A DNA stretch of 64,000 bases from Dimorphilus gyrociliatus (GCA_904063045.1 CAJFCJ010000015.1:1-64000); one strand, 5' to 3'. Numbered from the stretch's first letter, positions 1 through 64,000 are shown. Made by a program: numbers and translations. The notes: generated by a model not told the origin, from the sequence alone.

Positions 1-1942
1 AAAAATTGATTGATTATTCGAGACCAAAATTTGCCTAAAATTAGCTCTCTGACTTTTCCATTTTTTTTTTACAAAAAAAATGGGTGGTGCCGTCTAAATG
101 CAGACTTATATGCCTTAAGGGAATCAATTTAAAATAAAAAGGCAACAAGAAAAAACAACATACCCAAATAATGAAAATATATACACATACTTATATACAT
201 TAAGTTGATTTTTTATATAACATAGTATATAAAGAGCATATCAAACACTACGATATCTACAACATTTCTTAAGAGAAGGAAGACGATTAGGAATGTTAAC
301 TGGCCTATAGGCTGAAGAAGTAAAAATACGGACAATTTTACTAAAGCCGATTACAAAAAGATAAATGTAACTCAACTGTAAACTATTTCAGCAGAATTGT
401 TTTTTTTTTTAAATGCTGTACTCAAACTGGAACATCAATAATGAATAAAAATTTTGGTGCGCTCTTTAACTGTTCTAACAGGTGTAAGAACGATTTTATC
501 GGATTGTAGTTATAATTGGTGACGGAAAAAAATATATTACATAAACCATTTCCATTCCTTCCTTGTCTCTCTGTATTTGTGATTATCAAATAAAGAGATT
601 GAAATATCATTATAAGTTCTACGCCCTTGATATTTTAATAATAGAATTAGTTGAAGAGAAGGCTGATCACGTGACATTCTAAATAAAATGTAATATCTCA
701 TTTGGTACAATTTGCGTACTTTACAGGTAAAAACTATGGATTTTACAATCTTTTACTTAAAACATGGATTGTATTTGTCTATCTGTTTTCGATATCCCTC
801 CTTCATCCGTCTTTGGTTAGATTGAACAATCGTTATAGACTAGTAATTTATTCGAACTGGCACGATGAACGTACTTGTAGTGCAGATAACTGAACTCAAT
901 TTACATTAGACGGTTGGACGAACCAGTAAATTAATATTATAAAAAATGTTATAAGCGTCGCGTAATAAATCAATTACAGCGTCGGAATAACGCATATTGA
1001 TCAGTGAGTAGGAAAAGAAATAAGGGAGGAGAGAGGAAGAAGAATGATAGAGATAGAGATAGATGGAGAAAGGAAGGAGAAAAGAAAGAGAAAAAGAAAG
1101 AATAAAAAATAATGAAGTTAAAAGCGAAGCATTAAAGAGAAAAAACAAAGGTATCTAAAAGGAAGGAAAAAAATTATTTTTGGCGGTGGGAAAGGAAAAA
1201 TAACTAGAATCTTCGGGGGAAAATGTCAAACGGGATATTGGACTTCAGTCCCTTAATCTTATATTGCCTCAGGAATATTGAGCAAAAGACCAAATGACTT
1301 TTTTCTTTAAAAATTTAAACAGCCTTGATTTCACTTCTTCCTTTTTCTTTTATCTAGAATATAAAAAAAAAGTTCAACGATTTGTATTTTTTACAGTAAT
1401 AAGATATTTTTTCTACACGCTACAAACCTCTGGCATCAGCTTTAATAAGGATAAGTTGACTGCACTAAATATAGACGTGTACATTCATACGTGCGCTCAT
1501 GTTCTCAATCTCTACTTTATACGCCTTGACATAATCGTCAACAAAACTCATTGATAATTTCTTTAAGTCTTTCTTTTTCTTCTTTCTATTTTCTCCTCAT
1601 TTACTCTTATCTCCTGACTTAATACATTTCCTGTACGATTTATTTTAATTGCTTCTATAATGAGACAGGCTTAGACTCTCCTCGAATCCCATTTATTTCT
1701 TTATCAATCATTTTTCATATTGTTAAATCCTACTAATTTCGTCTGGACTTTAATTTATTAAAATTAGTAAGAAGGTTTTACAATACGTCTTGTGTAGCGT
1801 TTCATCTAATATATTGTTGCAATTTTATCCTTGTTCATTACAATATACGTAGATCATTTTATTGTATTAAAGCTAATGTATTGTTAGTAAATCATATCGT
1901 CATTATTGTAAAAAAAAGTGACACATTCTTATTTCTTTGAAG

Positions 1943-4027
1943 GCATTGCTACAAGCTCACGACGTCGTCGCACAAGAAATATACGGTGAAGACGCTGTTC
2001 GAGTTACTCCACCCCCAGTTACTTCCTTCCTAAACGGCCAAACTCCCGGCGCTGAACATTCCTCTTCACCAGACACTGTTCCTCCTCCAACTATTCCGGA
2101 AATGGAGAATGTTACACGTGTCCGTTTAGTTCAGTTCCAAAAGAATACGGAAGAGCCAATGGGCATTACCTTGAAAATGAACGAAGAAGAAAAATGCCTG
2201 GTTGCGCGTATTATGCATGGTGGTATGATACATAGACAGGGTACATTACATGTTGGCGACGAAATAAGAGAGATAAATGGTGTTGGCGTAGCTAAACAAT
2301 CTGTCGAGGTCCTGCAGAAGATGTTGAGGGACGCAAGAGGTTCCATAACCCTCAAAATTGTGCCCAGCTATCGTAATCAGCCCGTCCAATGCGAAATATT
2401 CGTTAGGGCTTTGTTTGAGTATGATCCATCGGACGACGATCTTATACCATGTTCCCAGGCCGGAGTCGCTTTCAAAATAGGCGATATTCTACAAGTAATT
2501 TCCAAAGATGATCATAATTGGTGGCAAGCAAAGGGATGGGGTAGATCTTTTAGCGAAGCCGCCGGTTTAATCCCATCTCCAGAATTACAGGTAAGAAAAA
2601 ATAATTATCCTTCAAAGTACACACATCCACTTATAAGATACACAAGTTACTTTATCCAAAATGAAAGAAACAATAACTAATACTATCGATATGCTATCTA
2701 AAATGTATAGTGCAAATATGTAATTTCTCCCTCTCTCCTTATGTAGTTTAAAATATACTATATAGACGCAAGTATAAGAAATTAATAAAAGCTATAAAAG
2801 CCAATGTAATATTTTCTAGTACAATTCTCTCTAATTAGGAAAGTAGTAGGCTTTTTTTTCTCTTTTGAAGTACCTTTTAAATTATTTTAAATGAAAGGTC
2901 GTTAATTAAGCGATTTGTAATATCCATTAATTGTGCGGATTCGTTAGCACGCTAAATATAAATATTTAACTGAAAATTTAATTCAACATATCATTCAATG
3001 ATTTTCATAAAAACGATGGTTTACTTGTAAGTTTATCGATAGACTATTTAAAAAAATAGCGTCAGAAAGCAGATAAATTGGAAGAAATTTTATCAATCTA
3101 TCACAAGAGAGATACCAGTTATATGTTGGGCGCCTGTATATTGTCATTGACCCAGCTGCCTTGGTGTCTAATCTAGACAACTAATCTGTTTAATTAACTA
3201 CAAAAGTAATCTGCAGTCCTTGCTATATTTTTTCTTTTCTGTTTTATATATAACATGATATATTCTGCAACAATATATATATATATACTACAGTATATCA
3301 TATACAGTCTTTCTGTTCTTTTTCGTTTAAATTTAACTTATGCCTTGTCTTTTTTCTTATCACGTAGGAATGGCGAACAGCGTGTACTGCAATGGACAAA
3401 GCAAAGCATGACCAGGCTCTAAATTGCTCCTGGTGGAATAAAAAGAAGAAAACGTTCAGGGATAAGTATTTGGCAAAGCATAATGCTATTTTCGACCAAC
3501 TCGACCTAGTTACATATGAAGAAGTCGTTAGACTACCTGCTTTTATGCGGAAAACTTTGGTTCTTCTAGGAGCTCATGGAGTTGGTCGACGACACATTAA
3601 AAATACATTAATCACAAGTCACCCGGAAAGGTTCGCCTATCCAATACCCCATACAACTAGGCCACCAAAAAAAGATGAAATAAATGGAAAGAATTACTTC
3701 TTTGTCAGTCATGAACAAATGATGACTGATATAGCTGCAAATGAGTATTTGGAATATGGTACACACGAGGATGCAATGTATGGAACCAAAATCGAGACCA
3801 TAAGACAAATCCACGAACAAGGACTAATAGCAATCTTGGATGTTGAACCACAGGTATGTTTTCGATATTTCTTTTTCCTTCTCTATATATTTTTATATTC
3901 ATTCAAAAAAAAACACACAAAACAAAAATTGAACACATTTTATTATATGAGAAAAGAGGAGAGAAATAGTTTTCATTTACTCTTTTTCATACTATATTTC
4001 ATAAATTCTTATATATACTTTCGTAGG

Positions 4028-4077
<50 letters not shown>

Positions 4078-7000
4078 ATTCAGATATGTATATATGAATA
4101 TTTTATAATTTTCCTCATCTTTCTAATTTAATATTTGTGTTTATTTCATTTTTTTATTCAATATAATTATAAGTTGTCTTTCTTTAAGTTGATATATTTT
4201 CGGGAGTGAAATACGCGTGTGTATGATTAGAAAAAATCTTGAAATATATGCCTAAGGTCATAATATATGTATAAATTATATATAGCTCTATATCTAATAT
4301 TATATAGAGTAATAGGCAAAGTATGTACAACTTATAGATCTATATTTAGATACATGTGAAAAAAAAAGTGAAAAAGAGAAAGAGCCTGTCGAAATATATG
4401 TCTTGTCCTTATTTCCTGTTGCTTGATGTTTTTCTCTCCTCGCGTATTTTAGTTTTCTTTATCTTATTATTATTTTTTTCACCTAAACAAAAAGAATCGA
4501 ATGCAAAGAAAAGAATCTACGTAATATAAATTTATACATTATACTGTATATTTCAAACTTAATGTACATATATATATATACAAATACATGTTTCAGCACG
4601 ATTCTATATACATTCGTTTCTCCTTTTATTTCCTCAATTCGGAGTCGTTTTTTTTTCACTTAATTATTGATATTCTTGACTTTCGAAACCAATTAACCTA
4701 TAAAAGTAGCGTTTATAACTTAGATTTTAATTTTCCTTTCTTATATTTCTTATTTTTTACTTATTCTCTGTTTCTTTTTTTTTTACATTTAAGTTTTATT
4801 CTTAATTTATTAACATAAAAAAATTTGTTAGGGCGTAAATAAAAGAAAAAAAGAAAAAAAAATCGTTCAATGAAGGAGAGGCGATTGATCTCTCTGAATT
4901 TTTTTTTCCTTCTAATGATTTTCGCATTTTCTCTATAGGGGAAATTACGATTTTCATATGAAAAAAAAAAATACTTAACCAAAATCATACTTTCAGTTAT
5001 TATTTTTTTCTAGTTTGTTGTTTTGTTACTCTACGATAGAGAGATAAAAATTTCTATTTTTATAACAAAAGTAGGCAGTAGAGAGAATAGAAGCTAATTT
5101 TTCTGATGTTACCATAACGAAAATGAAGCAGGCGGAAACGTTTTGAGAATTTTAAATTTTTTCTCTGCTTAAACTATAAGATATAAAAGAAAAAGTAAAA
5201 AGATTCTTTAGATTATCTCCTTTTCTTTTTAATTTGGTTCGAAAATCAGGGATTAAATAATTCTATTCTTCAATATTATTTCAATAATTAAAGACACATT
5301 AATTTTTACGTAAGATAAAAAAAAAGACATGAAAAAGTTATTGCGTGTTTCTGTTATTTGTAATTTATTCATATCCTTCTTTTTCTTTATAAAAAGTACG
5401 GCATGAACATTAAAAAATCAACAAAAAAGGAAAATTATAATTAGAAAATAATATGAATCTAAGTTTACTTTATACAGTATATATATGTTTTATATATAGA
5501 AGAAAGAATTATTACGTAACTATCTTTATATACAGTATATATATATTTAAACAAAAGAAAACTCTCGAACGTATTATTTTTCTTTTCTTTATTTTCTAAA
5601 ATTATTATTTTTCTTATTATAAAAAACATAAAAAGAAACTAAAGATATATAGAACTAAAACCTACTACTATACATTTCCCTTTTTACTCTCTCTACCATC
5701 TTTATCTTTTACCATTTAATTGAATTAATACTTTTTTTTTATCTAACTTTTTGTTTTTTGTTATTTTCTAAAACAAAAACAAAAAAGAAATCTCTTCAAT
5801 CGAAAAAAAATAATTAATTAGATAAAATTATTTTATTATTTTTTTTTTTAAAAAAAAATCAACTTCCAAAAAAAAAAAAATATTTATTCAGAAAGAAAGA
5901 AAAAAACTTGTTTAAAAAAATTCCCTCCTTTAGAGCTTAAACAAAAAAAAACTTATGTTTCATCAAATGTTTGCAGCTTCTCGGCTCCGAACAGGATGTG
6001 AGTAACAAAACTATCGAGTTATTAGAGCAAACCATTACACCAATATATATTTTATATACATATATATTATATATTTTTATTCTTTTTTCGTTTCTTACTT
6101 ATTTATTATTTAATTAGAAAATTTATTAAAAGTATATTTTAATAATTAATCTTGTTTAATCGTTTTCATTTGATATTTTCTTATTTTGTCATTTATTTTC
6201 GTATTTATATAGTTATATTCACGCAGCGGCATGAACGTCTGATGAAACATAAGTTGTTCGACATTTTTATTTCATGTATGTATTTATTTATATATATATA
6301 TATTAACTAATATATATAGATATTTGGATACATACATGTATATGTGAATATGTTACTCTTTTTAGAGCGTTTCTTTTATTTAATAAGTTTTATTTAAAAA
6401 AAAGAAACATTAAACAAATTTGTTCAATCAATCATTTTCCTTCTTTCTATTTATCTTTTGGATTAAAAATATTATAATATTTTCTTAGTTTCATTTCATA
6501 TTTCTAACTATTTCTTTTTACTTTAACTTTTATACCTTTCATCTTTTCTCTTTTACTTTTATTGGTTTTCTGTTATTATTACTTTTTAGTAATTAATTAT
6601 CTATTTATTAAATTACTCTGTTTTGAACTAATATCTAGAGTAAAGAATAAATATAAGAATATACATTTTTTATTAAAACTTATATTTATATATATAAATA
6701 TATATGTATATTATTATATATATATATATATATTTAAATATATTTACTGATATTACATATACTTTATGTATATGTGTAATATATTTATTATTTACCTCTT
6801 TAAAAATGAACAAAAAATTCGGCGCTAAATATGTCGTTCATGCCGTACGTGTTGAGGCTGCGTTTTTTTTATTTGTAACTTTTTTTTCAAAAAAAAAAAT
6901 GACATTAAAAGATCCTATTTAAGATATGATTTTAAGTTTTCATTTCTAGGCAAAACTATTATTTTTTTTAGGTTAACTCTTTTTTTTGTCCTTTTATTTT

Positions 7001-9219
7001 ATTTGTTTATTTTTTCGTTTATAATTTCTTAGAATGCTATCACTTTCAAATTTAGTTTATTATTCATTTATTAAGTACTTGTATATTATATACTCATTTT
7101 GATAATAATCTTTATATAGTTAAATTTATTTAATTAATGAATTAGTTAAGTATAATTTATGCAAGTACTCTAGATTAAAGATCCTTTTTTTTTTCTTGGA
7201 AAGTCAAAAGGAATCTATCTTAGTTAATATCACTTTTTCCCTTCATAACTCGCAATAGAAATCAGTTGTATATTCATACTTATTATATTCCGGGAGGTAA
7301 AGAACTTTATACTTGTTTAGCTTAATAACGATTAGGGAAGAAATAGATTATTTAGTTTTTGGAGATGAAGGGAGAAAGTATATGTATATATATATATAAT
7401 TTAGCATGGAAATTAAAGTCTTAAGATTAGGTTTCTAATTAAGTAAAAAGAAAAAAAAAGTTAAATTTAAAAGACGCAGCCAAAAGTGTGATCCTTTAAC
7501 TTTTTTCGTTTTTTCTCGACCGGGAAAAATCTACTGTGCAGGCTCTGAAAGTTCTGCGTACCGCCGAGTTCGCGCCGCTAGTCGTGTTCATAGCGGCACC
7601 AACTGTCGCATCGTTCAATGAGGTATGTTAACATTTTCTTACTCTTTCCTCTTCTTTTTTCCCCGAACAGGCGCTCAAAGTGTTGCGCACGGCACCATTC
7701 GCTGGATTTATCGTCTTCGTCGCCGCTCCTGATTTGCAGACCCTTGCCAAACTTCGCACAAACAACGTCTCCGTGAGTGCCATCATCGCGCAACACACGG
7801 ATCCTTTTTTTTTCTTTTTTTCTTGTCTTTCTTTCAATCTACCTACTACTACCTATTCCTGCCTCCTAGATAACTCTTTGATTAATCATTCCTTCTTCAT
7901 TTCTTTCACATCTTTCCCCGTCAACATCACCCACCTCCTCTACAATCTTTCAATTCTTTCCCTTCTCCATTTTCTTCAAACCCCTGCTTAACCTTTTTTA
8001 AGAAATTACCATTCTCTCACTTTGGACTTAAAAAGGAGGAATATGCAAATGAAAAATTTGAAGATACCAGTTCATCAACTATTTTCATTTTATCCCTCTA
8101 AACTATTCCCCACCCCATCGATTTTTACTAAAAGGCCAAGAATGGTTAAGATACTGAGGATCGCCTCTTTTGAAAAACTAATGATAGATGTTTATTTAAG
8201 AAAAAGAGAGTGATAGACAGAAAAAAAGGGTGTGAGAAAGAAATAGAAAAACAGATAGAAAGATAGATAAATAGAAGAGAAAAGAAAAGTAGATAGAAAG
8301 AAAGTGAAGGCTAGAGAGTGAGAAAGAGAGATATTTAGACCGAGAAAAATATAAAGAATATATTGCAGGTTTCTTTTCTTAGCTTTTTATCGTGAAGATA
8401 AATTAGACCCAAGGCTTAGCACCAAGATTTTACCGCTTATCTAAATCATTTAAATCATCAAGGGAGGATTTCTTTTTTGTGAATCATGGAACAATCTTTA
8501 CGACAGTCGAGAGGGAAGGCGAAGAAAAGATTCAAATTAATTAATTTTAAAAATATATCAGGATTTGATATGAGACGAGAACACTTAGAGGAGATTTAGA
8601 GTTGATCTATCCTGATTCTCAGGCAATTGAGATAATTAGCTGTCATTTAAGTTTAGTCAATTTCATAATTATATAAACTGAAGAGAGAAAGAGGGGGCAA
8701 TGCATATACAGTGACAGAAAAAATCAAGGCAGTAAATAAGAAACGAGAAAGAGATAAAGAATGGGATATGCAGTACAAAGAGAGAGAGAGAGAGGGTGGG
8801 GGGAGGGGGGGGGGTAGAGTGTGTCTGATTGTGAACTATGGGCACAGAATATTGACATAAATAAATTGAAAGAATAGAAAAAGAAAATTTATAACATAAT
8901 TCAATTTAATATGAGATCCTCATATCCAATCATATCTATTCCTTTTCTTATTACGCTTTATTGTGATTATTATTATAACTTAATAATAATTGTTTGTATC
9001 CGAAAAAAAGATTTAGTTTTTCCCCTTTTTTTTTCTTTATAGGATGGAAGTTTAGAGCGATTAGCTCGAGAATCCGAACTATTAGAAAAGGCTTATGGAC
9101 ATTACTTCGATTTGAAAATCGTTAACAACGATATTGAAGAAACTATACATACACTGCAAAGAGCTATCGATGAAGTTTGCAGCACACCACAATGGGTACC
9201 AGTTTCCTGGGTCTATTGA
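1943..9219 (+). CDS. CASK: CASK/LIN-2 MAGUK, 3' half (end of L27, PDZ, SH3, HOOK, guanylate kinase-like); upstream exons not identified and presumably outside the window
   Basis: Exons 1943-2590 ([10 protein letters not shown]...[25 protein letters not shown]...IPSPELQ), 3368-3853 (EWRTACT...[11 protein letters not shown]...ILDVEPQ), 7542-7622 or 7671-7772, and 9043-9219 ([11 protein letters not shown]...[10 protein letters not shown]). All junctions are GT-AG and phase 0. The C-terminal WVPVSWVY is the CASK signature. Confidence 0.97.
5977..5997 (+). CDS. Candidate 21-nt CASK microexon (LLGSEQD)
   Basis: tttgcag|cttctcggctccgaacaggat|gtgagtaac; GC-rich island in an AT-rich intron, phase 0, no stop. 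Confidence 0.6.
7542..7622 (+). CDS. CASK: CASK GK-domain exon variant A (canonical-like)
   Basis: gtgcag|GCTCTG...AATGAG|gtatgt, 81 nt, [27 protein letters not shown]. Confidence 0.92.
7671..7772 (+). CDS. CASK: CASK GK-domain exon variant B (duplicated, divergent)
   Basis: Pyrimidine tract + gaacag|GCGCTC...GTCTCC|gtgagt, 102 nt, [34 protein letters not shown], same phases as exon A. Confidence 0.85.
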
Positions 9220-10228
9220 ATATTTTTAAGGATCATATTGGGAAGAGATTTTTTTAAGTACAAAAATTTGGAAGAAAATAAAAAATTAAAGGGAACTTTT
9301 TCTCTTTCAAAAGAGGAAAAAAATGAGTTAAAGGAGACAAAGAACTGTTTTTGTTTTCATTTTATAAAAGTCATAGTTTGTAGTTACAAAAGAAAGAAGA
9401 GAAAAGAAAAACGAAGTAAACCGTGAAAAAAAAAGGACTAATTATTTTTCTTTTAGCGGTTTCAAATTTTTATGTTTCCTTTTTCATATTCTTTTTTTTT
9501 TGTGCATATTTTCGACCATTTAAAGGAGAAAATATATGATAATTTGTGATTCTTTTGACAGAAAAAAAAGACAAAAGACAAACTATCCCTTTAAAAAAAA
9601 ATTTGACAAAAAAAACAAAAAAAAACTAAAAAATGATAAACATACAAAAGATAAACGATCGATTAGAAAAAAAACAAACAACGGTAGAAAGAAACGTAGT
9701 AAAGAATTTGTTATACACGTTTTAAAGAAACATTTGTGATTGTTATAGAAAAATAAATCTTTTTGAAAGAATACCTACAAAAGAAAAGTATTATGAATTA
9801 TTTATCTAATTAGTTAATTAATTGTATTATATTATTACTCTATTTATTAATTAATGACTAACCAAACAAACATATTAAGTATACACCTTATAGTTTTTGT
9901 CATTCAAGCTGCCACATCGACATTTAATGCATATATAGATAATCTCTAGTAAGTAAATTTTGAAAAATAATAATGATAAATTCTGATATATTTACATACA
10001 GTGATTAATGAATATTCAAATTAGGTTGATAAAGATAGAGATGACATTTTTGTTTATAAGAAAAAAATAATTAAAAGATAAAAAGAATGGATGGATGATA
10101 AAAAGTATTCCCTAACATTATAAACCTCACCCTTTCGAACCTTTTTCTTTATCTCTTATAGCTTTTGCACTCATTCTCATTCTCTCTCGCTCGCTCGCTC
10201 GCTTACTCTCTTTTTCTTTCTCTGCATT

Positions 10229-12743
<2,515 letters not shown>

Positions 12744-12922
12744 TTTCTCTTCTAATTTATCCTTTTCGGTTATCGTGTCAATCCTTAATGGCCGTCTGAA
12801 TGGACAGAAAGAAATGTATGATATTGTAGAAACTTAAAAAAATCGCACGAGGTGAACCTTTGGAACTAAAGGTTTAAAGATATAATCGCATACCGTGTGA
12901 TAATTTGTTATCTATTTTTGTC

Positions 12923-12926
<4 letters not shown>

Positions 12927-12970
<44 letters not shown>
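12927..12970. repeat. (TA)n microsatellite; similar tracts near 4030-4070, 11907-11936, 27749-27773, 56155-56186, 61169-61194
   Basis: Direct reading; boundaries approximate. Confidence 0.9.
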
Positions 12971-12975
<5 letters not shown>

Positions 12976-13431
12976 TATATATACTATTTTACTGATTTTT
13001 AACCTATATACTGTTAAAAGTTCACTAAAACAAGTGGGAAGAGTATATGCATATATATGTATCTATAATACTATATAAGTATTTAAATAGAATTATCATA
13101 ATATCTCTGCTTAATATATTTAATACACGTACTTTAACACACGAATACTACTTTATCGTTTTCAAACGTCATAAAAGAATTGAAAAGATAAAAGGCCTAT
13201 ATTATTCTAACCTTTTAAGACTTCTTGTATTATACATAACCAAACTACGAAGCTTTTAAGAGAAATTTTAGACAAGTTTTCGTTTTTGACACGAAGCAAA
13301 TCAATGAAAAATAACATCTGCGTTTGAACAGAATATGTGGTGTGTGTGCGGGGTGTTTTAAAATAAGTTTCTTTTTTTTATACTTTAACCAAGACCTACC
13401 ACTACATGAGATTGACAGTTAGATAGAAAGA

Positions 13432-13470
13432 GTGAGAGAGAGAGAGAGAGAGAGAGTGAGAGAGAGAAAG
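13432..13470. repeat. (GA)n microsatellite; similar tracts near 8777-8793, 12056-12078, 25049-25064, 55786-55800
   Basis: Direct reading; boundaries approximate. Confidence 0.85.
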
Positions 13471-14509
13471 AGAGAAGAGATTGTCGGAGGGTGTGTGAGA
13501 GAGAGTGAGAGAGAAAAAGAAAGAGTATCTAATTAAAGTTAATAAATAGAAAACAACATATTTTATTCTGGTACAGTTCTAGACCGTTGTTGTAGGTCTG
13601 ATTGGTATTTTTTATATAAATATTTTATCGATTATAATTTATACTAATGTTTATTCTATTTACTTTTACTTAATAATTATATAATTTGTAATATTGCTAG
13701 AATATACTGTATATACTGTATATCATAATTTATCAATTTTTTGTGTCTCTATTCATTTTTAATATATTGTTCTTTAATAATAACATCAGATAGTTCAAGG
13801 ACTGATTTACATATTAAACTAGTGGAATATTTTAATTAATTAATCATCCATCTTTTTAACCTTCTTATCTCTTTAAAAATCTTATACTATTCATAAATTA
13901 ACTCTTGTTTAATTATATACAGAATACACATATAGTATACAGTATTACATATTATATAGTATATATTCCGTAGTATTCATCACTTACCTATCTATACCCT
14001 CTTATCTCTGCAACGTTTAAACTATCTATCTTTATATGTTATAATTAACGGTCATAGTTTCAAAGATCTGATGAATTTTGGCGTAATCGCTTACATACTT
14101 TAACCTTAAACGTAATGCCATTCAAAATTCAAAAGTTCATCGTTCAATTAAATTTTAAAGTGTTATCTTTAGGATTATTGAATGCTAAATAAATCTCTTT
14201 ACCATCACTATTGTTACATAAGAAAAATGTAAGTATAATCTAAGCCTATTGACTTTCAAACATTACTTATAGATTAATATGACATATGTAGTTTTAATTG
14301 TATTAATGAACTGGAAATTGTATATACAACATACTTATAAACAGTTTGATACATATATTATACATACTGTATATATATATATATATACAGTACATGCTGT
14401 ATTTACATATATAAATATATATAAAATTCGGATTATCTAAAGAAAAGAGAGAAGAATAGATAAGAGAAGATAAAGACGCAGAAAGAGTTATTTAGCTTTA
14501 TCGTCCAAA

Positions 14510-16969
14510 TTAAACATTTCCAGAAGAGAAGAGACGATTATGTAGGGCTACTTTCGCTCCTCTAACGCTATTAACAAACTTTCTAGTAGTTTCTTCCATA
14601 ACGGAAAAATCAAGAAGATTATTAAATGAATTAAAGAATATATCTTGTACAGCTCTTAATCTTCTTTTTCTCTCATCTAATTTTTGTCTACGAAAGAAAG
14701 GATAAGATTTTTTAATTAGGCAATATACTTAAACTAATAAAAAATTCTTACCTATCTGATTCATTTACTGGCCTATGAATTGAATATTCTTCGCTCGAAA
14801 TCTCATTGAGAAATGAAAAAAGAAAGACTAGTACATTTTCCTTTTTAGATATTCTTTCGCATAGTTGATGCCTAATAATTGTAAATGGAATAAATAAGAA
14901 TATACTGTGTATACTTCTTCTCATTGATAAAACTTTCTTACCCGTGTAAAAACCAATCGTAAGCTAGAGTAAAGTAGGCCATTTCTGTATCAGATAAGGA
15001 TTCGTTTACTGCGCCATCAGCCCACAAGGACAATCGAATTAGAGAGATAAACAAAGGCGTTCGATCCCACCCAGATATGCAGTGGACCAGAAAGTTGCCA
15101 TTTTCTATTAATTTAATATAATTAGTTAGTTTGCCTCCTTAAATTACTTTCTTAATTAACACTTACCAAACTGCAGAAAATTTAATACTATTCGTAAATA
15201 ATTTTTTGTTAACTCAGCTAAATCCCAATTCTGTAAATAATAGAAATGTATTAATTCAATTTTATTAAAAAGTTCCTTCCCATCCTCAAATTTATCTTAA
15301 GGATAGAGGTAGCACAAAATTATATATAGTGTATATTACTTTATATCTCATAGATGGCGTATGCGTAAAGTAACAAAATGTTAAATTAATTTTTGTTCTT
15401 ACCCTTTCTGATTTCTCACCGTTCGCTTTTATCACACCTTTCATTAGATGTGAGGGATTCGACTGAGTTTCTTCTGGTAATTTCATACAAACATTGTAAT
15501 CCTTAAGAAGATTAATTAAGTCAAGATTAATTGTAAAAAATACCCTTTATTCCATTTAATTACTTACATTGTCCCATTGATATTTTAAATTATCTGGGTT
15601 ATATCCCCTCTCGCTCCAACAAGAGAAAAATTCGCATCCGGGGTACGGTAATTGAACAATTCTAAATCCAGAGTATTTTTCTCGACTAGCTGCCTTTTCA
15701 GATGATGCTACACTATTAAAATAATAAACTTTGAATTACAATATGTAAAAAGGAAAATGAGATCATTATGAGAAAATTAGTATCTTCTTGTATATACTTA
15801 CTACATTCCATATCTTAACAATCTCTCCTCAACCATTAAATCAAAAATATAATTTATTCCATATGTTTCTAAAACCTTAACGTCACGCGATCGTAATGCA
15901 TCAAGTATTGAGACCCTATCACCGTTCGATGGGGAAGTAAAATCAAGACCGTCTTCAGATTCGTCATGTGTTGATTCGCAATTATCTCTATTCAAATTTC
16001 CGGAGAAGACACCACTCCAAGAACTCATCTTTACCAATTTTTCAACTAAAATGTCAATAGGCAGATGTAGATAGAAGGATAGAAAGAAAGAATAAAAAAC
16101 ATATTTAATAAGCTATCTCTCATTTCTCTATATAGTATATAGTATTATTTATACTTACCAACATTTGTTAGACCTTTCTTCGTTTTCCTAGCCAAGACTT
16201 CTTTACCACTTGAAAGTGTTGCACTACGGAATATACACTAAAAAAGCCAAAACAAAGACAATATGAATATACAGTATATATGTACACCTATCCTAATATT
16301 CTCTTAATTTATTATATAGTAATACTATACTTTATTTTTATATATTATAGCTGGAACAACAAATCTTTCACGACTTCTGGCTAGTCTGGCTCTTTTTAAT
16401 TGGTTTGTCAACGCATTTAAATCAATTCTAAAAGGAAAAACAGTTAATTAGAAATTTTGATGTAATTCTTTACGTGATTTTTTTAATTACTCTTCATTTT
16501 CCAATAAACAAATAGGAATGTAGATTTCTGAAGGATAATGTCCACATAAGCAGCCATCTTTATTGTCAATAACCTATTGTTTAAAATCATAGTTTCTGTG
16601 TATATATGTATATAAATATAATATTTCTAAATATATTATGATAGTTAGACAGTATATAAATCCTGTCTCTCAAAGAATATTAATACATAAATATACCTGA
16701 ACACTTATATTTCGCTTTATCAGTTCCTTACACCGACTCAGATGACTGTTAACCTGTTAAATTAAATAGTATAATTGGTATACAGCTGATAGCAATAAGT
16801 AGAGTTCTATTGTTTTTTCTTTTATAAATAGATAGTTATCTTATTAACTGTTACTCACATGAGCATCATTAGAGGAAGCTTTATAATTTTGTTTCGTAAT
16901 TTCGAATAGAAGACTTTCGACTGAATTATCATAGATTAAATTAAGACCTTCTAAGTTACCCTCTGCCAT
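14510..16969 (-). CDS. MTMR14: Myotubularin-related protein 14 (Jumpy/EDTP) phosphoinositide phosphatase; mostly missed by the ORF track because of short exons
   Basis: Spliced translation gives MAEGNLEG..., LCGHYPSEI, ARLARSRERFVVPAII, FRSATLS, IFDLMVE, LPYPGCEFF, WDLAELTKNYL, and the intact CX5R motif VHCISGWDRTPLFISLIRLSLWADG (15058-15084); stop TAA at 14510-14512. Confidence 0.93.
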
Positions 16970-17350
16970 TTTCTCATTTAATATCTTAAGGTATTTACAA
17001 TACTTGAATTTATTTAAAAACATTAACTAAAAATGATGTACATATACATTTCTTTAATTCTGTCTGCTATTTAAAGAAACTTTTCGTATTCGTAATTGTT
17101 TCTTTTAGGCCTATATTAAAGAGCCACCATATAAAAGATAAACAAATATGGCGTATACATATCAACAAAAATCGAGAACCATCATTGAAAGACATAATGT
17201 TGATATATTTTTAATTGATTATAATTAATTTAGAAAGAAAAATAACTTGTTCTATAATATTCAAGTATTAATTTAGTGAATTATCAAAGAAATTCGAAAA
17301 CAAATAAGCTATACAACCAATCAGTGGCCGACAAATTTCGCCGCTGCAAA
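16970..17350. promoter_or_regulatory. Head-to-head (bidirectional) promoter MTMR14 / UGGT
   Basis: 381 bp between divergent ATGs; CCAAT near 17317; YY1-like caaaATGgcggc overlapping the UGGT start. Confidence 0.6.
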
Positions 17351-17965
17351 ATGGCGGCCTCCATGCATGTATACAAAATTTTTGTTATCTTGGTTAGTAA
17401 ACGCCTAATTTGATTTGTTTTAATTAAATTTGTTAACAAAAGGAAGTATAAATAATAATCAATCATTTCAGTAGCAAATAAGAAATCATTGCCTACGTCA
17501 AAACTTTTTAAAATTCTTATTTATTTTCAATAGATAATCTACTTTCATAATGTGGCCGATTGCAAACCGAAATATGTTAGCCTCCAATTGGATGCTTCAT
17601 GGTCAGATACACCCCTTATACTGGAAGCTAGGTACAGATTGCACTATTAATACATGTAGAACTTTATTACATTTTTCATTTTATATAGCGAATATATTGC
17701 GCAAGAAAGTAATGATTTATTCTGGTCATACGTTGAAGATATTGTAACAGAAAATGGAGACTACTGGGAAAGTTTACAGCATATTGATTTATACAATACA
17801 ATTGTTGAAAAAGTGGGAAAGTTATTGTCTCCTCTCAAGTTGAAGTTGTTTAAATTTTCCTTGTCTGTGAAAGCTCATTCACCAGCTGTAGAAATGCATA
17901 ATCAAGTATGATAAAGATTTATCTTAAAAATTTTCGAATTATTATTACTTATACACTAGATATAA

Positions 17966-17996
<31 letters not shown>

Positions 17997-20900
17997 TTTT
18001 TGTATAGATTGCGTACGAAAAGAAGCCGTCATCAACTTGCGAGAGTTTCGTAGATGTAAATAATATGATAACTTGCGACGAGTACGCCTTTAAAGCATTC
18101 CTCGAGAAAGCCGATCAACAAGATAGACATGTTTTGTTAAAATCAGATCACATATTTCCTGTTAATGAGAATGGAAAAATTGTTGTTATACTATACTCTC
18201 AACTATCTACAAATTCTTTTGCCAAATGGCATAAAGAACTTAAAAGTCTTGCTAATGCTGGAAAGATTGTGTACGTCTTAAGGCATTTTGTACATAATAA
18301 GTCTGAACAAAAGACTAGATTGTCGGGTTATGGTGTTGAACTTGCCATTAAAAGTACAGAGTATAAAGCTAAGGATGATAGTAAAGTTGAAACTGATGAA
18401 AATAAGGAATCAAGTGAAAATGAAATTGATGAAGTTGATGGATTCATATTTTCAACATTAAAAAAGCTTTATCCCAATGAAGAGGAATCATTATCGAAGT
18501 ATCGTAAACATTTAATCGACTCAAATAAGGAGTTGGCGCCCTTAAAAGTATGGCAATTACAGGACTTGAGTATTCAGGCTGGCCAAAAAGTAGCTAACGC
18601 AAGCGCTGACGAAGCATTGGATTTATTAAAAGATATATCTCAAAATTTTCCATCGTTAGCGAGGTCTTTAGCATCAACAACTGTAACCAAAGAATTTTTA
18701 AAAGAGATGAAAGATAATCAGCACGTTATTGAAAGTGAATTAAGAATGGGTGCAGGAGAATCTGCTCTATTTATTAATGGACTTCAAGCCGATTTGGACA
18801 TATCTGATGTATTCACCCTATTAGATACACTTAAAAGTGAAGCTAACGCTATCGAAGGATTAAATGGATTGGGATTTAAAGTATGTATATCACTTTTATT
18901 AAAGATATTCTGAATTACGTATTTAATGATAACATTCGAATAATATTCATTTCAGAAAAGTCAATTACTATCTCTTCTTAAGCTTGATTTCCAAGAATCT
19001 AATAAAATCGAATACGCTATAGATATCCGAGGGGATTGGTTTACATATATAAATAATTTGGAAAAGGATAGAAAATATAATAATTGGCCTAGATCAATTC
19101 ACGATCTATTACAGCCAACATTTCCAGGAATGTTAAGGCATATTGCTAAAAATATGTTTCATATGGTAGATAATTAATTCAGTTCTTTAAATATCGTACA
19201 CTCTAAAGATATGCATTTTTTTTAATTAATTAATTAAGGTGTTTATCATCAATCCTTCATCAGCCGAAGGTAAAGATTTATTAAAAATTCTTGAAGCTTT
19301 CTACGTTCATAACGCACCTGTAAGGTAAGGAATATACTTGAAGAATTAACTACAAAAGAAACCAATTCCATAAGTTATAGTTATGTTATTTCTTTATTAT
19401 TAGACTGGGTCTTCTTCTTACACCGGAAGATGAATTCGGTTATGCAATGTTACGTGCATTTAATTATATTAATGCAAAGAAAAATGGAGTAAAAGCAGTG
19501 TCTTTTCTAACTGATGTAATTATTCTTATTATATCTCTTATAATGATATATAAATAATAATTCTTTTCATTAATTCGTTAAGATTTACGAAAGACTTGGA
19601 AACAATAAATTTGAGAAACAAGTTGTCACTTCAGAATTTAACTTACAATATCCAGAAGCAGACGATAAAGAACTTTTCTATAGTGAAACTGAATATAGTA
19701 AAAATGAAGATGTCTGTATAACAAATTTTCTTTCTCCCTTAATATCTTTATTATTAAATTTATTAATATATTTAATAGAAAGGAAAAGAATTTTTAAAAC
19801 GTACCGGATTGAATGTTTCACCTCAAGTTTTGATTAATGGAGTGCCTTTACGTAAAGAACAACTATCTGGCGAAGCCTTCGAAGAAGCTGCCGTAACTGG
19901 AATTCTTCGAATGACGAATGAATTACAAAAGAAAGTTTACGATGTTTGTTTTCTTAATTTTATAAATATCTTTTTAAATTAGATTAAGTTTCCATTTTCA
20001 TTATTTCATTCTTTGTTTATTTTTGATAGGGTAAAATTAATGATCAAAGTAATTTAATGGATTATTGGATGGAGAAGAAGAATGTTATGCCACGTTTAAA
20101 TAATCGTATATTATCGAATGATGCTAAAATGCTCTCTTTCTCTGTAGACTCTAGTAAAGAGTTTTTAGACGATTCAAGTATATTTAAAGGTCTACCAGCA
20201 AACCAAATGAGTAGTGCTGTTGCCGATAATGCCGGCTATATTTCAAAATCGGCTGGACTTCGAGCTGTAAATCTCTGGGTGGTTACCGATGTTGAAACGG
20301 AAGAAGGAAGAGCATTGCTATATGACGGAATTAAACAACTGAAACATTCCAATACAGCAAGATTAACAGTTATATTTAATCCGTCGAATTTTGATAATTT
20401 AAAAATAACTAAAATTATCTATACGGCTTTAAAATCAAATGAAGATATTTCCCAAAAGAAAAATTTCATAACTAAATTCGTAAAAGAAGAGAATGTTGCC
20501 GATATTTATAGTGGAAAGAAGAGTTGGAAAGATTTCTCCGTTCATAATATGAATGTTGAAAATTTCGAACAAAATTTGAATAATTTTAATATTGAAAACA
20601 TTAAATCGTTGAAAATATTTGCCGAAAGAGTTGTTGGATGTAATAATAAATTAAAAATGGCTATTCTAGCTAATGGAAAGATAATTGGTCCATTCGAAAA
20701 TCGTGATGAATTTACTTTTGAAGATTATGGTCTCTTGGATAAATTTAGTTATAATAGAGGTGGAGAGATTGTAAGTAGAAAGTTAAAAGTAATCATGAAT
20801 GGTCAAGATGACAGTGTGTAAGTTGTACATTAACATATAATATATGAATAATATAATTAATATATTTGAAAAAATTCATTTTAGGATTAGCGATAAAGTC

Positions 20901-23487
20901 TTAAGAGTGCTAAGTCTTTTATCATCATTGCCGTCAACAGAAGCGAGAAAAGATATTAAATTCGTATCTGAGAAATACTCTGTTCTCAATTTTGAGGCAA
21001 ATTCAAATGGGCCAGCTTTTGAAATATTAGCAATATTAGATCCAACATCAAAGGCTGCTCAAAAATATACACCACTTATAAATGTTCTTAGTAAAGTGAC
21101 GAATGTTAATTTGAAAGTTTTTCTCAATTGCCGTGAAAAACTATCAGAAATGCCTTTAAAAAGGTAAATAATATTAGAATTTATTAATTTCTTCAATGAT
21201 TAATTAGGTGTCTTTTTTTAAAATCTTTTCTTTTTTTTATAGCTACTATCGTTATGTCCTAGAACCGGAATTAGCCAATACTAAACCAATGGCAAAGTTT
21301 GTTGATTTACCTCAAAAAGCCTTACTAACTCTTGGTGTTGATGCTCCGGAGAGTTGGCTCGTAGAAGCCGTTAGAAGTCCATATGATTTAGATAATCTTA
21401 TCTTAGACGAAGTTTCTAAAGGAGTTCACGCCGATTTTGAATTGGAATACCTTCTAGTCGAAGGACATTGCCATGACGTTACAACTGGTCAACCTCCAAG
21501 AGGATTACAGTTTATCTTGAAGAGCGATCTTTCAAAGCCTCTGCAAGATACAATTGTTATGGCAAACTTGGGTTATTTCCAATTGAAAGCTCGTCCAGGC
21601 GCATGGAATATTCAACTTAGATCAGGACGTTCAGCTGATATTTACGAAGTAGTAAGCCACGAGTATACAGATTCGCCATCAAACAGTCCAAAAGTTGTAG
21701 CTGTGGTTGATAGTCTTAAAAGTAAAATCATCAGGATAAAGGTTATTTACTTATGGAATTATTAATACTGTACTTTAAATATATAAACGTATACTATTCT
21801 TAATTAGGTTGGCAAGAAAAAGGGTAAAGAAAAGGAAGATTTGTTAGGTGGTGACGAAGAAGAACCTGGAAGTTTATGGAGTTCCATATCAAGGTAATAA
21901 AGACATTTAGATTAGATATGACGCTTGATGCTTCTAAATTATTATTTAACATTATTAATTACATTCTTATTTGATAACGTAGGTATATATTATTATTATT
22001 ATTACGTTTATTTCCAGTGATGATTCATTTGATACAAAATATACAAAGTTATTACAAACTAAAATAGATGACGTTGAGGTTGATGATAATGATGAATTTG
22101 ATGAGTTTAGTGACGGTTATAACGATAGATCATTAAAAAGGTTTTAAAAAAATATATAAATAAATAACACATTAAAAATTCTAAATCCAAACATTTAAAC
22201 AAACAAACAAACATATAAACACAGAAAAAATGTTTGAACAAGTTGTATTCAATGTTGTTTTTATGCATAATGTAAATTTTTTTGTTTGTTTCAACATATT
22301 TGCTATAATTGTCTTCTATTTATTCAATTTATCTTATATCGCTCTAAACAAGTTTGCACATTCTTATCTAATATTTTTTTCGTTTTTTTTTTTTATAGTA
22401 AATTTACGGGATCTAAAGGAACTTCTTCCGATTCGAACAATTCGGACGAAGAGAAGGACGATAAGTTGAATATCTTCTCGCTGGCTTCCGGTCATCTTTA
22501 TGAGAGATTTTTGAGAATTATGATCGTATCTGTAATGAAACATACAAAGTCTAAGGTTAAATTTTGGTTTTTGAAGAATTATCTATCTCCATCCGTTAAG
22601 GTATTATAATATTTGAATTAGTTAATTAAATAGTAAATAATATGATTTTTTTTTAAAAAAACAAACAAAAAATTAGGAATTTATTCCCCACATGGCCGAA
22701 AAATATGGTTTTGAATTTGAACTTGTTCAATATAAATGGCCTAGATGGCTGCACCAACAAACTGAAAAGCAACGAATTATTTGGGGTTATAAAATTCTCT
22801 TCCTTGATGTCTTATTCCCTCTAAACGTTGAAAAATTTATATTTGTTGATGCTGATCAAATAGTTAGGGCTGATTTACAAGAGTTAGCAGATTTAGATTT
22901 GGAAGGTGCTCCCTATGGTTATACGCCGTTTTGTGATAGTAGGAGGGAGATGGATGGCTTTAGGTTTTGGAATAGTGGGTATTGGAAAAGTCATCTTGGT
23001 CACAGAAAATATCACATTAGCGCCTTATATGTTGTTGATTTGAAAAAATTCCGTAAAATTGCTGCCGGAGACCGCTTAAGAGGTCAATATCAAGGTCTCA
23101 GTCAAGATCCTAATAGTTTATCTAATTTGGATCAAGATCTTCCAAATAACATGATTCATCAAGTTCAAATTAAAACATTACCCCAAGAGTGGCTTTGGTG
23201 TGAGACATGGTGTAGTACTGAATCACTCGCAAACGCAAAAACAATTGATTTGGTATAGTTTCATTTTATTACCAGTTTTCTTTAATTTATCCTTAATTTT
23301 AATTTACAATTTTTTACAATAGTGTAATAATCCACAAACAAAAGAACCTAAGTTAACTGCAGCCGTAAGAATTGTCAAAGAATGGAAAGACTACGATGAA
23401 GAAGTTAAAACTTTATGGGATGATTTCCATAGTAAACGACCTTCAACATCCTTTTCAAAAACCAAAGGTGGTAAAGATGAATTATAG
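17351..23487 (+). CDS. UGGT: UDP-glucose:glycoprotein glucosyltransferase
   Basis: Signal-peptide start [14 protein letters not shown]|IIYF..., [33 protein letters not shown]24 domain [19 protein letters not shown]...[11 protein letters not shown]...LDQDLPNNM...[12 protein letters not shown]; ends KGGKDEL* (ER retention). Confidence 0.97.
22018..22140 (+). CDS. Candidate 123-nt acidic cassette exon in UGGT
   Basis: ttccag|tgatgat...aaaag|gtttta; phase 2 on both sides, open frame, inside a 505-nt intron (21894-22398). Confidence 0.55.
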
Positions 23488-23892
23488 AAATGTTAAAGAG
23501 ATATTTGAAAGGAAAGAAGAAGATGAGTTTATATGTAATTTAATACCAATTAGGTACATTCTTTTTTTTGCTATTTTACATTCAGTTTCTTATAATGTCT
23601 ATTAACTGTTTTGGCTTCATCTGGCTCAAATATTTGTTAAGAACTGAATGTTTACTTGTTTAATAAACGTTCGAATTTTTAAAAATTATAGGTGGAGTTG
23701 CCATCGTATACCTTTTTCTTATATACAATATCTATTTATTTATTATACACTTTAACATTAGCAACAAGAAAGGGTTCTAACATTTTTAATATAAAAACAA
23801 TACATGATGTAAATTGTCAAAGAATCGAAAAATCGTTGAATTCTTTATATTGTACTTTAATTCGCAGAATACTATATATTCCAAAAGAATTG

Positions 23893-23927
23893 AGTACTTT
23901 TATCGAATAGTACTTTTATCGAATAGT
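23893..23927. repeat. 16-bp tandem duplication (agtacttttatcgaat x2.2)
   Basis: Direct repeat read from the sequence, in the short UGGT-RPGR intergenic region. Confidence 0.9.
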
Positions 23928-24008
23928 CCTTAGAGTGGTTCGAATTCTCAGTCGATTTATAATCCAGAAAAATGCATACGGAGTAACAATTGTAACTAAA
24001 CAGTTAAC

Positions 24009-27000
24009 ATGGCGGACGACGACGCTGACATTCCTGGTAACAGATGATTTAATTGACAATAATGTTGATCTTTGTTGAATCTATTTGATAGTTTTTGTAA
24101 ATTAGCTGATTCAATAGAGAAAACATATAAAATCAATTAATTTTTGTCTTCTTTTCAATAAATCACGTTTTGGCGCGCTTTCTGGACATGAGATAGCATG
24201 ATTTTATTGCGGTTGTCATCTTGCAGATGCTGGAGCCGTATTTACCTTCGGAAAAACTAAATTCAACGACAACATACCTGGACAGTTTTGGATAAGAAAT
24301 GACAAAGTTGTTCAAGTAGCATGTGGGGATGAACACACCGCTTTGGTAGCCGGTAAGAAGAAAAATTCCAAAGATCATTTAATATATTAGCCAGTTTGAC
24401 TTTGTTTTTCAACAGAAAGTGGTCGGCTATTTACATTCGGATCCAATTCCTGCGGGCAATTAGGTTTAAAACAAGATAAAGTTGAAAAGCCGACACCCGT
24501 TAAAGGTAACTAACAAGTGTCCAATATTCCTTTTATCATTAAGAAAAGCAAGTACAAATTTCTCTGTGTTACTTAAAGATGTAGACTTAGTTTTAACAAT
24601 AATAATAAGTTGTCAATAGAGAGACTACGAACTTGATTATCATTCATTTTGTATAAATAGCGAAAAGGAAATAAGATTATGAATAAATTAAATGACGGTA
24701 CTTTATATCTATATATGTATATAAAAGTAGAAAGTTAATGCTTACAAATATACTAATATATACTTTTATAGATATCTATATGCTCTTTTTAGGTCAAAAA
24801 TAGAAAAACTTGTACATTTTACTTCATTGTGCTTTATAAAGAGATTATTTGATTAGTATAGTCTCTATTTCTCTAAAGCGCTTGAATATACTGTATATAG
24901 GGTGTGATTATTTCGCAATACGGCCTATTTATATTATATAAATAAATTTATATGCTATGCAGGATTATATATAAAAACAAAGAGAATAATTAAATATTAA
25001 TGAGTTTTCTTTTCTTCTCTTAATTAATTATAAAATTTAATTAAAAGATAGAGAGAGAGAGAGAGCTTCTTTTTCTCTTTTTGTAATTTTAAAACGATAA
25101 CTAAATACATTATTGATCTCTATTATCATTCTTAATTTGATACAAAACTTATTTATTTATTACCTCTATCAATATCATTGTGTGTTTTTTTGTAAGATAA
25201 ATAGAGAAGATCATTACACTAGAATGCCACCTAAAGTTAATATATACCATAATTCAATTTCTATAATAATAGATCAATAAACTATATAGAATCTTTTTGC
25301 AACAAGGGAATAACTATAACAAACGATTATCTATTGTTTTTTCTCAGTCTTCCATTCCTTTTTATAAACAGCTTTAAAACGAGAAAAAGTAACGCTAGTT
25401 GCTTGCGGATTTAATCATACAATAGTTGGTACGATGTCTGGACGGATATATGGTTTAGGTAGCAATAACGAATGTCAAATAGCTCAAGACGGTGAAACTA
25501 TAACAGACTCAAAGAAGCCTGTGCACATAAAAAATCTACCTGAGACTGAATACAAGCAAATTTCTGTTGGAACGCATCACTCAGCAGTATTGACAGCTGA
25601 TGGAGATTTGTTTCTATGGGGTAGCAGTAGCGAAGGTCAGAAAAGAAATTAATATGAAATATGATAGTATAGTAATTTTTTTATTACGCCATACGTTCTT
25701 TTTAACTTCTAGGTCAATTGGGTGAAGACACCGAAAATATAATCGAACCAAAATTGTTTGTTCTTCCCACTAAAGAAGCGATTAAACAAGTGTCGTGTGG
25801 GAGTTATTTTACATTGGTTCTCACGAAATCTGGAAAATTATACGCTTTTGGAGAGAACGATTCATATCAACTAGGTCTAGGAGACGATAATAATCGAACG
25901 GAGCCGACATTAGTCCAAATTAAGGAACCTCTTCAAAATATTGCTTGTGGAGGTAATCACGCCCTTGCTTTAACTTCTTCCGGTGAAGTATACTCTTGGG
26001 GAGATGGCAGGTATGGCCAATTAGGTCTTGGTACTAGAATTAAAGATAACTATTGCCCTGAACCAACGAAAATCGAAGGTAATTCTAAAGTCTTTATTAT
26101 TCATCACTTAAGTACGCGAAAACAATAAACTAGAGATCAATAACATGAACATAAATTTACAGCGGGAGTGTCTGGTTCAAACGGTACACTCTAATAATTC
26201 AATCAATTTTTATTTATTCTTCATATAGTGTCACCAAATCGATTCTTTTAATAATTTCATTTCACTTTTAGGTATTGGAAAAATTGATCAAATCTATTGC
26301 GGTCACTCTCACTCTGCTCTATTAACTAAGAAAGGAGTTCTTATGACTTTTGGCGATGGTAGACACGGTAAATTGGGGCACGGAGAAGATCGTTTTGTAA
26401 ACGAATTTCATCCTGTTGTTGTTGAAAGATTTCGCAATATTCGAGTTGAAGGAGCTTCTTGTGGCGGATGTCATACAATTGTTCTTGGTATATAATTTGG
26501 GGATTAACTATTCTATCACTAAGATAACTATAAGAATACTTAATTTCTCTCGAACAGGAAGTCGAAAAGAAGAAAATGAAAGTTCAGAAGAAGAGCAACA
26601 ACATACAGTTAGAAATTCTTTAGATTCTTATAGAGAAAATTTAGACTTAAGTGCAAGTTTTACCGCAAGAAAGCGGAGACAAGACAACTTGAGTTCCAGT
26701 ATAAATAATAAAACATTACCCACCCTAAATAATTCCATGAAGCCCAGTCCAAGGTTTGAACATAGTCAAGGACATCCTACGAGAATTGAACCTATGCGAA
26801 GAAATGGAGTAAAAGCTGCACCACTTTTAAGGAATGACATGGATTCAATTCATGGAAGGAAGGAGAGAATGATAGAGAAAAGCGATAGTGACGAAGAGAG
26901 AAGTAAGATCAAACCAGTAAGTAAATTCGTTCTGTTTCATTTCCAATTTTCTTTCATCTTTCTAATAGAAAAAGATTTAGAATAAGAAAAAACTAATAAT

Positions 27001-27741
27001 AAAGAGGGTTTTTCTAAGTGATTTTCTTATTGTGACAAACTCACAAAAATATTATCTTCACTTTTGTATAAATGCCAAAAACTATAGAAAGAGGAGCAAA
27101 TAGATGAGGAAACAGAGCAAAAAATTGACTCTGATAAAGACGAAATTGAAGATTATGATAAAAGGGATAAGGATAATAGAGAACCTAAAGCCGAAGGTGA
27201 CTCAAAAGAAGATAGCTCTGATTATGGAGCAAACGTTAGAAAAACTAAGAAATTCGATAGAAAAAAGATAGCAAAAAAATCTAGAAAGGATACAAAAACA
27301 AGCAAGAAAAGTGACGAGGATGAAGAAGAGTGCGAAAAGGAAGAAAGAGAAAAGGAAAAAGATGAGAGTTCAAATGAAAATGAGGATGATATAGACAGAA
27401 ATAAATTAAAAGAAAAAGTAGATGTGAGTTAAAGGATTTGCAGTTGCGTGAAGATCAAACACACTCCTTTTCTATCGAATTTTTTCCCTTTCTACATTTA
27501 GCATTTGAACATCTAATAGAGTCCTTTTATTATCACATTTTTGCAAATATACCTATAATATCCATTTATTTTCAGAATTTTAAAACATATCTTAATCTAT
27601 CTTTGCTGCAAAAATATTAACACTGTGTATTTTCTCTGCTAATTTTCCAAAAAGCTTGACATAGAATGCTAATATTTTTTATTTATTTTGTAATGAAATG
27701 AATAATGAATATTCATTAATTATACACTATATAAACAAATA

Positions 27742-27774
<33 letters not shown>

Positions 27775-28780
27775 CCTGTATATATTTAATACTCATTTTC
27801 AAGCTTGTTTACGTTTGTTTTTTTTCCTTTACGTTTATCTAAATCTAGCCTAAACCCCGTCCGCGCCAGCTTCACATTTCCGATTATCCCATCAGCACGG
27901 TTTGTTTTTAACAATATTTTTTTTCCAAATTGTTAATTTCTCCTCCTTTGGTTCCCACTTTTCTATTCATTGATTTTTCTTTCTCTATTCATTGATTTAA
28001 ACCTTAATAAGTACAATTTTATAGTTGAAAGGTTATTTATTAATTGTCTTTTCGTTTTCTTTTTTTTACATATCTTTAATTAGTCTTATATCCATTTTTA
28101 CTCTTTAGTCTTCTAAAAAGGGAAAATCAGAACGCCCAACTCCAGTAGCCAGGCGTTCTCATTCACCTGTAATTAAAAGGAGAAATAACGAAAGTGCCGA
28201 CGATGATAGCGGAAGTGATGGCTCTGAAGAAAGCGAAGAAACAACGCCACCGCCTCGCGTTGGTCATAGGAATAGGGCTGAAGCGTCTGGAAACTCTCGT
28301 GGGCGAACAAGCGAAAGAGATGAACAGAGAGCTAGGCCTAAACCCGTAGCTAGGCAGCAAAAAGAAAAAAGGAAAGAAAGCGAAGACGACAGTGGTAGAG
28401 AAAGTGAAGATGAACGTGAGCAAGCTTAAATAACTAACTAATCTAAATAAAAGTATATTCTCTTTCTAAATTGCCTTTGAAGCGTCCACATCAAAATCAC
28501 TCAGACCCCCACCCAAACCAAGAAGGAAATCAGCTGGGAGAAGTATACAGGAAGAAGATGACGATTCAGTCGATAAATTATCAACAAAAAGCGTTAAAAG
28601 CGATAAAAAAGACGAAAAATCAGGTAACGTATTAAATATAAATAAGAAGGAAAAAAAACGAGTTTTTTTTAAAAAAACAAACTTATTAAGTAATTAATAA
28701 TTATCCTAATTATAAACATTTTAGAAGAGAAAATAAAAGGAAACGTTGAAGAGGATAAGGTTGTTGGATTCGATGTGTAA
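24009..28780 (+). CDS. RPGR: RPGR-like protein: RCC1-like repeats followed by a charged low-complexity tail
   Basis: MADDDADIP|DAGAVFTFGKTKFNDNIPGQFWIRNDKVVQVACGDEHTALV matches the RPGR N-terminus; ALKREKVTLVACGFNHT and further RCC1 repeats (ACGGNH, WGDGRYGQLG, FGDGRHGKLG); Glu/Lys/Asp-rich exons to EEKIKGNVEEDKVVGFDV* (28725-28780). Confidence 0.85.
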
Positions 28781-30026
28781 TTATGAAAATTCTGCAAAAT
28801 TTTATGATCACTAACGAATATCTTCTATATTTCATTTTAACAAAAAGAGAGAAGTGACTAAAACTTTGCAAAATTTTCTCTTTTATTATTATTTTTTACA
28901 ATCTAATTTTTATAGACAACAAACGTATATATATTAATAATCTATTTTAATACTTTATGTATTTATTTATGGCACTTTCAATGCTAAATGAAAGTGTTTC
29001 ATCTTTTTTTTCCCTCTTTTTCCTTTTGATAAAGGAAATCTCTCTTATTAGTAGATCTTAAAAAAAAAAACAAACATAATTTTCTACCCTTTTACCCCTA
29101 ATCTCTTAAGCGTTGTATATTGTTGTCATATTTACTTCATTCAAAGCAACAACAAAAATATGAATAATATTCACACTTTCATAATTAAATGACTATAGTT
29201 TTTAAGTCTTTTATTTATTTATTTTTTTATAGAATTCTTTAATTTGGTCACTTAACACCTTTTTTTGTATTCAATATATTTCAATGACGTAACTTGACGA
29301 CGAAATTATTACTGTGTTAATAAAAAATGAAAGAGAAAGAGTAATATTCTTGAATTTAGCATTAGAAACTTCTACGTTCTACGTTTAGCGGACTATATAA
29401 ACTATACATTAAAATTGTATTGTCCTTATTTTGACGAAAAGTTTTCTTTTAAAAGGAAAAAGAGAAGACAGAAGAGAAAAAGGAACAACCGAAAAAGAAA
29501 TCAAAATTATGCTCCATTCTATGATTTAAATATACAAACTTATATATTTAACAACAAACATAAGGTCGATTTCTAAGAAACATATAACATTTTGTCCAGT
29601 GATTCCTGTTTCATTAATTCTGATTGCCTTATCACAAAGACTTATTGCTAAATTGAGCAATTTGTGCCAAATCTGTGATAGTATTGATATTTTCACTCTT
29701 TCATTAACTAATTTTATCTTTATGATAATTGTTTAGAGATATTTTGTGTGTTAAAATCGACTCATTTTTTTCTGTTAAAATGAGGAATAAGTTTAAGAAT
29801 AAATCAAGTTTTTAACTGTTTATTTTATAGTTACAGATAAAAAGGGAAAAACTAGTAGAGACATCTGTTAGTTTAACTTAGATTAATTAGTAACTACTCT
29901 ACAAAAAATGACAAAAGAAAGGGAGACAGTAGAGTAGTTTTCGTATATAATAAGAACGTTCGAAGAATGAAGTAAAAGTTTTTTTTGGAAGCTATACGAA
30001 ATAAATTAGGATTGAATAAAGAAAAT

Positions 30027-30654
30027 ATGTATTTCAAGAATGATCTTAAAAGAGTAAGATCATTAATTGTTTTCATAATCTTTTCAATGTCCTTAAATTT
30101 ATTTACTGAAATTTACACACCGAATTTCTGGTTCGCAAAAGAGTATAACGATAATACCTTATTATCGTACAAAGTTATACCAGATAATTATAATATGCAT
30201 AGAGATTGTGGTTCCTATAATGAAAAATTTGCGGAAGATGGATATAAATGTCGTCCTATACCAGACTATATATCAATTGTAAGATGGCAATTATTCGGTG
30301 GTATATTTTTCCTAATGATTAACTTTGTTTGCGTACTATTTATCGTGTCTGGAATACAAAAACATCCTTTATTACGGCAAACAATTTTAGCTATATGTTC
30401 ATCACTTTTAAGTAAGTATTTCTAACTTTTATGTTTCTTTTTATATATTAGTGAAAAGTTAATATTAATTAAAAAAAATTGTATTGAATACAGTATTAAT
30501 CTCTTTTTCGAATACGATTCTCATTGGCTGGAATTGGATAAACCTATATGGATCTCTTGTAATATGCTGTAACTTTGTACAAGTTTCAATTGTTTGTCTC
30601 TGCTACTCTCATATACAGGATTTAAAGGAATATAATTCAGAAGAAAGTTATTAA
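30027..30654 (+). CDS. Small four-TM protein, claudin/PMP22-like topology, family not recognised
   Basis: Exons 30027-30411 and 30494-30654 join in phase 1 to give 181 aa, with four hydrophobic segments and a first loop containing W and two Cys. Confidence 0.7.
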
Positions 30655-31663
30655 AAAGGTATTTTTTTTGTAGATTCTAATAGTATTTTTATATTTCAAA
30701 TAAAACACAAATTTAAAAAGAATTCTTTAATCTTTTTCTTCGACATTGAAATCGCTACATTTTCCTATTATACAAGAGTTTTTACTTATTTCGCTATATA
30801 TAAAAGGTATTCTGAGAGAAAATATTACACCGACAAATATAAATTGATTAATCTAGTATAAGATATTTATATAGCATTAATCTTCTACTATAATCTATTT
30901 TAATTGAAGAAATATGAAGGCACCATATTGTATTCAAAAGCAAAATAATTCAATATCTTCAAATTGAGAATTATCTTATCTCTTTTCTCTTCTTTTTTAA
31001 ATAACTCAAGTTATATTTTTTTATGTTTCTTGCTTTTTAAAAAAAAAATTAACAATAATGTTGTTCAAGAGCAGTTGTCGTTTTTCTGTTTTTTTTTAAA
31101 TGCTTCGCTAAACTGTAAAAGATAGAAGATGATGAATTGGAAATTTGAAATTTCGTGAATAAATTGAATGATAGAAAATACAATGTATCTATCTCCCTTA
31201 AAGGAAGTATTTTTTTTCTATAGAGAAGATGCTATGCTTTGTTGGTTTTGATTTTCTTCAAGTTTAAAAAAAAATAAAATAGATAATTTTCTGTTTTACT
31301 TTCAACAAACAAAAAAACGAAAAGGCGGCAAGTAAGCAATGTTAACTTACTAAACTTTAGAGATTTTTTACATATTACTACAAAGGAAATTGGAAAAAAG
31401 CATTGGATTCAATTTTTCAAATTTAGCGGTAAGACGATTATAAGCAAATCCATTTTTTATGGTGTACACGTTCTGCCTCTCCTCTCTATCAGTGAAGATT
31501 TAAACAGATGCGGAAGTAGTAAAAGATTTTGCTACTTGCAACCTAACTTTTCGTAGAACGTATGTGTTAAATGTAAGCAATGTATGTCTGCATGAATGCT
31601 GCATTGAATCTGAAATTTTTTTTTGTGTGTCAAAACTTATTCACAAAAGAACTTCACAACGCT

Positions 31664-33828
31664 TCAAAACTGAAATTTGTCTGTGCAACCATTCGTCGTT
31701 CCATCTGCAAGAAATTTATATTGTCCATCTCCAACAACAGGAGCCACTTCCTTATCTTCTTCATCGCTTCCAAAGTATTTTTCGATAATATTGTAAGCCT
31801 TTTGATATAGTTCTTGGTTTTCGTGGCTTTGTAGAAATTCTATTTTATCCAATCCGTAACATTCTTCGACAATGGCAGCGTAAGGGTTGATTCCAGATCC
31901 ATTTTGTTTTGATTCGCTGAGTCCCAGTTTAAGTATATTTTCTAAACCGCTAAGCGCTACCTGTTTGATAAAAAAGCTTAGTATTTTTTTTAAAACCATA
32001 AAAACATGTACTATAAAACAAAGATTTTTAAAAGGTTTAGGTAGGGTTACTGACCTGAATAATTTTAGCATCCATAACAGTTAGAAGATTGCACAATTGT
32101 GGAATACAGCCTTGTTCAACCAAATAATGAATTTGTTCATTACTTCCACCAGACGTAGCATTTGTAATTGCCCATGCAGCTTCTTTTCTAGTTTTAAAAT
32201 CCCCTTTTCCCATTATCTCGATAATCATTGGAAAAATATTTGAATCAATGACATGCTGAATCTGGTCTCGGTTTCCAGCTGATATATTTGATATTGTCCA
32301 ACAGGCTTCTTTTTTTATTGACTCTCTACTGTTACTTAACAAATGAAGGAGGCTAGGCAGTGCAGAGCACGTAATAATTATCTTTTCGATGAAATATGTA
32401 AATTCAAATTTTAATAAAAATATTCCACATTACAAATTAATATAATTATATTCTTACTTGTGTTTGAATATCATCTCCAGTAACAATATTACCAACTGCT
32501 CTTAAGGCAGCCGAAACAACTAGTTGTTGATTTGACATTAACAGCTCAACCAATCTTCGACAAACGCCGCTGTTTATAACTGCTTGTATCTTTTCGTTGG
32601 ATCCATCGCTTAAATAACTTAATGCCCAACAAGTGTCAGCCAAAACATCACAGTCTTGATGAAACAATAACTTTGCTAAGACAGGTAGACTTTGAGACAC
32701 AATGGCAAAATCAGGGGATGGATTCTTCCCTCTGCACATATTTGATAAACACCATACAGCATTTCGAGTCATTGAAATTTTCGATGCAGGTTTCAATAAT
32801 AACTGGAGTAAAGGTTGTAATATATCTTGTCTATAATAAAAATTGGATTATTTATTATGGAATTGAAAAAAATTATCTTTAATGAAAAACTCACTTTAAA
32901 ACATAATCTCTGCATTCAGGGCCATCCCCGGCAATATTTCCAAGAGCCCATACGGCTTGCTCTTGAACATTTTCAGATTGGGCACTCAATAACCTTATAA
33001 AGAGAGGAACTGCCCCAGAATTTATTACTACGCGAGTTTGAGCTGAAGAGCCACTGGCTATATTTGTTAGCGCCCAAGCAGCTTCAAATTGTAGCTGGGG
33101 ATTAGTGTCATCCTCTAAAAATTGTACAAAGATGGGAACTACACCAGCATTAATAACTTCATCGATCGGAGGATTAGGTTCTGAAAATATTATTGAATAT
33201 CAAATAAGATATAATAAATTACAAATTAATCATATAATATAAATAGTTGCTTAAAAGATACAAATTTTACGATTCTTTGCTGACTATATATAATTTGCTA
33301 CAGCAGTTCTACAGTAAATTAACTTAGAATAATAATAGATGGCATTACAAAAAGACGTTACCTTTAGATAAAAGCTTTCTAAATTTTTGGGTTGCATTAA
33401 GCATTTCCTTCGGATCTCCTGAATACAATGCTTGAACCATGTCAGCGGTAATTCCCGACTAAATTAGGAAAAAAAATTTGATCATTATTTTGATAAAATT
33501 CCTATAAAAAAATTACATATTCCAAAGAATCTGGATGTTGACCCAACAGTGAGTCACCACAATGCTGGGTCGAATCAGCAACTGCATTATCATCGTAGAC
33601 ATTCCTTCTTTTGGACAACTGCAACGTTTTAAGGAATTAAGTATACAAAAGAATCTTGTTTTTCAGGATGTAAACAAAAAAATTCTGATGACAAACCTGT
33701 TCTTCTCGTTTTTGTTTGCGTAACTGAATTCCTTCTTCCTCTCTCCTCCTTCTCATTTCCTCTGGGTCTTTTCCTTTATTCTTGAATTGACCCATTCGGT
33801 TTGAACCATTCGTTTTATCATCCGCCAT
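31664..33828 (-). CDS. KPNA: Importin subunit alpha, alpha-1 clade (KPNA1/5/6-like)
   Basis: IBB domain [25 protein letters not shown] repeats ([27 protein letters not shown]), [16 protein letters not shown]-terminal FQF*; 5'UTR intron 33837-34697. Confidence 0.96.
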
Positions 33829-35402
33829 ATTTAATCTAAAATTCCATTATGTAGAACGTGTTAACAAGTACTATTGATAAATATATATATATATATTCGT
33901 TACAACTGTTTTTGTTATTAGATTATTAATCTATAACGCTGAAGAAATGATTTGACTAAAGGTAATAAAAGCAGAGTTCCTAAACTGAAATATTGAGTAA
34001 TATTTGTAGTTCTATGTTGTTACATCTCTACGTTAAGTCGTGATAATCGCCAATATACTTTATATACTGTATATGTATATATTTGAACAAATAGTGCTAC
34101 AAACATGTAGAATTTAAATTATTCTCTTTTTTATTATCTACACTCGCAAAAAAAGTTACAACTTTCTAAAAGGTAATGTTTTAATTCAGTATCAATTATT
34201 CTAGTATCAAAGGACAAAAAAGATGGATATGTCGTCTAGAAGAAATCGAATGTGATTTAATCTCGGACAGAACGCTTATCTGAAATTGTCTTATTTGAAA
34301 TCGATTTAAAGGAAAACTTACATGTTCTTAATAAAATATAGCTAATTCTTCTGGCAAAAAGTCTTCATTTTTTATTAGTCTTACCAAAAAGAATAAAGTG
34401 AAATTATATAGTAATATGCATAGGAAATTATATCTCCGCAAAAAAATGTGGAATATCTGGCCTATTTAAATTACATCAATATAGTATACTTTCACTAAAT
34501 TAAGACTAATTATACATTATATTTATGTAATCATGCTCACGATTTATTTAAAACTTTTCATCTTATTTAGACTTTTCAGGGAATCAAACATGAAAAATGA
34601 TGTTGACTTGTATCGGTTACAAATTCAACAACTCTTTTAAATGTTAATTAATACAACTAATATTAATACTTTAGAGGAAAAAAATGATAAAATATACCTA
34701 GCACCGGTAAAATTGAGAGAATTCGGCTGAAAAACTGGAAAAATTAGAAAATCTCGTGGGTTTATGGACTAACGGAAATAGACTCTGCGCATGAGCAGAA
34801 GAAAATAATAGGTATAGCTAACAACCGTAAGGTAAGAAATACTTCAAAAAGTATTGACTGTTATATTTATTCTATGTTGCTAAAAAACGTATTTACTTAT
34901 TTATTCGCTAAGTGAAAGTTTACAAATTATATTGATTTTTCAATATTTCTTTCTTTTTAGAGGAAGCGTGCAGAAAATATTTTTCAGAGAGACATGAACA
35001 AAGTTACAAGAAAATGTTTATGACTTTCTAAAGATACAAACACATATATACAGTATATATATATATATATTAAACGATCTCCAACTATGTTGATTCACAC
35101 CGACTTTTAAAGTAACAGTGCATTAAGATAAATAAAAATTATATCGCCTGATCAATAGCTTCGGATTGAAGTTTATTTGTTAAAATTTAAGCCATCTGTA
35201 ATGAGGTTAATCTTTCTGATTACAATAGTTGAAAATGTTACATGTCCATAATAATAGTAATATCACAATAAGTGATGACTTAACGAATGAATTGAATCGT
35301 AAAATTCAAGACAAGAAATTTTAGACGATCACAAACTTCTTTTTTATTATCTACAAATTTCGCATATGATATATGTCAATCTTTCCTTGCTTTTCCTTAT
35401 TT

Positions 35403-37564
35403 TTAATGTCGACTCTTTTTTGAACCATGATCTCTGGATCCTTTGTCATCAATAGGACGTTTGTTAGAGCTATCGTGAGTTTTAGCCTGTTCCAAGAAAT
35501 CATCCAATCCGAAGGGATCCTCTTCCTTTTCAAAAGCAACAGGTCCCTCTCTGTTACTACCTCCCTCAGTTCCGCTGAAGCGTTGATCAGGAACAAATCT
35601 GTTGCTGTTAACAATCTTTTCATAGTCGTCTCCATACATGTCTTTATCAGAGTTTCTGCTTGGAACATATATTCCCTTAGAGATATTTTTATTTTTATTC
35701 CATGGCTCATTATAAACATTATAAGCGTCATCATCTCCGAAACCACTATCCATTCCACTAGTTTTTCCAAATAGACGTTGATCAAATTGAGAGTCAGCGG
35801 ATGGTTTAGAGACTTGAGGTCTACCAAGATGGATTTGTTCAGAAATATCACGATCTCTATCTCTCAAAAGTCTATTTTTCTTATCTGGAGCAGCACGACT
35901 AATATTCTTTTCCCTAGTTCTCTCTTTTCCTCTGATTCTACGAAATTCATCTCTCTCTTTGGCTTCTTCAGAAACTTGTCCTGATCCGTGATTATAACTA
36001 GATCGATTAACTCTTGCTTTTTCAGCAACTTTCAACAAGTTTTCTTCTTTCTTCTCTTTTTCCATCTGTGCTGTCTTACGTTCCATTTGGGCTCTCACTT
36101 CAACAGCTTCTCTAGCTTTGCGATCAGCAATGTAGAGAGACTCAGCCAATTTTGCAAAATTTTCATTAATGTGTACACTTTGTAAGCCCCTTCCATCGGC
36201 AGCTAATCTTTTATCAAGAGGTATGGTAAACCCTTTAGCATTCTTCCAATGTGAAATACTTGGTGGAATCTTCCATTCATTTTGCTCTTTAACTGTTGGT
36301 TTACGAGGTGGAGAATGCATAACAGGAGCTGGTGGTGAGGGCGGTGCTCTTGGTATTTTTGAATTTGTTCTTAAAAAAAAAACAAAAAAGGACACAATGT
36401 AACCCAGTGATTAATAAAGATAAAATATTCTTACTTAAATCTAGGTGGTTCCATTGGATCTTGTTGGGCTTCCACCATCCTGATAATTCTTTGTTGGGCT
36501 CCTGAGTTGTAAGAATTACCTTGTTGTGATGGAGTGTAACGGATGTATTGAGCAGGTTCTTGCTTTTCTGCTCTCTTTGTAGGATTGGCAGCTGCTATTT
36601 TTCCTGCAACCAATTTTTCGAGGGCTTCTCGTGTTTTATCAGTTGTTTCTTGTATTTCTTCTTCGTCTGGGCGTTGTAATTCAGGATCATCATCATCGAT
36701 TGGTTTCGGTAAAAGGTCTTCAAATCGTGAGTGAACCACCTGCAATTTTTATATTTAACATTGCGCTAGAAAATAGTATTATATATATGTATACCTTATT
36801 TTTACCATGACCATACTTGGCAAGAGCATCGTATCTAACTTTTCCCTCACTATCAACTTGTAAAGAAAGAGCATTTGAAGATTGTTTCTCCTTTCCTAAT
36901 CCTAACGGATATTGAGCGACGTGGATCTCGGGAAATGCTCCTCCATCGCAATAGTCGTCCTCTTGTCTTGGTATCCAACCTTTTCTATGACCATAAGGAG
37001 GAATAGCCTTCGAAATTTTAGGAATCTGAAAGTTAAAAAGAAATTTAGTTTGTAAGCTCAATTGAAAGAAAAGTTTGATATTTACCACATTACGAGATGT
37101 TTCCTTTTCCTCATTGTCCCTATCGTAATTTTGTTGGACAGGTGCAGGCAGCAAGCTGAAGGAAAAAATTTGATAAAACTGTCAGTTTCAATACTATTAT
37201 GCCTAAAAAATTCATTTATAATTCAAAATCTGCGTAATACATTTTCAGATCGTAGATCATCATATAAAGTACAAATTTTTGCCCAAAATATAGTATCAGT
37301 CTCTTAATAAATTAATTTACTATAGCTTTTCAATGTTTTATCAAGCAACGCAAATGGGATTATGGCAAACGTCGATAAAACGTTGACAGCGTGCGATCTT
37401 AATTTAAGTTATATATTAGAAAATATCTTTTTACTATAAAAATCCATAAAGCTACTCTAAACGTAATTTTAAGTCATTCTACATCATTAAGTTACTATAA
37501 ATGAACAGTAATACGTCTTAAGCTTCAAATTATACCTGGATAGCGATATCGCGGCCGTAGACAT
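35403..37564 (-). CDS. SNW1: SNW domain-containing protein 1 (SKIP/Prp45)
   Basis: First exon 37564-37536 MSTAAISLS(S)|LLPAP; PPYGHRKGWIPR, GGAFPEIHVAQYPLG, PAQYIRYTPSQQ, PLDKRLAADGRGLQ, REGPVAFEKEEDPFGLDDFL. Confidence 0.97.
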
Positions 37565-37867
37565 TTTGAACGGAAATGGTATTCCTAAAGTGAGCTCACT
37601 GGATGAAAGACAAGCTCCCGCTTTTTAATACAAATTTAAAATTCAGTTAATTATTTAATTTAATTAGGACGACTGCCTTAGATAAGAATTTATTACACTT
37701 TAATTATTAGAGCAATGTCTAAAAAGAGACTTAACAAGTACCTATTCAAATTTTTCAAGAATTCTAACTTTTTTACGGAATTTAGACATACCAAAACTAT
37801 GAATTGATAGAAACAGTAAACTTTAAAATATTAGAAATAATGAAAAAGTGAATTAAGCTTATTCAAA
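37565..37867. promoter_or_regulatory. Head-to-head promoter SNW1 / TUBGCP6
   Basis: About 300 bp between divergent ATGs. Confidence 0.5.
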
Positions 37868-40800
37868 ATGGAAAATTCCTCTTGGGAAAAAACTGCCGAT
37901 GAAACAAACGATGAAAATTGCAAGACTACTGTTTTAGGATATTCCAGATCTCTAACAACTTTGCCCAATACAGACAGGCAATACCGATTTTTCGACGATG
38001 CCTTATTTCGAGATGTTTTAACTGTCGATGATATCTCTGTAAAATTAATTCAAATACCAGAAAAAGTTAGTAAAAAGATAAAACATCTGCAAAAATATAT
38101 TAATTATAACCACATTTTAGGTTTTGAATTTAAGACCTGGATCGGCTACTTTCTTAGAAGATTCAAATTCATCTACTATTTATGAAAATGACCTTAAGCG
38201 ATCTCTATTTTTTGCTTTGCAAAATGTTCCTCTTCGCGAAAATGATAACTTTGTTGCTTTGGATATACCTCCTCTTGAAGATAAGCGTTTCGTTGGATTT
38301 CCTTTCGAATTCCCGTATGAGAGCTCTTCTACACCAGATGCCGGCTTTCATTCTCAAGATGACGAAGAGTTTGAAACTTTACTACCTCAAGGTTCTTGTT
38401 AGAATGTTGCATAAATAAATTAAATTTTACATATTTCGTAAATCACAAAGTTATCATTACTTTTCGTTATTTCAGTCACAAAAACAATGAAACCCTTTCT
38501 ATCAGAGAGTGAACCAGATGACATAATATGCTCATACAAACGTTACCTATCCATGCTGAGATATCTGAATAAAAAGTCCTCTATATATTCTCCTGATATC
38601 CTGACTGATGTTGAAACATTGACGTTCGCTTTGCAGCATAGTTTATTAGGTTTACCATCCGCTCTTGTCGATATGGAAAATAATCAATTGACATTAAAAG
38701 AAGGAGTACGTGTAAAATCATTTTCTCAAGAGGCAATTTTATCGCTAGCTCAGGAGTTTCTTGATCATGGCAACCTCTATTTGGATTTACAGTATTGGGA
38801 TCCTACGAATATTATGCAAAAGACTTTACAAAATGGTGTACAGAGATTTTTAAAAAGGTACTCAAAATTTATATTATCTTTGACCTGCAAACGTCCAATC
38901 GAACTACTAGCCACTGTAAAAAATGAAACCGCAAGCTTAAGATTTATACACGACCTTTGCGGAACAAGAGAATTTAGTGGAAGAGGTCTAGTTAATGACA
39001 TTTATAACAAGAGTTTAAGATGTTCATCGATAGATGAAGAAATTATTTGTCAACACTTACTTAAGGCAACTAGTTCACCATTTACCAAAGCTTTATACAA
39101 GTGGATTGAAAATGGTATTAGTGATGATTTATTTGTCTACGTCAATCACTCATTCAGTTCAGAATCAAATAGAAGCTACTGGTTGAAAGCATACGAACCA
39201 GTTGAAATATTCCCCATTATTGATAAAGAAACTTATAAAATGGCTTTAATATGTGGAAAATCTATAAATTTACTTAGACGACTGCAACCTGATCATCCAT
39301 TTTTACAAATCTCATCAGGACCTTCTTCTCTCCCTCGTTTATTTTTAACATTTGACTATTATTCCTTAAATAAGATTGAGTATCACTTGAATGTTTATGA
39401 ATCTAACGTTAGAGCTATACTAGCTGCTGATAAAATGAAGAGGGAAGCAATATTTCGTAAAAAGAGAATTTCTAAAAGAGATTTAGTAGTTAGAGCTAGA
39501 AAAACTGCTTTAGAAAGAACAAAAGCTTTTGAGGAGAATAAACGAAAGCGTCTATTAAAAATAGCTGAAGATAAAAAAATATTGCTTCAAAATTTTAAAG
39601 AGCAAATGGATAATGAAGTTGCCGTAAGTTCGATACAAATTGTTGTTAATATAATACATATACTAATATATTTTCCTTTATCTATCCTATTTAGCGAAAG
39701 CAAGAAATGAAAAAACTTGAAAAAGAGAGAGATTTACAAATATTAGAGGAAAGTAGGCAACTGGAAGAAGAGCAGTTAAAGGCATCCAAGTAATAATTAA
39801 TTATACTAAATATCTTCTTTCTATTTTTTGTTTTATAAATTTAAAATAAATTTGTATTTTAGAGAAGAAATGGAAAATCAATATTCAAAATTATACGCTC
39901 AAGCTGAAAGACGGGAGAGAAGAGCTATATGGCGTCTACAAAGACTTAAATTACATGATCAGCGAATTAAATTGCATTTTGAGGAGGATGAACTATATAA
40001 AACTATACTAAAAGAATTAGGAGTTAAGAAAGAAGCTGCCCCTATTGATTTAAAAAATTTTGAGGCTGCTAAAATTCCTGTAGCCTTTAGGGATACAGTT
40101 TCTTCTTTGATTAATGCGGAACCTGTTAAAGTTTATCCGGCTCCCTCGTCGAGTGAGAAAGTTACCTCTCAATCCCAAGATGAAGTTTTGGAAAAAATGG
40201 CATTTAAGCCCAAGAAAATCTTGCCTCATGATACTGCAGGTGATATTATTTATAATGAAATTCAAGAAATTGAAGAATTTAAACGAACAACAAAAGCCGT
40301 TGATGGCCAACATCCTAATAAAGAAAGTGAAGTATCTGAAAAATCGATAGAATCCTCTGTCCGCTCTATTCCTAATAGTCATGTCAGCCAAGAGTCTAAG
40401 AACACTGAAGAGGAAAAGAAAACTGTTAAAAGTGTTGCTGGTCATCACATGACTATGGAGAGTCAAACCCCGGAAGAATCTTCTCTTCCCTGTAGAAAGA
40501 TAGTTGCAGGTAGAAACATTCATGAAGAATCATCAGAAGTATCATCAAAATCAACAATAAAAATTTCCAATATGAAATCGACCACTGAATCAAAGCCAGA
40601 AGTAGTCAAACCTCCTCGAAAATCTTTTTTTGGACATGTTTCGGATCTATCTAAAGCTGATTATACTTATGATATACCGAAACTAAAAAGACCTGTAAAT
40701 TTAAATGCCATAAAGGAGACAGTCTCCATGGATAGATTTATTCCAAAAAGGAAAACTGTTTCCAGTCATTCGGTTGGCGATCAAACGAAAGAAACTGAAA

Positions 40801-42208
40801 CTCGTCACCACATTAAATTATACGCTGACAAACATGCATCGATAGAATCTGAGCTAATTGATACAGATGCTAGAAGATTAGAAGTTTTTAAGTTAAAGAA
40901 TAGAAGAGGCCATTCTTCGAATTCAACTATACAAAATCTATTATATTTTGATAAAAAGACCAAAACTGATGAACGAAAGCAGACTAGAACGATAAAAACG
41001 GAAGAAGAAATAATATTCGAATATGGAATATGGAATAGCTTAGATAGAATTAAATGGGAAAGTCCACTTTATAGATGCCAGCAATATATGCCACCGGAAT
41101 TATATATACCTGGCCAACCGAATAATCGAGAAGATAGCGATAATTCAGAAAATGAGATATTTTCCGAAAACAATCTAGTTGTATCCGTCACATCTGCCGT
41201 TTCCAGATGCTTAGCTACTCCTATCCTCCTACAAAAATCTCTCATTGATAATGCTCTCCTCAGTTATTTTATTTATGAGTTAGAATTTGATAAACATATT
41301 AAAACTGTTAGGGATTTTGTATTATTTTGCGATGGAGCTTTCGCCCATCAATTAGCCCATCAGCTTGCCTCTAGTATGGATGATTATGACAATTATAAAG
41401 GAGTTGGAAGTATTCTTCATCCGTATTTCTTGAAGGAAATACGAAATAAGTCTCTTACAGCCGCTGTCTCAAAAAGAACGTCGGTAGCATCTGAATTCGT
41501 TGATTTTCTAGTGACGGAAGAGGAAGATATAAATGACAAAGGCTCAAATGTAGTAAAACGATTATCTCTATCTTATAATGCAACTTGGCCATTGAATATT
41601 ATTTTTAGTGCTGATTTAATGCAAAAATGTAGCATATTATCAAATTTTCTACTTCAGCTACGTTACGTGGTAATAATTGGTCATTCGGTTTGGCTCAAAT
41701 GTACAGATCTTAGAATGAGAGAAGGTGCTAATGAAATGTGCCATTGGACACGAGTTTTATTAGATTATGTATCAATGCAAGTGCATTCAGCCGCCTGGAA
41801 GTTATGGAGAACAAAACGTAATGCTGTAAAAAATCTAGACAATCTACATGATTCTCTTTCTTCCTACGTAAAGTCTTGCTTAAGAAGATGTCTTCTAAAT
41901 GAAAAAGCCCGTCCAGTTCAGGCTATAATACAAAAGATGCTTTCGGTTTTATGCGACGTCTATAATCTATTAGATAAGGAGAACTCTGATGGTGAAATTT
42001 TAAAATGTATGCAGCTCTTCCACGGTCATGCAGTTTTCCTATTTAAAGGTTTTTATTATTTTAAAATATTCTTAATTTTAATAGAAAACTTTTTAAACCC
42101 CCTTATACAGTTATCAAGCAACTATCTGTTCGAGGTTATCAAACTCATCTCAACGAACTACTTCTTCGGCTCAATTTCAATGAATTCTATAAGAGTAAAG
42201 GAAAATAG
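37868..42208 (+). CDS. TUBGCP6: Gamma-tubulin complex component 6
   Basis: GRIP1-like N-region (FTKALYKWIENG...SYWLKAY...LICGKSINLL), coiled coil and long insertion, GRIP2 (HIKTVRDFVLFCDGAFAHQL, LSYNATWPLNII), final exon VIKQLSVRGYQTHLNELLLRLNFNEFY; start position less certain. Confidence 0.88.
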
Positions 42209-42393
42209 TTAAATTAGACAGTAATGCAATTTTTAAGACAAAGAAATATTATTCCAAGTATCAATAAATATGTTTTATACAGTTTTATTAATAATTGTCA
42301 TTTGACAAAATAAAGCCGAAATTTTGTTGTTTTAATTGAATTATTTCTAGATTATCTTTCTTATAAACGTATAAATTAGTATATTAAATATTA

Positions 42394-45300
42394 TCAGCAG
42401 TGAAAAAAACGGGATTGAAGCCAATTTTTAGTCTTATTTTCAGATAAAATATGAGTTTCTCTTATTTTGGATACCTCTGAAACATCGACTGTAATTGCGT
42501 TTCGACAGAGGGCGCTCACGTAAATTTTTTCATTTGATGTGTTTTTTTTAAAAAGTTTCCATCTGACATTCTTTAGAGCGGAAAACTTAAAACTTTTTGT
42601 TAGAAAAGAACTTTCTGGCTTTTGAGTGGAACTAGGTATCGACTTATGGAACCACTCTTCATCACCACAATTAAAAAATTGTTTCTTTTCTTTCTCGTAT
42701 GTAACAGCTCCTAATCTAGGGGATGCTCTTCTACTAGGAATCTTTGGTTTCAAATTGGCTTTATTTTCACTCTCTTCAGAGGTGTTATCGAATTTTTTTA
42801 TCATGTTTTTTAATTGTTTACTTCTTTCGGCTACCAAAGCTTCCATTATGTCTAATCGTTCCATTCCCTCGCCTGCTTGCGAATCGACTGATACAGATGA
42901 GAAGGATGTTTGAAGGATATCTACTTTCTCAATACCATTCTTCGCAACTGGAATTGTAGATTCATAAACTCTTAGATCAGAAGAAATAATTGATCTCTTA
43001 ACAACTTTTGGCGATTGGTATTCGACTGCTGGAATTCTTTCTAACTTTGGTCTAGAAGGACGTCTTTCAGTGGAAAATTGCGGAACAATTTCTTCTATCA
43101 AACTAGCAGAATGAACATTTTTCTTACAGATTTCAGTAGTTTGGGTTTGTTTCGAATTCTGTTGAGCATCTAACGAACCTGAAATTTAAGTGAAATTCTA
43201 AGAAATGAAAAATCTTTCCATCGGAATGTTTTTAATCTTATTTTTTTTTGGAATTTTTTTTACCATTAATCTTCTCACATAATTGGCCCGTGAAATATAT
43301 AGATTCTTCAACTAGATTAGAGCAATTCTCCAAGAAATGATCCTGAGTAGATTGATTTGTCGCAAGTTTAAACGACGAATTAAAGAGCATTTCATTCTCT
43401 TGAATCTATTTTGAAATTGGGTTTAGAGAAAAAAATGATAATTCCATTCGAATATAATGTTTATATTATAAAAGGATTATTAAATTTACTGGAAATTCCT
43501 CAAGATTGCATTCAGATTTTGCTTTCTTCCAACAAGCTCTTCCATTTTGACATCTTAGAATATTTTTTAAAGCTAAGCCTATTTAAAAGAAATTGAATAA
43601 ACATTTTTATATATAAAAAAAGCTATAATAAAGATAATTTTACATTTGTTTAGTAACTTTGTTTGTAGTTTAGCATATTTAAGAGCTAAAATATGCCTTC
43701 TCGTTAATTTCGTATTAATTGTGTTCTGTTTTGAAAGAAATGTAAGAAAAGTAAATAAACAAAAAAAAAGAGATTAGAACTAAAAACTTACGATCTTTGT
43801 ATTTATTTTTAATAATTCAACCATGGCTGCGTGTGTTACCTTTGGAGCTGAGTAAACAGAATAAAATCATTAATAATCATTAATAATCTTTATTAAAACT
43901 TTAAACTAACCAGAATCTAATCGCTCCAATAATCTATCCAAATTTCCTAGTTGTTTTTCCAGATCATCAAGATGATCCCAGTCATTTCTTTTGTATAAAT
44001 CGCAATGTTGAGTATTGAGTCTTTCAATTAGATTTCCGAGAATTTTCATTAGTCTATTAACCTCGTTTGTTGAAGTGTTGAAATTGATATCATCCGATTT
44101 CTTGGTATTAAAAATACCTTCATTTGAATCGTTTGATAAATTTAAAGTTGGTAAGGTCTTATCGTGAGAGGTCGAAGGCGATATCGTGTCAGTTTGATCT
44201 TCACTCGTTTCTATTTCGCTTCGTCTACTCAGTAACGGCGATACAGATCTACGCTCCAAATCGAATTGGCATTGAGAGTGCTGTCTCTAATGGAGTTGAA
44301 AGAAATTGAAAATGTTTTATTAATTAGTATTAAAGTAAAAAAAATGATAAAAAAGGAGAGTCTAACTAGAAAAGAGTTCTAATTTCTAATTTTTGTTTAA
44401 TCAAGCAACGAACAACACCATCTGCTTTAGATTAAGATAATAAAACCCTCCTTGGAATCATTACCTGCCAAGCGTGGTACTTTTTAGCAAAATCTTGACT
44501 TAAACCGTGACACATAGCCTCCTCGTTCACACTCATTGTTTGTTTCAACCGTTGTAATTTAACTGTTTCCTTTTGAATTTTTTGCTGAGCTTTTTCAATT
44601 TTCTGCATATCTTTAGAAACTAATTTTTCGTACTTCTGTCTTCTATCTCTAGACCTTGACCTTTCATTCTGAATTCCGAAAGAATATAATAATCTATGAT
44701 TAGCAGATCGTTATTTATACGCTACACTCTTTCATACTTACCTTATACAATTCTATATTCGATTGTAAACAATTCTGATCTCTAATTTTCTCCCACTCTA
44801 CTTTCCGTCTGCTGAAATCTTCTCCAAGGTTGGTTGAACTTTTTTCATCACTAATACTACCGTTATAAGAAATTGTATCTGGATGAGAAATAAACGTTTT
44901 CGGAGATTTTTCCCTATCTTTTTGAATGAAAGAAGAGAGAGAGAGAGATGGGGAAGAAAGAATAAAAGCTCTCATAAGATTTTTAAATAATTTAGAAAAG
45001 TATTTAATTGACCTAATCGTTTTTTCTTTTCCCATTCTTGCATCTTCTTGATAAAGCCCCTAGAAAGCGAATCTTCGTGTTTCGTACCTATAAACAAATA
45101 AGCAAACCAAGTAGTAAAATGTTAAAGTTACTTATTGGGCCTATACTTTGTTGAGTAGAATCTCGCCTGTTTTCCCACTCCCCTATTCGCTTCGCTAAAT
45201 CAGCAGTCAGGTAATCTACAACGTAAATTTCAAACTAACAAATATTAATGAAAGCATAACTTATCAAAATACTTTGAATTCCTCCTTTCTCATCACTGGG

Positions 45301-46469
45301 AAACACAACTAATGACGTTCTTAAAGGTCTATTTTGAATTGTTGCTTTCTTTCTTGTCCTTTGAACTGGTTCGGTAGGTGATGGATTCAAAAGCAAAAAA
45401 TTATCAGTTGATTTTGAGTCGTTATCGCGTTGATTTTTAAAGGGTATATCTCTAAAGCTTTCAGTCCTTATCAATGCATCTTTCATTCTTTTCAAAGGGT
45501 TTTTTATTGATTTGACACTTCCATTCCTACTAAATGATGAGACATCTTCCTCAACATAGATTAAAGGAGAAGACCTCCTCCTGACAAGTCTATTTCTCTT
45601 ACCTCCATTAGAGACAATAGTAAAATTTTCAGGAGAAGATATAAAGTTATCATAATTCTTAAAGTCTGACTGAGATGATGATTTAGAAATATCAATCTTA
45701 AATGATTTAGAAATACTTAATTCCCTGTTCGCTAAACCTTTTCGAACTTTTCGAGCCCAACTTGAAATTTTTCTCTTAGAAAATTTTGCTTCTCGCCTTT
45801 TCCGACAATTATCATTTTCCATTCCCTGTAAAATATTAAAAGGTTAACATAATAGTGCTTTATAAAACTGTAAAAATAAACTGGGAAAGATTTCCTAACG
45901 GTCTTACGCAATAATCTTCTATTTAGTACAACATAAAGTTTATTATTTTATATAACTTTGGGAAATAGATGGTATTATAGCAAACTTTTCTTTATGTAAT
46001 AATAAGCCATAGGTCTAAATTTATAGTAAAGTTATACTTGGATTATATCGTTCATGTTTATACTTCCGGTACTCTGACTACGTTTGGGTGTTGAATTTGT
46101 TTTTCCATCTTTTCTCTTGTTAAATGAAGCTTTAACTTTGGTACTTTTGGCTCTCATTTTTTGTAGGCCTTTATTCCATAAAGAACTTTGATCATGATCC
46201 TCCTCTGGATAATAACTATTACTTTTTGGTAATAAAACACTAAGACATTCACATTTTTTGTCAATTTCATCATTTTTCGTTGCCAAATGATATACGCGTT
46301 CCACAAGTTTAACAACAGAAGACAGATGTTCCATTCCTTTTGATTTTCCTATTGTAAAACATTTCTCATCTTTTTCTGAATTTTGAATTGACATCCTCTC
46401 AAAATCCCGTTCCAATTCCAAAAGAACATCGTCCGGAGTATTGAGAAAGAAGTCAACATCCTCTTCCAT
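42394..46469 (-). CDS. Uncharacterised multi-exon, Ser/Lys/Arg-rich disordered and coiled-coil protein
   Basis: Long ORFs 46469-46032, 45822-45235, 45035-44715, 44259-43906 and 43101-42394 link through in-phase GT-AG exons (e.g. 45215-45132); no family recognised. Confidence 0.75.
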
Positions 46470-47323
46470 AGCTCTTTTTTTTACTTAATGACAGAGAACT
46501 TTTTATAAAAGAAACTTTGGGAAATGTTCAAAAAAGTTCATTTCAATTCGACTGCCAAACTCTAACTGTAGCTTTGGTACTCAGGCAAACTGTGAATGTT
46601 GTTATGGTAACGGGGGTTTTTTTTCTCTAGACATTAACTAGAAGGAAACTCTCGGGAAATGCCCCAATTTATAGACTGGTATTTATACTTTCTTATCTCT
46701 CTGTTTTTACAGAAATTCCAATTTCTTAATAATAAAACAAAGTTTAACCTATTGTATATTATTAATTATTTTCTCAATTCATAATTAGTCTAGCGGCCAT
46801 TTTAAGAGTTATTGTTGTATATGTTTTATATTCGTAAGAATGTTCTTTTTTAAGAATGGAATATTCTTATAGTTATATCTGTGTAGAATACAATTATTCC
46901 CTCCTTTGAAGTTTTCTTTTACTTATATTATAAAAGCTATTTAGAAGCTTAGAAGTTTACCTGTGGAATTAATTATATTAAATAGATGGAGTTATTTTTA
47001 GTTTTCTATTATGAAAAAATATACACTTTCCATCAATTGATGTTTTTTTTACCCTTCGTTCCCTCCTCACCGCTGGAAATTAGGTCCCATAGTAGGTCGA
47101 AACGTGCTTTTCCTTTAGTTTTTCCAAGTTTTTTTTAAAGAAGAAATTAAATTCCTCATAAATTTTGAAGTTTTCTGGAATGGATTACATGACGCCATTC
47201 ATTAGAAAAAAGACCTATTTTGTTATGTTTTATGTCGTTACGTTGAAAAAATTTGTCATAATTGTTTCTTTTTAAAAGAAATTGAAAAAAAAATAACATT
47301 TGATAAATCTATTCTGGAGAAAA

Positions 47324-49175
47324 ATGACAAAATATCATAAAATCCTAACCTCAATGGTGCGCCATCTGATGGGAAATATTTTATTAAAAGTGATATTTAC
47401 TATATGTTGTTTGACTATTTATTACTTTATATTGAAGGAAAATGATAGGAAAGTTAATAGGAAAGCAATTAAATTGGAAAGAGAAATTGAAACAATAAAA
47501 CTTAAACCAATAGAGTTGAGAAATATATTTCAGCCATTTGCATCTGATGGAATAGGTGAGAGAGGTGAAGGAGTTTTACTCGAAGATTTATCAAAAGATA
47601 AGAAAAGACGAATTAGGGAGAGCTATGAAAAATTCGAATTTAACGAAATAGCTTCGAAGGATATTTCACTTTGGAGAAGTTTAAAAGAATATAGACCTTC
47701 TGGCTGTCCAAACATATATTTTCCTATGCCAAAGGTTACCAGTTTATATTTATTTAATTTTTATACAAATCGTAAAGAAAAGTGAAAGAAAAATATACAT
47801 TTTTAGTATATATTCTCAAATAATTAACTGGCAACCAAAAAGAAATAGGTTTCAATTATAATATGCTTTCGAAATGAAGCTTGGTCAACACTTTTGCGTA
47901 CATTGTACTCAATATTCAATAGGACACCTTCAAAATTATTATATGAAGTGTTACTTATAGATGATTTATCAGATATGAGTCATCTGGGCAAAAAACTAGA
48001 CGAATACATATCGAAAAAGTTTCATAAAGTTAAAATACTAAGAAATGAAAAAAGATTAGGATTGATCGGTTGCAGGAATCTAGGAGCAAAGTTCGCTTTG
48101 GGTGAAATACTTGTATTTTTAGATTCACATTGCGAAGTTACGAACTTTTGGTTACAACCATTAATTCAACAAATTATTACTAATCCAAAGAGTTTAGCTA
48201 TACCTCAATTAGCATATATTGAAGATACTACATTTAAATTCTACTACAATACTAGAACAAATAAATACGGAGGTGGCTTCACTTGGTCTTTGACCTTTAA
48301 TTCAATTTTATTGTCTGAACAACATTTAGAATATGTAAATTATAAAACACCCATTATGGTTGGTGGTAACTACGCAATAAATAGGACATTTTTTTTTCAA
48401 ATGGGTACCTATGATGAAGGTATGGAAAACTATGGAGGAGAAGATATCGAAATGTCATTAAGAATTTGGATGTGCGGCGGAAAATTGATTATGATACCCT
48501 GTTCAATTATTGGTCATGTCTATAAAAGTAAATCATTAAAGAATGAAAAATTGTATAATGAAATGAGGACGAGGAATTTAATTAGAACAGCTTATATCTG
48601 GTTAGATGAATACAATGAACTATTCAAGAAAGTATCAGGGTATAGTATCTACAATACAACAAAAGATCATCATGTTTTATAGTGTTGTATATAGAATTTC
48701 CAGGTGGAATATTAATCTTAATAGCACTCTATATCGTAAACAAATACGTAAAAAACTGAATTGTAAACCATTCGATTGGTATATAAAGAATATATTTCCT
48801 CAACAATTTGTACCTGGTACGGAATTGCGCAACGGAAAAATATCTAATCAATTCGATTTTTGTATAATTTATCATAAAATTTTAAAATTGTCGCCATGCT
48901 CTAAAGATAAAAAATTAATATGGTTTTTGACGACTATAGGAGAAATTCGAAATCATAATTGGGAGTATTGTTGGACATGGGAAAAGGAAAGTAATGACAT
49001 TATAATGGGGCAATGTTTATACTCTTCCAAAAGTAGTCAAACATGGGAATACAACGACAATGATAAAACTTTTATTCATAGACAAACCAAATTATGTTTG
49101 AATGTAGTTAAAAATAAAGTCGGTTTAAATTTATGTCATTCTTCTATAACACATCGAACATGGCACTGGATTTAA
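47324..49175 (+). CDS. GALNT: Polypeptide N-acetylgalactosaminyltransferase (type II membrane, GT-A domain + ricin-B lectin), divergent
   Basis: Introns 47735-47848 and 48640-48703 (the second boundary is my best fit). VSIIICFRNEAWSTLLRT, FLDSHCE (DxH), GGEDIEMSLRIWMCGG, RKKLNCKPFDWY, lectin Cys pairs. Confidence 0.93.
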
Positions 49176-49263
49176 ATTTACAAGAAAAGTGATAAAACTC
49201 AAAGTTTTTTTGGTAGAAAAAAAGAAAAAGAGTCATACACTAACTCATCACGATCGTTCTTAT

Positions 49264-50598
49264 TTAATAATGAGGGCCTAAGCTCTCGTAATGAGAATCA
49301 TTGTAGGGTGGAGGTTCACTTTGTGGATATTCTGTATACAATGGTGATGCAATTGGGTCTAAGTGATAAAATAAAATGATATAAGTTTTTAATCATATTT
49401 CAATTATTTAAACCTACAATCTCGGCTCTTAGTGGCTGTTTGACCACTGGGAACTGTTAATGCTATTCCTGGTGTCATTGATGCTCCAGTAGCGTTAGCT
49501 GTAAAACATCGATAATTTTAATAAATAATTAACAAAAAAAATAAACTAGTAGTAAACTTACAGTTAGGTTGAACTGCTGAAGTTTTACCTCGTGATCGTT
49601 TAAGAATAAATTTTATAAATAAGATAACGGCTACTATCACTAGTAATCCTCCTGCAGCTATCAAACCAACAACCCAATATTTGAGGCTAAATTTAAGAAA
49701 TAAATTTAATAAACGTGAGAATTAATAAAAAAGCCAAGGGATGAGTCATATTCCAACTCAAATATAATATACAGTATAAGTTGAATGTGAAGATTTAATA
49801 AAGACCTTTTCTTTCTTTACTTACCAATTTGCTTTTTTATGAAACCAAAATCCATTATTGCAATCGTTATTACAGTATTCACCTTCACATAAACAAAAGG
49901 AGCCGGAAATTGTAGATATATTATAAGATTTGGACTTGAAATTTGCTTTTAGAAACTGTTTAAAATAAGCGAATGAAACATTCATTGTTAATTGTTGTTC
50001 AAAAAGTATCATTAAGATAAAAATCCTTTTACTTGATATATAAATAAGTTTTTATCCATAATGTGATGCATTTCTTTTTCATTGCCATAACATTTATTCT
50101 TGTATGATTGTACCACTCCAACACATTGGCGAAACATACCATCTATATATAGGTAGCCAGGTAATGGGGAGTATGAACGGCGTATGGCAATTTTGACTTT
50201 TCCATTAAATGTTCCACATTTCTCATCGACGAATGGATTCGCTCCGGCATTAGATACACAAGGCGAAGTTGGAGTATGATTATCAAGAGATTTGCAGTTT
50301 GTACTCTAAAAATTAATAAATATTACGTAAAACAATAGACAAATAATTCGGAAAGTATCGTGTTTATAATACCTTTAGTACTTTTGAATTGACCTGCAGA
50401 AAAGTCTTTATGAAATTATCATTAGAATACATTTTAGCATCCATACAGCTATAGCATGGCGACGCGAGTACTAAAATTTAATTTACAATATTATTTCAAT
50501 TGCAATATAAATTATCGAAACAAACCATTATGTAAAGACGCTATTAGCAGCAGGAAGTAGGTGATAGACCAAATTCTAATCATAGCAAATATGTCCAT
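49264..50598 (-). CDS. Ly6/uPAR (three-finger)-like ectodomain, single TM helix and PPPY-containing cytoplasmic tail; not captured by the ORF track
   Basis: Spliced translation: signal peptide MDIFAMIRIWSITYFLLLIASLHN, CYSC...FCLCEGEYCN (10 Cys), TM YWVVGLIAAGGLLVIVAVILFIKFIL, tail ...EYPQSEPPPYNDSHYESLGPHY*. Confidence 0.75.
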
Positions 50599-52534
50599 TA
50601 TCTTTTAGACCATTCGTTACGAGTTGAAAGATCTTTACAGCACTGCGTTCCTTTTATAAAGTAGAATATATGAAAAAATATACCAATAAAACAGATATTG
50701 GTTATTCAAATTAGGCCCCTAGTAGGCTTCTAAAAGGAGTAGAGGCAAAAACGGTTTCTTTCTGTTCAGAATGTTATAATATGAAATGGTATATTCTGTT
50801 TATAGGCTTTGTGATTTCTTTAAAAGAAAACTATCAACGTAGAAGGAATAAAGCTTTATTCTATGTTTTACGTCATTGGGTGGAGTAAGTAGAGCAAATT
50901 TTTATTGTATAAAGAAAAACTTTTATATTCTATTACATGATTCATGCACACATCACGACACTTTTTTTGCGTACCCTATATTAAACTCTAAGGGAAATTT
51001 GGTTGCAAGTACTTACAAATCTTCCTTAATTTAAGTTCGATGCTTCACCTGCAAAGACTAATGTAGTGCACAGGTAGAATGTGATGTGTTATGGAAGGGA
51101 TAATAAAATGGAAAAAAATCGATTATATTACGACGTCATCATTGTATACATTTTCACTAGCACATTTATCAATACTAGATACTTTACTTGTTAGTATTGT
51201 ATTTAATTATTATAAACCTTTAATTAATAAATCAATCATATTTAATTAGTTTATTAATTATTGTAAAAATACGTAAAGAGTAAAGAAGTATGATTAAATA
51301 TATAGAAAAAGGAAGCATATATTAATTTTTGGTGTTTAAGCTTCCTCATGGATACAGTATATCCAAATATTTAACTATTCATAATATACCTATACTAAGA
51401 AGCCTTTATACAAAATCTATATTTATAAATAAAGTTTATAAACCAAAGAATACCAACTGACATCTATCGGATATATTATTTATAACAGAACAAAGAGGAG
51501 AATTAGTTGAATTTTATGTTTTTAAAACTATAAAACCTTTATACTAATTTCACATTCATTTCTCTCTCTTTTTTTTCTAACGAAAAGGTCATCTGCCTAT
51601 CAAATAAAAGTAAGTGATACGATAATAAAAGAGTATGAAAAAAAAATAAGTCGATTAACTACATATTCGAAATTTTATGTAAATGAAAAAAAAGGTCAAA
51701 TTGATAAAAATATAAAAATAAAAGAAACATTTAGAAAAACGTTTATTCGTTCAAAAATAGATATCCAAAATGTAAAAAAAAAATAACTTTACTTAAGTTT
51801 GATAAATACACCTTTTTTTGTCTCTTTTCTTTATAATTTAATACAAAAAATTATATAATAGTGTATTCTGACAAATTTGTCTAAACTAAGTAGAATGACT
51901 TAGATGATGAATAGAAATAATTGATCTTTAAGTAAACAAGCACAAAAATAACAAAATGAAAATGAAAAAAAAACAAAAACAATATATATATATGTATATA
52001 TACTAAAGTTAACGTCATTGTAGTGGTTAGGATAAAGGAAGCAAATGAAAATAGATTAATAATAATGATAATAATAGAGTTTATCAAAAGAAAATAAAAA
52101 TACGAAAATAACTCTCTCTTTCTTTTTATTTTTTTTAAAAAAACAAATTTAGTTTTTTCAAGTATTTTTCCACAAGTCTTTCTCAGAGGCGCACGCGAAA
52201 AAAATAAACTAGCCCGTAAAGTTACATCAATAGAATTGATCATGGTCGAAAAAAAAAGAGAGAGAAAAAAGTTTGATAAACCTTTTTAAAGACGTCTGGT
52301 TATAACAAAACGAACGTTGAAAAAAAAAATGATAACGGACAGTTGTACAGATTTAGAAATATATACGAAAAGTAGCAAAAGGGAATGAAACTGTAGTAGG
52401 TGAGGTGTAAAATGAGAAAATAGCGAGAGGGAAAGGGGGGCAGGGGTTTGTTTGGGAAGAATATGGAATTGATGAAAAGTTTAAGTAGGGTAAAGTAGGA
52501 AGAAGCATTCAAGATATAGTTATTCCGGTTGATT

Positions 52535-54814
52535 TCATATCGTTCTCAATCTATTCAATTCTTCGAGAAAGTCCTCGCCATTAAAACTATTTTCGATTGA
52601 ACTTGATAGCTGGTAATCTAGAGCTATAGCAGAATCGGATTCGTCAGGATCGTTTATACGATTATTGACCCATGTTTCAATCATATCTAGTTTTTCTCTA
52701 CTTTTATGTCCAACGAATCGGGGTAAAGTATGTGACAATTGGGGTGGCAGAGGTGGTGGTTTTTTGCGATGGGGTGTGGTCAACATACCTGATATCATTT
52801 GTCTCTTAGGTGGAGCTTCTTGTACTCTTATTGTAGAATCCAAAGCTTCGTCGCTATCAGCGTATATACATTGCGCAGCCAACTCTTCCATACTAGATTT
52901 TTTCAAGTATTTTATTGGTTTCGAGTAGATTGGTTCGGAGCATTCATTATAATTATCCATTTTACGATAGGGCGGCGGAGGTGGAGGCTTTACTTGTGGT
53001 GGCTTTAATAAAGTATCACCATCAACAGCGTCCTTTACTTCAGCATAATCCGATTCAAATGTTGGTATACTGCTTCTACTGGCATCCGAATAGACTGGTG
53101 AACTTGGCGAAAAGTAACCTGTTTCGTCTGAATTAGCCGTAGATAAACTAGGAGCAAACTCTTTATGTGGTAAACGAATAGAAGAATAAGGTGGTGGTTC
53201 GCAACTTTTCACTGAACAAGTAATTTTTTGCATCTCTGATTCTCTAATACTCTTTAATCTATAATTTTTTTCCTTAAATTTCTTCTTTTTCTTCTTCTTT
53301 TTTAAAGTTTTTCTAAGTGCGTAACTTTCGCAACAGTACAATTGCTCTTCGTCATCGGCAATGGGCGGAGTTAAACAAAGTAGACCATATGCTAGACATG
53401 CCCAAGTACCAGCAACTGGAAGGCAAGCCGCCTGCATAGCCACTATAAATATAATATAAATATAAGTATAAATAAATAAAACAATAGAATGTTAATAATT
53501 AAAATAAACGAAAATTGAAAACAAGAATTGAAAGAATTCTCTCTTTTTGGAATTTATCCAAAAATTAAGGTCAATTCTTTACTTTTGTTTTCAAGTAATC
53601 TAACACCTACAGCTGGTTTTTCGCCTATTAAAAAACTTTCCCTGTTATTTTATACATTATTAAAGCCTATTAATTATATGGAAAAACTACAGAAAAGATT
53701 AAAATTCTTTTTCTCTTCTCTTCTTCATTTATCTATTGTTTTATATAGAATATATCATTTCCATAGGTATCCACCCATTTCTTTTTCTAGAATTGTTATT
53801 GTAACCTATCAGTTTCAACACGTAGACAACAAACAAACATATAAAATTAAGAAGAAAGAAATTGATCTAATGCTAAGTGATTATTATAAAATTAATCAAA
53901 CAGGGAATAGTAAGAGTTGTATACAATTCACACATATATTCACTATATAGATAACAGAGTATAACACTTTATATTTTTATATATTGAAGTTTAGTTTAAT
54001 CTACTATTATATTACGTTTGTATTTCTAATAAATTAATAAATCATTTTCTCGCTTTTCTCTCTACTTCTATCCTTTAAACAAATCGATTTTTCTCGCTAT
54101 CGTTTGTCTTAATTACACGTTTAACCACACAAAATATTTAAACTCTCACAAAAGAATTGCGTAACGATTGTTGAAACTACGTGAAAACTTTAAAGAGAGT
54201 TACGCCATAGATGTATTATTGTTGGAGGGTTAAGCATATCAACTGTTAAAGATAAGAATCAGTGTGTGGGAATGTTAATTTATAAAACAAAACAAAAACT
54301 GCGTACAATTCCAATACGCTAGTAAAAAAATTTAGCTATAAATACTATAATAAAAAATAATAAATTTACAAATCTATATACTGTATATAGATAAGAGGAA
54401 CTTGAGAAAGAGAAGAAGACTTTTAGCTATTTTAAAATCAACTTTTTGACCTAAAAATAAATCGTAAACAAGAGGAGATAATAAATAAATTAAATTATAA
54501 AAACGTTCTAATCTTGTATCAAATAAACTTTTTTGGGCAGATGCATAAAATTTTTATCGTAAAAGTGCAAGTATACTAAATATATCTCTGTCTTTGAAGT
54601 ATTGTAATTAATTATATCTACGGCAAGGTCAATTGATTTACTAATAAGACAAACTAAATTTAGAAAACATTAATTAAAGATTAGAAGGAGATTAAGAGAA
54701 AAGTAAATTATGATTATTGAATATTTTCTTACAGCTTGGTCTCTTCTCCTCCAGGTCGCTATTATCCGAATAATCGCTATCAAAATTACATTCTTCTGCT
54801 TCTATAGTTGACAT
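52535..54814 (-). CDS. Uncharacterised proline-rich protein with PPxY and Tyr motifs
   Basis: Exon 54814-54733 (MSTIEAEEC...KRPS) joins in phase 1 to exon 53442-52535 (302-aa ORF). Confidence 0.75.
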
Positions 54815-56150
54815 TCTTGTTGTTCTTCTTCTTCTTTCTCTGCCTTTCCTTTTTTATCCTTTTTTTTTTAATTTTTATACTTTTAGTTGACTTCTTTTAG
54901 TTCTGAAATGATTAGAAATATATCATTTAGACGTATAGATATCAATATGAACTATAATATATAGTTTTAAACGTATTAAACACTTCACTAAATCTAAATA
55001 AAATGTTTATTATACTTATTTCTCTGTCGTTTATATTGGTTTGTATTTCGGAAATCTATCATATAAATCGTAGCTGATGCGAATTTCTAACACCTACTGC
55101 TAATAATAAAAGAATATACGCCACTAGACTCTTTTTTGAACAATCTACACTTGCACCAAGGCCAATTCGACTAGCTGTTTTACGTGTTTAATAAAAATTA
55201 AACAAAAAAATAATTCAGGCCTATTTTAAAATCTAGTTATAAAGTAAATAGACTTACGTTAGCTTTACGCCTACATCTCGTTAGGTCTACGTCAGGTTCA
55301 AAAAAAATCAGTGTAAGAAGGAATCTTTAAGCTGAATTTGTCACACAGAGAATGAACAGCTATTTGTGTGTGATGAACTTTTGAACCTTCCAGGTGAGGG
55401 CGCTGCCGTTGCAACTAAACTATATAGTTTCTTTGTCTCGCGAAGAGTTATAGCGATATATTTTCTTGGCAAAGTTTTCGATGTGTTTACATAGGCCTTT
55501 GAGAAGGAATATAAATAGACTTTAAAGTTTTCGACGTTTTCAATCTAGACTTTAAGGTTGTAAAAATCAGTACTAATCAAAAGAGGAATAGACGGATCGT
55601 AAATCCTAAAAAATACAACTTTTCCCGCCATTTTTTAAACTATACAATAAATTGATTATGTACATCTTATAGAGAAAAGTTTACTTTTAAAGTTTAGGTT
55701 ATGTCTTTTTTCGTTCTTAAAAAAATTAATTTATTAACAATTTTGTTAAGTTTTCTTTTCTATTAAAAGCAAAAAGATAAAGAGAGAGAGAGAGAGAGAG
55801 GAAAGAAGAAAAGAAACAGACAAGAGAATAGTTTCAATAGTTGAAAATATAATTAGTAATTGAAGCCTAATTTTCACTCTTAAGTCTATATAATATAAGG
55901 ATATTTAATGTTGTATATAATAAGAAGTATTTCTTTTTTTAACTTATTTGTTCTCGTTTAGAATAGACTATATATATATATATATATACAGTATATATAT
56001 ATACTTTTTATACTTAAAATATAGGAGTATTTTTCCAGGTATTTTTAATAATTCAATATGTTAATTAAACTTTGCATAGGTTTGAAGTTTGCTTAGTGTT
56101 ATATAGCAATAAAATTGTAGTAAGATAATGTTTTTTAAGGCTATATACAG

Positions 56151-56189
<39 letters not shown>

Positions 56190-57416
56190 AAATTATGATT
56201 AATACGCTATAAAAAAGAATAATAAGTATTGTATCTAATATATACATATATATATTTAAATATATATATATGTATATATATAAATTATCAATATGTTACA
56301 TAACATGCTTTTTTAAGCCTTTTGTTAGATTACAAGTTACAATTTAAATACCATTTAATAGATTATTTTTTTTTTATAAAAAAAAAATTGCTTTTCAATA
56401 GACTAAGCAGACGCCAGTAATTAAGTATTCTTTAAATTTAATTTGATGTTATTCTTCAAAAGTTCTTAACATAATACAGTATAATATTTAATAAAGAAAC
56501 CATTTAATGATAATAAATAAAAGTGATAGACAGAAGGAATAAAGAATCTTTTAATATAAGTTTTCTTTGTAAAAAAAATATATAATACCTTTAGTTGTAT
56601 TTTTCTTATTTTCAATTCTTTTCTCTTCTATCTCTTGTCTCTGTCTCTCTGCCTCTCTCTAGCTCTCTACCTTTCTCTCCAATAGTTTAGAGAATGAAAC
56701 TTGAAAGACTGGTTATCTTCAAAAATACTCGATATATAGAAAAATAAAATACTCAGGTGTCGCCACCAACAAAAAAATTAATAATGTAAAACTAATGGCC
56801 TATTGTTCTTTTTTTCGCACTGAGTAATAAATAAAGTCTATACTATATATCTTGTTTCACGCACTTTACAAGAATTTGGTGTGATCTATGAAAATTGTTG
56901 AAAAATATAATTAGACAAAGTGTAGTAGAATGTAAATTGAAACTTCTATTATCAACTTTGGCTACTATAAACTATATATTTTTATGTCTTCTCTTGTTTA
57001 TTCTATTCAAACATTTAGAGAAATAAAAATGAAAAGAAAGTAATGGTTAGTGTTAAATATATGATAGATGGATAAATAGTATTAGTTTTATCGTCTTTAA
57101 CAGTTTTAACGGTTACAAAGTACGTTTTCATGTATACTACATACAGTATACATATACTAATATTCTAAAAATGATTTAATAATTAGAAATATGGGCTATG
57201 AAAAAGTATTATTCCAAAAAAAAAGAAATCCTACGAATTGTAGGATCTCTCAATTGAACTCAATTCTTACCTATAGGACTTTATAATATCTGCTTGTATA
57301 GAGTATTTTACTGAGACGTTTATTCAAATTCAGCTATAAATGTTAATTAATTAAACAAGACAAGAACTGCCTGACCTTTTAAAGTGAACAATATAAAAGT
57401 AGCATGTTTATATTAA

Positions 57417-57800
57417 TTAGTTAACTGTTCCATAATTGGGTAAGTACACTTCATTTGGTATGATTGTTCTCGATAGTACCCACGATTCCCATAAGGTGTA
57501 AATAACTGTAGACGCCATAAGTATTGTTCCAATACTGGACACGACAAGACCGGACATAACGCAAATTTCCAATTTATGTTGTAAATTACTCATTGATATT
57601 TCAATACTTTCCATTTCTGTTGCAGGTAAATCAGAATTGAATTCGTAACTTGTTGGCCAAATTTGTCCTATAATCACTAGAGAAACACCAATGGCAGTTA
57701 AGATAAAAGAAAGTTTATTAGCATTTTCTTGAGCTTCCTCACTAATTCTAGTATTACAGCATATTTCTGGAGACACAGAATACAATGGTTCTTTATCCAT
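57417..57800 (-). CDS. TMEM74/neurensin-family two-TM protein
   Basis: TM1 SFILTAIGVSLVIIG, loop PATEMESIEISMSNLQHKLEICV, TM2 MSGLVVSSIGTILMA; resembles the TMEM74 pattern (EMERLE...HLDRCVIAGL) as I recall it. Confidence 0.62.
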   Translation of the reverse strand: MDKEPLYSVSPEICCNTRISEEAQENANKLSFILTAIGVSLVIIGQIWPTSYEFNSDLPATEMESIEISMSNLQHKLEICVMSGLVVSSIGTILMASTVIYTLWESWVLSRTIIPNEVYLPNYGTVN

Positions 57801-59129
57801 TCTATTCTATCTTCTACTTTGTATGATAGGAAAAAAACGGGTAGAAACCAATATTTATTCTTCTTCCCCTCAAGCCTATTCACCTATTTCCTAATGTTTC
57901 TGATTATAAGGACAAACAGTTACAAAGACTGTTCGCCATATGTTTCTATTGAGTACAGAAAGAAATATACATATATATAGTATATATAGGATTAATATAA
58001 ACTATACACATATATTTAATATAAGCTGAACATGCGCACACGAAGTGTTAATGTATATAGAATTTTTGAAAAAAATTTCAACAACTGACAGAGTAAAAGA
58101 TCGATTGATAAATCAATTATTTCTATTTTTAAGTACAAACTTTTCATCTACCTTATGTTTCTATTAAAAAATAAAGAAGGTATTTAACATATGTTACATG
58201 TTTTCGACGAACAGTGCAGGATGTTTATTATCAAATCTACAATATCGAATAGTTTTTGGCAATTTTAAGAAATTGTTCAGTAATACTAGATGAAGATAAT
58301 TAATAGTTGTCTCTATATGTACATATACAAATGGAAGTTGTATACAAAACACATTGCTTTATACAAGTATATAAGCTATATTACATAAATTTATACGTAC
58401 GTACGTACTGTTTACAGTACCTGAACTAAGTTAGAAAATAGACTAGACTATCATTTAATGAAATTGGAACTCTCTTTCACTATTTCCCTCCCTCCCCTTC
58501 TCCCTCCCTATATCTTTCTCTTCTCTTCTTTCATATCCTTATATTTCTGCTCTCAGGCAACTATACATTAAATTAACGTTTTAAAAATTTAAAACTTTTC
58601 TTTATGCTAATTAGTTAAGTTCAACGAATTAATTAATTTGCATATCAGTATAAGTTATGCTATACATACAGAATATATATACTGTATATTAAATATATAT
58701 TGTTACATTCATTATGCTAAATATCCTTACAAGTGAAGAGTGTATATAATGCCATCTATATTGTAAAATGAAAAATGGTATAAAACCCAAAGATAGACAA
58801 TGCCATCTATAGTTCGAAGAGAAATCGAACTTTTCCCGGAAAAGGAGGTTAGAAAGGGCTTTAAGGGATGAAGAGATAAAGTTATCGACCAGGGAACGCT
58901 TGTCGTAGAATATCGATCAGAAATAAAATTGGTTGGACGCCTTAATTTATAGGAAATTTCCCTTAGCCCTACATTTTCAACTATTGGCCGAATGAACAAT
59001 AATATTTATTTTTCAAGGTGAAGGCAGTCCCGTACAATTAAGAAAATAATAGTTGTCGTGTAAAAATAATGGAAAATTAGGGTTAATTGAAGACAGCTTC
59101 CGTTTTAATATAAACTTAAAAGTAATATT

Positions 59130-59813
59130 ATGTCAACTGAATTACTATTGATAGTTATTCTAGCTGTTCCCGCAACTTTTTTCGCAATACTATTCTGCTG
59201 TCTATTACTGTGGTATGTTAATCTTTATTATTGAACTGCGTCTGCGTGGATTATAAAATAATAAGTGATTTATTTTTTTCTTTTATCAATTTTCTGAACA
59301 GTTTCAAATATTGCGGTCAACCTGATCAAGGTTATAAAGAGGTCAGACAAATCAAACATAATGTTTTAATGGAATATATCATTTAATAAATCCTTAAACG
59401 GGACGTTATCTAACATTTCATACTGTTTTTTAGTTAACTTATCAAGACACCTCAAACAAATATCTAAACGATGTTGGTAACTTTTACAATTAATTACTTA
59501 AAAAAAGTACGATTTATTGAACATTATACATAAATTTCCAATTAAATTAAGGTGTGTTCGGTATGCTTAGAAGAATTTGCTCCAGGGATGAAAATTGCAG
59601 TTTGTAAATGCAGACATTCCTTTCATTCTTCGTAAGTTATTCGTTAGTTGGGGGCATAGAGAGAGAAAGCATGTTATAATATGTTCAATATATACTTTGT
59701 ATAATAGATGTCTACAAGAATGGTTGAAACTAGAAAATTCTTGTCCATTGTGCAAGTGTCAAGTTTTAAAAAAGAGCGAAGTAACTCCCCTACTTAATCT
59801 CAGTACGGTATAA
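59130..59813 (+). CDS. RNF24/RNF122-like TM RING-H2 E3 ligase
   Basis: Five short exons: TM (LLIVILAVPATFFAILFCCLLL), GYKE, VCSVCLEEF...CKCRHSFHS|CLQEWLKLENSCPLC. Confidence 0.88.
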
Positions 59814-60994
59814 AGATGAAAAATGACTGCCAAAAACTTAAACTTGATAAGTTTCTTTATTACTTGACTGAATTAAAAAGAATTTTGAACAGTAAGAGAA
59901 TATAACTTTAAATGTTTATACGGTATAATTGTATATATATACAATACGTGATTATATCTTTTATTTGATAGTCTTAATTGTTGACATATCTTTACCGTCC
60001 ATTGAAAAATTTTACAAGTGTTTTTATGTATCTATATATAATATATATTTATATATATAATTGTATATAATTTTTTGTTAATAACGAAATCACTCTAAAT
60101 GAAATAGCATATGTTACCTCTTACGTAAGCAGAGGCTTCGTCTAGACTGGGATAATTACGTACAATTGAGCTATAATAAAAACTGATATAAAAAATCGTA
60201 ATTTTTTGTAAATGCTGGTCTTTTTAAGAACATTCTGGAAAAGTCCCGTTTCTAGCTAAATTCTATCGACGCACATGATAATAAATGCATTACGTTGCTT
60301 AAACGATCAAGGACGTCGTGACCCAACCAATAACTGTTAAGCTTCAAGTTTTTTTTATCCATCTAGTGGTAGGAGTGAATGACCTTGGGGTAGGCACTAC
60401 TTTTTTTCACAGTTTTGTACTTGACCTATTGGAGTCTTATGGAATATTAATCGAATTTTTACTTTTAGCCTTTCACAAAGAAAGTTTTTCTTATAAAAAG
60501 GTTAAAATCGAAAGTTCTGCAAAATAATTAGATTTTTTATGTTTGTGATTCTACTTTCTCTCACTTTTCAACTCTCTTTTGACTGATAAACATAATTAAT
60601 GCGCCCCTAATCAAATAACGTTTCCGTAAAATATGTTATTTACTACTTGAGACAGATTCTAATATCAAGAGAGCTTGGTCAATTGTCCGATGAAAAAAGG
60701 TTATTAATTTCATTAGTCAAAATTGCCTTTCTCTGACTTCCATATTAAGACATGATCCATTTATACAAAGAATTATTATGCTAATAGATTCCTTTATCTA
60801 TTTTCTCCTTTTCGGTTTATTACATTTTCCCATTTTTAAAATGGCTTAAAGAGACAGAGTGTCCGTTTTAGGAGGAAAATCAGACTATAAATATCGGTTT
60901 AGAAAGTAAAATAATTAAGAACTCAATTCTTTTTTTTTAAAAGTAAAAAACAAAGGAAATGCCAACAGAAGAGACAATACAGTCTACTTTCTAA

Positions 60995-61168
60995 TTAATT
61001 GAGTAGCAAGTTTTCTTGCGTTTGTATATTCAGTACAGAGTCGGTAATATCGACGAGATCTTCGGCTATAACTTGATTATTAGCCGTTGTTGGAGAATCA
61101 TCTTCGCTATCCAAACTACACAACAGTAGATCATCATCGTAAGTAGAAAAGTAATATCTGTTTTAAGT

Positions 61169-61199
<31 letters not shown>

Positions 61200-62799
61200 T
61201 AAATTAGTTATATATATGTATTAGTCTTACTGGGGTTGATTCCACAAATTTTCATCTAGATTACTTTCTATCCATTTAAGGCAACTCTTAGAATGATTGT
61301 CAATTTCATTTTCAAAGTCTGTAGAATCCTTCAACTTGTTTAGGCAGAATGGACAAGTTTTCACCGTTATCTTCAATGGAAAGTGTGTTATTATTATTAT
61401 TTTGTTTTTTTTTTTTTTAAATATTCAATTAAACAACATTTGTAATTATTAAACATAATAATTAAAAGGAAACTTTACTTGTCTTCTTATATAGTTGACC
61501 AGTTTAACTCTTTCATAGAAATTTAAAATTGTCTTATCTTGATGACGAAACTTTGTTAATTTTATATTATGTTCATTCTAATGTGGGGCATAGAACATAT
61601 TTAAATACTATTTATAACTTTAATGTATAATTATTTACCTCCATATGATGTAATACTAAATTTCCATTAATTTGTTTAAAAGGGCAAATCAAGCATACAG
61701 CGTTAACATTGTTTTCGTAATCATCTTCTTTCCAGTCATCCCAATTTCTGTATTGAGTAGAGTATATTGGACAGTTGTTTATTTGTTATAAAAGAATATT
61801 GATAATGAATACTTACTCATCATGATCACTTTCTTCGCTTATATTATCATCACTTATGTTCTTAAGACTCTTCCAATTTTGATCAATTTCTAAATAATTA
61901 ATAATATAATATTTATCCCATTCAGTACTATTCGAATTAAGTCTTTTATGGTTTTTTTTCCTCATATGATCTTTTAGGCAATTGCGATCCTTGAATGTTC
62001 TATTACAATATAAACAATTTAAATTATCCAATTTCTTTTGTAGGGCCATAATCATCTCTCTTTTATATACTGTTGTATTGTTTATAAAGATTATTTAATG
62101 TAATAACTATAGAGTATGGATATATACCTATGTTTTGGGGAAGGCCAATATTTAAATGATGATATTTTGACATATGATTTAGTAAATCGGCTGGATTCGA
62201 ATTATGTAATTCATATTTACAAAACAAGCACATGTGGGAGAATGATTTATCTTTACTCTCCTCTTCTAAATGCTTTATTGCAGTTTTCTGTGTGGATTAA
62301 GCTATGTAGATGAATATCTCTATCTGTGTAAAGCTATAGGGCTACTCAAATATTCATGTATTTTACCAGATGTTGTGATTGAAGGGATAATCTCAGTTCT
62401 TTATCCAAGGGCATGTCCTCACTAAGTATGTAAGCTTGGGAGCTGTCAACCATAGTATCCAAATTGCATAACTTATCGATAGAGTTGATTTTTAATTGCT
62501 TTCTCCAAAAGATTAAATACCTATTTGGAGAATAATGTGTATAGAATTGAAAATAACAATTAATTAAGAAATAAGAAGTACTACCATGGTAAATAAGGTA
62601 TACGTTCATAATTAGTAATAATTATTCTATGCTTTTGTAGTAAGTGGGTCATATATTCTTGAACGAAGGGAATTCTACTTTTATATTCGCATAATAGACA
62701 ATTCAACTCATCGCATATTTCATTTAACGATTCGTTATCAACTTCTATAGATAATTTAAGGCTTTTTTTCAATGTTTTTTCCAAGTTTTCGGCGGACAT
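60995..62799 (-). CDS. ZNF277: Zinc finger protein 277
   Basis: CLLC...HLLQKHRIII, YLIFWRKQ, HMCLFC...HHLNIGLPQNI, LQKKLDNLNCLYCNRTFKDRNCLKDHMRKKNH, YYIINYLE, last exon YYFSTYDDDLLLCSL. Confidence 0.92.
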
Positions 62800-63771
62800 C
62801 TCGCCCAAATGTTGAATATCGACTTTCAAATAATCTGGTAGTTCTAGTTGTGTTTTACTGTAAAGTGTACAAGTCTACATGTGCCATCTATCGGTAAGAA
62901 TTTTTTGAGAACTATCTATTGATTTCATAGATGGCAACAGTCTTTTCTTAATCTCTTGATAGTCCATCTAGCGGGAACCTTGTAACTCAGACAGTAATTC
63001 ATAATTTTTTATACTATACGTTCAATAAATACTTTCAATGGCATTTACATTGAAAGGATAGCCGGTTTCTAAGTCTAGTCTACGATCTGCCCTCTTTTTT
63101 ATGCTATACAATTATATCCATTCTTATGACTGTCTGGGGTGAAAATCGTTATTAGAATATCTAAGAAGCATTTTTTAAAGTTCAATTTAACGCCAATATA
63201 TCAGTATAGTTGTAAGCATTAATTTGTAAAATTCTTTGAGAAGAATGACCGTCCTAAATACCCTCAAATCCTGGCGGGTAAATTATTCGTCTAGACAGCA
63301 AGTTACAAACGGTCTCAATCATTTCTCATTCAACGGAAATATACACGACAAACCGTCCGACGAATATATTACTATATTATGTTTATGAATGTAAACATTA
63401 GCGTTGATTGGCTGCTATAATTTTCAACGGCTCAAACCGCATGAGTCCTAGATATAGACGATAATTGTGCGCAGGAACATAGTTCGATCAAAAATTTAAA
63501 AGTTTCTTAACGAAATTTAAGTAACAGCCTTTACTTGTTAGAATTTTAAATTTAGATGTAAGCCTAAATATAAACAAAGATTATTTATTTGTTTTCAAAG
63601 AGACTTTGGAATTTGGAACAAATTCTAAAAGTAGTGGGCGAGTGGCGCAGTAATACGTCGGCGAGTGATCACGTGGTATCGAGTCTCAGTTGCTAAAACA
63701 GTTGTGTCAGTTTGTGTATTTTCTCTGTATTGGACGGATCTAATTCTTATCATTTAACGGATCGAAAGACT

Positions 63772-64000
63772 ATGTCAGTTAAGAACAGTGTAACTAAATT
63801 GATACCTAAGAAACTCAGAGACGCTTTTGTCTGTACGAGTCCTGAAAAAGAAAAAGGTAAGTTTTAAGCGCTTATTTAGGGAAAAAAAAGAACTTTCACT
63901 TTTTCGTCTATCAAATCTTTAACACTCGATCTCTTTTACTTGTAGTTCGAAGTGACCGAGCTAGAGATAAAGAAATGTTCGAAAGGACGTACGCCGTACA
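63772..64000 (+). CDS. 5' end of a gene running off the window; possibly a PIM-like Ser/Thr kinase
   Basis: Exon 63772-63856 (MSVKNSVTKLIPKKLRDAFVCTSPEKEK) |gtaag...cttgtag| exon from 63946 (VRSDRARDKEMFERTYAV). The end resembles the segment preceding the PIM kinase Gly-loop, but the loop itself is not visible. E-box CACGTG near 63669. Confidence 0.45.

What the first reader, a model, noticed from the sequence alone, without database searches (positions are those of the whole stretch)
7542..7772. Tandem-duplicated, probably mutually exclusive exons in the CASK guanylate-kinase domain
Seen: two homologous phase-0 exons. A is [27 protein letters not shown] (81 nt) and B is [34 protein letters not shown] (102 nt), each with good splice sites. 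They are separated by only 48 nt (7623-7670), shorter than the ~55-90 nt introns I measured elsewhere. A branch-point-like ttaac (A at 7631) sits 8 nt from the exon A donor, followed by a long pyrimidine tract. Established: a branch point too close to the upstream donor enforces mutual exclusion by steric hindrance (alpha-tropomyosin exons 2/3). A matches canonical CASK; B changes the EFAP motif and lengthens the following segment by 7 aa. Inference: two GK-domain isoforms with different ligand or SH3-GK interactions.
Basis: partly seen in the sequence, partly recalled or inferred. Interest (0 to 1): 0.8.

Follow-up and report, generated by a model that had tools for sequence, protein, structure and literature searches.

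The report
Two swappable exons in CASK gene
This small worm's gene for the synapse scaffold protein CASK has two alternative copies of one exon, each messenger RNA uses one of them, and the same pair occurs in molluscs, a ribbon worm and a moss animal, so it is a real, old but ordinary kind of splicing switch.

Summary
Exon A (7542-7622, 81 nt) and exon B (7671-7772, 102 nt) are homologous phase-0 exons with AG/GT borders, 48 nt apart.

- **Splicing:** Assembled RNA contigs from three runs, covering the same organism and a relative about 8% diverged, show 3853>7542, 3853>7671, 7622>9043 and 7772>9043. They show no A>B joint and no skip of both. This is the mutually exclusive pattern, at contig resolution only.
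- **Selection:** 15 of 20 shared residues are identical, yet 12 of those 15 codons differ. The duplication is therefore old and both copies are under selection.
- **Age:** The pair is not specific to this genome. The same layout (81-nt A first, 96-102-nt B second) is in Bugula, Lottia and Magallana gigas DNA. RefSeq lists A-only and B-only CASK isoforms in many molluscs, and some A+B models.
- **Mechanism:** In those species the A-B intron is 342-498 nt, so steric hindrance cannot be the ancestral mechanism. For this compact genome it is plausible (about 0.55) but untested.
- **Function:** The functional difference between the isoforms is untested. Models of oyster isoforms place the difference in a low-confidence linker after a core strand.

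A 21-nt microexon was seen joined only to A. This is a new member of a known kind. The scan had already noted the microexon and intron pairings on this same window.

The parts
3368..3853 (+). Constitutive upstream CASK exon (hook region and N-terminal two thirds of the GK domain). It ends ..AILDVEPQ|gtatgt and is the donor for the microexon, exon A or exon B.
   Evidence: Joints from 3853 to 5977, 7542 and 7671. 75-86% identical to spiralian CASK.
5977..5997 (+). 21-nt microexon (LLGSEQD), inserted between ..VEPQ and exon A.
   Evidence: Joints 3853>5977 and 5997>7542 in run X3. No 5997>7671 joint was seen. A related metatranscriptome contig, P0002/L005, has LLGTEMD followed by an A-type exon.
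7431..7541 (+). Intron stretch directly upstream of exon A, conserved in the related species. Possibly a regulatory element.
   Evidence: record 4 of X1/X2. A 340-nt contig lies on 7431-7567 with 6 other letters and 1 gap. The constitutive exon 3600-3854 has 20 differences in 255 nt, and most of the rest of the intron does not align.
7542..7622 (+). Exon A, 81 nt, 27 aa, canonical CASK form (tail TVASFNE).
   Evidence: Joints 3853>7542, 5997>7542 and 7622>9043. Same 81-nt exon in Bugula, Lottia and M. gigas.
7623..7670 (+). 48-nt intron between A and B. GT..AG, in-frame TAA at 7629-7631. yUnAy motifs have their A at 7631 and 7641, that is 8 and 18 nt from the donor.
   Evidence: No contig joins 7622 to 7671.
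7671..7772 (+). Exon B, 102 nt, 34 aa, divergent form (PFAG instead of EFAP, and a longer tail [14 protein letters not shown]).
   Evidence: Joints 3853>7671 and 7772>9043 in all three runs. Orthologous long-tailed exons of 96-102 nt in Bugula, Lottia and M. gigas.
9043..9219 (+). Last coding exon ([17 protein letters not shown] plus stop). It is the common acceptor for A and B.
   Evidence: Joints 7622>9043 and 7772>9043.

Best explanation
Exons A and B are a real pair of mutually exclusive exons made by an old tandem duplication of one CASK exon. Each mature mRNA carries A (with or without the upstream 21-nt microexon) or B, between the ..LDVEPQ exon and the last exon. This gives two versions of one helix, one core beta-strand and the linker into the next long helix of the GK domain.

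Shown:
- Both exons are spliced to the common neighbours.
- Neither an A-B joint nor a skip of both appears in the contigs.
- Both copies are under purifying selection.
- The same A-then-B layout exists in molluscs, a bryozoan and a nemertean gene model.

Inferred (about 0.55): in this compacted genome the intervening intron has shrunk to 48 nt. U1 on A's donor and U2 on B's branch point would sit 8-18 nt apart and could not assemble together. This would make A-to-B splicing impossible and lock the choice sterically.

Inferred: because inclusion of both exons or of neither keeps the frame, exclusion cannot rest on nonsense-mediated decay (NMD). It probably matters because a doubled or missing core strand would misfold.

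Unknown: what selects A or B, and what the isoforms do differently.
For: - Sequence and splice sites.
- Junctions: 3853>7542 (X1, X2, X3), 3853>7671 (X1, X2, X3), 7622>9043 (all), 7772>9043 (all), and 3853>5977 with 5997>7542 (X3). There is no 7622>7671 and no 3853>9043. X3 is 100% identical to the window. X1/X2 differ at 20 of 255 nt in the upstream exon, so the pattern holds in a second species. Unitig depths for A and B joints are of the same order.
- Selection: 15 of 20 shared residues are identical, with 12 of those 15 codons different. The two listed interspecies differences in A (7586) and B (7700) are third-position and synonymous.
- Conservation of the layout: A is 81 nt and B is 96-102 nt, in the same order and phase, in Bugula L004, Lottia L006 and M. 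gigas L008. A-only and B-only RefSeq isoforms exist in oysters, mussels, scallops, abalone, limpet, whelk and chiton. The Tubulanus model carries both exons.
- Steric reading: the intron is 48 nt against a published median of 66 bp. Predicted short introns in the window are 64-83 nt, with branch-like motifs about 42-45 nt from the donor, against 8 and 18 nt here. RefSeq has A+B models only where the intron is long (oysters 384 nt).
Against: - All RNA evidence is assembled contigs, which drop rare forms. Low-level A+B inclusion or retention of the 48-nt intron cannot be excluded.
- The runs are only guessed to be RNA, although their spliced joints show they contain cDNA.
- The branch point is not mapped.
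- The shortest spliceable intron in this genome was not measured. The comparison introns in the window are predictions.
- Introns of 40-50 nt are spliced normally in some animals such as C. elegans (my own knowledge).
- Molluscs keep A-only and B-only isoforms with a 342-384-nt intron, so something other than steric hindrance can govern the choice and may do so here as well.
Confidence: 0.75

Rival explanations
1. The exons are mutually exclusive, but the choice and the exclusion are set by regulators or competing RNA structures, as they must be in molluscs. On this reading the 48-nt intron is only a by-product of genome compaction.
For: A-only and B-only isoforms exist with a 342-384-nt A-B intron in Lottia and M. 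gigas. About 110 nt directly upstream of exon A is conserved between the two species.
Against: An inverted-repeat scan of 7200-9100 gave only low-complexity purine/pyrimidine matches. No UGCAUG or other common regulator motifs were found in 3854-9042. A 48-nt intron leaves no room for a selector element between the exons. Regulators alone rarely give complete exclusion when both in-frame combinations are possible.
Confidence: 0.35
2. The exons are not strictly exclusive. A is an optional exon that can be included together with B, as in the RefSeq A+B models of oysters and chiton, and the contigs simply missed that form.
For: A+B models exist: P0259, P0370, P0373 and P0375 (oysters), P0251 and three others (Liolophura), plus Mya, Pinctada, Lottia and Tubulanus. 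Inclusion of both keeps the frame. Contigs drop rare variants (tool note).
Against: No 7622>7671 joint appears in any of three runs, while all four exclusive joints are present at depths of 60-815. B is skipped when A is used (7622>9043), so B is not constitutive. Several A+B models are ab initio predictions, which join any in-frame exons. A doubled helix and core strand is unlikely to fold.
Confidence: 0.07
3. Exon B is a decaying, unused duplicate.
For: B departs from the canonical EFAP motif, which is otherwise nearly invariant.
Against: B is joined to both neighbouring exons in all three runs, at depths equal to or above those of A. The reading frame and splice sites are intact. Synonymous sites are saturated while the residues are kept. 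B differs at only 4 of 106 nt in the related species. B-type is the commonest annotated form in other spiralians.
Confidence: 0.01

Closest known systems
Alpha-tropomyosin exons 2/3 (steric-hindrance mutually exclusive exons; recalled from my own knowledge, not read here)
   Same: There are two adjacent alternative exons. The branch point of the downstream exon lies too close to the donor of the upstream exon for the intervening intron to be spliced.
   Different: There the branch point was mapped and the mechanism shown by spacing mutants. Here it is inferred from a 48-nt intron and sequence motifs only. In tropomyosin the exons are also under tissue-specific repression. No regulator is known here.
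OGDH exons 4a/4b (PMC7969005) and Dscam exon 17 (cited there as PMC3917985)
   Same: An ancient exon duplication gave a mutually exclusive pair. [quoted passage not shown] The title of the Dscam exon 17 paper names steric hindrance combined with RNA secondary structure.
   Different: These are different genes and lineages. For CASK the restriction is seen only in the compact genome, and the orthologous intron is 342-498 nt in molluscs and Bugula.
CASK isoforms in RefSeq annotations of molluscs (for example Magallana gigas X9 with A and X1/X3 with B; Haliotis, Patella, Mytilus, pectinids, Liolophura)
   Same: It is the same exon pair at the same position, in the same order and with the same sizes: A of 27 aa with tail T-I/L-x-x-x-x-E/Q, and B of 32-35 aa. 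A microexon precedes A in oysters (LNTW) and chiton (VKFHHGHPILQ).
   Different: Those are automatic models, some of which join A and B. Their A-B intron is 342-384 nt where measured. In molluscs A is the more divergent copy (AIRVLRNGEY..), whereas here B is (TAPFAG). I found no paper describing the pair.
Mammalian CASK alternative splicing (for example exon 11 skipping, PMC7397853)
   Same: It is the same gene family, and alternative splicing tunes the scaffold.
   Different: The mammalian events read here are cassette exons outside the GK core. Vertebrate CASK sequences recovered here carry a single A-type exon with tail TITPGLNE.

Membership tests
Mutually exclusive exons arising from tandem exon duplication | Adjacent exons that are homologous to each other, in the same phase, and interchangeable without breaking the frame | tested here: met
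   The exons are 81 and 102 nt, both phase 0-0, with 15 of 20 identical residues in the shared part.
Mutually exclusive exons arising from tandem exon duplication | Each exon is spliced directly to the common upstream and downstream exons | tested here: met
   Joints 3853>7542, 3853>7671, 7622>9043 and 7772>9043 are present in X1, X2 and X3.
Mutually exclusive exons arising from tandem exon duplication | The two exons are not included together, and not both skipped, in mature mRNA | tested here: inconclusive
   No 7622>7671 joint and no 3853>9043 joint among the contigs of three runs. Contigs show presence rather than absence, and no raw reads were available.
Steric-hindrance type (alpha-tropomyosin 2/3, OGDH 4a/4b) | The intervening intron, or the donor-to-branch-point distance, is below what the spliceosome can use | tested here: inconclusive
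   The intron is 48 nt against a published median of 66 bp. yUnAy motifs lie 8 and 18 nt from the donor, against about 42-45 nt in predicted 71-83-nt introns of the window. The genome's lower limit was not measured and the branch point was not mapped.
Steric-hindrance type (alpha-tropomyosin 2/3, OGDH 4a/4b) | Lengthening the intron allows both exons to be included | not testable with these tools
   There is only a weak natural comparison. Species with a 384-nt intron (oysters) have annotated A+B models.
NMD-enforced mutually exclusive exons | Inclusion of both exons or of neither shifts the frame | tested here: not met
   Both lengths are multiples of 3 (81 and 102), so all combinations stay in frame.
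Splice-site incompatibility (U2/U12) type | One exon is flanked by a U12-type site and the other by a U2-type site | tested here: not met
   All four sites are ordinary GT-AG. The donors are gtatgt and gtgagt, and none resembles the U12 consensus (RTATCCTT, from my own knowledge).
Docking-site/selector RNA competition type (Dscam exon 6, 14-3-3 zeta) | A conserved intronic docking site is complementary to a selector next to each alternative exon | tested here: inconclusive
The inverted-repeat scan of 7200-9100 found only low-complexity A-rich/U-rich pairs. A conserved element at 7431-7541 exists, but no partner for it was identified.
CASK (MAGUK with CaM-kinase, L27, PDZ, SH3 and GK domains) | GK domain with the CASK-type C-terminus ..[10 protein letters not shown], and orthology to named CASK proteins | tested here: met
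   The upstream exon is 75-86% identical to CASK of Bugula, Liolophura and others. An oyster proxy aligns to human CASK GK structure 1KGD with E 1e-84. PDZ and SH3 coding sequence lies at 1937-2617. The kinase domain lies outside the window.

The most novel reading that the evidence does not exclude
The A/B pair may be older than Lophotrochozoa. It could have been a GK-lid switch present in the protostome-deuterostome ancestor and then lost differentially. On this reading deuterostomes kept the short A type (tails TIAHMND, SIASMNE, TITPGLNE) and ecdysozoans kept a B-like type (SLQNMTDY resembles nemertean B, SLQTMTEARVIN). Only lophotrochozoans still run the switch, together with an A-linked microexon. 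In the miniature annelid, genome compaction would then have turned a regulated choice into a sterically locked one.
Probability: 0.15. Interest if true: 0.65.

Novelty: new member of a known kind. Interest (0 to 1): 0.45.

Why it matters
CASK is a central synaptic and cell-junction scaffold, and its GK domain is a protein-binding module. An alternative-exon switch inside the GK core, kept across at least four phyla (annelid, mollusc, nemertean, bryozoan), suggests two functionally distinct scaffolds that vertebrate and fly work would never have revealed.

The comparison between a 48-nt and a 342-498-nt intervening intron offers a natural test. It can show whether genome compaction can replace regulated exclusion with a physical block.

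The apparent coupling of the upstream microexon to exon A is a testable case of coordinated splicing.

None of this changes the basic picture. The kind of element (tandem-duplicated mutually exclusive exons) and the proposed mechanism are well known.

Tried and rejected
1. **Intron lengths from the window.** I estimated them by ORF-flanked GT..AG scanning. The strict scan gave only 10 candidates and the relaxed scan was pure noise. The lower limit of spliceable introns was therefore not measured.
2. **Genomic DNA of the A-B intron in the related species.** I searched with the ORF that runs from exon B into the intron. Nothing was found.
3. **Classing single-copy exons of other phyla as A-like or B-like.** I used profile HMMs built from spiralian A and B exons. 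The differences were only a few bits, and Bugula went the wrong way. Orthology therefore rests on layout, not sequence.
4. **Apparent loss of A in Capitella and of B in Elysia.** Both loci have runs of N in the relevant interval, so absence is not shown.
5. **Docking/selector pairings.** The scan of 7200-9100 gave only low-complexity matches.
6. **Known regulator motifs.** UGCAUG, YCAY clusters, CUCUCU and UGCUGC showed nothing notable.
7. **More genomic loci.** Tubulanus and Liolophura genes are too long to fetch. Two oyster isoforms are not on record.
8. **Rejected mechanisms.** NMD enforcement and U2/U12 incompatibility were rejected on sequence grounds.
9. **Literature.** No paper describing a CASK or MAGUK GK-domain mutually exclusive pair was found in the library.
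10. **Joined exon models.** Oyster RefSeq isoforms served as proxies.

Full report
**1. Observation**

The sequence is as described.
- Exon A, 7542-7622, is 81 nt and reads [27 protein letters not shown].
- Exon B, 7671-7772, is 102 nt and reads [34 protein letters not shown].
- Both start after AG and end before GT (gtatgt and gtgagt), and both are phase 0-0.
- The intron between them, 7623-7670, is 48 nt. It has an in-frame TAA at 7629-7631, so retaining it would end the reading frame.

The neighbouring exons are 3368-3853 (ends ..AILDVEPQ|gt) and 9043-9219 ([17 protein letters not shown] plus stop).

The gene is CASK.
- The 3368-3853 exon is 75-86% identical to CASK of Bugula, Liolophura and others.
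- An oyster orthologue used as proxy aligns to the solved human CASK GK domain 1KGD with E 1e-84.

I did not verify that independently. The AT-rich compact sequence and the spiralian best hits are consistent with it.

**2. Are both exons used, and how?**

I laid three public runs, held as assembled contigs, on 3600-9300.
- X3 matches the window at 100%.
- X1 and X2 are one sample of another organism, with 20 differences in the 255 nt of the upstream exon.

The joints found were:
- 3853>7542, 3853>7671, 7622>9043 and 7772>9043 in all three runs.
- 3853>5977 and 5997>7542 in X3 only. These show a 21-nt microexon (LLGSEQD) joined to exon A.

No joint 7622>7671 (A to B) was listed, none for 3853>9043 (skip of both), and none for 5997>7671 (microexon to B). 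Unitig depths of the A and B joints are of the same order (X3: 349+337 into A or the microexon, 815 into B, 648 and 585 out).

The limits are as follows.
- These are contigs, which show presence and not absence.
- The runs are only guessed to be RNA, although spliced joints prove cDNA is present.
- Depth is a poor measure of level.

**3. Age and selection**

In the 20 codons the exons share, 15 residues are identical but 12 of those 15 codons differ. Synonymous sites are therefore near saturation while the protein is kept, which excludes a recent duplicate or a decaying copy.

Between the two species, A has 2 differences in 82 nt and B has 4 in 106 nt. The upstream constitutive exon has 20 in 255 nt. 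The two listed differences (7586 and 7700) are third-position and synonymous.

About 110 nt of intron just upstream of A (7431-7541) is also conserved between the species, while most of the intron is not.

The alternative exons are GC-rich at third positions, at 0.57-0.62 against 0.29-0.38 in constitutive exons.

**4. The pair is not peculiar to this genome**

A word search with the upstream exon found fragments with either a short tail (for example TVSSFNE preceded by microexon LLGTEMD in P0002) or a long tail.

I then ran the exhaustive representative search. I justified its cost because the dating claim rests on the presence or absence of relatives. It gave full-length ids. A regional search with the chiton protein P0123 gave named CASKs.

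Seven gene models carry both exon types in tandem: Liolophura, Mya, Lottia, Pinctada, Crassostrea gigas, the nemertean Tubulanus and one unnamed model.

Listing the 90% clusters showed RefSeq isoforms with A only and with B only in:
- Magallana/Crassostrea and Ostrea
- Mytilus
- pectinids
- Haliotis
- Patella
- Babylonia
- Liolophura

A+B models appear in oysters and chiton.

In genomic DNA the layout is the same.

| Species | Exon A | Exon B | A-B intron |
|---|---|---|---|
| This window | 81 nt | 102 nt | 48 nt |
| Bugula neritina | 81 nt | 96 nt | 498 nt |
| Lottia gigantea | 81 nt | 96 nt | 342 nt |
| Magallana gigas | 81 nt | 102 nt | 384 nt |

All exons have AG/GT borders and phase 0.

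Single-copy cases:
- Rotifer-like contigs have one copy fused to the upstream exon.
- Capitella shows only B and Elysia only A. Both loci have assembly gaps where the other exon should be, so loss is not shown.
- Deuterostome, arthropod and nematode proteins recovered here have one exon.

Profile scoring could not assign these single exons to A or B. The identical order, the constant 81-nt A and the longer B argue for one duplication, at the latest in the common ancestor of annelids, molluscs, nemerteans and bryozoans. An older origin is possible but unsupported.

**5. Mechanism**

I considered four known ways of enforcing exclusion.
- **NMD cannot apply.** Both lengths are multiples of three.
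- **U2/U12 incompatibility does not apply.** All sites are ordinary GT-AG.
- **Competing RNA structures were not supported.** In 7200-9100 the only complementary pairs are low-complexity A-rich/U-rich tracts.
- **Steric hindrance fits the anatomy here.** The intron is 48 nt, against a published median of 66 bp (PMC7854359). The two branch-like motifs have their A at 7631 and 7641, only 8 and 18 nt from A's donor. The second lies 29 nt from the acceptor, which is the usual distance. In predicted (unverified) 71-83-nt introns of this window, such motifs lie about 42-45 nt from the donor.

On the steric reading, U2 bound for B's acceptor would exclude U1 at A's donor and vice versa. A transcript would then commit either to A-then-last-exon or to upstream-exon-then-B.

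Two facts limit the claim.
- Molluscs make A-only and B-only forms with a 342-384-nt intron. Steric hindrance is therefore not the ancestral mechanism and is not required for alternative use.
- I could not measure how short an intron this species can splice.

The annotated A+B models occur in species with a long intron, which is weakly consistent with the short intron tightening exclusion. I put the steric mechanism at about 0.55.

Close precedents:
- Alpha-tropomyosin exons 2/3 (from my own knowledge).
- OGDH exons 4a/4b (PMC7969005; abstract, introduction passage).
- Dscam exon 17 (cited in the OGDH paper).

**6. What the exons encode**

Instead I folded the SH3-GK region of the M. gigas B isoform (P0378:640-936) and A isoform (P0369:624-913), using a 50-sequence alignment.

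In both models the exon encodes three parts:
- a short helix (ALKVLRT, residues 204-210);
- a core strand (VVFIAAP, 217-223);
- the linker to the next long helix.

The linker differs between the two.
- In A it is about 10 residues, with pLDDT of about 72.
- In B it is about 16 residues and contains a low-confidence helical turn (230-233, block pLDDT of about 53).

Against human CASK (1KGD), the B form has a 6-residue insertion at this point. From memory of guanylate kinase sequences, this linker corresponds to the start of the LID segment, and B's DLxxL/MK pattern resembles true guanylate kinases and MPP1 more than A does. That is a lead and not a test.

The Dimorphilus-specific changes in B (E to P and P to G in the EFAP motif) are not shared by other spiralian B exons. 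No functional difference has been shown.

**7. Novelty and verdict**

Searches of the paper library found no description of a mutually exclusive pair in the GK domain of CASK or other MAGUKs. The mammalian CASK event read here is a cassette exon elsewhere in the gene. The isoforms do exist silently in automatic RefSeq annotations of molluscs.

The element is a new, well-supported member of a known kind. Its modest added interest comes from three points:
- the phylum-spanning conservation;
- the apparent coupling to a microexon;
- the contrast in intron length.

The reading as mutually exclusive exons is supported. The steric mechanism and the functional inference remain inferences.

Noticed in passing
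window 5977-5997; also P0371, P0370 (oysters), P0402 (Liolophura), P0002/L005: In every sequence seen, a microexon between ..VEPQ and the alternative exons is followed by exon A. The forms are LLGSEQD here (joint 5997>7542 only), LLGTEMD in P0002, LNTW in oysters and VKFHHGHPILQ in chiton. This suggests coordinated splicing and a conserved insertion point with unrelated sequence.
   Followed up: partly
window 7431-7541: The intron stretch just upstream of exon A is better conserved between the two species than the constitutive coding exon. It has about 6 differences and 1 gap over 137 nt including 26 nt of exon, against 20 in 255 nt. It may be a splicing control element.
   Followed up: partly
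window exons 5977-5997, 7542-7622, 7671-7772 versus 1937-2617, 3368-3853, 9043-9219: The three alternative exons have third-position GC of 0.57-0.62. The constitutive exons of the same gene have 0.29-0.38, and the surrounding introns have overall GC of 0.21-0.35.
   Followed up: no
window 7445-7460 versus 7804-7819 and 9025-9041: A 16-nt A-rich tract upstream of exon A is perfectly complementary to a U-rich tract just downstream of exon B. It is 94% complementary to the pyrimidine tract of the last exon's acceptor. The tracts are low complexity, so this may be chance in an AT-rich genome.
   Followed up: no
L004:11802-11882 and L004:12381-12476 (Bugula neritina VXIV02001063.1): The bryozoan CASK has the same two tandem exons (81 and 96 nt), 498 nt apart. 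The first copy is strongly divergent (VVLISVP instead of VVFIAAP), and no RNA evidence for it was seen.
   Followed up: partly
L003:11370-12429 (Elysia chlorotica RQTK01000273.1): About ten tandem copies of the last 15-23 codons of the upstream CASK exon (..[16 protein letters not shown]) follow the real exon end. This is either an assembly artefact or a real tandem repeat of an exon end with its donor.
   Followed up: no
P0286-P0303 (Branchiostoma CASK isoforms): Amphioxus CASK has an A-type exon (tail SIASMNE) followed by 9 extra residues, VQKKAMNAN, before the last exon. This lengthens the same linker by another route.
   Followed up: no
window 10613-11239, minus strand: ORFs with a cytidylyltransferase-like HxGH motif (..[13 protein letters not shown]..) lie about 1.4 kb downstream of CASK on the opposite strand. 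The family was named from the motif alone.
   Followed up: no
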